From positions 1 to 52,401 of the forward strand of contig CAZJVM010000011.1 in assembly GCA_964549305.1 (NCBI GenBank): DNA of 52,401 nucleotides. The letters are read 5' to 3'. Positions within the stretch are counted from its first letter, which is position 1. Each line of letters opens with the position of its first letter. Below the pieces are notes generated by a model. It was given only the letters and a program-made list of their open reading frames with translations. It ran no database searches and was not told the origin of the DNA. This document shows positions 1 to 52,401 of the stretch, in pieces. The DNA comes from an uncultured bacterium (lineage in GTDB: Bacteria; Schekmanbacteria; GWA2-38-11; J061). The position numbers and the translations under genes are program-made.

Positions 1-80
1 CAGTCAAAATATTAGCTATTGACTTTTTAACAGCGCTACTTTAAATAAAATTCCGTTTTTATGTTTTACAATTTTTGAGT

Positions 81-153
<73 letters not shown>

Positions 154-432
154 ATTGTTTTTTCACTGAGTTACGCCAGTAGACAGAATTATCACACTCC
201 CATTCCTGACCATATAGTTTTTGGTCCTGCGTCAACATATTCAAAAAGACTTAAAGACAGAAATCAACAGACGTTCCCGTGAATTTTTCTACTTCCTGAA
301 ATAATCAACGGACAATCCTGAGTCAGCAGATACAGGCAGTTATGAACCGTCATTTATTGCAATTTTTTTTTGACCTGATAATTTTTTTAATTAAGATAGA
401 TAAACAAAACACTTTTAAGGGGAGGAGAAATC

Positions 433-975
433 ATGGGTGTACACGAAATGACAGAAGAAGAAAGAGAGCAGATGCTTGACGAAGCGTTCAAGGCAATGAA
501 AATAGAAAGAAAACATCTCTCAAAAAAAGAACTGGAAAAGGAAATCCTTGATTACATAAACAAGCAGACTCTCTGTTCACTGGCAACCTGTGGCAATGAC
601 GGAGCGCCAAGAATATCGCTGGTGGACTACATAAACGAGGGACTCACCCTTTACATATTCAGCGAGGGTGGAGAGAAATTCAATAACCTGAAGGAAAACA
701 AAAGGGTTGCCGTGGGAATCGGCACCGGTTCAAAGGCAATAAGCACGAGAGGTGTCAATATATGGGGTATTGCCGATGTTTTTACAGAGGGCGACGCAGA
801 GTTTGCCCATGGTTTGGAAATTTTCAAACCAATTCTGAAAGATATGGAAAAATCTATTGGCAAACCTGTGGTATTTCCTAAAGAGATAATGAGACTGATA
901 AGGATTACCCCATCAAAAATGGTATATTCCCACAACAAGAAAGGAATTGCCAACGCTCACTGGGTCGCGGAATAG
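433..975 (+). CDS. Pyridoxamine 5'-phosphate oxidase-like FMN-binding split-barrel protein
   Basis: SLATCGNDGAPR..., LYIFS..GEKFNNLKENKRVAV pattern; strong SD GGAGGAG upstream. Confidence 0.75.
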   Translation: MGVHEMTEEEREQMLDEAFKAMKIERKHLSKKELEKEILDYINKQTLCSLATCGNDGAPRISLVDYINEGLTLYIFSEGGEKFNNLKENKRVAVGIGTGSKAISTRGVNIWGIADVFTEGDAEFAHGLEIFKPILKDMEKSIGKPVVFPKEIMRLIRITPSKMVYSHNKKGIANAHWVAE

Positions 976-1016
976 TTTAGTGGTATCATTGAAATCAGTA
1001 CATATCACTGTTGTCT

Positions 1017-1100
1017 GAGATATTGCTTTCGCTTCTAAAAAATGATCCCTGTCACACCTGCGCAATGACAATGAAAGGCACCGGAAGATGACAAAAGGAG
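1017..1100 (-). repeat. Degenerate GTCAT-type REP-like remnants
   Basis: Minus strand reads GTCATCTTCCGG...GTCATTGCG...GCGAAAGCAATATCTC; GGAAGATGACAAAA (1083-1096) is identical to 51990-52003. Confidence 0.5.
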
Positions 1101-1262
1101 TCAACAGAAAATCACAATAAAAAACATCTCTTTCTTATTTTACTTCATAACAAAATGTGTATTCATTGAATGTGGAAATAGTTTATTTCAATAAGTATGA
1201 TAAACTCTTATATGTGAATTTATATCTTAAAGATTTCGATCCAAACTATAAGGAGAATCTCC

Positions 1263-2870
1263 ATGGAAGAGAAAGAATTGACTCCTGACTATCAACTTGA
1301 TTATCTCGGTTTTTACAATCTCGGACGCGTCTGCTGGAATTTTTCGACTCCTGAACTTTACGAACAGGCAATCCGCCGTTATGAGGCACAGATAGCGCAT
1401 CTCGGACCTCTTGCAGTGAGAATGGGACAGCATACGGGGCGCGCGGCAAAAGACAAATACATTGTCGATGAATTACAGACCACAAAAGACATATGGTGGG
1501 GCAAGGTCAATGTTAAATACTCCGAAGAAAAGTTTGACCACCTATTCAGGAGAATGAAAGCGTACATACAGGGCAAGACGATATTTGTTCAGGACTGCTA
1601 TGCGGGCGCGGACGAGCAATATCGCCAATCGGTTCGCGTCATCACCGAATTCGCGTGGCACAGCCTTTTCGCCCGCAATATGTTCATACAGGTCCCCCGC
1701 GACAAGGAGCACATTAAAAACTTCATACCGGACTTTACCGTACTTCACTGCCCCAACTTCAATGCCGACCCCGATGAGGATGAAACGCGAAGCGGAACGT
1801 TCGTAGCCATAGAATTAAGCAAGAAACTCGTTTTAATAGGCGGCACGGCGTATGCGGGAGAGATAAAGAAATCCATTTTTTCAGCACTCAATTTTTTACT
1901 TCCCGGACAGGATGTTCTTTCTATGCACTGCTCGGCAAATGTGAGCAAAAACGACCCCGAAGACGTGGCTATTTTTTTCGGACTTTCCGGTACCGGAAAA
2001 ACGACGCTCTCGGCAGACCCGGAAAGACTTCTTATAGGCGATGACGAGCACGGATGGTCCGATAACGGAGTATTCAACTTTGAAGGCGGTTGTTACGCCA
2101 AGGTAATAAACCTTTCCGAGACATCCGAACCGGAAATATTTCTATGCACGAGACGTTTCGGAACAATACTTGAAAATGTGGCCATAAATCCTGCCCTTCG
2201 ATATGTTGATCTCGACGATTCCACTTTTACGGAAAATACGCGCGCATCATATCCGCGCACACATCTTTCCAACATAGTTGAATCGGGAATGGCGGGTCAT
2301 CCGAAAAATGTTGTTATGCTTACTGCAGACGCTTTCGGAGTGCTTCCTCCGATTGCAAAACTGACGCAGGAGCAGGCAATGTATCACTTCGTAAGCGGAT
2401 ACACGGCAAAGGTCGCGGGAACTGAAAAAGGTGTCACGGAACCTACGGCTACTTTCAGCACCTGCTTCGGCGCGCCTTTTATGATGCGCCATCCTTCCGT
2501 TTACGCGCAACTACTCGCGGACAAAATAAGCAAACATAATGCCAGGTGCTGGCTTGTTAACACCGGATGGACAGGAGGAGCTTACGGCACGGGACACAGA
2601 ATGGAAATCGGACACACGAGGACTCTTTTAAATTCCGCCCTTAACGGTTCTCTTGACAATGTAAAAATGCACAAAGACCCTGTATTCGGATTTCTAGTTC
2701 CCGATGAAGCGCCGGGAGTGCCTTCGGAAATACTATCACCGCGAAACACATGGTCAAATTCTACGGATTACGACAATACTGCGAGAAAGCTCGCGTCTCT
2801 TTTCAATGACAACTTCAAACAGTTCGAAGAAAATATGCCTGAAAAAGTCCGTTCAGCGGGTCCAAAGTAG
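1263..2870 (+). CDS. pckA: Phosphoenolpyruvate carboxykinase (ATP)
   Basis: FFGLSGTGKTTLS kinase-1 motif, LIGDDEHGW, FNFEGGCYAK, ENTRASYP; SD AGGAG. Confidence 0.98.
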   Translation: MEEKELTPDYQLDYLGFYNLGRVCWNFSTPELYEQAIRRYEAQIAHLGPLAVRMGQHTGRAAKDKYIVDELQTTKDIWWGKVNVKYSEEKFDHLFRRMKAYIQGKTIFVQDCYAGADEQYRQSVRVITEFAWHSLFARNMFIQVPRDKEHIKNFIPDFTVLHCPNFNADPDEDETRSGTFVAIELSKKLVLIGGTAYAGEIKKSIFSALNFLLPGQDVLSMHCSANVSKNDPEDVAIFFGLSGTGKTTLSADPERLLIGDDEHGWSDNGVFNFEGGCYAKVINLSETSEPEIFLCTRRFGTILENVAINPALRYVDLDDSTFTENTRASYPRTHLSNIVESGMAGHPKNVVMLTADAFGVLPPIAKLTQEQAMYHFVSGYTAKVAGTEKGVTEPTATFSTCFGAPFMMRHPSVYAQLLADKISKHNARCWLVNTGWTGGAYGTGHRMEIGHTRTLLNSALNGSLDNVKMHKDPVFGFLVPDEAPGVPSEILSPRNTWSNSTDYDNTARKLASLFNDNFKQFEENMPEKVRSAGPK

Positions 2871-2941
2871 TTTGTTGACATTTTTATCACAATATATCTA
2901 TTAAAAAGTCCTGGTTTATCGCCATCTAAAGATAAGATGAA

Positions 2942-2979
2942 CGAGATAAAAGCACTTTTCAATTCTTATCTCGAAAAAA
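2942..2979. terminator. Stem-loop downstream of pckA (possible terminator)
   Basis: CGAGATAA...TTATCTCG inverted repeat followed by an A-run. Confidence 0.3.
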
Positions 2980-3066
2980 CAGAAATAAAAAGAAATAGCT
3001 CACCTCTATTCCATATAATCGCGCCCTCTGCGGGTACTTTCATACCCTTATTAGTTTTTCACATTC

Positions 3067-3093
3067 TAATTTAACTTTCGGAACTGCCGATAT
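3067..3093 (+). promoter_or_regulatory. Putative sigma-28 (FliA)-type promoter
   Basis: TAAT-N15-GCCGATAT, compared with consensus TAAA-N15-GCCGATAA, 37 nt upstream of the ATG at 3131. Confidence 0.5.
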
Positions 3094-3130
3094 GCAGTTG
3101 ATTATTAAACAAATTTTTTAATGGTCTTAT

Positions 3131-4630
3131 ATGGAAAACAATCTAAAATTCAGGAATATCAAAACAAGCGTTCCGGCGGGAATTGACAAGCTGACGGGAA
3201 TGTATGTTCACAGCTTATTCAAGGAAGCCCTCAGGAAAAAAATCGAAAAGCACGAAAAAGACACTAATTCCTTCGGCGTGGCAATTATCGATATTGACCA
3301 CTTCGCTCTCTATAACCGCTCTCTCGGTTCAATCAAGGGTAATGAAGCTCTTGAGAAAATCGCCGCCATTATCAAAGAAAATACTTCTAATGAAGATTTT
3401 TGCGCAAGATACGGAGGAGATGTTTTCACCGTGATATTTGAAAGCATCTCTATCGAGGAAGCATTTGAAGCGCTTGAAAATATCCGTCACAGCATTGAAA
3501 AAGAATTCAACGGGAAACTTACGATAAGTGCGGGATTCGCTTCATATCCCGACAACGGCAACAATCATATGGATTTGATGAACAATCTTCAGCATTCTCT
3601 CCATCACGCAAAAATAAGCGGGAAAAACCGTATTCAACACTTGGAAATGAATGTATCCGAACTGGCAGAAAAAAAACCGGTAATTCTTCTTGTCGATGAT
3701 TCTCCACTCTCAATCAAGATGATAAAAAAACTGCTTTCTTCCCTCAAGTACACTATTCTTCAAGCTGAAAGCGGAGACGAAGCAATTGAAATAGCAGAAA
3801 AGGCGGAGATAGACTTAATCCTGCTGGACATAATGATGCCCGGCAAAAACGGCTATGAAGTCTGCCGCATTTTGAAGGAACGAAAGAAGACAGCACACAT
3901 ACCCGTAATAATGGTAACATCCCTGAACGACGCGGAGTCAAAGAAAAAAAGCCTTAAAGCAGGCGCGGACGATTTCATAACTAAACCTTATGAAAAAACA
4001 GAAATCTTCGCCCGCACAAAAAGCCTTATAAAGCTTAGAAAACTGAACAAAAAGCTTAGTAACGCTGAAAGCACCGTAATGTCCCTTGCCAATCTCGTTG
4101 AGGGACAGAATACTCCGGGAAAGGGAAATATACCTGAAATCGCAAAACTTGCCGCTCAAATCGCGAAAAAACTCGGACTCAAAGGCGAAAAAGTAGAGGC
4201 AGTGAGAGTCGCGGGAATTCTCCACGACATAGGAAAAGCGCGAATACCCAAAAAAATACTAAACAAAAAACAACCTCTGAACAGAAATGAATGGGAAATA
4301 GTGCGACGCCATCCCGATTTGGGTTATAACGCGATGCAACCCCTTAAAGGAATCTATCCGTCATCTCTCAATGCGATAAGGTATCATCACGAAAAGCTTG
4401 ACGGAAGCGGTTATCCGAAAGGGCTTAAAGACAATGAGATTCCCCTCACGGCAAGGATAGTAGCGGTTGTCGATATGTATGACGCCCTCATTTCCAAAAG
4501 GCCTTACAGAAATCCGAAGACAAAGAAAGAAGCATTGTCAATTCTCCGGAAAGAGGCAGAGCAGGGCAAAATAGACAGAAAGGTTGTAAAGTGCCTCGAG
4601 GATATTTTGAACAAAAAACCGATTGATTAG
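3131..4630 (+). CDS. GGDEF(variant)-REC-HD-GYP c-di-GMP signalling protein
   Basis: DKLTG..DIDHF..RYGGDVF (GGDEF-like); ILLVDD..ILLDIMMP..GADDFITKP (receiver); LHDIGK..HHEKLDGSGYP (HD-GYP). Confidence 0.9.
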   Translation: MENNLKFRNIKTSVPAGIDKLTGMYVHSLFKEALRKKIEKHEKDTNSFGVAIIDIDHFALYNRSLGSIKGNEALEKIAAIIKENTSNEDFCARYGGDVFTVIFESISIEEAFEALENIRHSIEKEFNGKLTISAGFASYPDNGNNHMDLMNNLQHSLHHAKISGKNRIQHLEMNVSELAEKKPVILLVDDSPLSIKMIKKLLSSLKYTILQAESGDEAIEIAEKAEIDLILLDIMMPGKNGYEVCRILKERKKTAHIPVIMVTSLNDAESKKKSLKAGADDFITKPYEKTEIFARTKSLIKLRKLNKKLSNAESTVMSLANLVEGQNTPGKGNIPEIAKLAAQIAKKLGLKGEKVEAVRVAGILHDIGKARIPKKILNKKQPLNRNEWEIVRRHPDLGYNAMQPLKGIYPSSLNAIRYHHEKLDGSGYPKGLKDNEIPLTARIVAVVDMYDALISKRPYRNPKTKKEALSILRKEAEQGKIDRKVVKCLEDILNKKPID

Positions 4631-4697
4631 ACGAGTCAACTGCGATTAATCCTCACATTTATTCAAATTAGCCCGGAAATAAACCATACGAATTCCC

Positions 4698-4725
4698 TTG
4701 AATCATTGTAGCTCTATGCTAATAT
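4698..4725 (+). promoter_or_regulatory. Putative sigma-70 promoter of the ABC1 kinase operon
   Basis: TTGAAT-N16-TAATAT with extended -10 TGn. Confidence 0.4.
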
Positions 4726-4754
4726 GCACAGAAAAATAAAGGCAGGCATTTCAT

Positions 4755-6419
4755 ATGTTTGGAAGATCTTTCAGAGTCGTTGTTTCTCTTTTTCCCTTTT
4801 TTGTCAATATACTCAGGGACAGGAAAAGATACATTTTTTTCGGGAGTCCCCGCAGGATTAGCGATGACGCGCATCGTCGCCGGGCTGAAAACCTCAGAAT
4901 CGCCATAACGAAACTCGGCACCACATTCATCAAACTCACTCAGATACTGAGCAGTCGCGCGGATATAATACCTCCCTCCTATCTTGAAGAATTAAGCAAG
5001 CTTCAGGATCAGGTGGAACCCATTGATTCCTCTCAAATAATGAATGTAATAAAGGAAGATCTGAAAAGAGACGTTGATGATATTTTTCAGTCCTTTGACA
5101 CGAACGCGATTGCCGCGGCATCGCTCGGTCAGGTACACAGGGCTAAATACAGGGGAGAAGACATTATCGTCAAGGTTTTAAAACCCGGCATTCCGGAAAT
5201 CGTGGAAATGGATTTAAGAATAATGTTTCGCATACTCAACACCTTCGACCTTCTCTACCCCTCGCACGAAATAAATATTCTCACAATCATAATCAGAGAG
5301 TTTTCGAAGATAATCAGAGAGGAAATGGATTTCAGGAAGGAAGCGGAAAATATGGAAACATTCAGAATCAATTTCTCCGATAACCAGAAAATCATAATAC
5401 CTGAAGTTCATCACGACCTTACGACCAAACACGTCCTAGTTATGAAATATTATGAAGGCGTTAAAATAGACGACATTGACTATCTCAGGAAAATGAACAT
5501 CGATTCGAAAAATCTCATAAACTCCCTCGTTTATCTTTATTCCCATCAGGTGCTTGTTGACGGCATATTTCACGCCGACCCTCATCCCGGAAATATACTC
5601 GTTAACAGCGAAGGGAAAATAATCCTGCTCGACTTCGGTATGGTAGTTACCATAGACGAGAACACGAAGGTAAATCTCGTTTCCGCGGCAATATGCGGAG
5701 CAAGAAGAGATTATGACGGACTCGTGGACGCTTTGATAAAACTTCAGATTATAGGTCCTGAAATAAATATTTCCGTAATGAAAGACGCTATTTCTGTAAT
5801 GACAGACATATTCGACAAGAAGAAGGTGTCGAAGAAAAAGATAAAGGAACTTGCCAACGAGATTTTTACCACTTTTTACCAGTTTCCACTCAACCTGCCT
5901 TCAAATCTCGTCTATCTTTTCAAGTCGGCGGTTATGATTGAAGGCATCGGAATGAGGTTTGACCCAACCTTCAACGGCATTAAAGACGGCACTCCGGTAG
6001 TGAAGGACCTTTTCAAGGAGTCAATGAAGAAACCGAGAGAAGATATTTTTGAGATGGTTTTCCAAAAGGGAAAAGATTTTTATAAAATGGCGGAAAATCT
6101 CGAACAGGTTATAAGAAAGGCGGAAAGGGAATTATTCAGGGTTCGTCTGCACCCCGTTGATATTTTGAGAGTGGAGGGATTTCTCGGATATATGCTGAGA
6201 AGAGTCCTTGTGGGCATAGGCGCAACCACCAACGCGCTCGTAGGCGCGATTATCTACAGCAAAAACGGAAATCTTTTGGTATTGATGCTGTTTCTCAGCT
6301 TTTCGGCATTTCTGTTCGGATTGACTTTTATTCTTCCGGCAAGAAGGATTTTTGATACGAAGGAAAGACACGCAAAGAGATTTGAAAGTGACATTCAAAA
6401 AACTTATCATATAGATTAG
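4755..6419 (+). CDS. AarF/ABC1/UbiB family atypical kinase
   Basis: KLTQILSSRAD (KxGQ-like), AAASLGQVH, FHADPHPGN, LLDFGMV; two C-terminal TM helices. Confidence 0.93.
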   Translation: MFGRSFRVVVSLFPFFVNILRDRKRYIFFGSPRRISDDAHRRRAENLRIAITKLGTTFIKLTQILSSRADIIPPSYLEELSKLQDQVEPIDSSQIMNVIKEDLKRDVDDIFQSFDTNAIAAASLGQVHRAKYRGEDIIVKVLKPGIPEIVEMDLRIMFRILNTFDLLYPSHEINILTIIIREFSKIIREEMDFRKEAENMETFRINFSDNQKIIIPEVHHDLTTKHVLVMKYYEGVKIDDIDYLRKMNIDSKNLINSLVYLYSHQVLVDGIFHADPHPGNILVNSEGKIILLDFGMVVTIDENTKVNLVSAAICGARRDYDGLVDALIKLQIIGPEINISVMKDAISVMTDIFDKKKVSKKKIKELANEIFTTFYQFPLNLPSNLVYLFKSAVMIEGIGMRFDPTFNGIKDGTPVVKDLFKESMKKPREDIFEMVFQKGKDFYKMAENLEQVIRKAERELFRVRLHPVDILRVEGFLGYMLRRVLVGIGATTNALVGAIIYSKNGNLLVLMLFLSFSAFLFGLTFILPARRIFDTKERHAKRFESDIQKTYHID

Positions 6420-6455
6420 AAAGATAATAAATTATTACAAGAGAGGAGACGAACA

Positions 6456-6698
6456 ATGAGTAAAGAACGTGTTGAAGAAATGAATGAAACCCAGGAAAAG
6501 AAAGATCACAGAAAAACACTGAAGGACATCGGCGATGCTCTCATAGACACAATGATTTCAAAACTTCCTGAAGATGTGGCAACGCACCTCTGCAATTCCA
6601 AAAAAGAGATGCTTCTTGCATTCAGAGGTATGATAGATTCCGAACTGGAACGCTCTGACGAGAGGATTTCCAAAATAAAAAAAGAGAAGGATGAGTAA
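6456..6698 (+). CDS. Small helical hypothetical protein
   Basis: 80 aa, SD GAGGAG, amphipathic/charged; its stop abuts the next ATG. Confidence 0.75.
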   Translation: MSKERVEEMNETQEKKDHRKTLKDIGDALIDTMISKLPEDVATHLCNSKKEMLLAFRGMIDSELERSDERISKIKKEKDE

Positions 6699-7202
6699 AT
6701 GCCCCAGAGCAAAACTTCCAAGAATTGCCCCTTTTGCGGCGAAAGAGTCGAGGACAGTTTAGAAAGTTGCCCTTTTTGCAAAAGGATTTTTCGCCTGGAT
6801 TATTCACCGCAGGAACAGGATGAAACAGGAAATAACCTAAAATATATCATCCTTGTTTCTGTCATATTAATTGTTGCCACCGGCTTGTTAATTCTTATTT
6901 TATCAAGCGATGGAGAAAAAAATGCAGGGACGATATCCATTGAGCCAAAAATAGTCAACCCGCCTGTAGTGAATGATATTCAACAAAAAGATACAATCCC
7001 TGCCGGCAATCCGGACTCTGCCTTATCTGTGCAAAAAGATGACACCGCGAAAAAGCCCGTTGTAAAAAAAGGAAATGAAACAACACCTGAAAAAAAACCG
7101 GCAACCATTGAAAAAATTAAAGTTAAAAAACCCAAAAAACCTCCTTCTCCTTCTTTGCCAAAACCCAAGGAAGACCGTTCCGATTTTTACACTCTGGGAT
7201 AG
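6699..7202 (+). CDS. Zinc-ribbon membrane protein (CPFC-x10-CPFC, one TM helix, Pro/Lys-rich tail)
   Basis: NCPFCGE...SCPFCKR; hydrophobic YIILVSVILIVATGLLILIL; low-complexity C-terminus. Confidence 0.75.
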   Translation: MPQSKTSKNCPFCGERVEDSLESCPFCKRIFRLDYSPQEQDETGNNLKYIILVSVILIVATGLLILILSSDGEKNAGTISIEPKIVNPPVVNDIQQKDTIPAGNPDSALSVQKDDTAKKPVVKKGNETTPEKKPATIEKIKVKKPKKPPSPSLPKPKEDRSDFYTLG

Positions 7203-7282
7203 CATTTCAGGGGAGAAAATACTTGCCTCGACGCATTGTTATAGACCATAATTAATTTTTAAGTAAATCTTTTCGTGAAATA

Positions 7283-8767
7283 ATGAAGATAAAAATAAAT
7301 AATGCCGTTTCTTTTAATAGAACAAATGTTGTATTTGTCACCCTTTTCCTCATTGTCCTGTTCGTACCGCTTTTTTCCCTTGCCGCGGAAAAACCCGAAC
7401 GCACTTATTCCCTACAGTCACTGAAAAAGGAAATTCTTCGTATAGCGGATTCAGGCGTTTTTACGAATTCCCGCTACGGAATATTCATTAAATCACTTAA
7501 AAACGGGGAAGTAATCTTTGAAGAAAATTCGAAAACCCCACTAATACCGGCATCGAACATCAAGATTCTCACATCTGCCTGCGCATTATACACTCTTGGT
7601 CCCGAATACCGGTTTACCACGGACATCCTGTGCGACATAAAACCTTCGAAGGGAGCAATAGGAAAGAACATCTATATGAGGGGAACGGGAGACCCCGAAC
7701 TTTATCCTGAAAATATCTGGCAAATAGCTCAAAAAATTAAACAGTACGGAATTAGGGAAATCGTCGGAAACATAATAGTTGACGGAAGCTTTTTCTCAAA
7801 GGAATTGTCGGGAAAATCTCTCCCCACTCAAGTCAATGGCACTACACTTTCGGCGACATCTGTAAATTTCAACTCAATCGAGTACAATATTTCCCCTTTC
7901 GGAGATAAAAAACCTTCTGTATCAATACATCCCTACTCCGATTATTTTTCTGTATCTAACAACATAAAAACCTCTCCTTCTTCGAGGAATAATAATATCG
8001 ATGTCAATGTTTTTGGCGAAAAGGGATTAAGGGAAAAAGTCGTAATATCAGGAGTATATAACGGAAAGAATTTAATCAGCGATTATGTGCGAATCAATAA
8101 TCCTTCGCTTTTTGCGGGAGAAACTCTCAAAAGCATTCTTATATCCTCGGGTATTCGCGTCACGGGAAAGATTATTGAAGGAACCACGCCGAAAAACGCC
8201 TTTTTGTTTTATTCCCATAAATCAAAACCACTATCGGAAATTATCGAGGATATGAATAAGTTCAGCAATAACTTCATTGCAGACCAGCTTTTTATCGCGA
8301 CAGGCGGAAATCGTGAAAAACCTCCTGCAACGGCAGACAAAGCGGTCAATGCAGAAAAAGATTATCTCAAGGGAAACGGCATTTCACTGAAGGATGTGAT
8401 AATAAAGGACGGTTCGGGTTTGTCGAGAGATAACAGAATTTCGCCTTATCTTATAGCGTCTGTTCTTGAACAAGCGTGGTCAGATTTTGATTACGGTCCT
8501 TCGTTGATATCTTCCCTGCCCATAATGGGCACAGACGGCACTCTGAAGAAAAGACTTCAGAATTCTCCTCTGAAAAGAAACATAAGAGCTAAAAGCGGAT
8601 ATATCAACGGCACATCATCCCTTTCGGGATATATAATGACAGAAGAAAAAGAGCCGATAGTTTTTTCCATTATAATTAACGATTGTAGTGATATAATAGC
8701 GGCAAAACTTGCTCAGGATAGAATCGTGGAAATAACGTCGATGTTAAACAGAGCAGGAAAAAAATAA
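7283..8767 (+). CDS. dacB: D-alanyl-D-alanine carboxypeptidase/endopeptidase PBP4 (peptidase S13)
   Basis: PASNIK (SxxK), KFSNNF (SxN), DGSGLSR, AKSG (KTG-like); N-terminal signal. Confidence 0.93.
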   Translation: MKIKINNAVSFNRTNVVFVTLFLIVLFVPLFSLAAEKPERTYSLQSLKKEILRIADSGVFTNSRYGIFIKSLKNGEVIFEENSKTPLIPASNIKILTSACALYTLGPEYRFTTDILCDIKPSKGAIGKNIYMRGTGDPELYPENIWQIAQKIKQYGIREIVGNIIVDGSFFSKELSGKSLPTQVNGTTLSATSVNFNSIEYNISPFGDKKPSVSIHPYSDYFSVSNNIKTSPSSRNNNIDVNVFGEKGLREKVVISGVYNGKNLISDYVRINNPSLFAGETLKSILISSGIRVTGKIIEGTTPKNAFLFYSHKSKPLSEIIEDMNKFSNNFIADQLFIATGGNREKPPATADKAVNAEKDYLKGNGISLKDVIIKDGSGLSRDNRISPYLIASVLEQAWSDFDYGPSLISSLPIMGTDGTLKKRLQNSPLKRNIRAKSGYINGTSSLSGYIMTEEKEPIVFSIIINDCSDIIAAKLAQDRIVEITSMLNRAGKK

Positions 8768-8789
8768 AATAAAAAAGGAGAACGCTCTT

Positions 8790-9374
8790 ATGAAACTGAT
8801 AAATTATTTCGCTTTAACGGTATTTCTCGTTTTTCTTTCATCTTGTTCGCAAAACCAGATTAACGATATTCCCATTGCGATAATACTTTTGCCTGCCATT
8901 GCCGCGCTTTCTATTGTCTGTGTAATGCTTTATATGCTCGTTGTACGGCAAAAAACGTCATTTGATTCGGCACGGAAAAATATAATCAAGAATATGCTAA
9001 CAACGGAAATCGCGCGGGCAAAACGCCATGACCATAAAACAGGAGTTTTGGTGCTGGACATAAAGGGTACTGCAGGAAGAGGCATCCATTATTTCCTTCC
9101 CGGAAAAACCGTTGATGTAGAACACGTGGAAAAATCAATAAGACAGTCAGATAAAGTCCTTCAACAGGATTTCAGAAGATATTTTGTCATCCTTTCGCAT
9201 CTTGCCGCAGATAACTCGGTGAATATAATCAAGGAAAGAATGAACAAAGTCGCGGAAGAAAAAAGCTGGCCCGACGCTAAAATCGGTGTTGCCACATTTC
9301 CCGCGGATGGTGATACCGCTGACGATTTAATCCGTTGCGCCCTCGAGGATATGGACAGAACTGTACAGACTTAG
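8790..9374 (+). CDS. Membrane protein with degenerate GGDEF-like domain
   Basis: Lipobox-like LSSC, TM helix, then EIARAKR..VLVLDI..IRQSD..IGVATFPADG..DDLI (GGDEF fold signature without the GGDEF motif). Confidence 0.7.
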   Translation: MKLINYFALTVFLVFLSSCSQNQINDIPIAIILLPAIAALSIVCVMLYMLVVRQKTSFDSARKNIIKNMLTTEIARAKRHDHKTGVLVLDIKGTAGRGIHYFLPGKTVDVEHVEKSIRQSDKVLQQDFRRYFVILSHLAADNSVNIIKERMNKVAEEKSWPDAKIGVATFPADGDTADDLIRCALEDMDRTVQT

Positions 9375-9440
9375 TCTTTCATTCAAAAGATTTTAAACTT
9401 AAAGATTAAAGCAGATTTTTAACTGCCTGCATTCGGTTTG

Positions 9441-9713
9441 TCAGCCCTCTTCTTCTTTCTTCGCATCCTTCGCTTCACCGGCGCCTTCGCCCGATTCAGC
9501 TTTCTTCTCCTCTTTCCCGCTCTTTTTCTTCGATTTTTCCTTTAACTTATTGGCTCTGTCATTTATGCTTCTGAGCTTCCTCTGCGCTCTTTTAAGCTTT
9601 TTCTTTGCCTTTCTGACTTTGATTATATCAACTTCACCTTCCACATTAACTAGAGAATCTACTTCCTTTTTTAGTTTGGCAATCAATGCCTCGATTTCTT
9701 TCTTCTCAGCCAT
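9441..9713 (-). CDS. Lys/Glu-rich coiled-coil hypothetical protein
   Basis: 90 aa ORF with SD AAGGAG; highly charged. Confidence 0.7.
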   Translation of the reverse strand: MAEKKEIEALIAKLKKEVDSLVNVEGEVDIIKVRKAKKKLKRAQRKLRSINDRANKLKEKSKKKSGKEEKKAESGEGAGEAKDAKKEEEG

Positions 9714-9815
9714 TTCATCTCCTTGAGTTTTAGCTTATTATTTTTTTCTTTTAGTATACAAAAAATATCATTCAATACAATGAGTTTCTCAATTTGCGGA
9801 GAAAACACCTGTCGC

Positions 9816-10055
9816 TTATCGCCTGAAAAAAAACCTGAGTATAAGAGTTAAAATGACGCTGATGACAATGCAGGTGGCAATGGGAAAATAAAAGGTATAG
9901 TTCTTTTTTTCAATTTTTATGTCACCGGGAAGATTCCCGAGTTTATCCAGAAAGGAAATTTTACCGAACAGAGAGTTTGAGAAGATAAAAAGCAGACCTA
10001 TTGCGGCGATTACAACTCCTGTAACAAAAAGAATTTTTCCAATATTTAAAGGCAT
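9816..10055 (-). CDS. DUF2905 family small membrane protein
   Basis: Likely start MPLNIGKILF; LGNLPGDIKIEKKNYTFYFPIATCIVIS signature. Confidence 0.85.
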   Translation of the reverse strand: MPLNIGKILFVTGVVIAAIGLLFIFSNSLFGKISFLDKLGNLPGDIKIEKKNYTFYFPIATCIVISVILTLILRFFFRR

Positions 10056-10060
10056 AGGAT

Positions 10061-10627
10061 TTATTTCGAGCGCTTTCTTTTTTCTTTTTCCTTTATTCTC
10101 TGACTCCTCTCCGAGAAACTGAACGCGCAACCGCAATACTTCTGCCTGTACATCTTGATTTTTAAAGACTCTTCCACTCCTCTGCGCCATCCCCTTCTGA
10201 AATCGTCATACACAAAATCAAGATTATAGGCGCGGGATATTTCCTGAGACAATTCCTTCAGTTTTTCATGATTCATATAAATGCTGTAAAGAAGAGTGGA
10301 TGAAAAAAATTTGTATCCCCTTTCCGCCGCCTTTTTTGCCGATTCCTCGAGTCTCATTCTGTAGCAGACTTCACAACGTCTTTCTTCCCTGCCTTTTACG
10401 GCTGTGAGAAAATCTTCGTATCTTTCGGAAACAGAGGAATATACAACGGGGATTCCTTCTGACCTCAGATATTCTTCCATTGTAATCCTTCTTCTTTCAT
10501 ATTCCCGATGAGGGTAAATGTTTGGATTGTAAAAAAAGGAAGTCACATCGAACTTTTTTCGTAACTCTTCCAGAGGATAAATTACGCAGGGACCACAACA
10601 CGTATGAAGAAGAATTTTATCGGACAA
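10061..10627 (-). CDS. queH: Epoxyqueuosine reductase QueH (DUF208)
   Basis: LLHTCCGPC, FYNPNIYP, RCEVCY, YRQKYCGC. Confidence 0.92.
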   Translation of the reverse strand: MSDKILLHTCCGPCVIYPLEELRKKFDVTSFFYNPNIYPHREYERRRITMEEYLRSEGIPVVYSSVSERYEDFLTAVKGREERRCEVCYRMRLEESAKKAAERGYKFFSSTLLYSIYMNHEKLKELSQEISRAYNLDFVYDDFRRGWRRGVEESLKIKMYRQKYCGCAFSFSERSQRIKEKEKRKRSK

Positions 10628-10629
10628 TT

Positions 10630-11562
10630 TTAAATCCCTCCTGTAAGCCCCAGTATCCGCGCATAATTAAGCACCTCGTCTATTTCTTTTTGTTCAGGAC
10701 TTCTGTTTAACTCTCTGTAATCCTCAGCCCTAAAACAGGGGCGATACTGCCCCATTACATTCACATATGCCTTTGATGATATTTTTTCTGATATAAACTT
10801 CAAGATATTTTTTGAATCTTTCGCCATTCCCGGCATAACGAGATGTCGAATCAAAAGTCCTCTTTCAGCAATTCCCCTGCTGTTTATTTTTAAATCGCCT
10901 GTCTGCCTCTGCATTTCAATCAGGGCAGACTTCACATATTTTGGGTAATCATCAGCGTTTGTGAACTCCGACGCGCTTTTATCATCAAAAAACTTGGCAT
11001 CGGGCATATAGATATCAATTATTCCATCGAGCAATTCCAGTGTATCCAAACTTTCATACCCACCGCAGTTATAGACAATGGGAATTTCAAGACCTCTCCC
11101 TGCGGCAATCGACAAAGCTTCAACTATTTGAGGGATAAAATGCGTGGGTGTCACAAGGTTGATATTATGGCATCCCAATCTCTGCAGGTTTAACATAATC
11201 GCGGACAAATCCGGTGCATTTACCTCAGTGCCTTTATCCAAATGGCTTATGTCGTAATTCTGACAGAAGATGCACCCCAGGTTGCAATGGGCGAAAAATA
11301 TTGTGCCGGAACCGAACTCGCCCACCAGAGGCGCTTCTTCGCCGAAATGAGGACCTGAGCTTGAAACAAGGGAAACTGCGACTGCCCCGCATTTCCCCCC
11401 TTCGCCTTTGATTCTGTCAACACGGCACTTATGGGGGCAGAGAGTACAGGATTCAAGGATGGCATTTAATCTTTCAGCACGTTTTTCAAGCTCACCGCTT
11501 TTGTAGAGTTTCAAGTATGAGGGTTTCATAAATTCCCGACCCGGCATCAAGTTCTTCGGCAA
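10630..11562 (-). CDS. Radical SAM protein, PflX-like (true start may be MKPSY at 11529)
   Basis: CTLCPHKC, HFGEEAPL, CNLGCIFCQN (CxxxCxxC), RHLVMPG. Confidence 0.88.
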   Translation of the reverse strand: MPKNLMPGREFMKPSYLKLYKSGELEKRAERLNAILESCTLCPHKCRVDRIKGEGGKCGAVAVSLVSSSGPHFGEEAPLVGEFGSGTIFFAHCNLGCIFCQNYDISHLDKGTEVNAPDLSAIMLNLQRLGCHNINLVTPTHFIPQIVEALSIAAGRGLEIPIVYNCGGYESLDTLELLDGIIDIYMPDAKFFDDKSASEFTNADDYPKYVKSALIEMQRQTGDLKINSRGIAERGLLIRHLVMPGMAKDSKNILKFISEKISSKAYVNVMGQYRPCFRAEDYRELNRSPEQKEIDEVLNYARILGLTGGI

Positions 11563-11681
11563 ATTCCGTTAAGGAAAGAAAAAGGATGAAGAAAACAAAA
11601 AGCACACTTTTTTAAAAAACATCCTCTTTTTTAATTTGAGTCCCCTGCTTTAAATTTCCCCGTAATTACATTCAGAAAAAA

Positions 11682-12470
11682 TCAATAATTTCCCGTAATT
11701 CCCGTTATTTTGTTCATATATTCACGGGCTTTTATCTTGAGTCCTTCATCATTGCTTGATGAGATAATCCAGTTAAACTCACCCATTGCTTCATCATAAA
11801 AACTTCTCTTAAAATAATTCACTCCCAGATTAAAATGGGAGGGCGCAAAATCCGGGTCCGCGGCAATAGAGCGTTCATAATAGCGCGCCGCATCCTTCAG
11901 GTTCCCTCGCCTGTCATAGATAACTCCGAGAAAATAGAGGCTTCTTATATGCTCAGGCGCATATTTCAGCACATTTAAAAAATTCTTTTCAGATCTGTCA
12001 ATATCATCAAGCATAAAATAGGCATTTCCCAGATTATAGTAAACCATTCCGGGAGATTTATAGAGAGGGTCGTCGATAATCTTTTCCCATTGGATTATGG
12101 CATCTGCGAGATTTCCCTGCATTGCCATTGCCGAAGCCAGCCCGTTTCTTATTTCCGATGCTTCGGGTTTTATGCGAAGAGCGTTTTTATAATACCTTAT
12201 CGCGTTTTCATATTCCCTGAGCATGGAGTAGGCAAGGGCAAGGTCATTTATATAGTAGGCATTTTTTCTGTCCAGTTTGACAGCGCTTTCGAAATTTTTA
12301 AGGGCTTCATCATATCTTTCGTCGGAAAATAATTTCACACCCGCATTATGGTAGAGGATAGAGAGTCTTTCGTCTTCCTCCCTTTGAGCGGCACTTTTGC
12401 AGGAACTGCAAAAAGCGATGACGATTAATACAAAAAGAATTGAAAGCGTTATAGGACTTTTCTTTTTCAC
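11682..12470 (-). CDS. TPR lipoprotein, type IV pilus pilotin PilF/PilW-like
   Basis: Lipobox FCSSC, tandem TPRs, DPLYKSP..YYNLG motif typical of PilF/PilW. Confidence 0.7.
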   Translation of the reverse strand: MKKKSPITLSILFVLIVIAFCSSCKSAAQREEDERLSILYHNAGVKLFSDERYDEALKNFESAVKLDRKNAYYINDLALAYSMLREYENAIRYYKNALRIKPEASEIRNGLASAMAMQGNLADAIIQWEKIIDDPLYKSPGMVYYNLGNAYFMLDDIDRSEKNFLNVLKYAPEHIRSLYFLGVIYDRRGNLKDAARYYERSIAADPDFAPSHFNLGVNYFKRSFYDEAMGEFNWIISSSNDEGLKIKAREYMNKITGITGNY

Positions 12471-12546
12471 TCTGTTTCTTGATGAAACTGTTTAAAGTAA
12501 ATCTGAACCGGGCGAAAGCGATGAAAAAGGCAATTTAAAATTGGCG

Positions 12547-15135
12547 CTAATTTGCCACTGCCCTCCCGGAAGAGCCACAGCATTTTTTATATTTCTTGCC
12601 GCTTCCGCAGGGACATGGTGAATTCCTTCCAACCTTTTCACTGCCGCGCCTGACAGTTTGCTTTTTCTCTTCTCCTTCTCCGTGATTCATTCTGATATTT
12701 TCGAGCTTCTTCTGCTGTTTTTCGTAGATTTCGGATTCATCGACTATTTCAACCTTGAAAAGGTGTTCAAGAGCATCATCTTTAGCTTTTTCCACTGTTT
12801 CGGAAAACATGGCAAAACCTTCTTTCTTGTATTCAACGAGAGGGTCAAGCTGACCGTATCCTCTGAGCCCTATTCCCTCTTTGATATGGTCCATTGAAAG
12901 AAGATGGTCTTTCCAGTGCATATCGGTTGCCTGAAGCACGATCATTCTTTCAAGCTCATCTGCTTCATCGCCTATCTTGTTTTTCCTCTCTTCCTTCTTT
13001 GCCTTATATATCCCTACAAGCAAATCCGTTACGGCATCTCTAACTTCGCCATACTCTTTATTTTCAAAACTGATTCCTTCCTTCTGAATATCGATTCTGA
13101 ACTGTCTTTGAATGGAATCAATTATATGCTCTCGCTGTTCTGTTAAATCCTCTTCCGCCTCGTATTCCTCAAAGAGCGCCTCTATCACTTCCTCTATCAT
13201 CTCTTTCACCGTTTCTTCAATTTCTTCGGTGTCGAGAACTTCATTTCTCATTTGATAGATTATTTCCCTCTGCTGGTTCATTACATCGTCATATTCGAGA
13301 AGCTGTTTTCTGATGCTGAAATTATGCCCCTCGACATTCTTCTGCGCTCTTTCTATGGACTTTGTTACCCAGGGATGCTCGATCGGCTGGCCTTTTTCCA
13401 TTCCTATCTTTTCCATAATATTGGAGGTTTTCTCCATTCCGAATATTCTCAACAGGTCATCCTCCATTGAAAGGTAAAAGCGCGACGATCCCGGATCTCC
13501 CTGTCTTCCTGACCTTCCTCTGAGCTGATTGTCGATTCTTCTGCTTTCATGCCTCTCGGTACCTATGATATGCACTCCGCCCAAGGATACTACCTCCTTC
13601 TCCCTTTCGGCATCCTTCTCCTTTGTTTCGGGGTTAACGCCTCCCAAAACGATATCCGTTCCCCTGCCTGCCATATTCGTCGCAATTGTAACTGCCTGTT
13701 TTCTTCCCGCCTGCTCGATTATCTCGGCTTCTTTTTCGTGATACTTGGCATTGAGAACATTGTGCTTTACTCCTCTCTTCTTGAGCATAGCACTTATCAA
13801 TTCCGAATTTTCGATGGAAATGGTTCCCACGAGAACGGGTTGTCCCGCCTTGCAGCACTCCTCGATTTCATCGACTACGGCATCGAATTTTTCCTCTGCA
13901 GTGCGGTAGATTACATCGGAATGCTCGACTCGCCTGAGTGGCTTGTTTGTGGGTATTACTATAACTTCGAGATTGTATATTTTCTGAAACTCTTCAGCTT
14001 CCGTATCCGCGGTACCTGTCATACCGGCAAGCTTGTTATACATTCTGAAATAATTCTGAAATGTTACCGTGGCAAGGGTCTGATTTTCATTTTCGATTTT
14101 AACATCTTCCTTGGCTTCAAGCGCCTGATGAAGACCATCGCTGTATCGCCTTCCGGGCATAAGGCGTCCCGTAAATTCATCAACAATCATTACCTCGCCA
14201 TCCTTCACGACATAATCCACATCCTTCTTAAAAAGTGTGTGAGCTTTAAGTGCCTGATTCACGTGGTGGATAAGCTCGATGTTTTTAGGGTCATAAAGAT
14301 TGTCAACTCCGAGATGTTTCTCCGCCTTTAAAACTCCCTCTTCCGTTAAAGCGACGGTCCTCGTTTTTTCCTCAATTGTGTAATCCTCTTCCGCTTTGAG
14401 GTGGGGAACGATTTTATCGACAGCATAATATTTGCCTGTCGATTCATCTGTGGGTCCTGATATTATAAGGGGTGTCCGCGCTTCATCTATGAGAATGCTG
14501 TCAACTTCATCGACAATGCCGTAATTCAACTCGCCCTGACACTTATCTTCCTGCCTGAACTTCATATTGTCCCTGAGATAATCAAATCCGAATTCATTGT
14601 TCGTACCGTAGGCTATATCGCAATGATATGAGGCATATCTCTCCTCGTCATTCATGTCGTGTTGAATAATTCCCACTGAAAGCCCAAGAAATTTATAAAT
14701 TTTCCCCATCCAGTCGGAGTCCCTTTTCGCAAGATAATCGTTGACGGTAACCACATGGACGCCTTTCCCGCTAAGGGCATTCAAATAGACGGGTAGTGTG
14801 GCAACAAGCGTTTTGCCTTCACCTGTTTTCATTTCCGCGATCTTTCCCTGATGAAGAATTATTCCGCCTATCATCTGCACATCGAAGTGGCGCATTCCGA
14901 GCGTTCTTTTCGATGCTTCCCTTACAACCGCAAAGGCTTCAGGCAGGATATCGTCTAAAGTTTCCCCTGCGGAAATCCTCTTCCTGAATTCCTCTGTTTT
15001 ATCTTTCAGGGCAGTGTCAGAAAGAGCTGATATGGCAGGTTCAAATCGGTTAATTTCATCGAGCACCGGCACCATTGACTTCAAAACACGTTCATTTCTC
15101 GTTCCTACAATCTTCTTAAAAATATACTTAAACAT
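12547..15135 (-). CDS. secA: Preprotein translocase ATPase SecA
   Basis: [34 protein letters not shown]-terminal [22 protein letters not shown]. Confidence 0.99.
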
Positions 15136-15196
15136 TTTTCCTCTCTTCAGCTTATATTGCTTTTTAAATCACTATTAATCAATATGTGACTTTTCA

Positions 15197-15226
15197 ATAT
15201 TACATCTAAGGCAAAGCCTTTGTCAA
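15197..15226 (-). promoter_or_regulatory. Putative sigma-70 promoter of secA
   Basis: Minus strand TTGACA-N18-TAATAT. Confidence 0.5.
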
Positions 15227-15284
15227 TCAGATGAAATCAATAACAGTGAGAGATACTTGGGCAGAAAACTCAGGATAAATAATA

Positions 15285-16238
15285 TCAGGATTTACTGTTT
15301 CTGTAGTAATAGAGGACAGGATTAACGGTGCGGTCATTATACCTTAATTCGAAATGAAGATGCGGTCCCGTTGTACGTCCGCTGCTTCCCACATAGGCGA
15401 TCACATCTCCTTTTTCCACTGCATCCCCCCTGCTCACATTGAGGCGCACATTATGGGCATAAAGACTTTCAAATCCCATACCGTGGTCAATAATAACTTT
15501 TCTCCCGTATCCGGAATAGTCGTAGCCGGCGACTTTTACAGACCCGGAAGCAATCGCTTTCACAGGCGTCCAGTAAGCGGAAGAAATATCTATACCTCTA
15601 TGAAAGGAGACCTTTCCGGAAATTGGGTCGATTCTTGTTCCGTAGCGCGACCTTATCCTTCCCGGAACCGGCAAAAATGAATATACGAAAGGAGGACTGC
15701 TTCTGTAAAATCTGCGTCTTGTAAAAAAATCATTTATTTCAGAAAAGACTTTTTCTCTCATTAAAAGAGTATCGAAAAGATTTTCCGCGTTCTTGTCATA
15801 GAAATTGTGTCCGTAAATCATAGAATACTGCGTGAAGCTTTCGGGACCTCCCAAACCTCTTTTGTCCAAAGCGGATTTTTCATTTTCGGCCTTTTCCGTA
15901 CTCAACCCGAAAATATCCTTAAGCTTATCCTCGAGCTCATTCACCCTCTCCGACTGAGTTTTCAGCATATAAATATCTTCGCGGTATTTCTGATTCTCCC
16001 TTCTCAGCAATTCATTGCTCTTTTGCAGATAGTTGCCATTCAGCTTTTGCACGCTTTCCTGATGCCTTGCTCCCATCAAAAAGGAAAGAGCGCCCACAAA
16101 TAACAGGGCTGTTATTCCGCAAAGAGCATAAACTACCAACTTTATTTTATTCACCGGTTTCTTCATAATTTTTAAGCCAACAAAATAATTCATACTCAAA
16201 ATATATATAAATTTTACAAGAGGAGTGTATTTCCACAC
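15285..16238 (-). CDS. M23 family peptidoglycan metallopeptidase (start uncertain)
   Basis: TM helix plus coiled coil; HRGID, YAH, TGPHLHFE; M23-secA adjacency is common. Confidence 0.9.
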   Translation of the reverse strand: MWKYTPLVKFIYILSMNYFVGLKIMKKPVNKIKLVVYALCGITALLFVGALSFLMGARHQESVQKLNGNYLQKSNELLRRENQKYREDIYMLKTQSERVNELEDKLKDIFGLSTEKAENEKSALDKRGLGGPESFTQYSMIYGHNFYDKNAENLFDTLLMREKVFSEINDFFTRRRFYRSSPPFVYSFLPVPGRIRSRYGTRIDPISGKVSFHRGIDISSAYWTPVKAIASGSVKVAGYDYSGYGRKVIIDHGMGFESLYAHNVRLNVSRGDAVEKGDVIAYVGSSGRTTGPHLHFELRYNDRTVNPVLYYYRNSKS

Positions 16239-16262
16239 AAGAAGAAATTTGTCAAGGAGATG

Positions 16263-18128
16263 CTAAGCGCTCTGTTTGTCCATATTCCTTATTCTTGACT
16301 TGACATCTTTGAAGAAGGGATTTTCGTCCAATATATCGTTGTAGTCAGACAGGGCTTTTTTGGGATTATCCATCATCTCATATAACAAAGCTCTGTTGTA
16401 TTTTATGAGAAGACATTCCTCGCTGTTTTCACTGCATTTTTCAAGGGCATTTTCCAGTATATCGAGAGATTCCTCACTGTTTCCCATATAAAAGAGACAT
16501 CTTGCCGTAAATATGATGCTGTCCATATAAAAACGGGAATTGCCTATGCTTTTTTTAAATTCATCTATTGCTTCTGCAAAAAGCTCCATTTCCATATACG
16601 CAATCCCGAGGTCAAAATGTGTCTGGCTGTCATTTTCCTCTATCGTGCAATCAACTGCCCTTTTAAAATCCACAAGAGTGTCTTCCACGTCGATTGGCTT
16701 ACCGTTGTTTATCATTTTGCTTCCGGGCTTCTTTTTTCCTTCGATGTCCTGCTGAAGCTCCTGTGAAAGATTGAATAATGTATCGTTTTCACCTGAAGAT
16801 TTTTCCACTGATTCGTCCCCTGAAAGAACTTCGGTCTTCTCAGCGACATTGGAAGTATGCGAATTTACGGCAGTCTCAGCAACGACAGGGGCATCGTCTT
16901 CCATAATAAATTCGGCGATATCTTCATCTTCTGCCGGGAGTTTGTCTTCAGATTCCTTAATGCTTTTGTTGAGCCCGTCAACCTGCTTCTTTATGTTTTC
17001 ATCATCGGGACAAAGCTTTAAGGCACGTTCCGCGTAAATCAGGGATTCCATTAGTTTTCCGTCGCTTTCAAAGGATATTGAAAGATAAATGTTATCTTCC
17101 GCCGCCGCCTTTTTATCTCCTTTAATCTCGAAAATCTTCGCTCTCTTTTCGCGCGTGGCGTGATCGAGCAACTCCTCGTCATCGAGCTCGGCGCACATAT
17201 TGAGAAATTCTTCGTACTCTTTCTTTTCATAGAGCTTTGAAAGAATCTTTTTGTATATATTCTCCGCTTCGCCGTTCTTCCCAAGCTTCGCGTAAACTCT
17301 TCCAAGAAGTTTCACGTATTCAATATTATCCTCTTCCTCTTCAAGGACTTTTTTCACCATATTGAGAGCCTGAGCAGTTTTGTCGCAGGCATAGAAAACT
17401 CTGCTCAAAAGTTTCCGGGCGCGGATGTCTTCCATCTCTGAAATCTTGTGCTCATCGGCAAAAGCAGACGCCTCGGCAATCTTCCCTTCTTTTAGAAGGC
17501 ATTCTGCCGCCATAAAAAGCGCGTCATTGCTCCCGGATTCGGATTTCAGGCACTTAATAAAACTTGAATATGCTTCGCCGTAGTTCTCCGATTCAAAAGC
17601 ATCCATTCCCACCTTGTAATACTGCTCAAAAACTATTTCGTCTTCATTTGAATCGGAAAGCGCCTGCATAAGAATCTTTTTCACTGTAGGATCATTGGGA
17701 GTGAGGTCATAAAGCTTTCTCAGCGTTTCTATTTCATTTTTTTTGTCTTTCTGCTTCGAGTAGTAATCAAGAAGCCAGTTATAAGAATTTCGCGCTTCGC
17801 CCACGAGTTTAAGCGCGGAATAAGCATCAGCCATAACACGGTATATTTCAGGATTGTTCTTCTCAAGCCTTACAGCTTTTTTAAGCATTGCGATACTTTT
17901 GTGATAAAAACCGCGCGCGGACATCTCTTTTGCTATATACACAAAGCAGTTTACCGCTTCGCTGACCATTCCGATTCTCGAATAGATGTCGCCCAGAGTA
18001 TTGCGCGCTTGCATATCATCGGGAACCGATTCTATAAGCTCTTCATAAAGCTTTAGCGCCTTTCTTACATCCCCTTTCTGAACCGCACGTTGCGCAGACT
18101 CTTTAAGAAATTTTTTACTGTCCATCAC
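16263..18128 (-). CDS. Long TPR-repeat protein with acidic linker and C-terminal TPR module
   Basis: Multiple TPRs; DSQTHFDLGIAYMEMELFAEAIDEF. Confidence 0.85.
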   Translation of the reverse strand: MMDSKKFLKESAQRAVQKGDVRKALKLYEELIESVPDDMQARNTLGDIYSRIGMVSEAVNCFVYIAKEMSARGFYHKSIAMLKKAVRLEKNNPEIYRVMADAYSALKLVGEARNSYNWLLDYYSKQKDKKNEIETLRKLYDLTPNDPTVKKILMQALSDSNEDEIVFEQYYKVGMDAFESENYGEAYSSFIKCLKSESGSNDALFMAAECLLKEGKIAEASAFADEHKISEMEDIRARKLLSRVFYACDKTAQALNMVKKVLEEEEDNIEYVKLLGRVYAKLGKNGEAENIYKKILSKLYEKKEYEEFLNMCAELDDEELLDHATREKRAKIFEIKGDKKAAAEDNIYLSISFESDGKLMESLIYAERALKLCPDDENIKKQVDGLNKSIKESEDKLPAEDEDIAEFIMEDDAPVVAETAVNSHTSNVAEKTEVLSGDESVEKSSGENDTLFNLSQELQQDIEGKKKPGSKMINNGKPIDVEDTLVDFKRAVDCTIEENDSQTHFDLGIAYMEMELFAEAIDEFKKSIGNSRFYMDSIIFTARCLFYMGNSEESLDILENALEKCSENSEECLLIKYNRALLYEMMDNPKKALSDYNDILDENPFFKDVKSRIRNMDKQSA

Positions 18129-18981
18129 TTTTCTTTCTTCTGCCCTCTCTATTCCACGAATGAAGGCAATATAATGATTCCTTTAAGGAATTAATCTCGT
18201 CAATTTCTCTCGATCTAAAAGGTTTTTCGACAAATTCAATTCCGTAACTTCCAAATAATTTCGTTATTGCATCTTTAAGTTCTCTCTCCGGAATTTCTTC
18301 TCCGAGAATATCTTTGATTCCGCAAAGCTTTTTTCTCAAATTTTCTACACCTTTTATCGGCAAATTCCCGCCATTTAGAAATATTCTATCCAAAATTTCA
18401 TAGTCCACGGCATTCATTATCGCGCCATGCTGAAGAAATACTCCCTTTGTCCTCCTTTGGGCACTGCCGGCAATTTTTCTACCCTGCCAGGACAATTCAT
18501 AATCGGATTTTGCGGCAAAACAGTTAAAATACTTCAAACGGGCATCTGAATCCCTCGTCTGCAATTCATCAAGCCTGATGCCAAATGTCTCAATTGCTTT
18601 CCCTATGAGATAATGCACAAAGAAATAAAGGCTTTTTGTCTTAGGAGAAGAAATAATGCCTTCAGGCACGGTTACGGCATAAGTCTGGTCATTGTGATGA
18701 AAAACCGTTTCTCCGCCGGTAATTCTCCGCACCCACTGAAAACCTCTCGACGATATAAAATCAACATCAAGAAATTGTTTAACATTTTGATTGTAACCTA
18801 TTGATATTCCAGATGGTTTCCATTGGTAATATCTAAGACAAGGCGTTGATGTTTTCCTTGTGTAATTCATCAGATATTCGTCTGCCGCCATATTAAAATA
18901 CGCGTCCGACGAAGGACATTCAACAAGACGCCATTTCCTTTCAGAAAGGCATTCCGCGATATATTCAGCATTCATATCCAT
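18115..18981 (-). CDS. Lipoate-protein ligase/octanoyltransferase (LplA/LipM family)
   Basis: NMAADE, VRRITGGETVFH, RKIAGSAQRR, LQHG; adjacent to gcv genes. Confidence 0.88.
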   Translation of the reverse strand: MDMNAEYIAECLSERKWRLVECPSSDAYFNMAADEYLMNYTRKTSTPCLRYYQWKPSGISIGYNQNVKQFLDVDFISSRGFQWVRRITGGETVFHHNDQTYAVTVPEGIISSPKTKSLYFFVHYLIGKAIETFGIRLDELQTRDSDARLKYFNCFAAKSDYELSWQGRKIAGSAQRRTKGVFLQHGAIMNAVDYEILDRIFLNGGNLPIKGVENLRKKLCGIKDILGEEIPERELKDAITKLFGSYGIEFVEKPFRSREIDEINSLKESLYCLHSWNREGRRKKSDGQ

Positions 18982-19078
18982 ATCCTGTTACATTTTATTT
19001 ATACGTGAAAGACAAAGATAACTTATATAAAGGGATAATAATATTTCAAGAAAAAGGGATTGCTCTGTTGAAAACCGT

Positions 19079-20545
19079 TTATGTGCGCTTTCCCGAGTAA
19101 TAATTTAAATCGAGGGTCTTTGCCGCCTTTACTTCATCCATTCTCGATACAGAAAGGTTATGAGGCGCGTTTTTTACTTTTTCCGGATCTTCTTTACATT
19201 CTTTGGCAATTTCAACCATCGCGTCGATGAAGGAATCGAGCGACTCCATACTCTCTGTTTCCGTAGGTTCTATCATAAGTGCTTCGTGAACAATAAGCGG
19301 AAAATATATTGTAGGGGGGTGGAATCCAAAATCCATAAGTCTTTTCGCTATATCAAGGGTTTTCACTCCCTGTTTTTTCTGCCTTTCCCCTGAAAGCACG
19401 AATTCATGCATACATTTTCTATCAAAAGGAAGGTCATAATATTCTCTGAGGGACTCCTTGAGATAATTCGCGTTTAGAATGGCATTTTCGCTTATCTCCT
19501 TCATTCCTTCAGGTCCCGCAGTAAGCATATACACATATGCGCGCACCATTACAAGGAAGTTGCCGTAAAAGGAGTGGAGTCTCCCGATGGATTTTTCCGA
19601 ACCGAAATCAAAGTGATAATGCTCGCTCTTCTTTACAACCAGAGGCATTGGCAAAAACTCTGAAAGTTCCTTCCTGACTCCCACCGGACCTGCGCCCGGA
19701 CCGCCGCAACCGTGAGGTGTCGAAAAACTTTTGTGCAGGTTAAAATGCACAATATCGAACCCCATATCTCCGGGTCTCATAATCCCAAGCATTGCGTTCA
19801 GGTTTGCGCCGTCCATATAGAGAAGGCTTCCGTTTTGATGAATCGCATCTGCAATATTGAGTATTCCGGTTTCAAAAAGCCCCAGCGTATTGGGATTAGT
19901 TATCATCAATGCCGCAGTGCGCGGATTTATTTCCTTCCTGAGCGCGTCTATATCTATTTCACCCTCCGGCGACGATTTCACGGTTTTGACCTTCATCCCC
20001 GCAAGCGCCGCGCTTGCCGGATTCGTGCCGTGAGCGGAATCTGGAATAATTATCTCATCCCTTTCCTCTCCCCTGTCTTTGAAATATGCCCTGATTATAA
20101 GTGTACCGCACATCTCTCCCTGCGCGCCTGCTGACGGCTGAAGAGTTATTGCGTCCATTCCGCTTATTTTTGAAAGCATCTGTGAAAGCCCGTACATAAT
20201 CTCGAGCGCGCCCTGGCAATTTTCTTCAAGGGCAAATGGGTGAAGCGATTTAAATCCTTCAAGGGAAGCGAGTTTTTCGTTTATTCTGGGGTTGTATTTC
20301 ATAGTACAGGACCCCAGAGGATAAAATCCCGTATCGACACTGTAATTTTTTCTTGAAAGGTTTATGAAGTGCCTGATTATTTCCGGCTCGGAAACTTCGG
20401 GCAAAGAGGGCGAATCCTTTCTCAAAAGGTGCTCCGGCACTTCTTTTCCGGGAAATGCCTGAGGCACATCCAAAGGCGGAAGGGAGTATCCCTTCTTTCC
20501 TTCAGAGCTTATTTCAAAAATCAGTTTATTATAATTGCTTTTCAT
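19079..20545 (-). CDS. gcvPB: Glycine dehydrogenase (decarboxylating) subunit 2
   Basis: YPLGSCTMKYNP, SAHGTNPAS, HFNLHKSFSTPHG. Confidence 0.97.
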   Translation of the reverse strand: MKSNYNKLIFEISSEGKKGYSLPPLDVPQAFPGKEVPEHLLRKDSPSLPEVSEPEIIRHFINLSRKNYSVDTGFYPLGSCTMKYNPRINEKLASLEGFKSLHPFALEENCQGALEIMYGLSQMLSKISGMDAITLQPSAGAQGEMCGTLIIRAYFKDRGEERDEIIIPDSAHGTNPASAALAGMKVKTVKSSPEGEIDIDALRKEINPRTAALMITNPNTLGLFETGILNIADAIHQNGSLLYMDGANLNAMLGIMRPGDMGFDIVHFNLHKSFSTPHGCGGPGAGPVGVRKELSEFLPMPLVVKKSEHYHFDFGSEKSIGRLHSFYGNFLVMVRAYVYMLTAGPEGMKEISENAILNANYLKESLREYYDLPFDRKCMHEFVLSGERQKKQGVKTLDIAKRLMDFGFHPPTIYFPLIVHEALMIEPTETESMESLDSFIDAMVEIAKECKEDPEKVKNAPHNLSVSRMDEVKAAKTLDLNYYSGKRT

Positions 20546-20565
20546 AGAATCTAAAATCCGTTTTT

Positions 20566-21921
20566 CTACATCAGCTGTTTGATTATCTTATCCATACTGC
20601 TCACGAGGGACGAGATATCTTCCGCGCTCTTCTTTTCCGTAACGGCAACCAGAAGAATGTTATCCGCTTTTTCGGAAAAACGATTCAGCGAAACTCCCGG
20701 AATAATTCCCCCGATACTCATTCTTTCCACTACGCTTCCCGCGGAAACAGGAAGACGCAAAGCAAACTCCTTGAAAAATGGCAGATCATTTATAGCCTCA
20801 ATTTCCTGATTGATATTGCAAAGGCATTTTGCGGCATAATGTGATTTTGCATAGCATTGAAGAGCAACATCCTTTATTCCTTCTTTGCCGAGACTGATCA
20901 GGTAGATGCTCGCCGCAAGTGCTGCCAATGCCTGATTCGAACAAATATTGGAAGTCGCTTTCTCGCGTCTTATGTGCTGCTCTCTTGTCTGAAGGGTAAG
21001 AACATACCCCCGTCTTCCCTGAGAGTCATTCGTCGCGCCGACTACTCTTCCCGGCATCTGCCTCATATACTCCTTTTTACAGGCAAAAAAACCGAGATAA
21101 GGTCCTCCGAATGAAAGCGGAAGTCCTGCCGCCTGCCCTTCACCGACTATTATGTCAGCTCCGAATTTCGCCGGACTTTCAAAAAGCCCGAGGGCAATCG
21201 GGTCAACGGAAAAAACTATAAGAGCGCCTCTTGAAGACGCAACTTCGCAATATTCCCTTATGTCAGGCAGGCATCCGTAAAAATCCGGGTACTGAAATAT
21301 GCAGGCATTCACATTATCATCGAGCTCTTTTTTAAGGGCTTCAATGTCAAGGATTCCGTTTTCCGCGGGAATTTCACAAAGTTCGATTTCTACGCCCCGC
21401 AGATATGTTTTTACCACTTCCCTGTAAGAGGGATGTACATTGCCTGCAATAACAACCTTATTGCCTTTTCTTATTCTTGACGCCATCATAGCCGCCTCGG
21501 CAAGCGCCGACGCGCCGTCGTACATCGAGGCATTTGAAACGTCAAGTCCGGTCAATTCGCAAATCAGGCTTTGGTATTCATAAATCGTTTGAAGAGTCCC
21601 CTGACTTATTTCCGGCTGATAAGGGGTATATGCCGTGAGAAATTCCGACCTTGACACAATGGTTTCGATATGGGCTGGAATATAATGGTCATACGCGCCT
21701 GCGCCCGCAAAACTGAGTAATCCCTTTGAAGGAGCGTTCTGCGAGGCAAGCTCCTTTAATTTTCTCTCCGCTTCGATTTCAGAGAAAGGACCGGGAATAT
21801 CGGGCTTCTTCTTTAAGAGAACCTTCTCGGGTATATCGGAAAGGAGTTCTTTAAAAGAAGATACTCCGATTTTCTTTAAAATCTTGTCCCTGTCGGCATC
21901 TGTATTCGGTATATATCTCAA
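20566..21921 (-). CDS. gcvPA: Glycine dehydrogenase (decarboxylating) subunit 1
   Basis: EFLTAYTPYQPEISQG, NASMYDGA, LQTREQHIRREKATSNICSNQ. Confidence 0.97.
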   Translation of the reverse strand: MRYIPNTDADRDKILKKIGVSSFKELLSDIPEKVLLKKKPDIPGPFSEIEAERKLKELASQNAPSKGLLSFAGAGAYDHYIPAHIETIVSRSEFLTAYTPYQPEISQGTLQTIYEYQSLICELTGLDVSNASMYDGASALAEAAMMASRIRKGNKVVIAGNVHPSYREVVKTYLRGVEIELCEIPAENGILDIEALKKELDDNVNACIFQYPDFYGCLPDIREYCEVASSRGALIVFSVDPIALGLFESPAKFGADIIVGEGQAAGLPLSFGGPYLGFFACKKEYMRQMPGRVVGATNDSQGRRGYVLTLQTREQHIRREKATSNICSNQALAALAASIYLISLGKEGIKDVALQCYAKSHYAAKCLCNINQEIEAINDLPFFKEFALRLPVSAGSVVERMSIGGIIPGVSLNRFSEKADNILLVAVTEKKSAEDISSLVSSMDKIIKQLM

Positions 21922-22316
21922 TCCTTGCTTTCCTCTTCCACATATGCCGAATATGAAGCCACATCAAGGAGAGAATCCAGCTGAGAAGCATCTTCCACTT
22001 CCACCGTTACAATCCAGCCCTCGGTGTAAGGATCGCTGTTCACTAATTCGGGTTGATCGGCAAGATTCGGGTTAATTTCCTTTATTTTTCCAGTTACGGG
22101 AGAATAGAGGTCAGATACGGCTTTAACTGACTCAATCGAGCCGAAGGCTTCACCCTGTGTTACTTCAGTGCCTTCTGCGCCTGAAATGTCCACGAATACC
22201 ACATCACCCAATTCCTGCTGCGCGTAATCGGTGATTCCTATCTTTACTTCGTTTTCGTTTTCGACTTTAGCCCACTCGTGCTCTTTCGTATATTTGAGAT
22301 CATCAGGACAATTCAT
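21918..22316 (-). CDS. gcvH: Glycine cleavage system H protein
   Basis: YTKEHEW, GITDYAQ, IESVKAVSD (lipoyl-lysine). Confidence 0.98.
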   Translation of the reverse strand: MNCPDDLKYTKEHEWAKVENENEVKIGITDYAQQELGDVVFVDISGAEGTEVTQGEAFGSIESVKAVSDLYSPVTGKIKEINPNLADQPELVNSDPYTEGWIVTVEVEDASQLDSLLDVASYSAYVEEESKD

Positions 22317-22362
22317 TATATTTCCTCCATGTTAATTTATGTTTTTAAATGCCAATCAGTAG

Positions 22363-23466
22363 TTATTTTTTATAAAAAGGCGTCTTTACAACTTCCGCTT
22401 TTACATTCTTTCCTCTTATTGAAATTTCAAAAACCGTGCCGATTTTAGCATAAGGCGTTTCAACCAGCGCCATGCCGATTGAGGCGTTTGTGGACAAAGA
22501 GCGGTTTCCGCTTGTGACCCTGCCTATTACTCTGCCCTGCGAAATTACATCATAACCTTCCCTCGGGATTCCGGAATCAATGAGTCTGAATCCATTAAGT
22601 CTTCTGGGAATTCCCTCGTTTTTTTGCTTAAGAAGCGCGTCGCGCCCCACAAAATCCCCCTTGTCAAAACTTACATAGCGGTCAAGCGATGCCTCAAGAG
22701 GAGTAATCGTTTCATCAATGTCATTTCCGTAAAGAGTGTATTTCATTTCAAGGCGAAGCGTATCCCTTGCCCCCAATCCCGCAGGTTTCAATCCGAAATC
22801 CCCGCCTGCATTCATTATTTTTTCCCATATTACCTCTGCACGGTTTCTTTCGAAGAAAAGCTCGAAACCCTTTTCCCCCGTGTATCCCGTTCGTGAAAAA
22901 ATCATTTCGTCACTGCCGATTCTACCACGCGTGAAATTGAAGAAACGGATTGTTTTGAGGTCAACGTCTTCGGCTATCTGTCCGAGTATCTCATTCGCGT
23001 TGGGTCCCTGCAGGGCGATTATTCCCTTCTCATCGCTTTCATTTTCAATATCAGCGATATTTCCGGCCTGTTTTTTAATCCACTCAAAATCCTTTTGTAC
23101 GTTGGAAGCGTTCACGCAGAAAAAATATTCACTTTCGGAAATTTTAAACACCGTGACATCATCGACGATACCCCCGTCTTCATTGCAAAGAAGCCCGTAA
23201 AGGACTGCGCCATCAACCATAGACGACGCATCGGCAGTCAGTACTTTCTGCACAGCGGCAAGGGCGTTTTCTCCGCGAATGGAAACATATCCCATATGAC
23301 TGACATCGAAAATTCCCGCGTTGCTTCTTACGGCAAGATGCTCATCGCGAATGCCTGAATAGTAAACGGGCATCTCCCATCCGTGAAAATCTATTATCTT
23401 TGCGCCGTACTTAACGTGGGTGGAATAGAGGGGAGTCCTTCTCGCTGCGCCTTCCGGAGACGTCAT
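22363..23466 (-). CDS. gcvT: Glycine cleavage system aminomethyltransferase T
   Basis: FDVSHMG, SRTGYTGE.GFE, GLGARDTLRLE. Confidence 0.97.
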   Translation of the reverse strand: MTSPEGAARRTPLYSTHVKYGAKIIDFHGWEMPVYYSGIRDEHLAVRSNAGIFDVSHMGYVSIRGENALAAVQKVLTADASSMVDGAVLYGLLCNEDGGIVDDVTVFKISESEYFFCVNASNVQKDFEWIKKQAGNIADIENESDEKGIIALQGPNANEILGQIAEDVDLKTIRFFNFTRGRIGSDEMIFSRTGYTGEKGFELFFERNRAEVIWEKIMNAGGDFGLKPAGLGARDTLRLEMKYTLYGNDIDETITPLEASLDRYVSFDKGDFVGRDALLKQKNEGIPRRLNGFRLIDSGIPREGYDVISQGRVIGRVTSGNRSLSTNASIGMALVETPYAKIGTVFEISIRGKNVKAEVVKTPFYKK

Positions 23467-23469
23467 TAC

Positions 23470-23868
23470 TTATTGGCCTTTCACAGGAATGTTTACCAAA
23501 GGCGCCGCTTCATCGGGATTTTCCTCAACTTGCCCCCTATTGGCAATGTCTTCTTCCCCGACAGGGATTTCTTCGGCAGGCAATGTCTGCTCGGCGACGG
23601 GCTGTTCGGTTTCCAAATCGGGAATTACCGAATCTGAACCTGAGTTCGAGCTCATAGAGGAGAGAATGAGAGATGTAATCATAAAAGTAACCGCCGCGCC
23701 GGTAGTAAGTTTTCCCAAAAATCCCGTAGATCCGGAACTTCCGAAAAGTGTCTGGCTTGACCCGCCGAAGGCGGCTCCCATATCAGCTCCTTTTCCCTGT
23801 TGAAGAAGAACCACGAGAATGAGAAATATGCTGACTATTACATGGAATATTAACAAAAAAGTATACAT
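23470..23868 (-). CDS. secG: Preprotein translocase subunit SecG
   Basis: Start MYTFLL; VLLQQGKGADMGAAFGGSSQTLFGS; follows tpiA. Confidence 0.95.
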   Translation of the reverse strand: MYTFLLIFHVIVSIFLILVVLLQQGKGADMGAAFGGSSQTLFGSSGSTGFLGKLTTGAAVTFMITSLILSSMSSNSGSDSVIPDLETEQPVAEQTLPAEEIPVGEEDIANRGQVEENPDEAAPLVNIPVKGQ

Positions 23869-23869
23869 C

Positions 23870-24634
23870 CTATTTTCCTTCCTTTCTAAAATTAACAATG
23901 CCCGAAAAGCTGTCCGCTTTCAGACTGGCACCGCCTACAAGTGCTCCGTCAATATCCTCTTTGCACATCAATCCACCGGCATTTTCAGGCTTGACGCTTC
24001 CGCCGTACAGAATAGATGTATCCCGGGCGATATCCTTACCGTATTTTTTCTCTATGAGCCCTCTGATGAAAGCGTGTACTTCCTGCGCCTGCTCAGGTGT
24101 CGCGGTTTTCCCTGTGCCTATTGCCCAAACGGGCTCATAAGCAAGGATTGTGCCTTTGAATGTATCCGCATCGACTCCTGCGAGAGCACCGTTAACCTGT
24201 GTTTCTATTAGGGAAAACGTTTTATTTCCTTCCCTTTCTTCGAGAGTTTCCCCGATGCACAAAATAGGAATCAGTCTATGACTATATGCCGCATTCAATC
24301 TCTTATTCACGGTCTCATCGGTTTCTGAGAAGAATTGCCTTCTTTCGGAATGACCGATAATACAGTGAGTGCATCCTGAATCAATGAGCATAAGAGGTGA
24401 AATTTCTGCCGTAAACGCGCCCTTTTCTTCCCAGAAGATATTCTGAGACGAAAGTTTTATTTCAGTGCCTGCAATATTCTGCGAAACAGCGTGAAGTGCC
24501 GTATAGGGAGGCGCAACGATTACTTCAACGCCCTCCGGGTCTCCGCATTTATCCCATATACCCCTTACGAGGGCAACGGCTTCGGGTATGGTCATATTCA
24601 TTTTCCAGTTTCCCGCTATTATCGTTTTTCTCAT
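23870..24634 (-). CDS. tpiA: Triosephosphate isomerase
   Basis: AGNWKM, GHSERR, AYEPVWAIGTG, LVGGASL. Confidence 0.99.
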   Translation of the reverse strand: MRKTIIAGNWKMNMTIPEAVALVRGIWDKCGDPEGVEVIVAPPYTALHAVSQNIAGTEIKLSSQNIFWEEKGAFTAEISPLMLIDSGCTHCIIGHSERRQFFSETDETVNKRLNAAYSHRLIPILCIGETLEEREGNKTFSLIETQVNGALAGVDADTFKGTILAYEPVWAIGTGKTATPEQAQEVHAFIRGLIEKKYGKDIARDTSILYGGSVKPENAGGLMCKEDIDGALVGGASLKADSFSGIVNFRKEGK

Positions 24635-24649
24635 TTTGCTGATTCCTTC

Positions 24650-25834
24650 TTATTTATCCGTTAGTGATGTCACGCCGGGAAGCGCTTTGCCTTCCAAAAA
24701 TTCAAGAGACGCTCCGCCGCCCGTGGAAACGTGTGAAAATTTATCGGCAAGACCCATCTTCTTTACCGCAGATGCAGAATCGCCTCCTCCGATTATGCTT
24801 TTTCCTCCACACGACGCAATCGCTTCGGCAACCGCTTTTGTTCCGGCAGAAAATTTTTCTATTTCAAAAACCCCCATAGGACCGTTCCAGACAACGGTTT
24901 TTGCCTGACTAATTTTTTCGCTGTAAAGTCTTACCGTTTTCGGCCCTATGTCCGCGCCCTTCAATTCATTGGGAATATCAGTTCCTTCGGTTGTAACCGT
25001 TTGGGCATCTTCACTTATCTCGCCTGCCGCTATATGGTCTGCAGGAAGAAGTATTTCCGCTCCCTGAGATTCCGATTTTTTGAGCAACTGAGATGCAAGG
25101 TCCACTTTGTCTTCTTCCACCAAAGACGCTCCTACCTCAGCCCCTTTTGCCTTTAAAAGCGTATAAGCCATTGCGCCGCCTATGAGAAGAGCATCGGCTT
25201 TCTCGATAAGAGATTCTATAACCTGTATTTTATCAGACACCTTCGCGCCTCCGAGCACTGCGATAAAAGGTCTTTCAGGCGATTCAAAAGATTTTCCGAG
25301 AAACTCTATCTCCTTTTCCATTAAAAATCCCGATACGGCGGGAGATAGATAACTTGCGATTCCGCAAACCGAGCTGTGAGCCCTGTGTGATGAACCGAAA
25401 GCGTCATTTACGTAAACATCTGCAAGTGATGCAAGCTCTTTTGAAAAGGCCTCGTCATTCTTTGTTTCGCCTTCGTGAAACCTGAGGTTTTCAAGAAGAA
25501 GTATTTCGCCTTCCTTAAGCGCCTCCGCCATCTCTTTTACCTTTTCTCCGATACAATCGGGCGCCATTTGCACGGGTTTGTCCAAAAGCCGTGAAAGCCT
25601 TTCAGCAACCGGCTTAAGACTCATTTCAGGCACTACTTTTCCTTTTGGGCGTCCGAGATGCGACGCAAGAATGAGAGCCGCACCCTTATCAATAGCGTAA
25701 GTTAACGTGTCTATCGCCGCCCTGATTCTCGTATCGTCATCAACGGCACCATCCTTCAGCGGCACGTTGAAATCAACGCGGATAAACACCTTTTTGCCAT
25801 TAAGTTCAATATCTTTAATTGTCAGCTTATTCAA
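24650..25834 (-). CDS. pgk: Phosphoglycerate kinase
   Basis: RVDFNVP, HLGRP, GGAKVSDKI, STGGGASLEFLEG. Confidence 0.99.
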   Translation of the reverse strand: MNKLTIKDIELNGKKVFIRVDFNVPLKDGAVDDDTRIRAAIDTLTYAIDKGAALILASHLGRPKGKVVPEMSLKPVAERLSRLLDKPVQMAPDCIGEKVKEMAEALKEGEILLLENLRFHEGETKNDEAFSKELASLADVYVNDAFGSSHRAHSSVCGIASYLSPAVSGFLMEKEIEFLGKSFESPERPFIAVLGGAKVSDKIQVIESLIEKADALLIGGAMAYTLLKAKGAEVGASLVEEDKVDLASQLLKKSESQGAEILLPADHIAAGEISEDAQTVTTEGTDIPNELKGADIGPKTVRLYSEKISQAKTVVWNGPMGVFEIEKFSAGTKAVAEAIASCGGKSIIGGGDSASAVKKMGLADKFSHVSTGGGASLEFLEGKALPGVTSLTDK

Positions 25835-25860
25835 AACTATACACTCTTCAGTAATTCCCG

Positions 25861-26886
<1,026 letters not shown>

Positions 26887-27125
26887 CTAAAAAAGGACTG
26901 ATAAATTAGATTTTTAACCGCTCTCTTCTACATAAGCGGAATTTAATTGTCAAATTATTTTATCCCCTTACAAATGAAAGAAAAATGATTTTTTCGCTTC
27001 ATCAGGAAATATTTATCGTTCTTTGTAATAACCGCATTTCTCCGTTCTATCTAAATCCTTGACATCAACCGCTTTTTAATTTAACAAAAAGCCCAATTTA
27101 AACACCTTTTTATTAATAAAACCCT

Positions 27126-29777
27126 ATGCTGTCAGGTCATGAAATAAGAAAGCTTTTTCTCGATTACTTCGCCGGGAAGGGTCATAAAGTTCTTCCCGGT
27201 TCTTCCCTCGTGCCTTCGCAGGATCCCACTCTCCTTTTTACAAACGCCGGAATGGTTCAGTTCAAGAGCATATTTCTGGGTGAAGAAACACGAGAGTACT
27301 CGAGGGCAACGACGGTTCAAAAGTGCGTTCGCGCGGGCGGAAAGCATAACGACCTCGAGGTGGTGGGAAAGACCCGCAGGCATCACACCTTCTTTGAAAT
27401 GCTGGGCAACTTCTCTTTCGGAGATTATTTCAAGGGAAAAGCCATCGAATACGGATGGGATTTCCTTACAAATGTAATCAAGCTTCCCGCTGACAAGCTT
27501 TGGATAACCATATACGAAGACGACCCCGAATCACGCGACCTGTGGATAAAAAACACCGGAGTATCCGCCGACAGGATTGTTACATTGGGCAAAAAAGACA
27601 ATTTCTGGCAAATGGGCGACACAGGTCCCTGCGGTCCCTGCTCCGAAATACTAATCGACCAGGGAGAAGAGGCAGGATGCGGGAAACCGGAATGTGCCGC
27701 GGGGTGCGACTGCGACAGATACCTTGAGCTCTGGAACCTTGTTTTTATGCAGTTTAACAGGTCAGCCGACGGCACTCTCTCCCCCCTTCCCAAGCCGAGC
27801 ATCGATACGGGAATGGGGCTTGAACGAATAACCGCCGTGGCGCAGAACGTAAAATCAAATTTTGACACAGACCTTTTCAGTCCTCTCATAGATGAAGTGA
27901 GCAAACTTACGGGATACAAATACGGAAGCAACGAAACGAATGACACATCTGTAAGGGTTATAGTCGACCACGCGAGGGCATCGGTTTTTCTCATATCGGA
28001 CGGCGTACTCCCTTCAAACGAAGGCAGGGGTTACGTACTGAGAAGAATCCTGAGAAGAGGGCTAAGGCACGGAAAAATGCTCGGAATCAAGGATGTTTTC
28101 TTCAGCAAGATGTGCCAAAACGTGATCTCCCATATGTCCGCGGCATATCCGGCGCTTGAAGAATCGTCAAAGGTGATAAAAGGAGTCGTGAGCAATGAGG
28201 AGAAAAAATTTGCGGCAACCCTCGAGCAGGGGCTTCAAATTCTTCGCGGCTACATAGAAGACATTAAGCAGTCGGAGAGCGGTTCGAAAATATTCCCCGG
28301 AGACCTTGCTTTCAAACTTTACGACACATACGGTTTCCCTCTTGACCTTACAAATGAAATTCTCGGTGATTTCGAACTTGAAACCGACCTTGAGGGGTTT
28401 TCGGAATGTATGAAAAACCAAAGGTCAGCGGCAAGGCAGTCAAGGAATTCGAAAAAATGTTCAGATGAGCAGGAAAAAATAAATCGTATCCTCAGCGATG
28501 TGGGCACTACGGAGTTTCTCGGCTATGAATCCGACACAACGGAGGCAAGAATTCTTAAAATCATAAGTGACGGCAGTGAAAGGGAATCGGCACACAAAGG
28601 AGAAAACGTTGACATTGTGCTGGACAAGACAGTTTTTTACGGAGAATCGGGAGGACAGGTAGGTGATTGCGGAACAATAAGTTCAAACGGCAATGAATTC
28701 GCCGTTAAGAATTCGACAAAACCCTTTGGCAATATCATCGTACATCACGGAAAACTCGAAAAGGGAAAAATATCTCGTGGCGACAAGATGCTTTGCCGGG
28801 TGGACAAGACAAGAAGGTCGAATATCAGATATAACCATACAGCAACGCATATTCTCCACTCGGCGCTCAGGCAGGTGCTGGGCTCACATGTCAATCAGGC
28901 AGGCTCACTTGTGGCGCCAGACAGACTGAGATTTGACTTCACTCATTTTTCAAGAATGAGCGCAGAGGAAATCGAAGAAGTGGAAGACATGGTGAACGAA
29001 ACCATAAGGCAGAATATCACCGTGAGCACGGAAGTTATGAATATCGAAGATGCCATAAAATCAGGCGCTACCGCCCTTTTCGATGAAAAATACACAGAAA
29101 AGGTAAGAGTCATATCCATTGAAAAATTCAGCAAGGAATTATGCGGCGGCACTCACAGCGCTTCTACCGGTGAAATCGGGTTTTTCAAGATTTTATCGGA
29201 AAGAGCCGTTGCAAGCGGAATCAGGAGAATAGAGGCGTGCACAGGAGAAGGCGCCGCGGCTTACGCGAGAAGGAACGAACGGAAACTCGATGAAATAGCT
29301 TCGCTTTTCAAAACGGGAAAGGAAAATGTTTTAGAGAAGGTCTCCGCGCTTATCGAGGAAAACCGCTCTCTCGCAAAAAAACTTGAATCTCTGGAAGCGT
29401 CTTTATCGAGTAAAAATCTGAACGATGTCTTAGGCGAGGCAAAAGAGATAAAAGGAGTTAAAGTGCTCGCCGTGGAAACGAAATCCCCTTCCGTAAAAGA
29501 ACTTAGAAATTTTGCCGACAATGCCCTGAATTCGCTTAAAGAAGGAATTGTCGCCGCAGGCGCAAATATAGACGGAAAGGTTTCTCTCATCTGCGCCGTA
29601 TCGAAGTCGCTTACGGAAAAATACAGCGCTTCAGATATCGTAAAGGAAATATCACCACTGATAGAAGGAAGCGGAGGCGGAAGGAAGGACTTCGCGCAGG
29701 CAGGCGGTAAAAAACCGGAAGGACTCAAAAGCGCGCTTTCAAAGGTTTATGACATTATAACAAACGATACAGAATAA
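27126..29777 (+). CDS. alaS: Alanine-tRNA ligase
   Basis: LLFTNAGM, HHTFFEMLGNFSFGDYFK, IDTGMGLER, HTATH, ELCGGTH. Confidence 0.99.
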   Translation: MLSGHEIRKLFLDYFAGKGHKVLPGSSLVPSQDPTLLFTNAGMVQFKSIFLGEETREYSRATTVQKCVRAGGKHNDLEVVGKTRRHHTFFEMLGNFSFGDYFKGKAIEYGWDFLTNVIKLPADKLWITIYEDDPESRDLWIKNTGVSADRIVTLGKKDNFWQMGDTGPCGPCSEILIDQGEEAGCGKPECAAGCDCDRYLELWNLVFMQFNRSADGTLSPLPKPSIDTGMGLERITAVAQNVKSNFDTDLFSPLIDEVSKLTGYKYGSNETNDTSVRVIVDHARASVFLISDGVLPSNEGRGYVLRRILRRGLRHGKMLGIKDVFFSKMCQNVISHMSAAYPALEESSKVIKGVVSNEEKKFAATLEQGLQILRGYIEDIKQSESGSKIFPGDLAFKLYDTYGFPLDLTNEILGDFELETDLEGFSECMKNQRSAARQSRNSKKCSDEQEKINRILSDVGTTEFLGYESDTTEARILKIISDGSERESAHKGENVDIVLDKTVFYGESGGQVGDCGTISSNGNEFAVKNSTKPFGNIIVHHGKLEKGKISRGDKMLCRVDKTRRSNIRYNHTATHILHSALRQVLGSHVNQAGSLVAPDRLRFDFTHFSRMSAEEIEEVEDMVNETIRQNITVSTEVMNIEDAIKSGATALFDEKYTEKVRVISIEKFSKELCGGTHSASTGEIGFFKILSERAVASGIRRIEACTGEGAAAYARRNERKLDEIASLFKTGKENVLEKVSALIEENRSLAKKLESLEASLSSKNLNDVLGEAKEIKGVKVLAVETKSPSVKELRNFADNALNSLKEGIVAAGANIDGKVSLICAVSKSLTEKYSASDIVKEISPLIEGSGGGRKDFAQAGGKKPEGLKSALSKVYDIITNDTE

Positions 29778-30766
29778 TGGCTCCCCTTATTAAAAAGAAA
29801 AAATATTACACTTTTCTCATATTATTTCTCTCAGTCGTTTTCTTGCTTTTTAACCTTATCCCTGTTTCCGGCGGAGAGGTCGTCGATAAAATAGCGGCAC
29901 TGGTAAATGACAAACCGATTACAATGAACGATATAAGCAAAGAAATAATTCTTTTAAGAAACGAAATCCCGGAAGAGCTTAAAAATAGAAGTGATAAAGA
30001 AAAAGAGGAATATCTGCAAAAAAAAGCCCTCGACAATTTAATAGACGAAGAGCTTCAATATCAGGAAGCCGGAAACAAGGGAATATCCATCAGCAATGAA
30101 ACCGTAGAACTTGCCATAGAGGACCAGAAAAAAACATTCGGGATGACCGACGCGAATTTGGAAGCTTCACTGAGGAGTGAGGGTATCACCCTGAGCGATT
30201 ACAAGGAAAAAGTCAGAAGACAGCTTACATTGATGACACTTCTAAACAATGCCATAAAACCGCGTATTAATATCACATCAACGGAGATAAAGGATTATTA
30301 CAACGAGCACATTGATTTTTTCACGAAGAAAGGTGAAGTGACGCTCGCGCAGCTCGTTATTATGTTCTCCGAGCCCGATAAAAAGGAAAATGCCATTGAC
30401 AGGACAAAAATAGATGAAGTTCTGGCAAAAGCTCAAAACGGGATACCCCTTGAAGAACTTGAAAAGAATTACACCGAATTTTTCGACCTGATCAAATACC
30501 AGTATCTCGGAAACTTTAAAAAAGAAGAATTGGCAGATGAATTCAGGGAGGCATTCGATATTAAAGTGAACGAATGCATCCTCGTCAAAACAAAAGAAGC
30601 ATTTCACATTTTAAAACTCCTAAAGCGCAAAAGCGACTCGCTAATGCCTTTTGCCGAAGCGGGAGAAGAAATAAAAAATATTCTCTACGGAGAGAAAAAC
30701 AAAAAAATAATGAAAAAATTTATTGAGTCTCTTCGTGAAAAGGCATACATTGAAAATAAGCTGTAA
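29777..30766 (+). CDS. SurA-like periplasmic chaperone/peptidylprolyl isomerase
   Basis: Signal/TM, VVDKIAALVND.PIT (SurA N-terminal domain), degenerate parvulin, LREKAYIE end. Confidence 0.8.
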   Translation: MAPLIKKKKYYTFLILFLSVVFLLFNLIPVSGGEVVDKIAALVNDKPITMNDISKEIILLRNEIPEELKNRSDKEKEEYLQKKALDNLIDEELQYQEAGNKGISISNETVELAIEDQKKTFGMTDANLEASLRSEGITLSDYKEKVRRQLTLMTLLNNAIKPRINITSTEIKDYYNEHIDFFTKKGEVTLAQLVIMFSEPDKKENAIDRTKIDEVLAKAQNGIPLEELEKNYTEFFDLIKYQYLGNFKKEELADEFREAFDIKVNECILVKTKEAFHILKLLKRKSDSLMPFAEAGEEIKNILYGEKNKKIMKKFIESLREKAYIENKL

Positions 30767-30796
30767 GACATTCCCATACAGGGGAGGAATAACAAT

Positions 30797-30943
30797 ATGG
30801 TCGACTGGATAGGAAAAGTTCTTATTTGCGCAAAATGCGGAATGACGGTAAAAATCGTAAAGCTGAACGATCCCAAGTGGGGGTCGGGCCCAAGCCTTAT
30901 CTGCTGTAACGAGGAAATGAAAGTCAAAAATATCCATGACTGA
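30797..30943 (+). CDS. Desulforedoxin-like microprotein 1 (48 aa; not in ORF track)
   Basis: Hand translation MVDWIGKVLICAKCGMTVKIVKLNDPKWGSGPSLICCNEEMKVKNIHD; CxxC-x21-CC..M; strong SD GGGGAGG. Confidence 0.8.
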   Translation: MVDWIGKVLICAKCGMTVKIVKLNDPKWGSGPSLICCNEEMKVKNIHD

Positions 30944-31085
30944 AACAAACGATAAAAACAACGAAATCGCTTATACGGAAGGAATGCGCCTTCGCTGTAA
31001 TATCTGCAAAAGAGAAATAGTCATAGTGAAAGCGGGAGGCGGAAAGATATACTGCTGTGGCCAGCTTATGAAGCCTGTTTCGTAA
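30936..31085 (+). CDS. Desulforedoxin-like microprotein 2 (49 aa; not in ORF track)
   Basis: Hand translation MTETNDKNNEIAYTEGMRLRCNICKREIVIVKAGGGKIYCCGQLMKPVS; canonical CxxC-x15-CCG..M; ATGACTGA overlap with the upstream ORF. Confidence 0.85.
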   Translation: MTETNDKNNEIAYTEGMRLRCNICKREIVIVKAGGGKIYCCGQLMKPVS

Positions 31086-31088
31086 ATT

Positions 31089-31949
31089 CTATTTCTGTTC
31101 GGAATTCTCTTTTATCAGTTTCAGAGCGTTTTCCGCTTCTTTTGTGCCGGGAAATTTTTCAGCCGTCGCCTTGAAAGCGTTAAGCGCGGCATCTTTGTCC
31201 TTATCTTTAAGAAATGAATATCCTACCTTGAGATAGGCGGCAGGCGCCTTGCCGGAATCAGGATATTTTTTAATGAGTTTTCCGAATTCGGAAATCGCGT
31301 CTCTGTATTTCTCCTGTGAATAATAACACTCGCCTATCCAATACATGGCATTTGGCACATATTCGCTCTTTGGATATTTTTCCAAAAATCCGGCAAACTT
31401 CTTCAGAGAACTGCCAAAATCACCGTTCAGATAATCACTGTAGGCATCTTTATAGTCGTTTTGCTCCTCTTCCGGAGAAACATTAACTTCATTTGGCTCT
31501 TTCCTCACATCCTTTCGATTGTCATTCCCACTTCCCATCTTTCCCCTGAGTTCTCCAAGATTTGATGCAAGGGAGGTAATCTCGCTTCTAAGGCGCGCCA
31601 ACTCTTCTTCCACTTTGCTTTCACTCGCCTTGTTTGCTTCACTGTCGTTCAACGTGCCCTGAATTTCGGCGATATCACCTGAAAGCTCATCCATATCGGA
31701 AGATAATTGGGCCTGCTTTTTTCTTATATCGGATATTTTTTCCTCAAATCTTTTTGCTATGGTTTCTGCGTCGAGAGTTGATATCTTCTTTTCTATGAGA
31801 GAGGACCGGGCATCGAGTTCTTTGATGTCATTTCTCAATAAATCAACATCCTGCCTCAACGCGCAACCCGGTTGCAGTGTGATAGAGAAGAAAAATATTA
31901 AAAGGAACGAATGAAACTCCCTTTTACGGCACAATTGTTTTCCCTTCAT
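31089..31949 (-). CDS. cpoB: Tol-Pal system protein YbgF/CpoB
   Basis: Lipobox-like PGC, coiled coil, C-terminal TPR (YPKSEYVPNAMYWIGECYY); follows pal. Confidence 0.9.
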   Translation of the reverse strand: MKGKQLCRKREFHSFLLIFFFSITLQPGCALRQDVDLLRNDIKELDARSSLIEKKISTLDAETIAKRFEEKISDIRKKQAQLSSDMDELSGDIAEIQGTLNDSEANKASESKVEEELARLRSEITSLASNLGELRGKMGSGNDNRKDVRKEPNEVNVSPEEEQNDYKDAYSDYLNGDFGSSLKKFAGFLEKYPKSEYVPNAMYWIGECYYSQEKYRDAISEFGKLIKKYPDSGKAPAAYLKVGYSFLKDKDKDAALNAFKATAEKFPGTKEAENALKLIKENSEQK

Positions 31950-31959
31950 AAAAGAAATT

Positions 31960-32526
31960 CTATTTCAGGACAAAATGCGCTCTTCTGTTTTTCGCCCACG
32001 CTATTTCACTATGGACGGAATCAAAAGGCTTTTCCTCTCCGTAACTGATTGTATTAAGTCTGTCGGCGGATACGCCAAGGTTTACAAGATAGTCCATCGC
32101 CGCATTTGCCCTCTTTTCGCCGAGTACGAGATTATATTCTATTGTGCCTCTTTCATCACAGTGCCCTTCGATGAGCACGCGGACACCAGAATTTTCCTTA
32201 AGCGCCGATGCCGTGGATTCAAGTTTCCTTTTCGCCATATCGGAAAGGTTATATTTGTCGAAAGCGAAAAAGACATCCTGAACACTTCCGGCAACTTTCC
32301 TCAGAATTTCTTCTCTCAAAGCTTCTTCATCCACTTCCTTTTCAACCTCAACGGGCATCTCCTCCTTTACTTCCGGTTCGGCTTTTTTAACCTCTTCCTG
32401 TTTAACTTCAGGCACTGACTCATCCTTAACCATTGCCTTCTTCGCACAGGAGCTCATAAGAAATACAAAAGAAATTACAACAACAAAAAGACATAAAAAA
32501 TAACTATTTGCTTTTTTAAAAGACAT
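31960..32526 (-). CDS. pal: Peptidoglycan-associated lipoprotein Pal
   Basis: Lipobox MSSC; EGHCDERGT.EYNL.LGEKRA, ISYGEEKP, KNRRAHF. Confidence 0.96.
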   Translation of the reverse strand: MSFKKANSYFLCLFVVVISFVFLMSSCAKKAMVKDESVPEVKQEEVKKAEPEVKEEMPVEVEKEVDEEALREEILRKVAGSVQDVFFAFDKYNLSDMAKRKLESTASALKENSGVRVLIEGHCDERGTIEYNLVLGEKRANAAMDYLVNLGVSADRLNTISYGEEKPFDSVHSEIAWAKNRRAHFVLK

Positions 32527-32555
32527 TTTAATTCCTCCGGCAATAAAAAGGTTTA

Positions 32556-33872
32556 TTATTTATCAAGACTACGCAAACTCCACTGAGGTTCGGTTTCTTT
32601 TCCTCCGCTCATACCGATTCTTTTTTCTCCCGATCCGTCAGACTTCATAATATATATTTTATACACCCCATCCCTATCAGATGCAAATATTATAAATCTT
32701 CCGTCCGGTGACCACGAAGGCGATTCATTGTTTCCCGATTCGGAAGTGAGATATTTCATACCTGTCCCCGAAGCGTTAATGGTTGCAATATGAAACCTTC
32801 CGTTTGTCCTGGAAATGAATGCAATCTTTCTGCCGTCAGGTGACCACGAAGGGGCAGTATTGTAACTTCCGCTGTAAGTCAATCTTCTCACATCGTTTCT
32901 GCTGAAATCATATATGAATATTTGAGGGCTCCCGTGCCTGTTAGATGTAAAGGCAATTTTCCTGCCGTCAGGCGACCACGAAGGCGATAAATCGAGATAT
33001 CTGCCGGGGAATGGATTCGTGAGCTTTCCGCTGTCAAGGTCCAGGACATAAATATCGGCATTCCCCTTCACTGAAAGCGTGACGGCTAACCTGTTTCCCG
33101 AAGGAGACCAGTCCCCCGCAAGAGGGAGATTTCCCGGCAAAGACACTTTTCTTTCCGCGCCTTTGTCAAAATCGATTACATACATCTCCGGTCTGCCCTC
33201 TCTGTATGAAGTATAAGCTATTTTTGAGCCTTTTCGCGACCACACGGGAGATGCGATAATGTCATCATCCTTTCTGATTACCTTCGCGTTTTTTCCGTCA
33301 TAATCGCAAACCACAAGACTTTTTTGCCCTTTGCCGCCGGACACATAGACTATCTTTGATTCAAAACTCCCGCGAATTCCGGTAATCCTTTTTAAAACCT
33401 CGTCACTGAACCTGTGTACTATTCTTCTCAAATCCTCTGCCCTACCCCTGTATCTCCTTCCTATGATAAACCTTTCTTCAACAGCGTCATAAAGTCTGAA
33501 TTCCGCAGTCACCTCCTCATCTGCGTAACTGACGCGGCAATCGGCGTAGAGTGATACATCATCGAGGGTGGAGATAAAAACTTTTCTGTCCTCCTTTTCA
33601 GATTCTTTTTTCTGAAAAATGTCTTTAATTGAAAAGTATCCCGAATACTGCAGGTCATCTTTTAAAACATCTGCCGTTTCTTCCGACATCTTTTTCAGGA
33701 TTGATTTTGAATCATCTCTTGTACATCCGATTGATATAGGAATTTTTCTTAAATAGGGCGAATTAATATCAATGTACACTTTTTCTTTCGCGCCGGAAAT
33801 ATCCGCCGGTAAAACAAAAAACATCAGCAGGAAGGTAAAAGCATAATTCAATAAGGAATATTTATTTTTCAT
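32556..33872 (-). CDS. tolB: Tol-Pal beta-propeller protein TolB
   Basis: Repeated PSWSPDG (PD40) motifs; operon position. Confidence 0.93.
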   Translation of the reverse strand: MKNKYSLLNYAFTFLLMFFVLPADISGAKEKVYIDINSPYLRKIPISIGCTRDDSKSILKKMSEETADVLKDDLQYSGYFSIKDIFQKKESEKEDRKVFISTLDDVSLYADCRVSYADEEVTAEFRLYDAVEERFIIGRRYRGRAEDLRRIVHRFSDEVLKRITGIRGSFESKIVYVSGGKGQKSLVVCDYDGKNAKVIRKDDDIIASPVWSRKGSKIAYTSYREGRPEMYVIDFDKGAERKVSLPGNLPLAGDWSPSGNRLAVTLSVKGNADIYVLDLDSGKLTNPFPGRYLDLSPSWSPDGRKIAFTSNRHGSPQIFIYDFSRNDVRRLTYSGSYNTAPSWSPDGRKIAFISRTNGRFHIATINASGTGMKYLTSESGNNESPSWSPDGRFIIFASDRDGVYKIYIMKSDGSGEKRIGMSGGKETEPQWSLRSLDK

Positions 33873-34672
33873 TCCGGGATAAACCTCACGCCTATTTCAA
33901 GAATTCCGTCCGACAACCCTTCGGGTACCGGGGGAAGAGGGTTCGCTTTTTTTACTGCCTTCATCGCCGATTCGTCAAAAAGCGAATTACCCGACCTTTT
34001 TTCATAATCCATTGCGATAACTTCACCGTCATTTCGCACTCTGAGCATTATTATGGCTGAAAGATTATTTTCATCAACTCCCGGTATATCCGGAAGAATC
34101 CATGACTCCTTTATGGCATACCAAACGCTGTCATAATACAATTTGAATCGCACATCCTCTATGTTTCCCTTCAGTTCCCCTTCTCTTTTCATTGCAACCG
34201 ACCTGCTTTGTTCCAGTGCCCTTTTTTTATTAACCTCACGGGAAATATCGTCTATGCTTTCCATCATTCTCTCAAAGCTTTTGTCATCAACTGCCACATC
34301 TTCAATTTTGACCTCCTCTTTTTTCTCTTTTCTTTCAGGCGTGATTTCCTTCTTCCTTTTTTCCGGATTTATTTTTTCAGGAGGTGTTTTCTTTTTTTCA
34401 GGCACATCCTTTTTTAAGGACTTAATCTCCTTTTTCTTAGCGGGAGGTTTTGTTGTTTTTACGGGTTTTTCCTTTGCCGGAGTATCGGTCTTCACCTTCG
34501 TGACACTTTTTACTTCCGGTTTTCTTGACTTAAGAATATCAACATAAATCGCGCTTGCGGGTAAATAGAGACGGGTGCCGAAATCAGAAAGAAGAACAAT
34601 GAGCAACAGTAAAAGCGTATGAACGATAACCGAGAAAAAAATATATTTTTTTTCTATTTTTAGCAGTGGCAT
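33869..34672 (-). CDS. tolA: TolA/TonB-family energy transducer
   Basis: SVIVH TM motif, Lys/Pro/Glu-rich linker, SGNSLFDESAMKAVKKANPLPP C-terminal domain. Confidence 0.85.
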   Translation of the reverse strand: MPLLKIEKKYIFFSVIVHTLLLLLIVLLSDFGTRLYLPASAIYVDILKSRKPEVKSVTKVKTDTPAKEKPVKTTKPPAKKKEIKSLKKDVPEKKKTPPEKINPEKRKKEITPERKEKKEEVKIEDVAVDDKSFERMMESIDDISREVNKKRALEQSRSVAMKREGELKGNIEDVRFKLYYDSVWYAIKESWILPDIPGVDENNLSAIIMLRVRNDGEVIAMDYEKRSGNSLFDESAMKAVKKANPLPPVPEGLSDGILEIGVRFIPE

Positions 34673-34687
34673 CTTCTTTGGCTTTCA

Positions 34688-35107
34688 TTATCTTGCGCCT
34701 TCCTGTTCCTCCTCAGTGACCATTCCCAATCGCGATATGCCTGCTCTGCGCGCCGCGGCCATAATTTTAACAACAAAACCGTAAGGGACGTTTTTATCTG
34801 AGCGAAGATAGAGACTTTTTGCTTTTTTCTCCTGAGAAAGGCTTCTCAGCTTACCGGAAAGCTCGTCAAGGGAAATCGGCTCCTTGTTAAGAGTGATTGT
34901 CTTGTCGGAGGCAACACTTAAAATAAGTTCTTCATTGCTCAACTCTACATTCTGTTTCGAGCTCGCCTCAGGAAGGTCAACATCCACACCCTGAAAAAGC
35001 ATAGGCGCGGTAACCATGAAAATTACGAGGAGAACGAGCATAACGTCAACAAAAGGAGTCACATTGATATCGGAAAGCGTTGTCATCTCGGACTTCATCG
35101 GTTCCAT
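34688..35107 (-). CDS. tolR: TolR
   Basis: INVTPFVDVMLVLLVIFMVTAP. Confidence 0.93.
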   Translation of the reverse strand: MEPMKSEMTTLSDINVTPFVDVMLVLLVIFMVTAPMLFQGVDVDLPEASSKQNVELSNEELILSVASDKTITLNKEPISLDELSGKLRSLSQEKKAKSLYLRSDKNVPYGFVVKIMAAARRAGISRLGMVTEEEQEGAR

Positions 35108-35112
35108 GACAA

Positions 35113-35862
35113 TTACCTTCCGGAATCCTGCATAAGATATCTTTTAATTACATTCAAAAAATCGGAAGAGAAATTTTCCATCTCACTGGAAAGCACACGT
35201 ACTCTTCTTAACAGATAGTTATAGGCGACAACCGCCGGAATCGCCGCTACAAGACCTATTGCCGTGGCAATGAGCGCTTCCGATATTCCCGGTGCGACAA
35301 CTGCGAGAGATGCCGAGCCTTTAAGCCCGATACCGTGGAAAGAAGTCATAATTCCCCAAACCGTCCCGAAAAGCCCTATAAAAGGCGCGGTACTGCCCGT
35401 TGTGGCAAGAAAAGTGAGAGAGCTTTCAAGCTTGGTAATTTCCGAAACCGATGCCCTTCTGAGTGCCCTGCTGATATTGTCGATGCCGTCTGCGCTTCCC
35501 GTAATCACTCTAGGTGAAATACCTTCTTCCTTTGGACCGTCTTTCTCCGACTTGGTGTGCCCGCTGATTTTGCGAAACTCCTGATATCCCGTATGAAACA
35601 CCTGCGCTACGGGAGAGTATTTAAACTGAAGAATATTGTCGTCAACGGAATTGAGGTCTCTGCTCTTCCAGAAAAAATCCTGAAAGTTTGAGGACTCCTT
35701 CGATGCCTTACGGTAGGTAATGCTTTTGGAAAAAATTATAGCCCACGAAATTACCGACATTAAAAGCAGAAGAATGATTACAAGCTTTACCACAAGCCCC
35801 GCTTTTAATATGAGATATAAAATACTTCCTTCCGGGATAAGCGAAGAATCAAGTCCAAACAT
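35113..35862 (-). CDS. tolQ: TolQ
   Basis: APFIGLFGTVWGIM, VAPGISEALIATAIGL. Confidence 0.94.
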   Translation of the reverse strand: MFGLDSSLIPEGSILYLILKAGLVVKLVIILLLLMSVISWAIIFSKSITYRKASKESSNFQDFFWKSRDLNSVDDNILQFKYSPVAQVFHTGYQEFRKISGHTKSEKDGPKEEGISPRVITGSADGIDNISRALRRASVSEITKLESSLTFLATTGSTAPFIGLFGTVWGIMTSFHGIGLKGSASLAVVAPGISEALIATAIGLVAAIPAVVAYNYLLRRVRVLSSEMENFSSDFLNVIKRYLMQDSGR

Positions 35863-35900
35863 ATATAAAATCCTTACTTAATGGGGTAAATATTTATCTA

Positions 35901-35929
35901 ATTTTAACTGAAGTGAGGGACTAAGTCAA
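35901..35929 (-). promoter_or_regulatory. Putative sigma-70 promoter of the tol-pal operon
   Basis: Minus strand TTGACT-N17-TAAAAT. Confidence 0.6.
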
Positions 35930-36139
35930 TTAAGAAGGAAACCGGACTGATGGCTTATCAAAAAATATTACGGAATTGGTTGACTTCAATACGCTTTTTA
36001 TTTAGAAGAAGAACGATTTTCAAAAAGGTTTTTCTGATAGATTACTTTTCATTTTTAGATAATAATTTTTTTAAATTTTACCTCAATCTGATAGAATTAT
36101 ATTGGAATGATTTTCCAAAAGAAGATAGAGTAAATTTCA

Positions 36140-38404
36140 ATGGGATTAGAAATACTTTTCATTGCAGTTTTATTTCTTGCCCTCTTTGCCGTTTTCGATT
36201 TGACGGTAGGTGTGAGCAATGATGCCGCCAATTTCCTCAATTCATCTCTGGGGTCAAAAGTAGCGCCGCGCTATATTATAATGATTGTTGCAAGCCTTGG
36301 AATACTTATTGGTGTAGTATTTTCAAGCGGGATGATGGAAGTGGCAAGAAAGGGAATTTTTCATCCCGATTTATTTACAATGCCCGAGCTTATCATAATT
36401 TTCATTTCCGTAATGCTCACGGACATTGTTCTTCTCGACATTTTCAATACATACGCCCTTCCCACATCAACGACCGTTTCCATAGTCTTTGAACTGCTCG
36501 GAGGCGCAGTCGCGGTTTCCGTTCTAAAAATAATGGACAATAACGAAGGACTCGTCAACTTATCGAAATACATAAACACAAGCAAGGCGATGATTATCAT
36601 CTTCGGTATTCTTCTTTCCGTCATAGTTGCTTTCATCTTCGGCGCAGTACTGCAGTTTGTAAGCCGTATCATCTTCACATTCGATTACACAAAAACGATG
36701 AAGCGTTTCGGCGCTCTATGGGGAGGTATTGCCCTCTCATCTATTACATACTTTATATTGATTAAGGGTGCAAAGGGGGCATCCTTTATTTCCCCCGAAA
36801 CCATATCATGGATTAAGGGAAACACTTTCACGATTCTTATATCCATCTTTTTCGTATCTGCGGCATTTCTTCAGCTATTGCTTTTCATGAAGGTTAATAT
36901 TTTTAAGCCAATTGTCCTTATGGGAACATTTGCCCTTGCAATGGCATTTGCCGCAAATGACCTTGTTAATTTCATAGGCGTTCCCATGGCGGGATATCAC
37001 GCGTATATATCCGCAATGGCAACAGACTCTCCCCTTACCGTATCCATGTCCGCACTCGAGCAGAAAGTACCCACGGAAACATATTTTCTTCTTGTCGCGG
37101 GAGCGATTATGATACTCACTTTGTGGATATCAAAAAAGGCAAGGACAGTTTCAAGCACTGAAATAAGCCTTGCACAGCAGTATGAAGGCGAAGAAAAATA
37201 CGAGTCCGCCTTTATTTCCCGCGTCATTGTAAGGGCAGTGCTGAATTCCGGCAAGTTAATCAGGACAATAAGCCCTGCCTTTTTGTATAATTGGATAAAC
37301 AAAAGGTTTGACACTACAAAATATAAAGTCGAAGCGGATGCCGAGAAGCGTCCTTCCTTTGACCTTCTCCGCGCATCGGTAAACTTAATGGTTGCAAGCG
37401 GCTTAATATCCTATGCAACATCGCACAAACTGCCTCTTTCGACGACCTATGTCACATTTATGGTAGCTATGGGCTCTTCCTTTGCAGACAAAGCGTGGGG
37501 AAGGGACAGCGCCGTATATAGAATCACGGGAGTGGTTACGGTCATTACGGGTTGGTTTTTCACGGCAATGTCCGCTTTTTCACTCTGCTTCGTCGTTTCC
37601 GTTATAATCTTTTACGGAAAGACAGCGGGCTTTCTGGCACTGCTTGCCGCAGGCGGATTCGTGATTGTGAAAAACCATAGAAGGCACAGCGAGGAACTGG
37701 ACTTTAAGAAAAGAGAGCTTGTATTTAATCTCAAAAAAATCACCGATGTTGAGAGTTCGATTTCAATGACATTCGAACATATGGGAATTTTAATCCACGA
37801 AATACGCGAGTCTCTCAAAACCACCTTAAATGCGCTGAATTATCACAATAATTATATTCTTTCGCGGGAAAGGGAAAAAACAAAAAGAATACAAAGATGG
37901 GCAAACATCACTATCGCCAATGTTTTTAAGTGTATGCGTCTTCTACAAAAAAGCGATATCGAATTATCTTACAATTACGGTCAAACAATCCGCCGCATAC
38001 AGCGAATTTCCGACGGTTACCGCGACATCGTGCAGAGATGTTATAACCATGTGGAAAACCATCACAAAATGCTTCTCGAAGTGCAGATGGAAGAACTTAA
38101 AGAGGTTGGCGAAATATTTTATGAAATTCTGCAAAATACGGAAACTGCCTTATGCAACAAAGATTTGAGCAAGTTTAAATGTATTTCCGAAAAAGACAAT
38201 GAGTTAAAAGAAATCGTAGAAAAATTGAATCAAAATCAGGTTGAACGCGTCAGAAACGGTGAATCAAAAACACGCCACAGCATATTGTTTTATTCCATTG
38301 TGGGCAACTTGCTCATGCTTTCAAAGCAGAATCTTAAACTGATGGAAATTCTTTCATATACCTTCGGTAATGTTGAACAACAGCCGAAAGGGCGGACAAA
38401 TTAA
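36140..38404 (+). CDS. Inorganic phosphate transporter (PiT family) with C-terminal PhoU-like helical domain
   Basis: GVSNDAANF, LPTSTT, FAANDLVNF, LPLSTT repeats; soluble helical C-terminus of about 240 aa. Confidence 0.85.
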   Translation: MGLEILFIAVLFLALFAVFDLTVGVSNDAANFLNSSLGSKVAPRYIIMIVASLGILIGVVFSSGMMEVARKGIFHPDLFTMPELIIIFISVMLTDIVLLDIFNTYALPTSTTVSIVFELLGGAVAVSVLKIMDNNEGLVNLSKYINTSKAMIIIFGILLSVIVAFIFGAVLQFVSRIIFTFDYTKTMKRFGALWGGIALSSITYFILIKGAKGASFISPETISWIKGNTFTILISIFFVSAAFLQLLLFMKVNIFKPIVLMGTFALAMAFAANDLVNFIGVPMAGYHAYISAMATDSPLTVSMSALEQKVPTETYFLLVAGAIMILTLWISKKARTVSSTEISLAQQYEGEEKYESAFISRVIVRAVLNSGKLIRTISPAFLYNWINKRFDTTKYKVEADAEKRPSFDLLRASVNLMVASGLISYATSHKLPLSTTYVTFMVAMGSSFADKAWGRDSAVYRITGVVTVITGWFFTAMSAFSLCFVVSVIIFYGKTAGFLALLAAGGFVIVKNHRRHSEELDFKKRELVFNLKKITDVESSISMTFEHMGILIHEIRESLKTTLNALNYHNNYILSREREKTKRIQRWANITIANVFKCMRLLQKSDIELSYNYGQTIRRIQRISDGYRDIVQRCYNHVENHHKMLLEVQMEELKEVGEIFYEILQNTETALCNKDLSKFKCISEKDNELKEIVEKLNQNQVERVRNGESKTRHSILFYSIVGNLLMLSKQNLKLMEILSYTFGNVEQQPKGRTN

Positions 38405-38453
38405 AAAGTTCCCATCTGTCGCAAAAAGCATTTTCTCCTTCAATGATATCTGC

Positions 38454-38493
38454 TTGACACCTTATAATCGCTTACTGTATAAAACTAATTCTC
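38454..38493 (+). promoter_or_regulatory. Putative sigma-70 promoter for the SnoaL-like gene
   Basis: TTGACA at 38454-38459 with TATAAA at 38488-38493 and an intervening TATAAT; spacing is not canonical. Confidence 0.25.
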
Positions 38494-38507
38494 TTGGGGA
38501 ACAAAGG

Positions 38508-39089
38508 ATGATAAAATATTTTAAAAATATCATACCGCTGATTGCAGTCGTGATTGCAGTATCAGGCTGTTCTTTAAATAATTCAACAAATCAAAAGGAG
38601 GGAAAAATGAGTTTAGATGACCTTGAAAAACGAATACAGGCCATTGAAGATATTGAAGCCATTAAACAGCTAAAAGCCACATACTCGGAATATTGCGATG
38701 ATTCCTACAATCCGGAAAAGATGATGGGAATATTCACCGAAGACGCAGTATGGGACGGTGGGGAAAGATTCGGAAAGTACACGGGACACAAGGAAATCAA
38801 GGAATTTTTCGAAAATGCAAGCAAGTCGCTCGTATTCGGAGCACACTTTTTCCTTCAACCGAGAATTACCATCACAGGCGAAAAAACGGCAAAAGCGAAC
38901 TGGTATCTCTGGCAGACAAGCACAATGGCAAACGGAAAAGGGGTATGGATATGCGGGCTTGAAGATGACGAATACAGAAAATGCGATGACGGAAAGTGGA
39001 GAATGAGCAATATGAAGCTTACGCTTTTCTATGTCACTTCATACGAAGACGGATGGCACAAGGCGCCCTGGAGCGGACTGGAAGACTAA
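38508..39089 (+). CDS. NTF2/SnoaL-like (BaiE/scytalone dehydratase-like) protein; alternative start at 38607
   Basis: LEKRIQAIEDIEAIKQLKATY..CD, FTEDAVWD, H.F.QP.I, YRK.DDGKWR; lipobox-like VSGC in the longer form. Confidence 0.85.
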   Translation: MIKYFKNIIPLIAVVIAVSGCSLNNSTNQKEGKMSLDDLEKRIQAIEDIEAIKQLKATYSEYCDDSYNPEKMMGIFTEDAVWDGGERFGKYTGHKEIKEFFENASKSLVFGAHFFLQPRITITGEKTAKANWYLWQTSTMANGKGVWICGLEDDEYRKCDDGKWRMSNMKLTLFYVTSYEDGWHKAPWSGLED

Positions 39090-39116
39090 AGCTGATTTTT
39101 TAACAAATAAAAACAT

Positions 39117-39147
39117 AGAGGGCAGGTGTTAAAACCTGCCCTTTTTT
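39117..39147 (+). terminator. Rho-independent terminator between convergent genes
   Basis: AGGGCAGGT-GTTAAA-ACCTGCCCT followed by a T-run. Confidence 0.85.
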
Positions 39148-39171
39148 ATTTTCTATATTTAACAATTCTTT

Positions 39172-39627
39172 CTAATTCTTTTGAATTCCCGCGGGAGAGT
39201 AATTAAAAAAACTTTTCCAGTAAACTATCGAAGATGTTGCAAGCGCGGGACCTATGAGGACATATACTAATCCGAGGTAATCGTGGGGATAAGGCAGACT
39301 TCGCAGAACCTGTCCCATGGACATCATACAACCTATTAGAATCCACGTCTTCCACGAAAACATGCTGACAAAGCAAGCCCTTTCGGGATGCCCGTATATT
39401 CTTATAACCGCCCTGTTTGCAGCTTTATAAAGAACAAATTTCCCTTTAATTATGCCCAAAGCAACAGCTAACGGCATAAGCCAGAATACCATCTGATGTT
39501 TTACGGGAAATATCCAGAATAGACCTATCGTTGAAAGAAGCACACCTGCAAAAAGCCAGAGCAGTCCCGCGAGAAGAAGAAGATATCTTTTCGGTACCGC
39601 CGGTTTATATTTTTCTTTCCACTCCAT
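39172..39627 (-). CDS. Conserved-type hypothetical integral membrane protein (about 4 TM)
   Basis: Hydrophobic segments; directly follows yajQ. Confidence 0.75.
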   Translation of the reverse strand: MEWKEKYKPAVPKRYLLLLAGLLWLFAGVLLSTIGLFWIFPVKHQMVFWLMPLAVALGIIKGKFVLYKAANRAVIRIYGHPERACFVSMFSWKTWILIGCMMSMGQVLRSLPYPHDYLGLVYVLIGPALATSSIVYWKSFFNYSPAGIQKN

Positions 39628-39631
39628 TTAA

Positions 39632-40123
39632 TCACCTTTTTAAATTAACGTACTGCAATGCCATATCGAGATTTGATGACTTCAACATTTGAATTATTTC
39701 CTGAAGGTCGTCAATCTTCTTCCCGTTAACCCTTACCTGATTGTCCTGTATCTGCGCCTGCACCTTCAATTTTGTATCCTTTATCATCTTTATAATTTTC
39801 TTCGCGTTTTCCTTGTCGATACCTTCGCGCACCTTTATAATCTGCTTTACCGTACCACCCAATCCTTCTTCTATCGCGCCGAAACTGAAGGATTTCAAAT
39901 CTATTCCCCGTGAAGAAGCTTTCACCCTCAAAGTATCTGCAACAGCGTCAGCTTTCATCTTGTCCGAAGTACTCAAACGGATTTCCTTTTCATTTCTGTC
40001 AAAATCAATCGATGTTTTAACACTCTTGAAATCATAACGGTTAAAAAGCTCTTTCTTTGCCATATTCACGGCATTGTCAACTTCCTGAAAATCAATTTTG
40101 CTCACAATATCAAATGTAGACAT
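39632..40123 (-). CDS. yajQ: YajQ family nucleotide/c-di-GMP-binding protein
   Basis: STFDIVSK, RYDFK, KVQAQIQ.NQVRV.GKKIDDLQ; SD GGAGG. Confidence 0.95.
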   Translation of the reverse strand: MSTFDIVSKIDFQEVDNAVNMAKKELFNRYDFKSVKTSIDFDRNEKEIRLSTSDKMKADAVADTLRVKASSRGIDLKSFSFGAIEEGLGGTVKQIIKVREGIDKENAKKIIKMIKDTKLKVQAQIQDNQVRVNGKKIDDLQEIIQMLKSSNLDMALQYVNLKR

Positions 40124-40158
40124 TTTCAAACCTCCTTAACTCATCCATATTCAAAAAT

Positions 40159-40356
40159 CTAATCAAAAAACCCCCTGCCGTAATAAATAAGCAAAAGTCC
40201 CGCAATCATGGCGATTATCCCGAAAACTCTCAGATTTCTCGAGTCGATTTCCCTTATCATCGATGCCGCTTTTTTCATTCCTTCGGGAAAACAGAAATAG
40301 GGAATACCTTCGATAACCAGCATCAGTCCCACAGCGACAAGCAAATATTTACCCAT
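40159..40356 (-). CDS. DUF2065 family small membrane protein
   Basis: AVGLMLVIEGIPYFCFP..MK...LRVFG. Confidence 0.88.
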   Translation of the reverse strand: MGKYLLVAVGLMLVIEGIPYFCFPEGMKKAASMIREIDSRNLRVFGIIAMIAGLLLIYYGRGFFD

Positions 40357-40406
40357 ATCTTCTTAGAAATTCAGACGAAAAAATCCAGTTAAAATAATGA
40401 AGGCGA

Positions 40407-41291
40407 TTAATCCGCAACAATTTCCGTTCCTACTCCTTCGCGGGTGAAGATTTCGAGCAGAAGCGCGTGTTTTATTCTTCCATCGATAATATGAACTTTC
40501 TGCACTCCCTTGTCAATCGCGTCAAGACAGCACTTTACCTTAGGAAGCATTCCTCCGCTGATTACGCCTTTTTTAATAAATTTTTTTATTTTCTTTTCAT
40601 TCGCTGATGAAACAATTCTTCCCTTATCATCAAGTATTCCTTCAGTATCCGTAAGAGCAACGAATTTCTTTGATTTGAGCGCTCCGGCAATGGCGCCTGC
40701 GGCGATATCGGCATTGATATTGAGGGATTGTCCATCCTTATCGATGCCTATCGGCGCTATTACGGGAATAAACCTTCTGTCAAGCTCGAGAATGACTTCG
40801 GGCGATACATTTACAACTTTACCCACCCTTCCTATGTCAACCATCTTCTTTTTGCCGTTTTTTCCTGTTTCCTCACCGGGAACCTTTGTTTTTTTCCCCT
40901 TCAGCAGGTTTCCGTCCTTGCCCGTCAATCCGATTGATTTTCCTCCGTGCCTGTTGATGAGAGTTACAATTTCTTTGTTTATCGTGCCTCCGAGGACCAT
41001 TTCAACGATTGTCATGGTCTCATCGTCAGTCACGCGGTTGCCTGATACAAACTCGCTCTTTTTTCCCATCTTCTTGAGAAAGTCCCCTATCTGAGGACCT
41101 CCTCCGTGAACGATTACGGGATTAATGCCTATGTATTTGAGAAGAATCACGTCGAGAGCGAAATTTTCCTTTAATTCCTTGTTGAGCATTGCGCTTCCGC
41201 CGTATTTGATCACAAAAGTCTCACCGCTGAATTCCCTTATATAGGGAAGCGATTCGACAAGCGTATGCGCTTTTTCAATAAGTTTTTCCAT
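40407..41291 (-). CDS. argB: Acetylglutamate kinase
   Basis: VIKYGGSAM, VHGGGPQI, NINAD, GGMLPK. Confidence 0.97.
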   Translation of the reverse strand: MEKLIEKAHTLVESLPYIREFSGETFVIKYGGSAMLNKELKENFALDVILLKYIGINPVIVHGGGPQIGDFLKKMGKKSEFVSGNRVTDDETMTIVEMVLGGTINKEIVTLINRHGGKSIGLTGKDGNLLKGKKTKVPGEETGKNGKKKMVDIGRVGKVVNVSPEVILELDRRFIPVIAPIGIDKDGQSLNINADIAAGAIAGALKSKKFVALTDTEGILDDKGRIVSSANEKKIKKFIKKGVISGGMLPKVKCCLDAIDKGVQKVHIIDGRIKHALLLEIFTREGVGTEIVAD

Positions 41292-41336
41292 TTTTTCACT
41301 CTGCCTCTTTGTTTTCTGTAATCCCCCGTCAAAGCA

Positions 41337-42902
41337 TCAATCACTTTGCGCGGCATTAAAATATACCTTTTTTAAACTATCAAATTCTCCTCTGGGATAC
41401 AATAAAAACCCTTTGATATTCTTTGTTATTACAGCGTTGTTAACTCCGTGCCACAAGCTGATGTAAGGCAAATCATCGGCAACTATTTTTTGAATTCTGC
41501 CGTATATCTCTTTTCGCTTTCCAATGTCAAATATCCTTCTGCCTCGCTCTGTAAGCTCATCAATTTCCGAATTCCTGTAAAAACCGCGATTCTTCCCTAC
41601 GGGAGGAATTCTCGAGGAGTTGAAGATTTCATAATAGTGATCGGGATCCGTAACACCTACCCATTTCAGCCTGAAAAGCTGAAAGTTTCCGTCCTTGATA
41701 TCGCTGTAGAATGTTGCCCATTCATACATTTTTATTTCTATGCCAATACCGATTTTTCTCATCTGCTCCTGAAAAATCTCCGCGAACTTCCTGCTCCTCT
41801 CCTCAAAAGTGGTCTTGTAGATAATGTTGAAACGCGTCTTCGGTCCGTCGCCATCTGGGTCCCTGTAACCCGCTTTATCTAATATCTCTTTCGCCTTTTC
41901 GGGATTGTAATCGTAATAAGACACATCACCGTTATACGCCCAATGTCCTTCGGGTAGGAGACCGCGCGCGATTACCGCGTTATCCTTCTCGAAATTCCTG
42001 ATAATGGAGTCGCGGTCTATTCCGTAAGCGATCGCTTTCCTTACACGGATATCTCCGAGCAGAGTGTCCTTCATATTTATGCCGATGTAATAATAATCAG
42101 TGCCTTTGTCGCGAACAACGGAAAGATTGTCATTTTTCGAGAATCTATCCAATGTGTCGGGAGAAAAAGCGTTTTCACAGAAATTGATATCGCCGTTTTC
42201 CATCTGAAGCGCTCTTACGGATTCATCTCTTACGATTTTGAAGACTATGCCGTTTATCTTCGGAAGTCCTTTTTTAAAATAATCTTTGTTCGCCTTAAGC
42301 CGAATTTCCCTCTCGCGCAACATTGAATCGAATCTGAACGCGCCCGTACCTGAAGGATTATCGGAAAATTTTTCTCCTGTTTTCCCTGCATAGTCTTCAG
42401 GCACTATTCCCATTGTCATCGACGAAAGAAAAGGAGCATACTCATAGGCAAGGGTAAAATCCACCGTATAGTCATCGACTGCGCGCACATCCCGCAGAAA
42501 ATCGTAGGCACCCTTCAGAGGAGACTTGAATTCATCGGACAAAAGCGATTTAAAGGTATAGACAACATCCCTTGCCGTCAGAGTCTCACCGGTATGAAAT
42601 TTCACTCCCTTTTTCAGATAAAACCTGAATTTATCCCTATCCACCATCTCCCACCTATCGCAGAGGTCGGGAACTATTTCAAGATTTCTGTCAAACTTCA
42701 CCAATCCGTTAAAAATAAGTTCTGTGAGTCTCGAGGACTGCACATCAGTTGCGAAACGGGGGTCCATAGTAATCGGCGCGCTTTCAAAGGCGACGACAAG
42801 AGTATCCTTTTCCCTGTTATCTTTTCCGGAGCATGATAAAATCAAAGAAATCATAAAAAAACATATTATAAATGCCGAAAAATTGATTTTAACTCTATAC
42901 AA
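41337..42902 (-). CDS. Peptide/nickel ABC transporter substrate-binding lipoprotein (SBP family 5)
   Basis: Lipobox ILSC; GVKFHTG..LTARDV, PSGTGAF, VRKAIAYGIDR. Confidence 0.92.
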   Translation of the reverse strand: MYRVKINFSAFIICFFMISLILSCSGKDNREKDTLVVAFESAPITMDPRFATDVQSSRLTELIFNGLVKFDRNLEIVPDLCDRWEMVDRDKFRFYLKKGVKFHTGETLTARDVVYTFKSLLSDEFKSPLKGAYDFLRDVRAVDDYTVDFTLAYEYAPFLSSMTMGIVPEDYAGKTGEKFSDNPSGTGAFRFDSMLREREIRLKANKDYFKKGLPKINGIVFKIVRDESVRALQMENGDINFCENAFSPDTLDRFSKNDNLSVVRDKGTDYYYIGINMKDTLLGDIRVRKAIAYGIDRDSIIRNFEKDNAVIARGLLPEGHWAYNGDVSYYDYNPEKAKEILDKAGYRDPDGDGPKTRFNIIYKTTFEERSRKFAEIFQEQMRKIGIGIEIKMYEWATFYSDIKDGNFQLFRLKWVGVTDPDHYYEIFNSSRIPPVGKNRGFYRNSEIDELTERGRRIFDIGKRKEIYGRIQKIVADDLPYISLWHGVNNAVITKNIKGFLLYPRGEFDSLKKVYFNAAQSD

Positions 42903-43020
42903 GGCAATGCTCCGAAATGAGTTATATTGTTGAAATAAAAGTAAAAAACAAGTGTGGTTTTATATTGGAAAAAACTCCTTTAGTCAACCAAATGGAGAAA
43001 CACCGCGACTTTCCCAAGTC

Positions 43021-43049
43021 TTGACAAAAATATCTTTTCAGATTAGTTT
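43021..43049 (+). promoter_or_regulatory. Putative sigma-70 promoter of hrcA
   Basis: TTGACA-N17-TAGTTT. Confidence 0.55.
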
Positions 43050-43070
43050 CTGAATAAGTGAGGAACAGAT

Positions 43071-44117
43071 ATGAGTAATTTGACTGCAAGAGAAGAAAAG
43101 ATACTTTTTTCCGTAATTCAAAGCTATGTAAAGACACCCGACCCCGTAGGGTCAAGGTCTTTGGCAAAAAATTACAGGTTTAACATATCTCCTGCCACAA
43201 TCAGAAATGTAATGGCTGATTTGGAAGACAAAGGATATCTGAGTCACCCGCATACATCCGCGGGCAGAGTTCCCACGGACAAAGCTTATCGTCTCTATGT
43301 GAACAAAATACTCAAAAGCTCTTTCAACATAAACAACGGCTCGGTTTCCAATGACCTCAAGCGAATATGGTCGGGACCCGATGCCTCCCGGCTTGGCATA
43401 AACGACATACTTAAATTCACTTCGAGATACCTCTCGAATAAATCAAACAATATCGGAGTTGTAATGCTCCCTATAATCGGCCAGGGCACATTAAAGCAGA
43501 TTGAGTTTATAAAAATAGACAGAAAAAAAATTCTCGCCGTTATCGTCGATGAATCCGGTTTTGTGGAAAACAGAGTTATAAATTCCGACGTAAACTATAC
43601 GCCGACTGAACTTGAACATATCAGAAATTTTCTAAACCGGTCATTTCGCGGATACAGTCTCGTTGAAATAAAACACCTTCTCGAAGAACGGATGCTCGAG
43701 GAAAAAAAGCGCTTTGATAAGATAGTGGACAAGGCAATGAAGATGTGGAAACTGGCATTTGAACCCGGTTCCGGAAGCGACATCTATTACCACGGTACAT
43801 CCAATATTCTCGAAGAACCGGAATTCTCACACGTTGAAGAACTCAAAATTCTACTCAAGGCATTTGAGGAAAAAAGCTCGATTCTCAAACTTCTCAACAA
43901 GTGCCTTGACGAAAAGGGAGTTGCGATTTACATCGGTTCGGAATCAACTATCGCGGAAATGGATGATATGAGCATAATCGCATCTTCATATTTCACAGGT
44001 GAAAAAACAATGGGCACCCTTGGAATAGTGGGCCCGAAAAGAATGAATTATTTCGAACTGATTCCTCTCGTTGACCTCACAGCAAAAATAATTACGGGAC
44101 ACTTCAAGAGTGCTTAA
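43071..44117 (+). CDS. hrcA: Heat-inducible transcription repressor HrcA
   Basis: [32 protein letters not shown]. Confidence 0.97.
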
Positions 44118-45178
44118 TGGTACAAAGAAATTTCTATACAATCCTCGGCATTGACCACGATGCCAGCGAAAGTGAAATCAAAAAAGCATACCGCAGGCTT
44201 GCCGTAAAATTTCACCCCGATAAAAATCCCGGCGATAAAGAGAGTGAAAGCAGGTTTCTTGAAGTTTCAGCCGCCTATGAAGTGTTGAGCGACGAGAAAA
44301 AAAGAAAACACTACAATAATTCACTTTATACTTCTCAAAGCGGTATCGCGTGGAATATTTTCGACATATACAATAAAAGTTTCGACGGTTTCAAAAACCT
44401 TTTTACTGATGTTTATAATGATTTTCTGGGCTCCTATAACAAATCCGAAATAAACAAAAAACGGACCGGCTCAAACATCAAACTTAAAACGAATATCACA
44501 ATTCGGCAAGCGGCTTTCGGTACGAAAAAAACCATTGAATATGATTCACTTGAAAAATGCAGAAACTGCAGAGGCACCGGCGCGAAACATGAAAAAGATA
44601 TAGTCTTATGCCCTTCCTGCAGAGGCGCGGGGATTATCGATTATGAGCACGGGTTTTTCAGAGTGAAGCGAATCTGCAGGGAATGCGAGGGCGACGGCAC
44701 TGTAATTACAGAGGTCTGCGCGGATTGCAAAGGAAACGGACGCGTGAGAAAAACAATCAGGAAGTCTTTTAAAATTCCTCCTTCTGTGGAAAACGAAAGC
44801 TGGCTTGTCTTTCCTAAAAAAGGCAATATGGGCGTGCGTGGCGCGAAACGGGGCAATGTGCACCTTTATGTAAATATCGAAGAAGACCCCTTTTTCAAGC
44901 GCGACGGCAATGACATCAGGTGCGAAGTCCCGATTTCATTTACTCAGGCGGCATTGGGCGATGAAATTCCCGTGCAAACACTCGACGGAGAAAAAAATAT
45001 CAGAATTCCCTCGGGCACTCAAAGCGGCGAAAAAATAGAAATCAGGGGGGAGGGTCTCATCGGGAAAAACAACAGGCGCGGAAGCCAGTTTGTAAAATTT
45101 ATAGTAGTAACTCCAAAAAAGCTTTCCAAAAAAGAAAAAGCTCTCCTTCTCGAGCTTCAAAGCTCGGGAAAGGAATAA
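44117..45178 (+). CDS. dnaJ: Chaperone DnaJ (class A, zinc-finger)
   Basis: HPD J-domain; four CxxCxGxG repeats; DnaJ C-terminal domain. Confidence 0.92.
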
Positions 45179-45187
45179 AACCGTCCA

Positions 45188-46072
45188 ATGTGGTGGGAAG
45201 CATCCATATCATTTCCGATTCAATTAAAAGATATCATTCTTGGCATTATCTATGATGAAGATACAAAAGGAATCGTCGAACCGGTGTCGGACGAAGGAGA
45301 AATTTCTCTTTTAAAGGCATACTTTGAATCCGACAATTTCGAACCTGTCGGTAAACGCCTAAGGGAAAGTATTGATAAAAAAGCCATTTCCCCGGAGCAC
45401 AGAAAACAGATAACCGTTTCAGGCAGTAAAATCGAAGATAAAAACTGGGGATGTTCGTGGGCAGAGCATTTCAGACCCGTCAATGTGGGGAAAAAACTTG
45501 TAATCTCGCCTCCGTGGATTGAATATACGGGAAGCGATAAACGAAAGAATATTGCCATATATCCCGGAATGGCATTCGGAACGGGGACGCACGAATCAAC
45601 GCGACTTTGTCTGAATATGATTGAATTTGCCGTTTCCGAATATGTCAAAAAGACGGCTGACTCCCTTCTCGACATAGGCACGGGTTCGGGAATCCTTTCT
45701 ATTTCAGCGTTCAAGCTCGGTTTTAAAAGATGCCGCGGCATAGACATTGACGATGAAGCAATACGAAACGCCCGGCATAATCTCCGCATAAACGGAATAG
45801 GCAGGGGTGTGAATTTTACAAAGGGGACTCCCGAATCAATAAGATTGATTAAATATTCATTCGTCGCGGCAAATATGGTTTTAAACGAGCACAAGGGAGT
45901 TTCGCCATACTATGAAAAATTGACAAGAAAAGGCGGATATCTGGCGATTTCAGGAATTTTGAAAAATCAGAGAAGAGATTTTATGAAGTTGAACGGTATA
46001 GGGGATTTTTTTAAAAATGAAAGAGCATTTCGCGAAGGAGAATGGTGCGGACTGCTTTTAAGAAGGAAATAA
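45188..46072 (+). CDS. prmA: Ribosomal protein L11 methyltransferase
   Basis: PGMAFGTGTHESTRLC, LDIGTGSGIL. Confidence 0.94.
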   Translation: MWWEASISFPIQLKDIILGIIYDEDTKGIVEPVSDEGEISLLKAYFESDNFEPVGKRLRESIDKKAISPEHRKQITVSGSKIEDKNWGCSWAEHFRPVNVGKKLVISPPWIEYTGSDKRKNIAIYPGMAFGTGTHESTRLCLNMIEFAVSEYVKKTADSLLDIGTGSGILSISAFKLGFKRCRGIDIDDEAIRNARHNLRINGIGRGVNFTKGTPESIRLIKYSFVAANMVLNEHKGVSPYYEKLTRKGGYLAISGILKNQRRDFMKLNGIGDFFKNERAFREGEWCGLLLRRK

Positions 46073-46075
46073 ATT

Positions 46076-46828
46076 ATGACAGTTCCACGAATTTTTATAA
46101 AAAAAGAAAATATCAGCGAAGATACGGTAACCGCAACCGGTGATGCCTGCCACAAGATAAGCCACGTTTTAAGATCACGAAAAGGCGACAGGATAATATT
46201 CTTTGACGGTAATGGAATCGAATACGAAACAGTTGCAGAGTCATTTTCAAAGGACAAATGTTTCTGCAGGGTCATAAAGGAAATCTCCCATTCGGAGAAA
46301 GAAAAAACAGGAATAACACTTCTTCTTGGCATATTGAAAAAGGAAAATATGGAATCGGCAATAGATAAAGCATCTCAGCTCGGAGTGTCCGTAATCGTGC
46401 CGCTTAAATGCGAACGCTCGCAGGTCAGGATAAATGATTCAAAACAAAAAGATAAACAGTCAAGGTGGAAAAAAATCGCAATCGAGTCCTGCGCGCTTTC
46501 AAGACGCCTGTTTATTCCCGAAATCACGATGCCTGCAACCGTCAACAATGCCCTGAAATGTTCAAATGAAGCGGATTTAAAAATCATTTTGTGTGAAAAC
46601 GAAAAGTCGCATATCAAATATTTTTTCGAGAAAAACAAAAAAGGCGTAAAAGGCAAATCAATTGCAGTTGCAATAGGACCCGAAGGCGGTTTTACCGAAG
46701 GCGAAATTAAAGAATTTCAATCCGCTGAATTTGAAAGCGTATCGCTTGGCGATCACATCCTGAGCGCGGACACTGCCGTTGCCACCGCGCTGAGCATCAT
46801 TGGATACGAAACCGACGGTTTCAGATAA
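46076..46828 (+). CDS. rsmE: 16S rRNA (U1498-N3) methyltransferase
   Basis: HVLR, LGV..I.P..CERS, IGPEGGF, SLG..IL.ADTA. Confidence 0.93.
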   Translation: MTVPRIFIKKENISEDTVTATGDACHKISHVLRSRKGDRIIFFDGNGIEYETVAESFSKDKCFCRVIKEISHSEKEKTGITLLLGILKKENMESAIDKASQLGVSVIVPLKCERSQVRINDSKQKDKQSRWKKIAIESCALSRRLFIPEITMPATVNNALKCSNEADLKIILCENEKSHIKYFFEKNKKGVKGKSIAVAIGPEGGFTEGEIKEFQSAEFESVSLGDHILSADTAVATALSIIGYETDGFR

Positions 46829-46854
46829 ACTGCAACTATCCGTCGTCCTTGTCT

Positions 46855-46970
46855 GTCATTATCCGCCTGCTGTCATTGTCCGGCATCGACCGGACAATCC
46901 AGTCATTCCGCAGAAATAGTTTTATATGTCCCACGACCATCAATAATTAAGTAAGGAGTCCCGGAAATTA
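46855..46970 (+). repeat. GTCAT REP-like ~100-bp element, copy A
   Basis: GTCATTGTCCGG-CATCGA-CCGGACAATCC hairpin; 46871-46960 aligns without gaps to 49644-49733 (70/90 identical by hand count). Confidence 0.75.
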
Positions 46971-47756
46971 TCAGTACGAGACGCCCTTGAGGAGTTTAAG
47001 GTAGAATCCTACAATCCCGTCTCCCGCAAGAATATACAAAATAGCGCCCATTGAAAGGAATATTCCGAAGGGAATCGGATATCTTCTGCCCTTGCCGGAA
47101 AGCAAAATCGCCAAGGCGCCGAAGACACTTCCCAATACCGAACCTGCAAGCAATGTTACGACAACACCCTTTACGCCCGTAAAAGCGCCTATCATTGCGA
47201 GAAGTTTCACATCCCCTCCTCCCATTCCTTCTACTCCTGTAATCTTCTCGTACGACCACCCTATAGCAAAAAGCACTCCTCCGCCAAGGAATATGCCTGC
47301 AAGGGAATCCCAAAAACCGGTTTTCGTAAAAAAAGATAAAATCACGCCCACAGGAATGAAGTAGAGTGAAATTTCATCGGGGATTATTCTTTCCCTGATA
47401 TCCGTTCCGCATACTACCAAAAGCCCCGAGGCAAGAAAAAGCGATACCGCCAATTCCAATGACAAGCCCTTGAAATAGTAAAACAGAATGAATAGCGCTC
47501 CGGCAAGGAGTTCAACCAGGGGATACTGAAAGGATATCCTCTCTCCGCAGGACCTGCATCTGCCTTTGAGAAATAGGAAACTTAACAGCGGAATGTTGTC
47601 ATAGAATTTTATTTCGCTTCCGCAGGAAGTGCAGTGGGAAGCCGGAAATACAATTGATTCTCCCGAAGGCAGACGGCATATGCACACATTGACAAAACTG
47701 CCTACGCACAACCCAAACAGAAAAAGGTAAATAGCTGTAAAGATGGAAGGTATCAT
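46971..47756 (-). CDS. pilD: Prepilin peptidase/N-methyltransferase (A24)
   Basis: GSFVNVCI.RLP, SHCTSC, GRCRSC, GMGGGDVKL, IPFG.FL. Confidence 0.95.
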   Translation of the reverse strand: MIPSIFTAIYLFLFGLCVGSFVNVCICRLPSGESIVFPASHCTSCGSEIKFYDNIPLLSFLFLKGRCRSCGERISFQYPLVELLAGALFILFYYFKGLSLELAVSLFLASGLLVVCGTDIRERIIPDEISLYFIPVGVILSFFTKTGFWDSLAGIFLGGGVLFAIGWSYEKITGVEGMGGGDVKLLAMIGAFTGVKGVVVTLLAGSVLGSVFGALAILLSGKGRRYPIPFGIFLSMGAILYILAGDGIVGFYLKLLKGVSY

Positions 47757-48625
47757 TCCTTCGGTTTTTTAGCGGATTTTACAGGTGGATTGCAAAGTTT
47801 CACATCTTCCGCGTCGGTTGTAATGTATGAGTTGTCCTCGAGCTCAAGAAGAAGTTTCTTCGCAAGCGTGTTTATCTTTCTCACAATTCCGATTTTACCG
47901 TCGGGCAACTCTACCTTTTTCCCGTATTTGGGAAGATTTCTGTTCACTTCCCTGTAGGAGGAATACTCGTAAATAAGACAGCACATCAGTCTTCCGCACA
48001 CTCCGGAAAGCTTATTGGGGTTTAACGTGAGATTTTGCGCTTTTGCCATCTTTATGGTTACGGGCTCGAATTCCTCGAGAAAGGAAGTACAGCAGAGTTG
48101 TCTTCCGCAATGACCGAAACCGTTGCACATTCTCGCCTGGTCACGCACTCCTATTTGTCTCATCTCGATTCTAGTTCGAAACTCATAGGCAAGGTCTTTT
48201 ACAAGTTCGCGGAAATCGATTCTTCCGTCAGCGGTAAAATAGAAGACTATCTTAGAGTTATCGAAGGAGCATTCTATATTGACTATCTTCATTGCAAGCT
48301 TCTTGTCATTAACTTTCTTGAGCGCTTTTTCCATCACTTCCTTTTCGCGACGACGGCAATCTCCAAGTTTTTTCATATCCTCGTCAGTCGCCTTGCGCAG
48401 AACCTTTTTCAAGGACTTGATATCCTTCTTCTCATCTGCCACAAATACTTTCGAGCTTACGATTGCCGCTTCAAGTCCCTTATCACTGTCAACAATACAG
48501 AAATCGTCTCTTTGAATTTGTACGCCGTTAAGAAGATATTCATTACTCTTGCAACTTCCCACAAGGCGGCAACAGATGATTTCCCTTCCCTCTTCCTGCT
48601 GTTTTTCTTCTGCTTCCATATTCAT
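47753..48625 (-). CDS. ricT: PSP1 domain protein RicT/YaaT
   Basis: FTADGRIDFRELVKDLA, RIEMRQIGVRD, CGRQLCC, SGVCGRLMCCL. Confidence 0.92.
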   Translation of the reverse strand: MNMEAEEKQQEEGREIICCRLVGSCKSNEYLLNGVQIQRDDFCIVDSDKGLEAAIVSSKVFVADEKKDIKSLKKVLRKATDEDMKKLGDCRRREKEVMEKALKKVNDKKLAMKIVNIECSFDNSKIVFYFTADGRIDFRELVKDLAYEFRTRIEMRQIGVRDQARMCNGFGHCGRQLCCTSFLEEFEPVTIKMAKAQNLTLNPNKLSGVCGRLMCCLIYEYSSYREVNRNLPKYGKKVELPDGKIGIVRKINTLAKKLLLELEDNSYITTDAEDVKLCNPPVKSAKKPKE

Positions 48626-48749
48626 TCTGCGTTTATAACTTTCCCCGCGTTACGGTTTTCATACCCTTTAAAATTAAAGTTTTACCATACTATCCGCATT
48701 TTAACAAAAAAATCTTAATCTTTGAAATGTAAACAAATGTATAACAAGG

Positions 48750-49421
48750 TCAGGCAAAAGGCAAAAGCAAACCGCTTTTGTCGAGAAATAGGGTTATCTC
48801 CTTTTCTACGGCAGATAACATTTCGGGAAGTTTTAAAGAGGCATCGATTACTTTAATTCGTCTTTTTTCCTTTTGGGCGATTTTTAAATATCCTTTTCGC
48901 ACTTTTTCGTGAAACTGTTTTTTCTCCTTTTCAAATCTGCCTTCATCCCATTTGTCATCCCTGTCATTTCTCTCGGTTGCTCTCTTCAATCCTTTTTCAG
49001 GGCTTATATCAAGAAGAATCGTCAAATCCGGCTTTAAACTATCGCAGGCAAACGCGTTGATTTTTTTAACTTCATCGAGTTTCAACCCCCTTGCATATCC
49101 CTGATAGGCAATTGTGGCATCATCATACCTGTCGCATAGCACTATCTTCCCCGAATCCAATGCAGGGCGAATTAACCGGTTTACGTGCTCGCTTCTGCTC
49201 GCGCAATAAAGCATTAATTCCGTCTTGGGCGACATCCCTTTGCTTTCAGGGGAAAGTAGAATTCTTCTTATCTTATTTCCCGCTTTCGTGCCACCCGGTT
49301 CAGCAGTTATAATGAAATCAGCGCCGTTTTTTTTTAGCCATCGGGCTATATGCTCTATTGCAGTGGATTTACCGCACCCTTCTCCGCCTTCAAATGTGAT
49401 GAATATGCCTTTTTTCTTCAT
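48750..49421 (-). CDS. tmk: Thymidylate kinase
   Basis: FITFEGGEGCGKST, LCDRY, AYQG, PDLT. Confidence 0.97.
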   Translation of the reverse strand: MKKKGIFITFEGGEGCGKSTAIEHIARWLKKNGADFIITAEPGGTKAGNKIRRILLSPESKGMSPKTELMLYCASRSEHVNRLIRPALDSGKIVLCDRYDDATIAYQGYARGLKLDEVKKINAFACDSLKPDLTILLDISPEKGLKRATERNDRDDKWDEGRFEKEKKQFHEKVRKGYLKIAQKEKRRIKVIDASLKLPEMLSAVEKEITLFLDKSGLLLPFA

Positions 49422-49540
49422 TTTCTTTCCGTAATTTAAGAATGATGAAATATCATTTTATAAGAATAAAGCAAGAATGAAATGGGCATTTCAGTGCAGG
49501 CAAGAAAAACCACTATGTTTGAAAGGGATGATTCGGATAA

Positions 49541-49572
49541 TGTGGGGTGCAGACTAGCGTACCTGCCCCACA
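49541..49572. repeat. GC-rich imperfect palindrome (REP-like)
   Basis: TGTGGGG(T)GCAG-actagcgtac-CTGCCCCACA. Confidence 0.5.
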
Positions 49573-49643
49573 GTCATTCCACGAGAAAAAGTATTATGTC
49601 ATTCCACGACACCCTTTATTTGTCATTATCCATAGTTTTTCTT

Positions 49644-49743
49644 TGTCATTATCCGGCACCGACCGGATAATCCGGTCTTTGCACAGCTATAGGTTTGTAT
49701 GTCTTGCGGCAATAATTAATTAAGCAAGGTGTCTCCGGATTAT
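49644..49743 (+). repeat. GTCAT REP-like ~100-bp element, copy B
   Basis: GTCATTATCCGG-CACCGA-CCGGATAATCCGG ... CCGGATTAT. Confidence 0.75.
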
Positions 49744-49800
49744 AAACTTTGAGTGAGGAGGAAACTGGATATAATACAATATTTACAATTCTCAATTCCT

Positions 49801-50241
49801 TTACTTCAAATTATCTATCCAATTATAAATTGAAAAAGAGATATTCTTATTAGTTTCTTTAACTGTATTAACAAGCGGCTTCAGTTCTTCCCAGCGCAAA
49901 TTAAAACTGTATGAGTGAACAAAATAATGCCTGAAAGACAAGAATGATAAAAGAGAATGGAATAACTCCTCAGCAATAATTCCCTTTTCAAAACAAATCT
50001 TAAGCAAATCTTTATGCCATGTTGCTGAATTTTTTATTTTACAATTCTCAAATTGCAAAACTCTTTTAATAATATTTTCAGTACCACTGTAATAATTGTG
50101 AAGAAATGTAGCAATCGCAGCTAATTCTGCTTTTGAATACTCTGATTTATTTTCATCCAAAACAGAAAAAAGTTCATTAAGTACCATACTGATGTTTTCA
50201 AATTCAACATCACAGTATTCTTTAAGCCGCTTTTTGTTCAT
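49801..50241 (-). CDS. HEPN-domain RNase toxin (HepT-like), copy 1
   Basis: RHYFVHSY = RX4HXY motif; overlaps upstream MNT gene. Confidence 0.88.
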   Translation of the reverse strand: MNKKRLKEYCDVEFENISMVLNELFSVLDENKSEYSKAELAAIATFLHNYYSGTENIIKRVLQFENCKIKNSATWHKDLLKICFEKGIIAEELFHSLLSFLSFRHYFVHSYSFNLRWEELKPLVNTVKETNKNISFSIYNWIDNLK

Positions 50242-50509
50242 ACACCAATTTGCCTTCTTGAAAAATAATATTTTTTAGTTTTACTGATGCTTCTGACAAA
50301 TCAATAACATCAACCGTTTTTGACATCTTATAAAAAAGCTCTCCATAGAATTTAAAAAAAACGCCCTCCGGTATTTCATTTACAGCAAAATCATAATCAT
50401 TTATATCTTCATCATCTTCATATAGAGAAGACCCAATCAAATACAACTTTCCTATTTTATATTTTTTTGCTATCTCTATTGCCAAATCCAATTCATGTTT
50501 TGGTATCAT
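50222..50509 (-). CDS. Minimal nucleotidyltransferase antitoxin (MntA-like), copy 1
   Basis: GSSLYEDDEDINDYD = GSX10DXD; VDVIDL; 95 aa. Confidence 0.9.
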   Translation of the reverse strand: MIPKHELDLAIEIAKKYKIGKLYLIGSSLYEDDEDINDYDFAVNEIPEGVFFKFYGELFYKMSKTVDVIDLSEASVKLKNIIFQEGKLVYEQKAA

Positions 50510-50575
50510 ATTTACCCTTTCAGAAAATCAGAAAGTATTTTATCCATTTAACAAATTATTTACCTTATGTTTTTT

Positions 50576-50612
50576 TATAGTAAGTGTACTATATTTTATC
50601 ACACTTCTTCAA
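50576..50612 (-). promoter_or_regulatory. Putative MNT-HEPN promoter with palindromic operator (repeated at 51687-51723)
   Basis: Minus strand TTGAAG-N18-TACACT; perfect inverted repeat TATAGTA-AGTG-TACTATA over the -10. Confidence 0.45.
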
Positions 50613-50754
50613 AAAATATTCTAACGTAAATGACATAACACATTGTTTTTGCCAGATTTTCTGTTCCAAATCCACACTGTATGTAACTGAGCTATCTTTC
50701 TTTACCGTGTAATTTACCGACACCCTTTATTTGTCATTATCCATAGTTTTTCTT

Positions 50755-50854
50755 TGTCATTATCCGGCACCGACCGGATAATCCGGTCTTTGCACAGCTA
50801 TAGGTTTGTATGTCTTGCGGCAATAATTAATTAAGCAAGGTGTCTCCGGATTAT
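50755..50854 (+). repeat. GTCAT REP-like ~100-bp element, copy C (duplicate of B)
   Basis: Identical to 49644-49743 at +1111. Confidence 0.75.
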
Positions 50855-50911
50855 AAACTTTGAGTGAGGAGGAAACTGGATATAATACAATATTTACAAT
50901 TCTCAATTCCT

Positions 50912-51352
50912 TTACTTCAAATTATCTATCCAATTATAAATTGAAAAAGAGATATTCTTATTAGTTTCTTTAACTGTATTAACAAGCGGCTTCAGTTCTT
51001 CCCAGCGCAAATTAAAACTGTATGAGTGAACAAAATAATGCCTGAAAGACAAGAATGATAAAAGAGAATGGAATAACTCCTCAGCAATAATTCCCTTTTC
51101 AAAACAAATCTTAAGCAAATCTTTATGCCATGTTGCTGAATTTTTTATTTTACAATTCTCAAATTGCAAAACTCTTTTAATAATATTTTCAGTACCACTG
51201 TAATAATTGTGAAGAAATGTAGCAATCGCAGCTAATTCTGCTTTTGAATACTCTGATTTATTTTCATCCAAAACAGAAAAAAGTTCATTAAGTACCATAC
51301 TGATGTTTTCAAATTCAACATCACAGTATTCTTTAAGCCGCTTTTTGTTCAT
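50912..51352 (-). CDS. HEPN-domain RNase toxin (HepT-like), copy 2
   Basis: Translation identical to 49801-50241. Confidence 0.88.
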   Translation of the reverse strand: MNKKRLKEYCDVEFENISMVLNELFSVLDENKSEYSKAELAAIATFLHNYYSGTENIIKRVLQFENCKIKNSATWHKDLLKICFEKGIIAEELFHSLLSFLSFRHYFVHSYSFNLRWEELKPLVNTVKETNKNISFSIYNWIDNLK

Positions 51353-51620
51353 ACACCAATTTGCCTTCTTGAAAAATAATATTTTTTAGTTTTACTGATG
51401 CTTCTGACAAATCAATAACATCAACCGTTTTTGACATCTTATAAAAAAGCTCTCCATAGAATTTAAAAAAAACGCCCTCCGGTATTTCATTTACAGCAAA
51501 ATCATAATCATTTATATCTTCATCATCTTCATATAGAGAAGACCCAATCAAATACAACTTTCCTATTTTATATTTTTTTGCTATCTCTATTGCCAAATCC
51601 AATTCATGTTTTGGTATCAT
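51333..51620 (-). CDS. Minimal nucleotidyltransferase antitoxin (MntA-like), copy 2
   Basis: Translation identical to 50222-50509. Confidence 0.9.
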   Translation of the reverse strand: MIPKHELDLAIEIAKKYKIGKLYLIGSSLYEDDEDINDYDFAVNEIPEGVFFKFYGELFYKMSKTVDVIDLSEASVKLKNIIFQEGKLVYEQKAA

Positions 51621-51843
51621 ATTTACCCTTTCAGAAAATCAGAAAGTATTTTATCCATTTAACAAATTATTTACCTTATGTTTTTTTATAGTAAGTGTAC
51701 TATATTTTATCACACTTCTTCAAAAAATATTCTAACGTAAATGACATAACACATTGTTTTTGCCAGATTTTCTGTTCCAAATCCACACTGTATGTAACTG
51801 AGCTATCTTTCTTTACCGTGTAATTTACCGACACCCTTTATTT

Positions 51844-51874
51844 GTCATTATCCGACACCGACCGGATAATCCGG
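51844..51874 (+). repeat. GTCAT REP-like hairpin, copy D (hairpin only)
   Basis: GTCATTATCCGACACCGACCGGATAATCCGG. Confidence 0.75.
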
Positions 51875-51926
51875 TATTTATTCCGTGTCATCCTTTCACC
51901 GAGTCATTGCCCAAAAAAAGCATTTA

Positions 51927-51999
51927 GTCACTCTCCGATTTATTCGGGGAATCCAGTTTTTAATTTCCTCTGGATCTTCCAGTCAAGCTGGAAGATGAC
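51927..51999. repeat. Inverted REP doublet (REPIN/BIME-like)
   Basis: GTCACTCTCCGATTTATTCGGGGAATCCAG-N13-CTGGATCTTCCAGTCAAGCTGGAAGATGAC. Confidence 0.75.
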
Positions 52000-52101
52000 A
52001 AAAAGAGAAAAAAGTCATACTCCTACCTCTTTTACTATGGAAAAATATCCGGTTTTACCTATGGAATTTATTATGGCGTTTACTTAATCTTAAGTATAAA
52101 T

Positions 52102-52313
52102 GGGTCTTGCATCCAACTCTTTTCACTGTGCCGTAAAAAAAAGACCCGGCGAAAGGGCAACGCGGTGACGCGGAGTAAAACAGACTAATTCCTTTTAAAA
52201 AGGAGAGACTGAGGGTTAAAAATTTATCGTTGTCCGAAGGCAGACGCCGTAGGCGGATAGCAAGTTTAATAAAACTGTCACCCTCCCTTAGTCCCTCCCG
52301 TCGAGAGAGGGAA
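52102..52313. repeat. Cluster of other degenerate short palindromes (REP-like)
   Basis: GGGTCTT...AAGACCC; CCTTTTAAAAAGG; CGCCGTAGGCG; CACCCTCCCTTAGTCCCTCCCGTCGAGAGAGGGA. Confidence 0.45.
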
Positions 52314-52401
52314 ATATTCTAATCGGAACAGACCACTTCCTTTTAATATGTAAACCCGACCCCGGATAACCTGTCAGCTTTTACATTCTTCCGTATGTCT
52401 T

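Follow-up and report, generated by a model that had tools for sequence, protein, structure and literature searches.

An exact tandem repeat of a HepT/MntA-type toxin–antitoxin pair between CGTC-like REP sequences in an uncultured bacterium

REPIN–RAYT elements, integron attC cassettes and pdif modules are built around small hairpin-forming repeats. Join-points of tandem chromosomal duplications reportedly lie in REPs as well, in work by Shyamala, Schneider and Ames from 1990 (EMBO J 9:939) and by Kofoid and colleagues from 2003 (J Bacteriol 185:660). The available part of one study gives four junction sequences at REPs among 31 amplified isolates (PMC1428787). A separate class, the CGTC-tagged REP superfamily, is defined in the available text of Di Nocera et al. 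2013 (PMC3733652) by an unpaired CGTC, TGTC or CCTC tag, an 8–9-bp stem with A-T pairs at the first and second positions, a loop of 4–5 nt and a short unpaired 3′ tail fitting CCA. According to the same text, the superfamily includes the dRS3/NIME arrays of Neisseria and RPE-4/6 of Rickettsia, and its members are not associated with transposase genes. HepT/MntA (HEPN/MNT) pairs are described, in the portions available of PMC7641770 and PMC11586414, as type VII toxin–antitoxin systems. The locus described here combines such a pair with REPs of this kind, and what it resembles is not a new kind of mobile gene cassette but a common type of repeat-mediated duplication, or else an effect of the assembly.

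The window, i.e. the whole stretch of DNA that was analysed, is an entire contig of 52,401 nt (C11 in the genome studied, G000). An exact 1111-bp tandem duplication had been proposed near its right end by an earlier, sequence-only reading, and in the assembled sequence this proved correct, with positions 49607–50742 equal to 50718–51853 over 1136 nt, without a mismatch, at an offset of 1111. The array consists of two 1111-bp units, head to tail, and then a third copy of a 25-nt sequence, J, and stops 548 bp before the contig end (Table 1). The three positions given for J by that reading (49607, 50718 and 51829) are exactly its occurrences in the 2.94-Mb genome, all of them at the duplication locus. 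Copy 1 of J is composed of the end of the second half-REP unit and the first 10 nt of the third, and J marks the point where two units of the REP array meet. Across the internal junction, the unit end (..GTGTAATTTAC) is followed by J and then by the unit start (ATAGTTTTTC..). Its GC content is 29.9%, as opposed to 41.4% for the genome, in keeping with the AT-rich cargo that had been noted. No match to the unit DNA was obtained in plasmid and phage collections, and none to J, with one position left open, in JGI metagenome contigs.

Table 1. Features of the duplicated locus and its surroundings, in window coordinates
Feature	Positions	Strand	Remarks
Further REP of the family	46872..46902	+	Same orientation as REP copy 1, beyond the pilD-PSP1-tmk operon
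tmk (thymidylate kinase)	48750..49421	-	Conserved left neighbour; orthologues in G001 and G002
Three tandem half-REP units	49573..49644	+	25, 24 and 23 nt; lead into REP copy 1
Duplication unit 1	49607..50717	+	1111 bp; exactly identical to 50718-51828
J copy 1	49607..49631	+	25-nt exact direct repeat
REP copy 1	49645..49675	+	tGTC tag, 9-bp stem ATTATCCGG, loop CACCGA, return arm, tail CCGG
hepT copy 1	49801..50241	-	HEPN-domain RNase toxin, 146 aa; PF20797, Rx4H motif
mntA copy 1	50222..50509	-	Minimal nucleotidyltransferase antitoxin, 95 aa; PF18765; upstream of hepT
Duplication unit 2	50718..51828	+	1111 bp
J copy 2	50718..50742	+	Join-point of the tandem duplication
REP copy 2	50756..50786	+	Identical to copy 1
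hepT copy 2	50912..51352	-	Identical to copy 1
mntA copy 2	51333..51620	-	Identical to copy 1
J copy 3	51829..51853	+	Here the 5′ part of REP′
REP′	51844..51874	+	Nearest relative of REP copies 1 and 2 (40/43 nt); one stem mismatch
Inverted REP pair	51927..51999	.	BIME/REPIN-like doublet; + copy at 51927, - copy ending at 51999

The cargo had been taken for an MNT/HEPN toxin–antitoxin pair, and the domain matches agree: the hepT product hits HepT-like_2 (PF20797, E 3.2e-19) and the mntA product hits Polbeta/MNT (PF18765, E 2.3e-9). Each unit carries one such pair on the minus strand, the two genes sharing 20 nt. The Rx4H motif of HepT is intact, R104 and H109 being invariant in 13 of 13 aligned homologues, and the motif GS...DxD is found in the MntA translation (G26-S27 and D38-x-D40). 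The HEPN toxin and the upstream MNT nucleotidyltransferase that mark HepT/MntA type VII systems are both present, and, as in those systems, the module has two genes, with the MNT gene upstream of and overlapping the toxin gene. By analogy, HepT would be expected to be neutralised through AMPylation catalysed by MntA.

Unlike the known HepT/MntA systems, the module is a distant one. The HepT-like_2 protein has no sequence match in the PDB (the best hit, at E 0.096, is an unrelated protein), and MntA, with only 95 residues, matches the MNT antitoxin of PDB entry 7ae2 weakly (E 0.01). Homologues of HepT show at most 60% identity and come from MAGs labelled Nitrospirota, Acidobacteriota, Bacteroidetes and Deltaproteobacteria. 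A JGI contig of 9665 bp encodes a frameshift-fused MNT–HEPN ORF (P0121) that is more than 90% identical, and would represent an independently assembled version of the locus; a search of JGI metagenome contigs for loci encoding HepT relatives gave 93 pattern hits, none of them confirmed. The suggestion that the cargo carries its own candidate promoter found no support, the consensus scan being no richer than shuffles (11 sites versus 13.1 ± 4.5) and returning no site on the minus strand upstream of mntA, between this gene and the unit end.

Directly oriented REP-type hairpins do bracket the pair, as had been claimed. The further claim that one and the same hairpin lies on both sides of each unit holds for two copies, in which ATTATCCGG-N6-CCGGATAAT pairs perfectly (49648 and 50759), but not strictly for the third (51847), where one mismatch leaves 8 of the 9 stem pairs. 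The half-REP units in front of the first copy each begin GTCATT... and correspond to the 5′ half of a REP without the return arm; the same architecture recurs on contigs C62, C24, C125 and C147. To the right, the inverted REP pair at 51927 opens a flank with at least four other interspersed repeats.

These hairpins belong to a genome-wide family with a TGTC/CGTC tag, a 9-bp stem starting AT, a loop of 5–6 nt and a CCA tail. A strict pattern finds 29 copies, 15 of which are no more than about 250 nt away from a contig end, and a looser hairpin scan gives 56 matches, compared with 9–18 in shuffles. There are ten distinct stems, every one perfectly paired, and this covariation points to a structure rather than a fixed protein-binding sequence. 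Judged by its sequence features, the family fits the published CGTC-tagged superfamily. First, the base 5′ of GTC is T or C in 27 of the 29 copies and A in two. Second, the stems are 9 bp long, most of them starting AT and a few AC. Third, most copies end in a CCAG or CCAT tail. In addition, the loops are short, dimers and clusters occur, and the searches described below revealed no cognate transposase gene.

Several discrepancies should be noted. The loops measure 5 nt (CTTGA type) or 6 nt (CACCGA type, as in all three local copies), as opposed to 4–5 nt in the superfamily, and the three local copies end in CCGG, thus in CCG instead of CCA. The tandem 21–25-nt half-REP units that precede REPs are not described in the available text of PMC3733652, and none of the five phyla which that text lists for CGTC-tagged REPs includes the host lineage. 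It is modestly useful to know that a CGTC-type family whose stems clearly covary exists beyond the catalogued phyla, in an uncultured lineage that branches deeply, and the half-REP units may bear on how CGTC-type REPs multiply without a known transposase.

Our preferred reading, to which we give a probability of roughly 55%, is that a horizontally acquired toxin–antitoxin module was tandemly duplicated by recombination or slippage between the flanking repeats of the REP array. Recombination between REPs had been among the options offered by the sequence-only reading, and it explains the amplification best. The join-point lies in directly repeated REP-derived sequence, with J at all three borders, and an alignment of the left border with the right one matches at 55 of 61 positions, including the 25 exact nucleotides of J, with one indel of 23 nt that equals one extra half-REP unit. 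We infer that an AT-rich type VII module entered a CGTC-type REP array in an enlarged spacer upstream of tmk. In the single-copy state, it would have been flanked by an imperfect direct repeat of about 60 nt, each side made of a half-REP unit and a REP, with J exact; repeats of this kind around a single-copy form are the classic substrate of REP-mediated tandem duplication. Unequal recombination between sister chromosomes, or replication slippage or template switching, between these repeats would then give J-unit-J-unit-J, and no dedicated nuclease or cassette machinery would be necessary. The anatomy, the gene and repeat families and the flanking direct repeats are observations; the mechanism, the acquisition and the copy number are inferred.

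Two points qualify this mechanism. An exact homology of just 25 nt is little for RecA-dependent exchange, so that slippage or template switching must be invoked. Moreover, how the module first arrived between two near-identical REP units is left unexplained by the duplication model, which counts against it. Because the copies show no difference at all, the event would either have happened very recently or still be segregating in the population; if the latter, the two copies in the contig would be the assembler's shortest path through the unit-to-unit junction.

The comparison of relatives suggested for the region beside tmk gave one case of a short interval that lacks the module. In the same-genus relative G001, only 187 bp are found there, with neither REP nor cassette; in the genome studied, the interval from a ferredoxin-like gene to tmk is at least 3005 bp. 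Furthermore, an independent run, X2, yielded a contig of 765 nt in which the flank on the tmk side is joined to J, REP and hepT (about 98% identity), and thus the module is present at the same site in another sample. The public-run data consist of short Logan contigs of three runs, with none over 50435–50742, an interval that includes the internal junction, and a trace of run X3 on 50330–50434.

Like the REP duplications of Salmonella and E. coli, the present case has its join-point inside short imperfect extragenic palindromes, and it requires no mobile-element enzyme. Unlike them, the unit is just 1.1 kb long and carries a toxin–antitoxin pair, and the REPs are of the CGTC type. The duplication is known from a draft assembly, of an uncultured deep-branching lineage, and not from experiment. 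As read here, the finding is of little consequence: once again, short extragenic palindromes would have supplied the homology for a local gene duplication, here doubling a toxin–antitoxin pair.

A different possibility, unlikely in our view yet one to be taken seriously, is an assembly artefact, whereby the genome holds a single copy (J-unit-J) and an assembler, scaffolder or gap closer walked a repeat-rich stretch twice. The draft was scaffolded from short reads and contains 37 gaps of exactly 100 N; the site is among REPs, close to the contig end, and such repeats break the assembly elsewhere. The duplication is also the sole exact repeat of at least 100 nt in the genome, and the divergence between its copies is zero. 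Nevertheless, at k above about 27, the junction of unit end, J and unit start has to be in the reads before a contig can hold it, and pure k-mer collapse alone would not write the unit twice, because J is flanked by differing sequence on both sides. The assembly can hold tandem repeats, too, as another near-exact one on contig C8 shows (2 × 462 nt, 98.7%). The X2 contig, which continues without interruption from the left flank to J and on into the unit, behaves as a single-copy allele would, a weak hint in favour of the artefact given its depth of 4.5. For perfect tandem repeats in short-read metagenome bins, read-level proof is needed.

The sequence-only reading had leaned towards a REP-framed cassette system analogous to attC and pdif modules and served by an HUH/RAYT nuclease. 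In general terms, small cassettes would be captured, excised and amplified at the direct REP hairpins by a nuclease or recombinase acting in trans, which could be HUH/RAYT or one of the IS110/Piv-like enzymes, the kind that uses the Neisseria dRS3. We hold this to be highly improbable, even if the unit has just the form that a 1111-bp circle with one J would leave on integrating at a chromosomal J, and even if REP and REP′ are mutually the nearest relatives in the genome. Both genomic MNT–HEPN pairs (C11, and C62 at 8462–9491) abut arrays of the same REP family, but REPs occur on just one side of the C62 pair. In G001, the C11 cassette DNA was not found, the C62 MNT protein has no match and the syntenic spot holds no MNT–HEPN pair. 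Against the cassette account, directly oriented REPs bracket the core operon pilD-PSP1-tmk too. Genome-wide, REP loci show no excess of nearby low-GC islands, 2 of 121 against 1.66 expected by chance (P 0.5), and a lack of association with accessory cargo is what the sequence-only reading had itself named as grounds for refutation.

A suitable enzyme was not found. As had been noted, the window encodes no transposase or integrase, none of its 48 ORFs showing such a domain at the E-value limits used. IS110 (PF01548) has no match in the genome, which is rated 100% complete on marker genes. The same is true of Y1_Tnp/RAYT (PF01797) in this 169-contig draft with breaks at REPs, and so of a RAYT gene flanked by the matching REP; the search did give matches in 6 of 14 control genomes, and each of the four nearest relatives (G001–G004) has 2–8 of them. 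Seven loci inspected in these relatives have other, unrelated hairpins beside them, or none. That CGTC-type REPs are reported without transposase association, in the text available of PMC3733652, counts against the cassette account as well, and so does the lack of a match to the unit in the plasmid and phage collections.

The likeness to REPIN–RAYT, attC and pdif lies in small hairpin-forming repeats bordering a gene-sized unit. Unlike REPIN–RAYT, no RAYT was found in the genome; unlike integron cassettes, no integrase domain was found in the window; unlike the imperfect attC-type site, the REP is a 31-nt near-perfect palindrome and sits beside ordinary genes; and the flanking copies have the same orientation, with stems that covary. 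It is a long shot that CGTC-type REP arrays in this lineage might be landing and amplification sites for small accessory modules, with the half-REPs possibly being scars of cutting and rejoining at GTCAT. If true, this would amount to an NIME/dRS3-like capture system in an uncultured phylum and to a first hint of what mobilises CGTC REPs, for which we know of no enzyme. Also highly improbable is one integrated copy plus an excised 1111-bp circle, or a population with one and several copies, of which the assembler wrote the minimal two-copy path: loop-out excision via the 25–60-nt direct repeats is possible, and in a short-read graph this state would be topologically indistinguishable from a tandem duplication, but the unit has no replication function, so that a circle would be transient and rare.

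Two other roles for the hairpins were considered and rejected. Against a terminator speaks the lack of a T-run 3′ of the hairpin on either strand, and against a tyrosine-recombinase (dif/pdif-like) site speak a loop of 5 or 6 nt, covarying arms and copies in the same orientation. Rfam gave no family match over 46700–52401 at E up to 1. In the minimum-energy DNA fold of the local REP, the AT-rich stem of 9 bp gives way to a GC-rich and shorter hairpin, ACCGGA-TAA-TCCGGT; the 9-bp stem was retained because it covaries across the family.

Self-comparison of the window contig (C11, 52401 bp, one of 169 contigs in a 2.94-Mb draft genome that is 100% complete by marker genes) revealed 1136 nt that recur base for base at an offset of 1111. 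This amounts to two tandem 1111-bp units and, after them, a third J, the 25-nt direct repeat with which each unit begins. The exact tandem duplication described in the sequence-only reading is accurate and far beyond chance; its three J borders were confirmed and, in a genome-wide search, proved to be the only copies, and the AT-richness of the cargo was borne out (29.9% GC in the unit versus 41.4% in the genome). The framing by REPs (short palindromic hairpin repeats) was also right, with half-REP units, which have the 5′ arm and no return arm, and a REP at the left border and REP′ at the right.

J spans the tail of the second half-REP unit and runs 10 nt into the third. REP′ is more closely related to the internal REP than any other copy is, with 40 of 43 nt shared. 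The two borders align with 55 of 61 positions matching and one 23-nt indel, which is the size of one extra half-REP unit. This alignment, together with the exact 25-nt core, suggests that a single-copy module would have been bracketed by an imperfect direct repeat of ~60 nt; unequal exchange or slippage between these border repeats would then yield exactly J-unit-J-unit-J. We favour a real tandem duplication by REP-array homology, at a probability of roughly 0.55. Tandem duplications joined at REPs have long been known, join-points of this kind having reportedly been described by Shyamala et al. in 1990 and Kofoid et al. in 2003. A study of 31 amplified isolates (PMC1428787) reports four junction sequences with REPs and emphasises template switching and short homologies. 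The event type (REP-mediated tandem duplication), the module (HepT/MntA) and the repeat (CGTC-tagged REP) are all known; the setting of the putative duplication is a little-studied lineage.

An assembly artefact is the most serious alternative, albeit a doubtful one. The draft was scaffolded from short reads and contains 37 gaps, each of exactly 100 N; apart from the duplication, no exact repeat in it reaches 100 nt. Against this, a unit-to-unit junction within a contig would require that junction in the reads, barring a k of 25 or less or a misjoin by a gap closer. The other long repeat found within a contig, on C8, consists of 2 × 462 nt in tandem, 98.7% identical, and keeps the reading frame (154 aa for each copy) of a minus-strand kinase-like ORF with a histidine-kinase-like H-box (..AHTMNSPLT..).

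The strict REP pattern has 29 copies in the genome, and a looser hairpin scan gave 56 matches versus 9, 18 and 17 for three shuffles of the genome. The common form has a T/C-GTC tag, a 9-bp stem beginning AT, a loop of 5 or 6 nt with GA at its end, then the return arm and CCA(G). Ten different stem sequences occur, every one perfectly paired, so structure rather than sequence is kept. With 15 of the 29 copies no more than ~250 nt from where a contig ends, the family evidently breaks the assembly and is undercounted. These hairpins fit the CGTC-tagged REP superfamily, which, in the portion of its description used here, has a CGTC/TGTC tag, 8-9-bp stems starting with A-T pairs and CCA tails, forms dimers and clusters, includes Neisseria dRS3, and had no dedicated transposase found by its describers (Di Nocera et al. 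2013, PMC3733652). Tag, stem length, A-T start, CCA tail and pairing or clustering all agree; the only departures are 6-nt loops and, in all three local copies, a CCG tail. Some copies have an inverted partner, and in front of many stand two to four half-REP units in tandem, of 21-25 nt each (GTCAT head, 5′ arm, C-rich spacer), an arrangement absent from that same portion of the description (PMC3733652), and one that may reflect the way this family multiplies. Among 40 other genomes the strict pattern occurred once, in a same-family genome, and was absent from the remaining 39. Each local REP can also be read as a sigma-70-like site (TTGTCA-17-GATAAT, 10/12) directed antisense into hepT; promoter-like sites of the region do not exceed shuffles in total.

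Coordinates of repeats and associated features
Feature	Contig	Position	Strand
Identical stretch, copy 1	C11	49607-50742	
Identical stretch, copy 2	C11	50718-51853	
Left border, first half-REP	C11	49573	
Left border, second half-REP	C11	49598	
Left border, third half-REP	C11	49622	
Left border, REP	C11	49645	
Right border, degenerate copy of second half-REP unit	C11		
Right border, REP′	C11	51844	
Half-REP array before REP	C11	49573-49644	
Half-REP array before REP	C62	9600-9745	
Half-REP array before REP	C24	36580-36650	
Half-REP array before REP	C125	start	
Half-REP array before REP	C147	start	
Complete direct REPs	C166	67-219	
Complete direct REPs	C31	30983-31168	
Sigma-70-like site	C11	49643-49671	+
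Sigma-70-like site	C11	50754-50782	+
Sigma-70-like site	C11	51842-51870	+
Second MNT-HEPN pair (locus L027, 1963-2992)	C62	8462-9491	
462-nt tandem repeat	C8	57717-58648	
Right flank	C11	51854-52401	
48-nt piece of right flank	C11	52265-52316	
Copies of right-flank repeat families	C113, C95, C30, C143, C55, C54, C82, C9, C139		

A site-specific system of REP-framed cassettes, worked in trans by an HUH/RAYT nuclease as earlier proposed, is very improbable. Neither Y1 HUH (PF01797) nor IS110 (PF01548) had a match in the genome, although both searches were positive in control genomes; the four nearest relatives have 2-8 PF01797 matches each, and the seven loci inspected are flanked by unrelated hairpins or none. 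Direct REPs at 46872 and at the left border also enclose the core pilD-PSP1-tmk operon, and the genes adjoining 34 REP positions are for the most part long, with a GC of 0.39-0.49. The proposed genome-wide tie to accessory cargo did not emerge, as 2 of 121 low-GC islands lie ≤400 nt from any of 24 REP loci (1.66 by random placement, P = 0.50). Arrays of three or four complete direct REPs at 38-95-nt spacing (C166, C31) show that head-to-tail clusters, like the pair of REP and REP′ around the module, occur without cargo. In its favour, the only other small MNT-HEPN pair of the genome (PF18765/PF01909 and PF05168) also adjoins a half-REP array, on one side only, and is absent at the syntenic spot in the same-genus genome, whose contig ends 695 bp past the neighbouring gene. 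Two of two pairs at REP arrays is suggestive but anecdotal. This second pair encodes a 197-aa wHTH-MNT protein, without a match in the same-genus genome, and a 159-aa HEPN protein, at 29-35% GC; half-REP array and REP are confined to the side that holds its promoter.

Given the junction, two copies are merely the shortest path through a loop, and the actual arrangement could be two copies or more, a single copy accompanied by a circle, or a population that is mixed; we consider a circle or mixed population very improbable.

Each unit of the putative duplication carries two overlapping minus-strand genes, and the earlier MNT/HEPN call was correct. The antitoxin gene encodes a 95-aa minimal nucleotidyltransferase (PF18765, E 2e-9; weak match to the solved MNT antitoxin 7ae2, E 0.01) with GS and DxD motifs visible in translation; the toxin gene encodes a 146-aa HEPN protein (PF20797 HepT-like_2, E 3e-19) whose Rx4H motif, R104 and H109, is invariant in 13 of 13 aligned homologues. 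By these matches the pair is a predicted HepT/MntA (type VII) toxin-antitoxin, for which, from published accounts (PMC7641770, PMC11586414), an RNase toxin restrained by AMPylation would be expected. A version >90% identical (P0121, from a 9665-bp JGI contig) joins mntA and hepT in one 236-aa ORF, through a frame change near the mntA end, and has an E31K change. It could be a fusion that exists in nature or an error of sequencing; PMC13000451 describes MNT-HEPN systems in fused form. The 43 other scanned ORFs of the window are housekeeping or without Pfam match and, as stated earlier, include no transposase or integrase domain.

The sequence-only reading suggested looking in relatives for an empty site beside tmk (thymidylate kinase). 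In the same-genus genome a ferredoxin-like 383-aa gene is followed by 187 bp, tmk (69% DNA identity) and PSP1, and the spacer contains neither REP nor cassette. The 383-aa orthologue ends 25 nt short of the end of contig C59, which therefore probably adjoins the right end of the window, making the spacer at least 3005 bp; the extra DNA is made up of the REP array, both copies of the module and a patchwork in which at least four further interspersed repeats take part. Horizontal acquisition of the module appears likely from its sequence, since nothing in 40 other genomes convincingly matched its DNA (a single 55-nt match, E 9e-4, was disregarded) and HepT homologues are ≤60% identical, in MAGs labelled Acidobacteriota, Nitrospirota, Bacteroidetes and Deltaproteobacteria. 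Parts of the stretch occur, as short contigs, in three public runs. A 765-nt contig of an independent run spans left flank, J, REP and hepT at ~98% identity, placing the module at the same site in another sample. As far as the end of the contig, the right flank is pieced together from at least four further families of interspersed repeats, and a 48-nt piece of it is also multi-copy in an unrelated genome.
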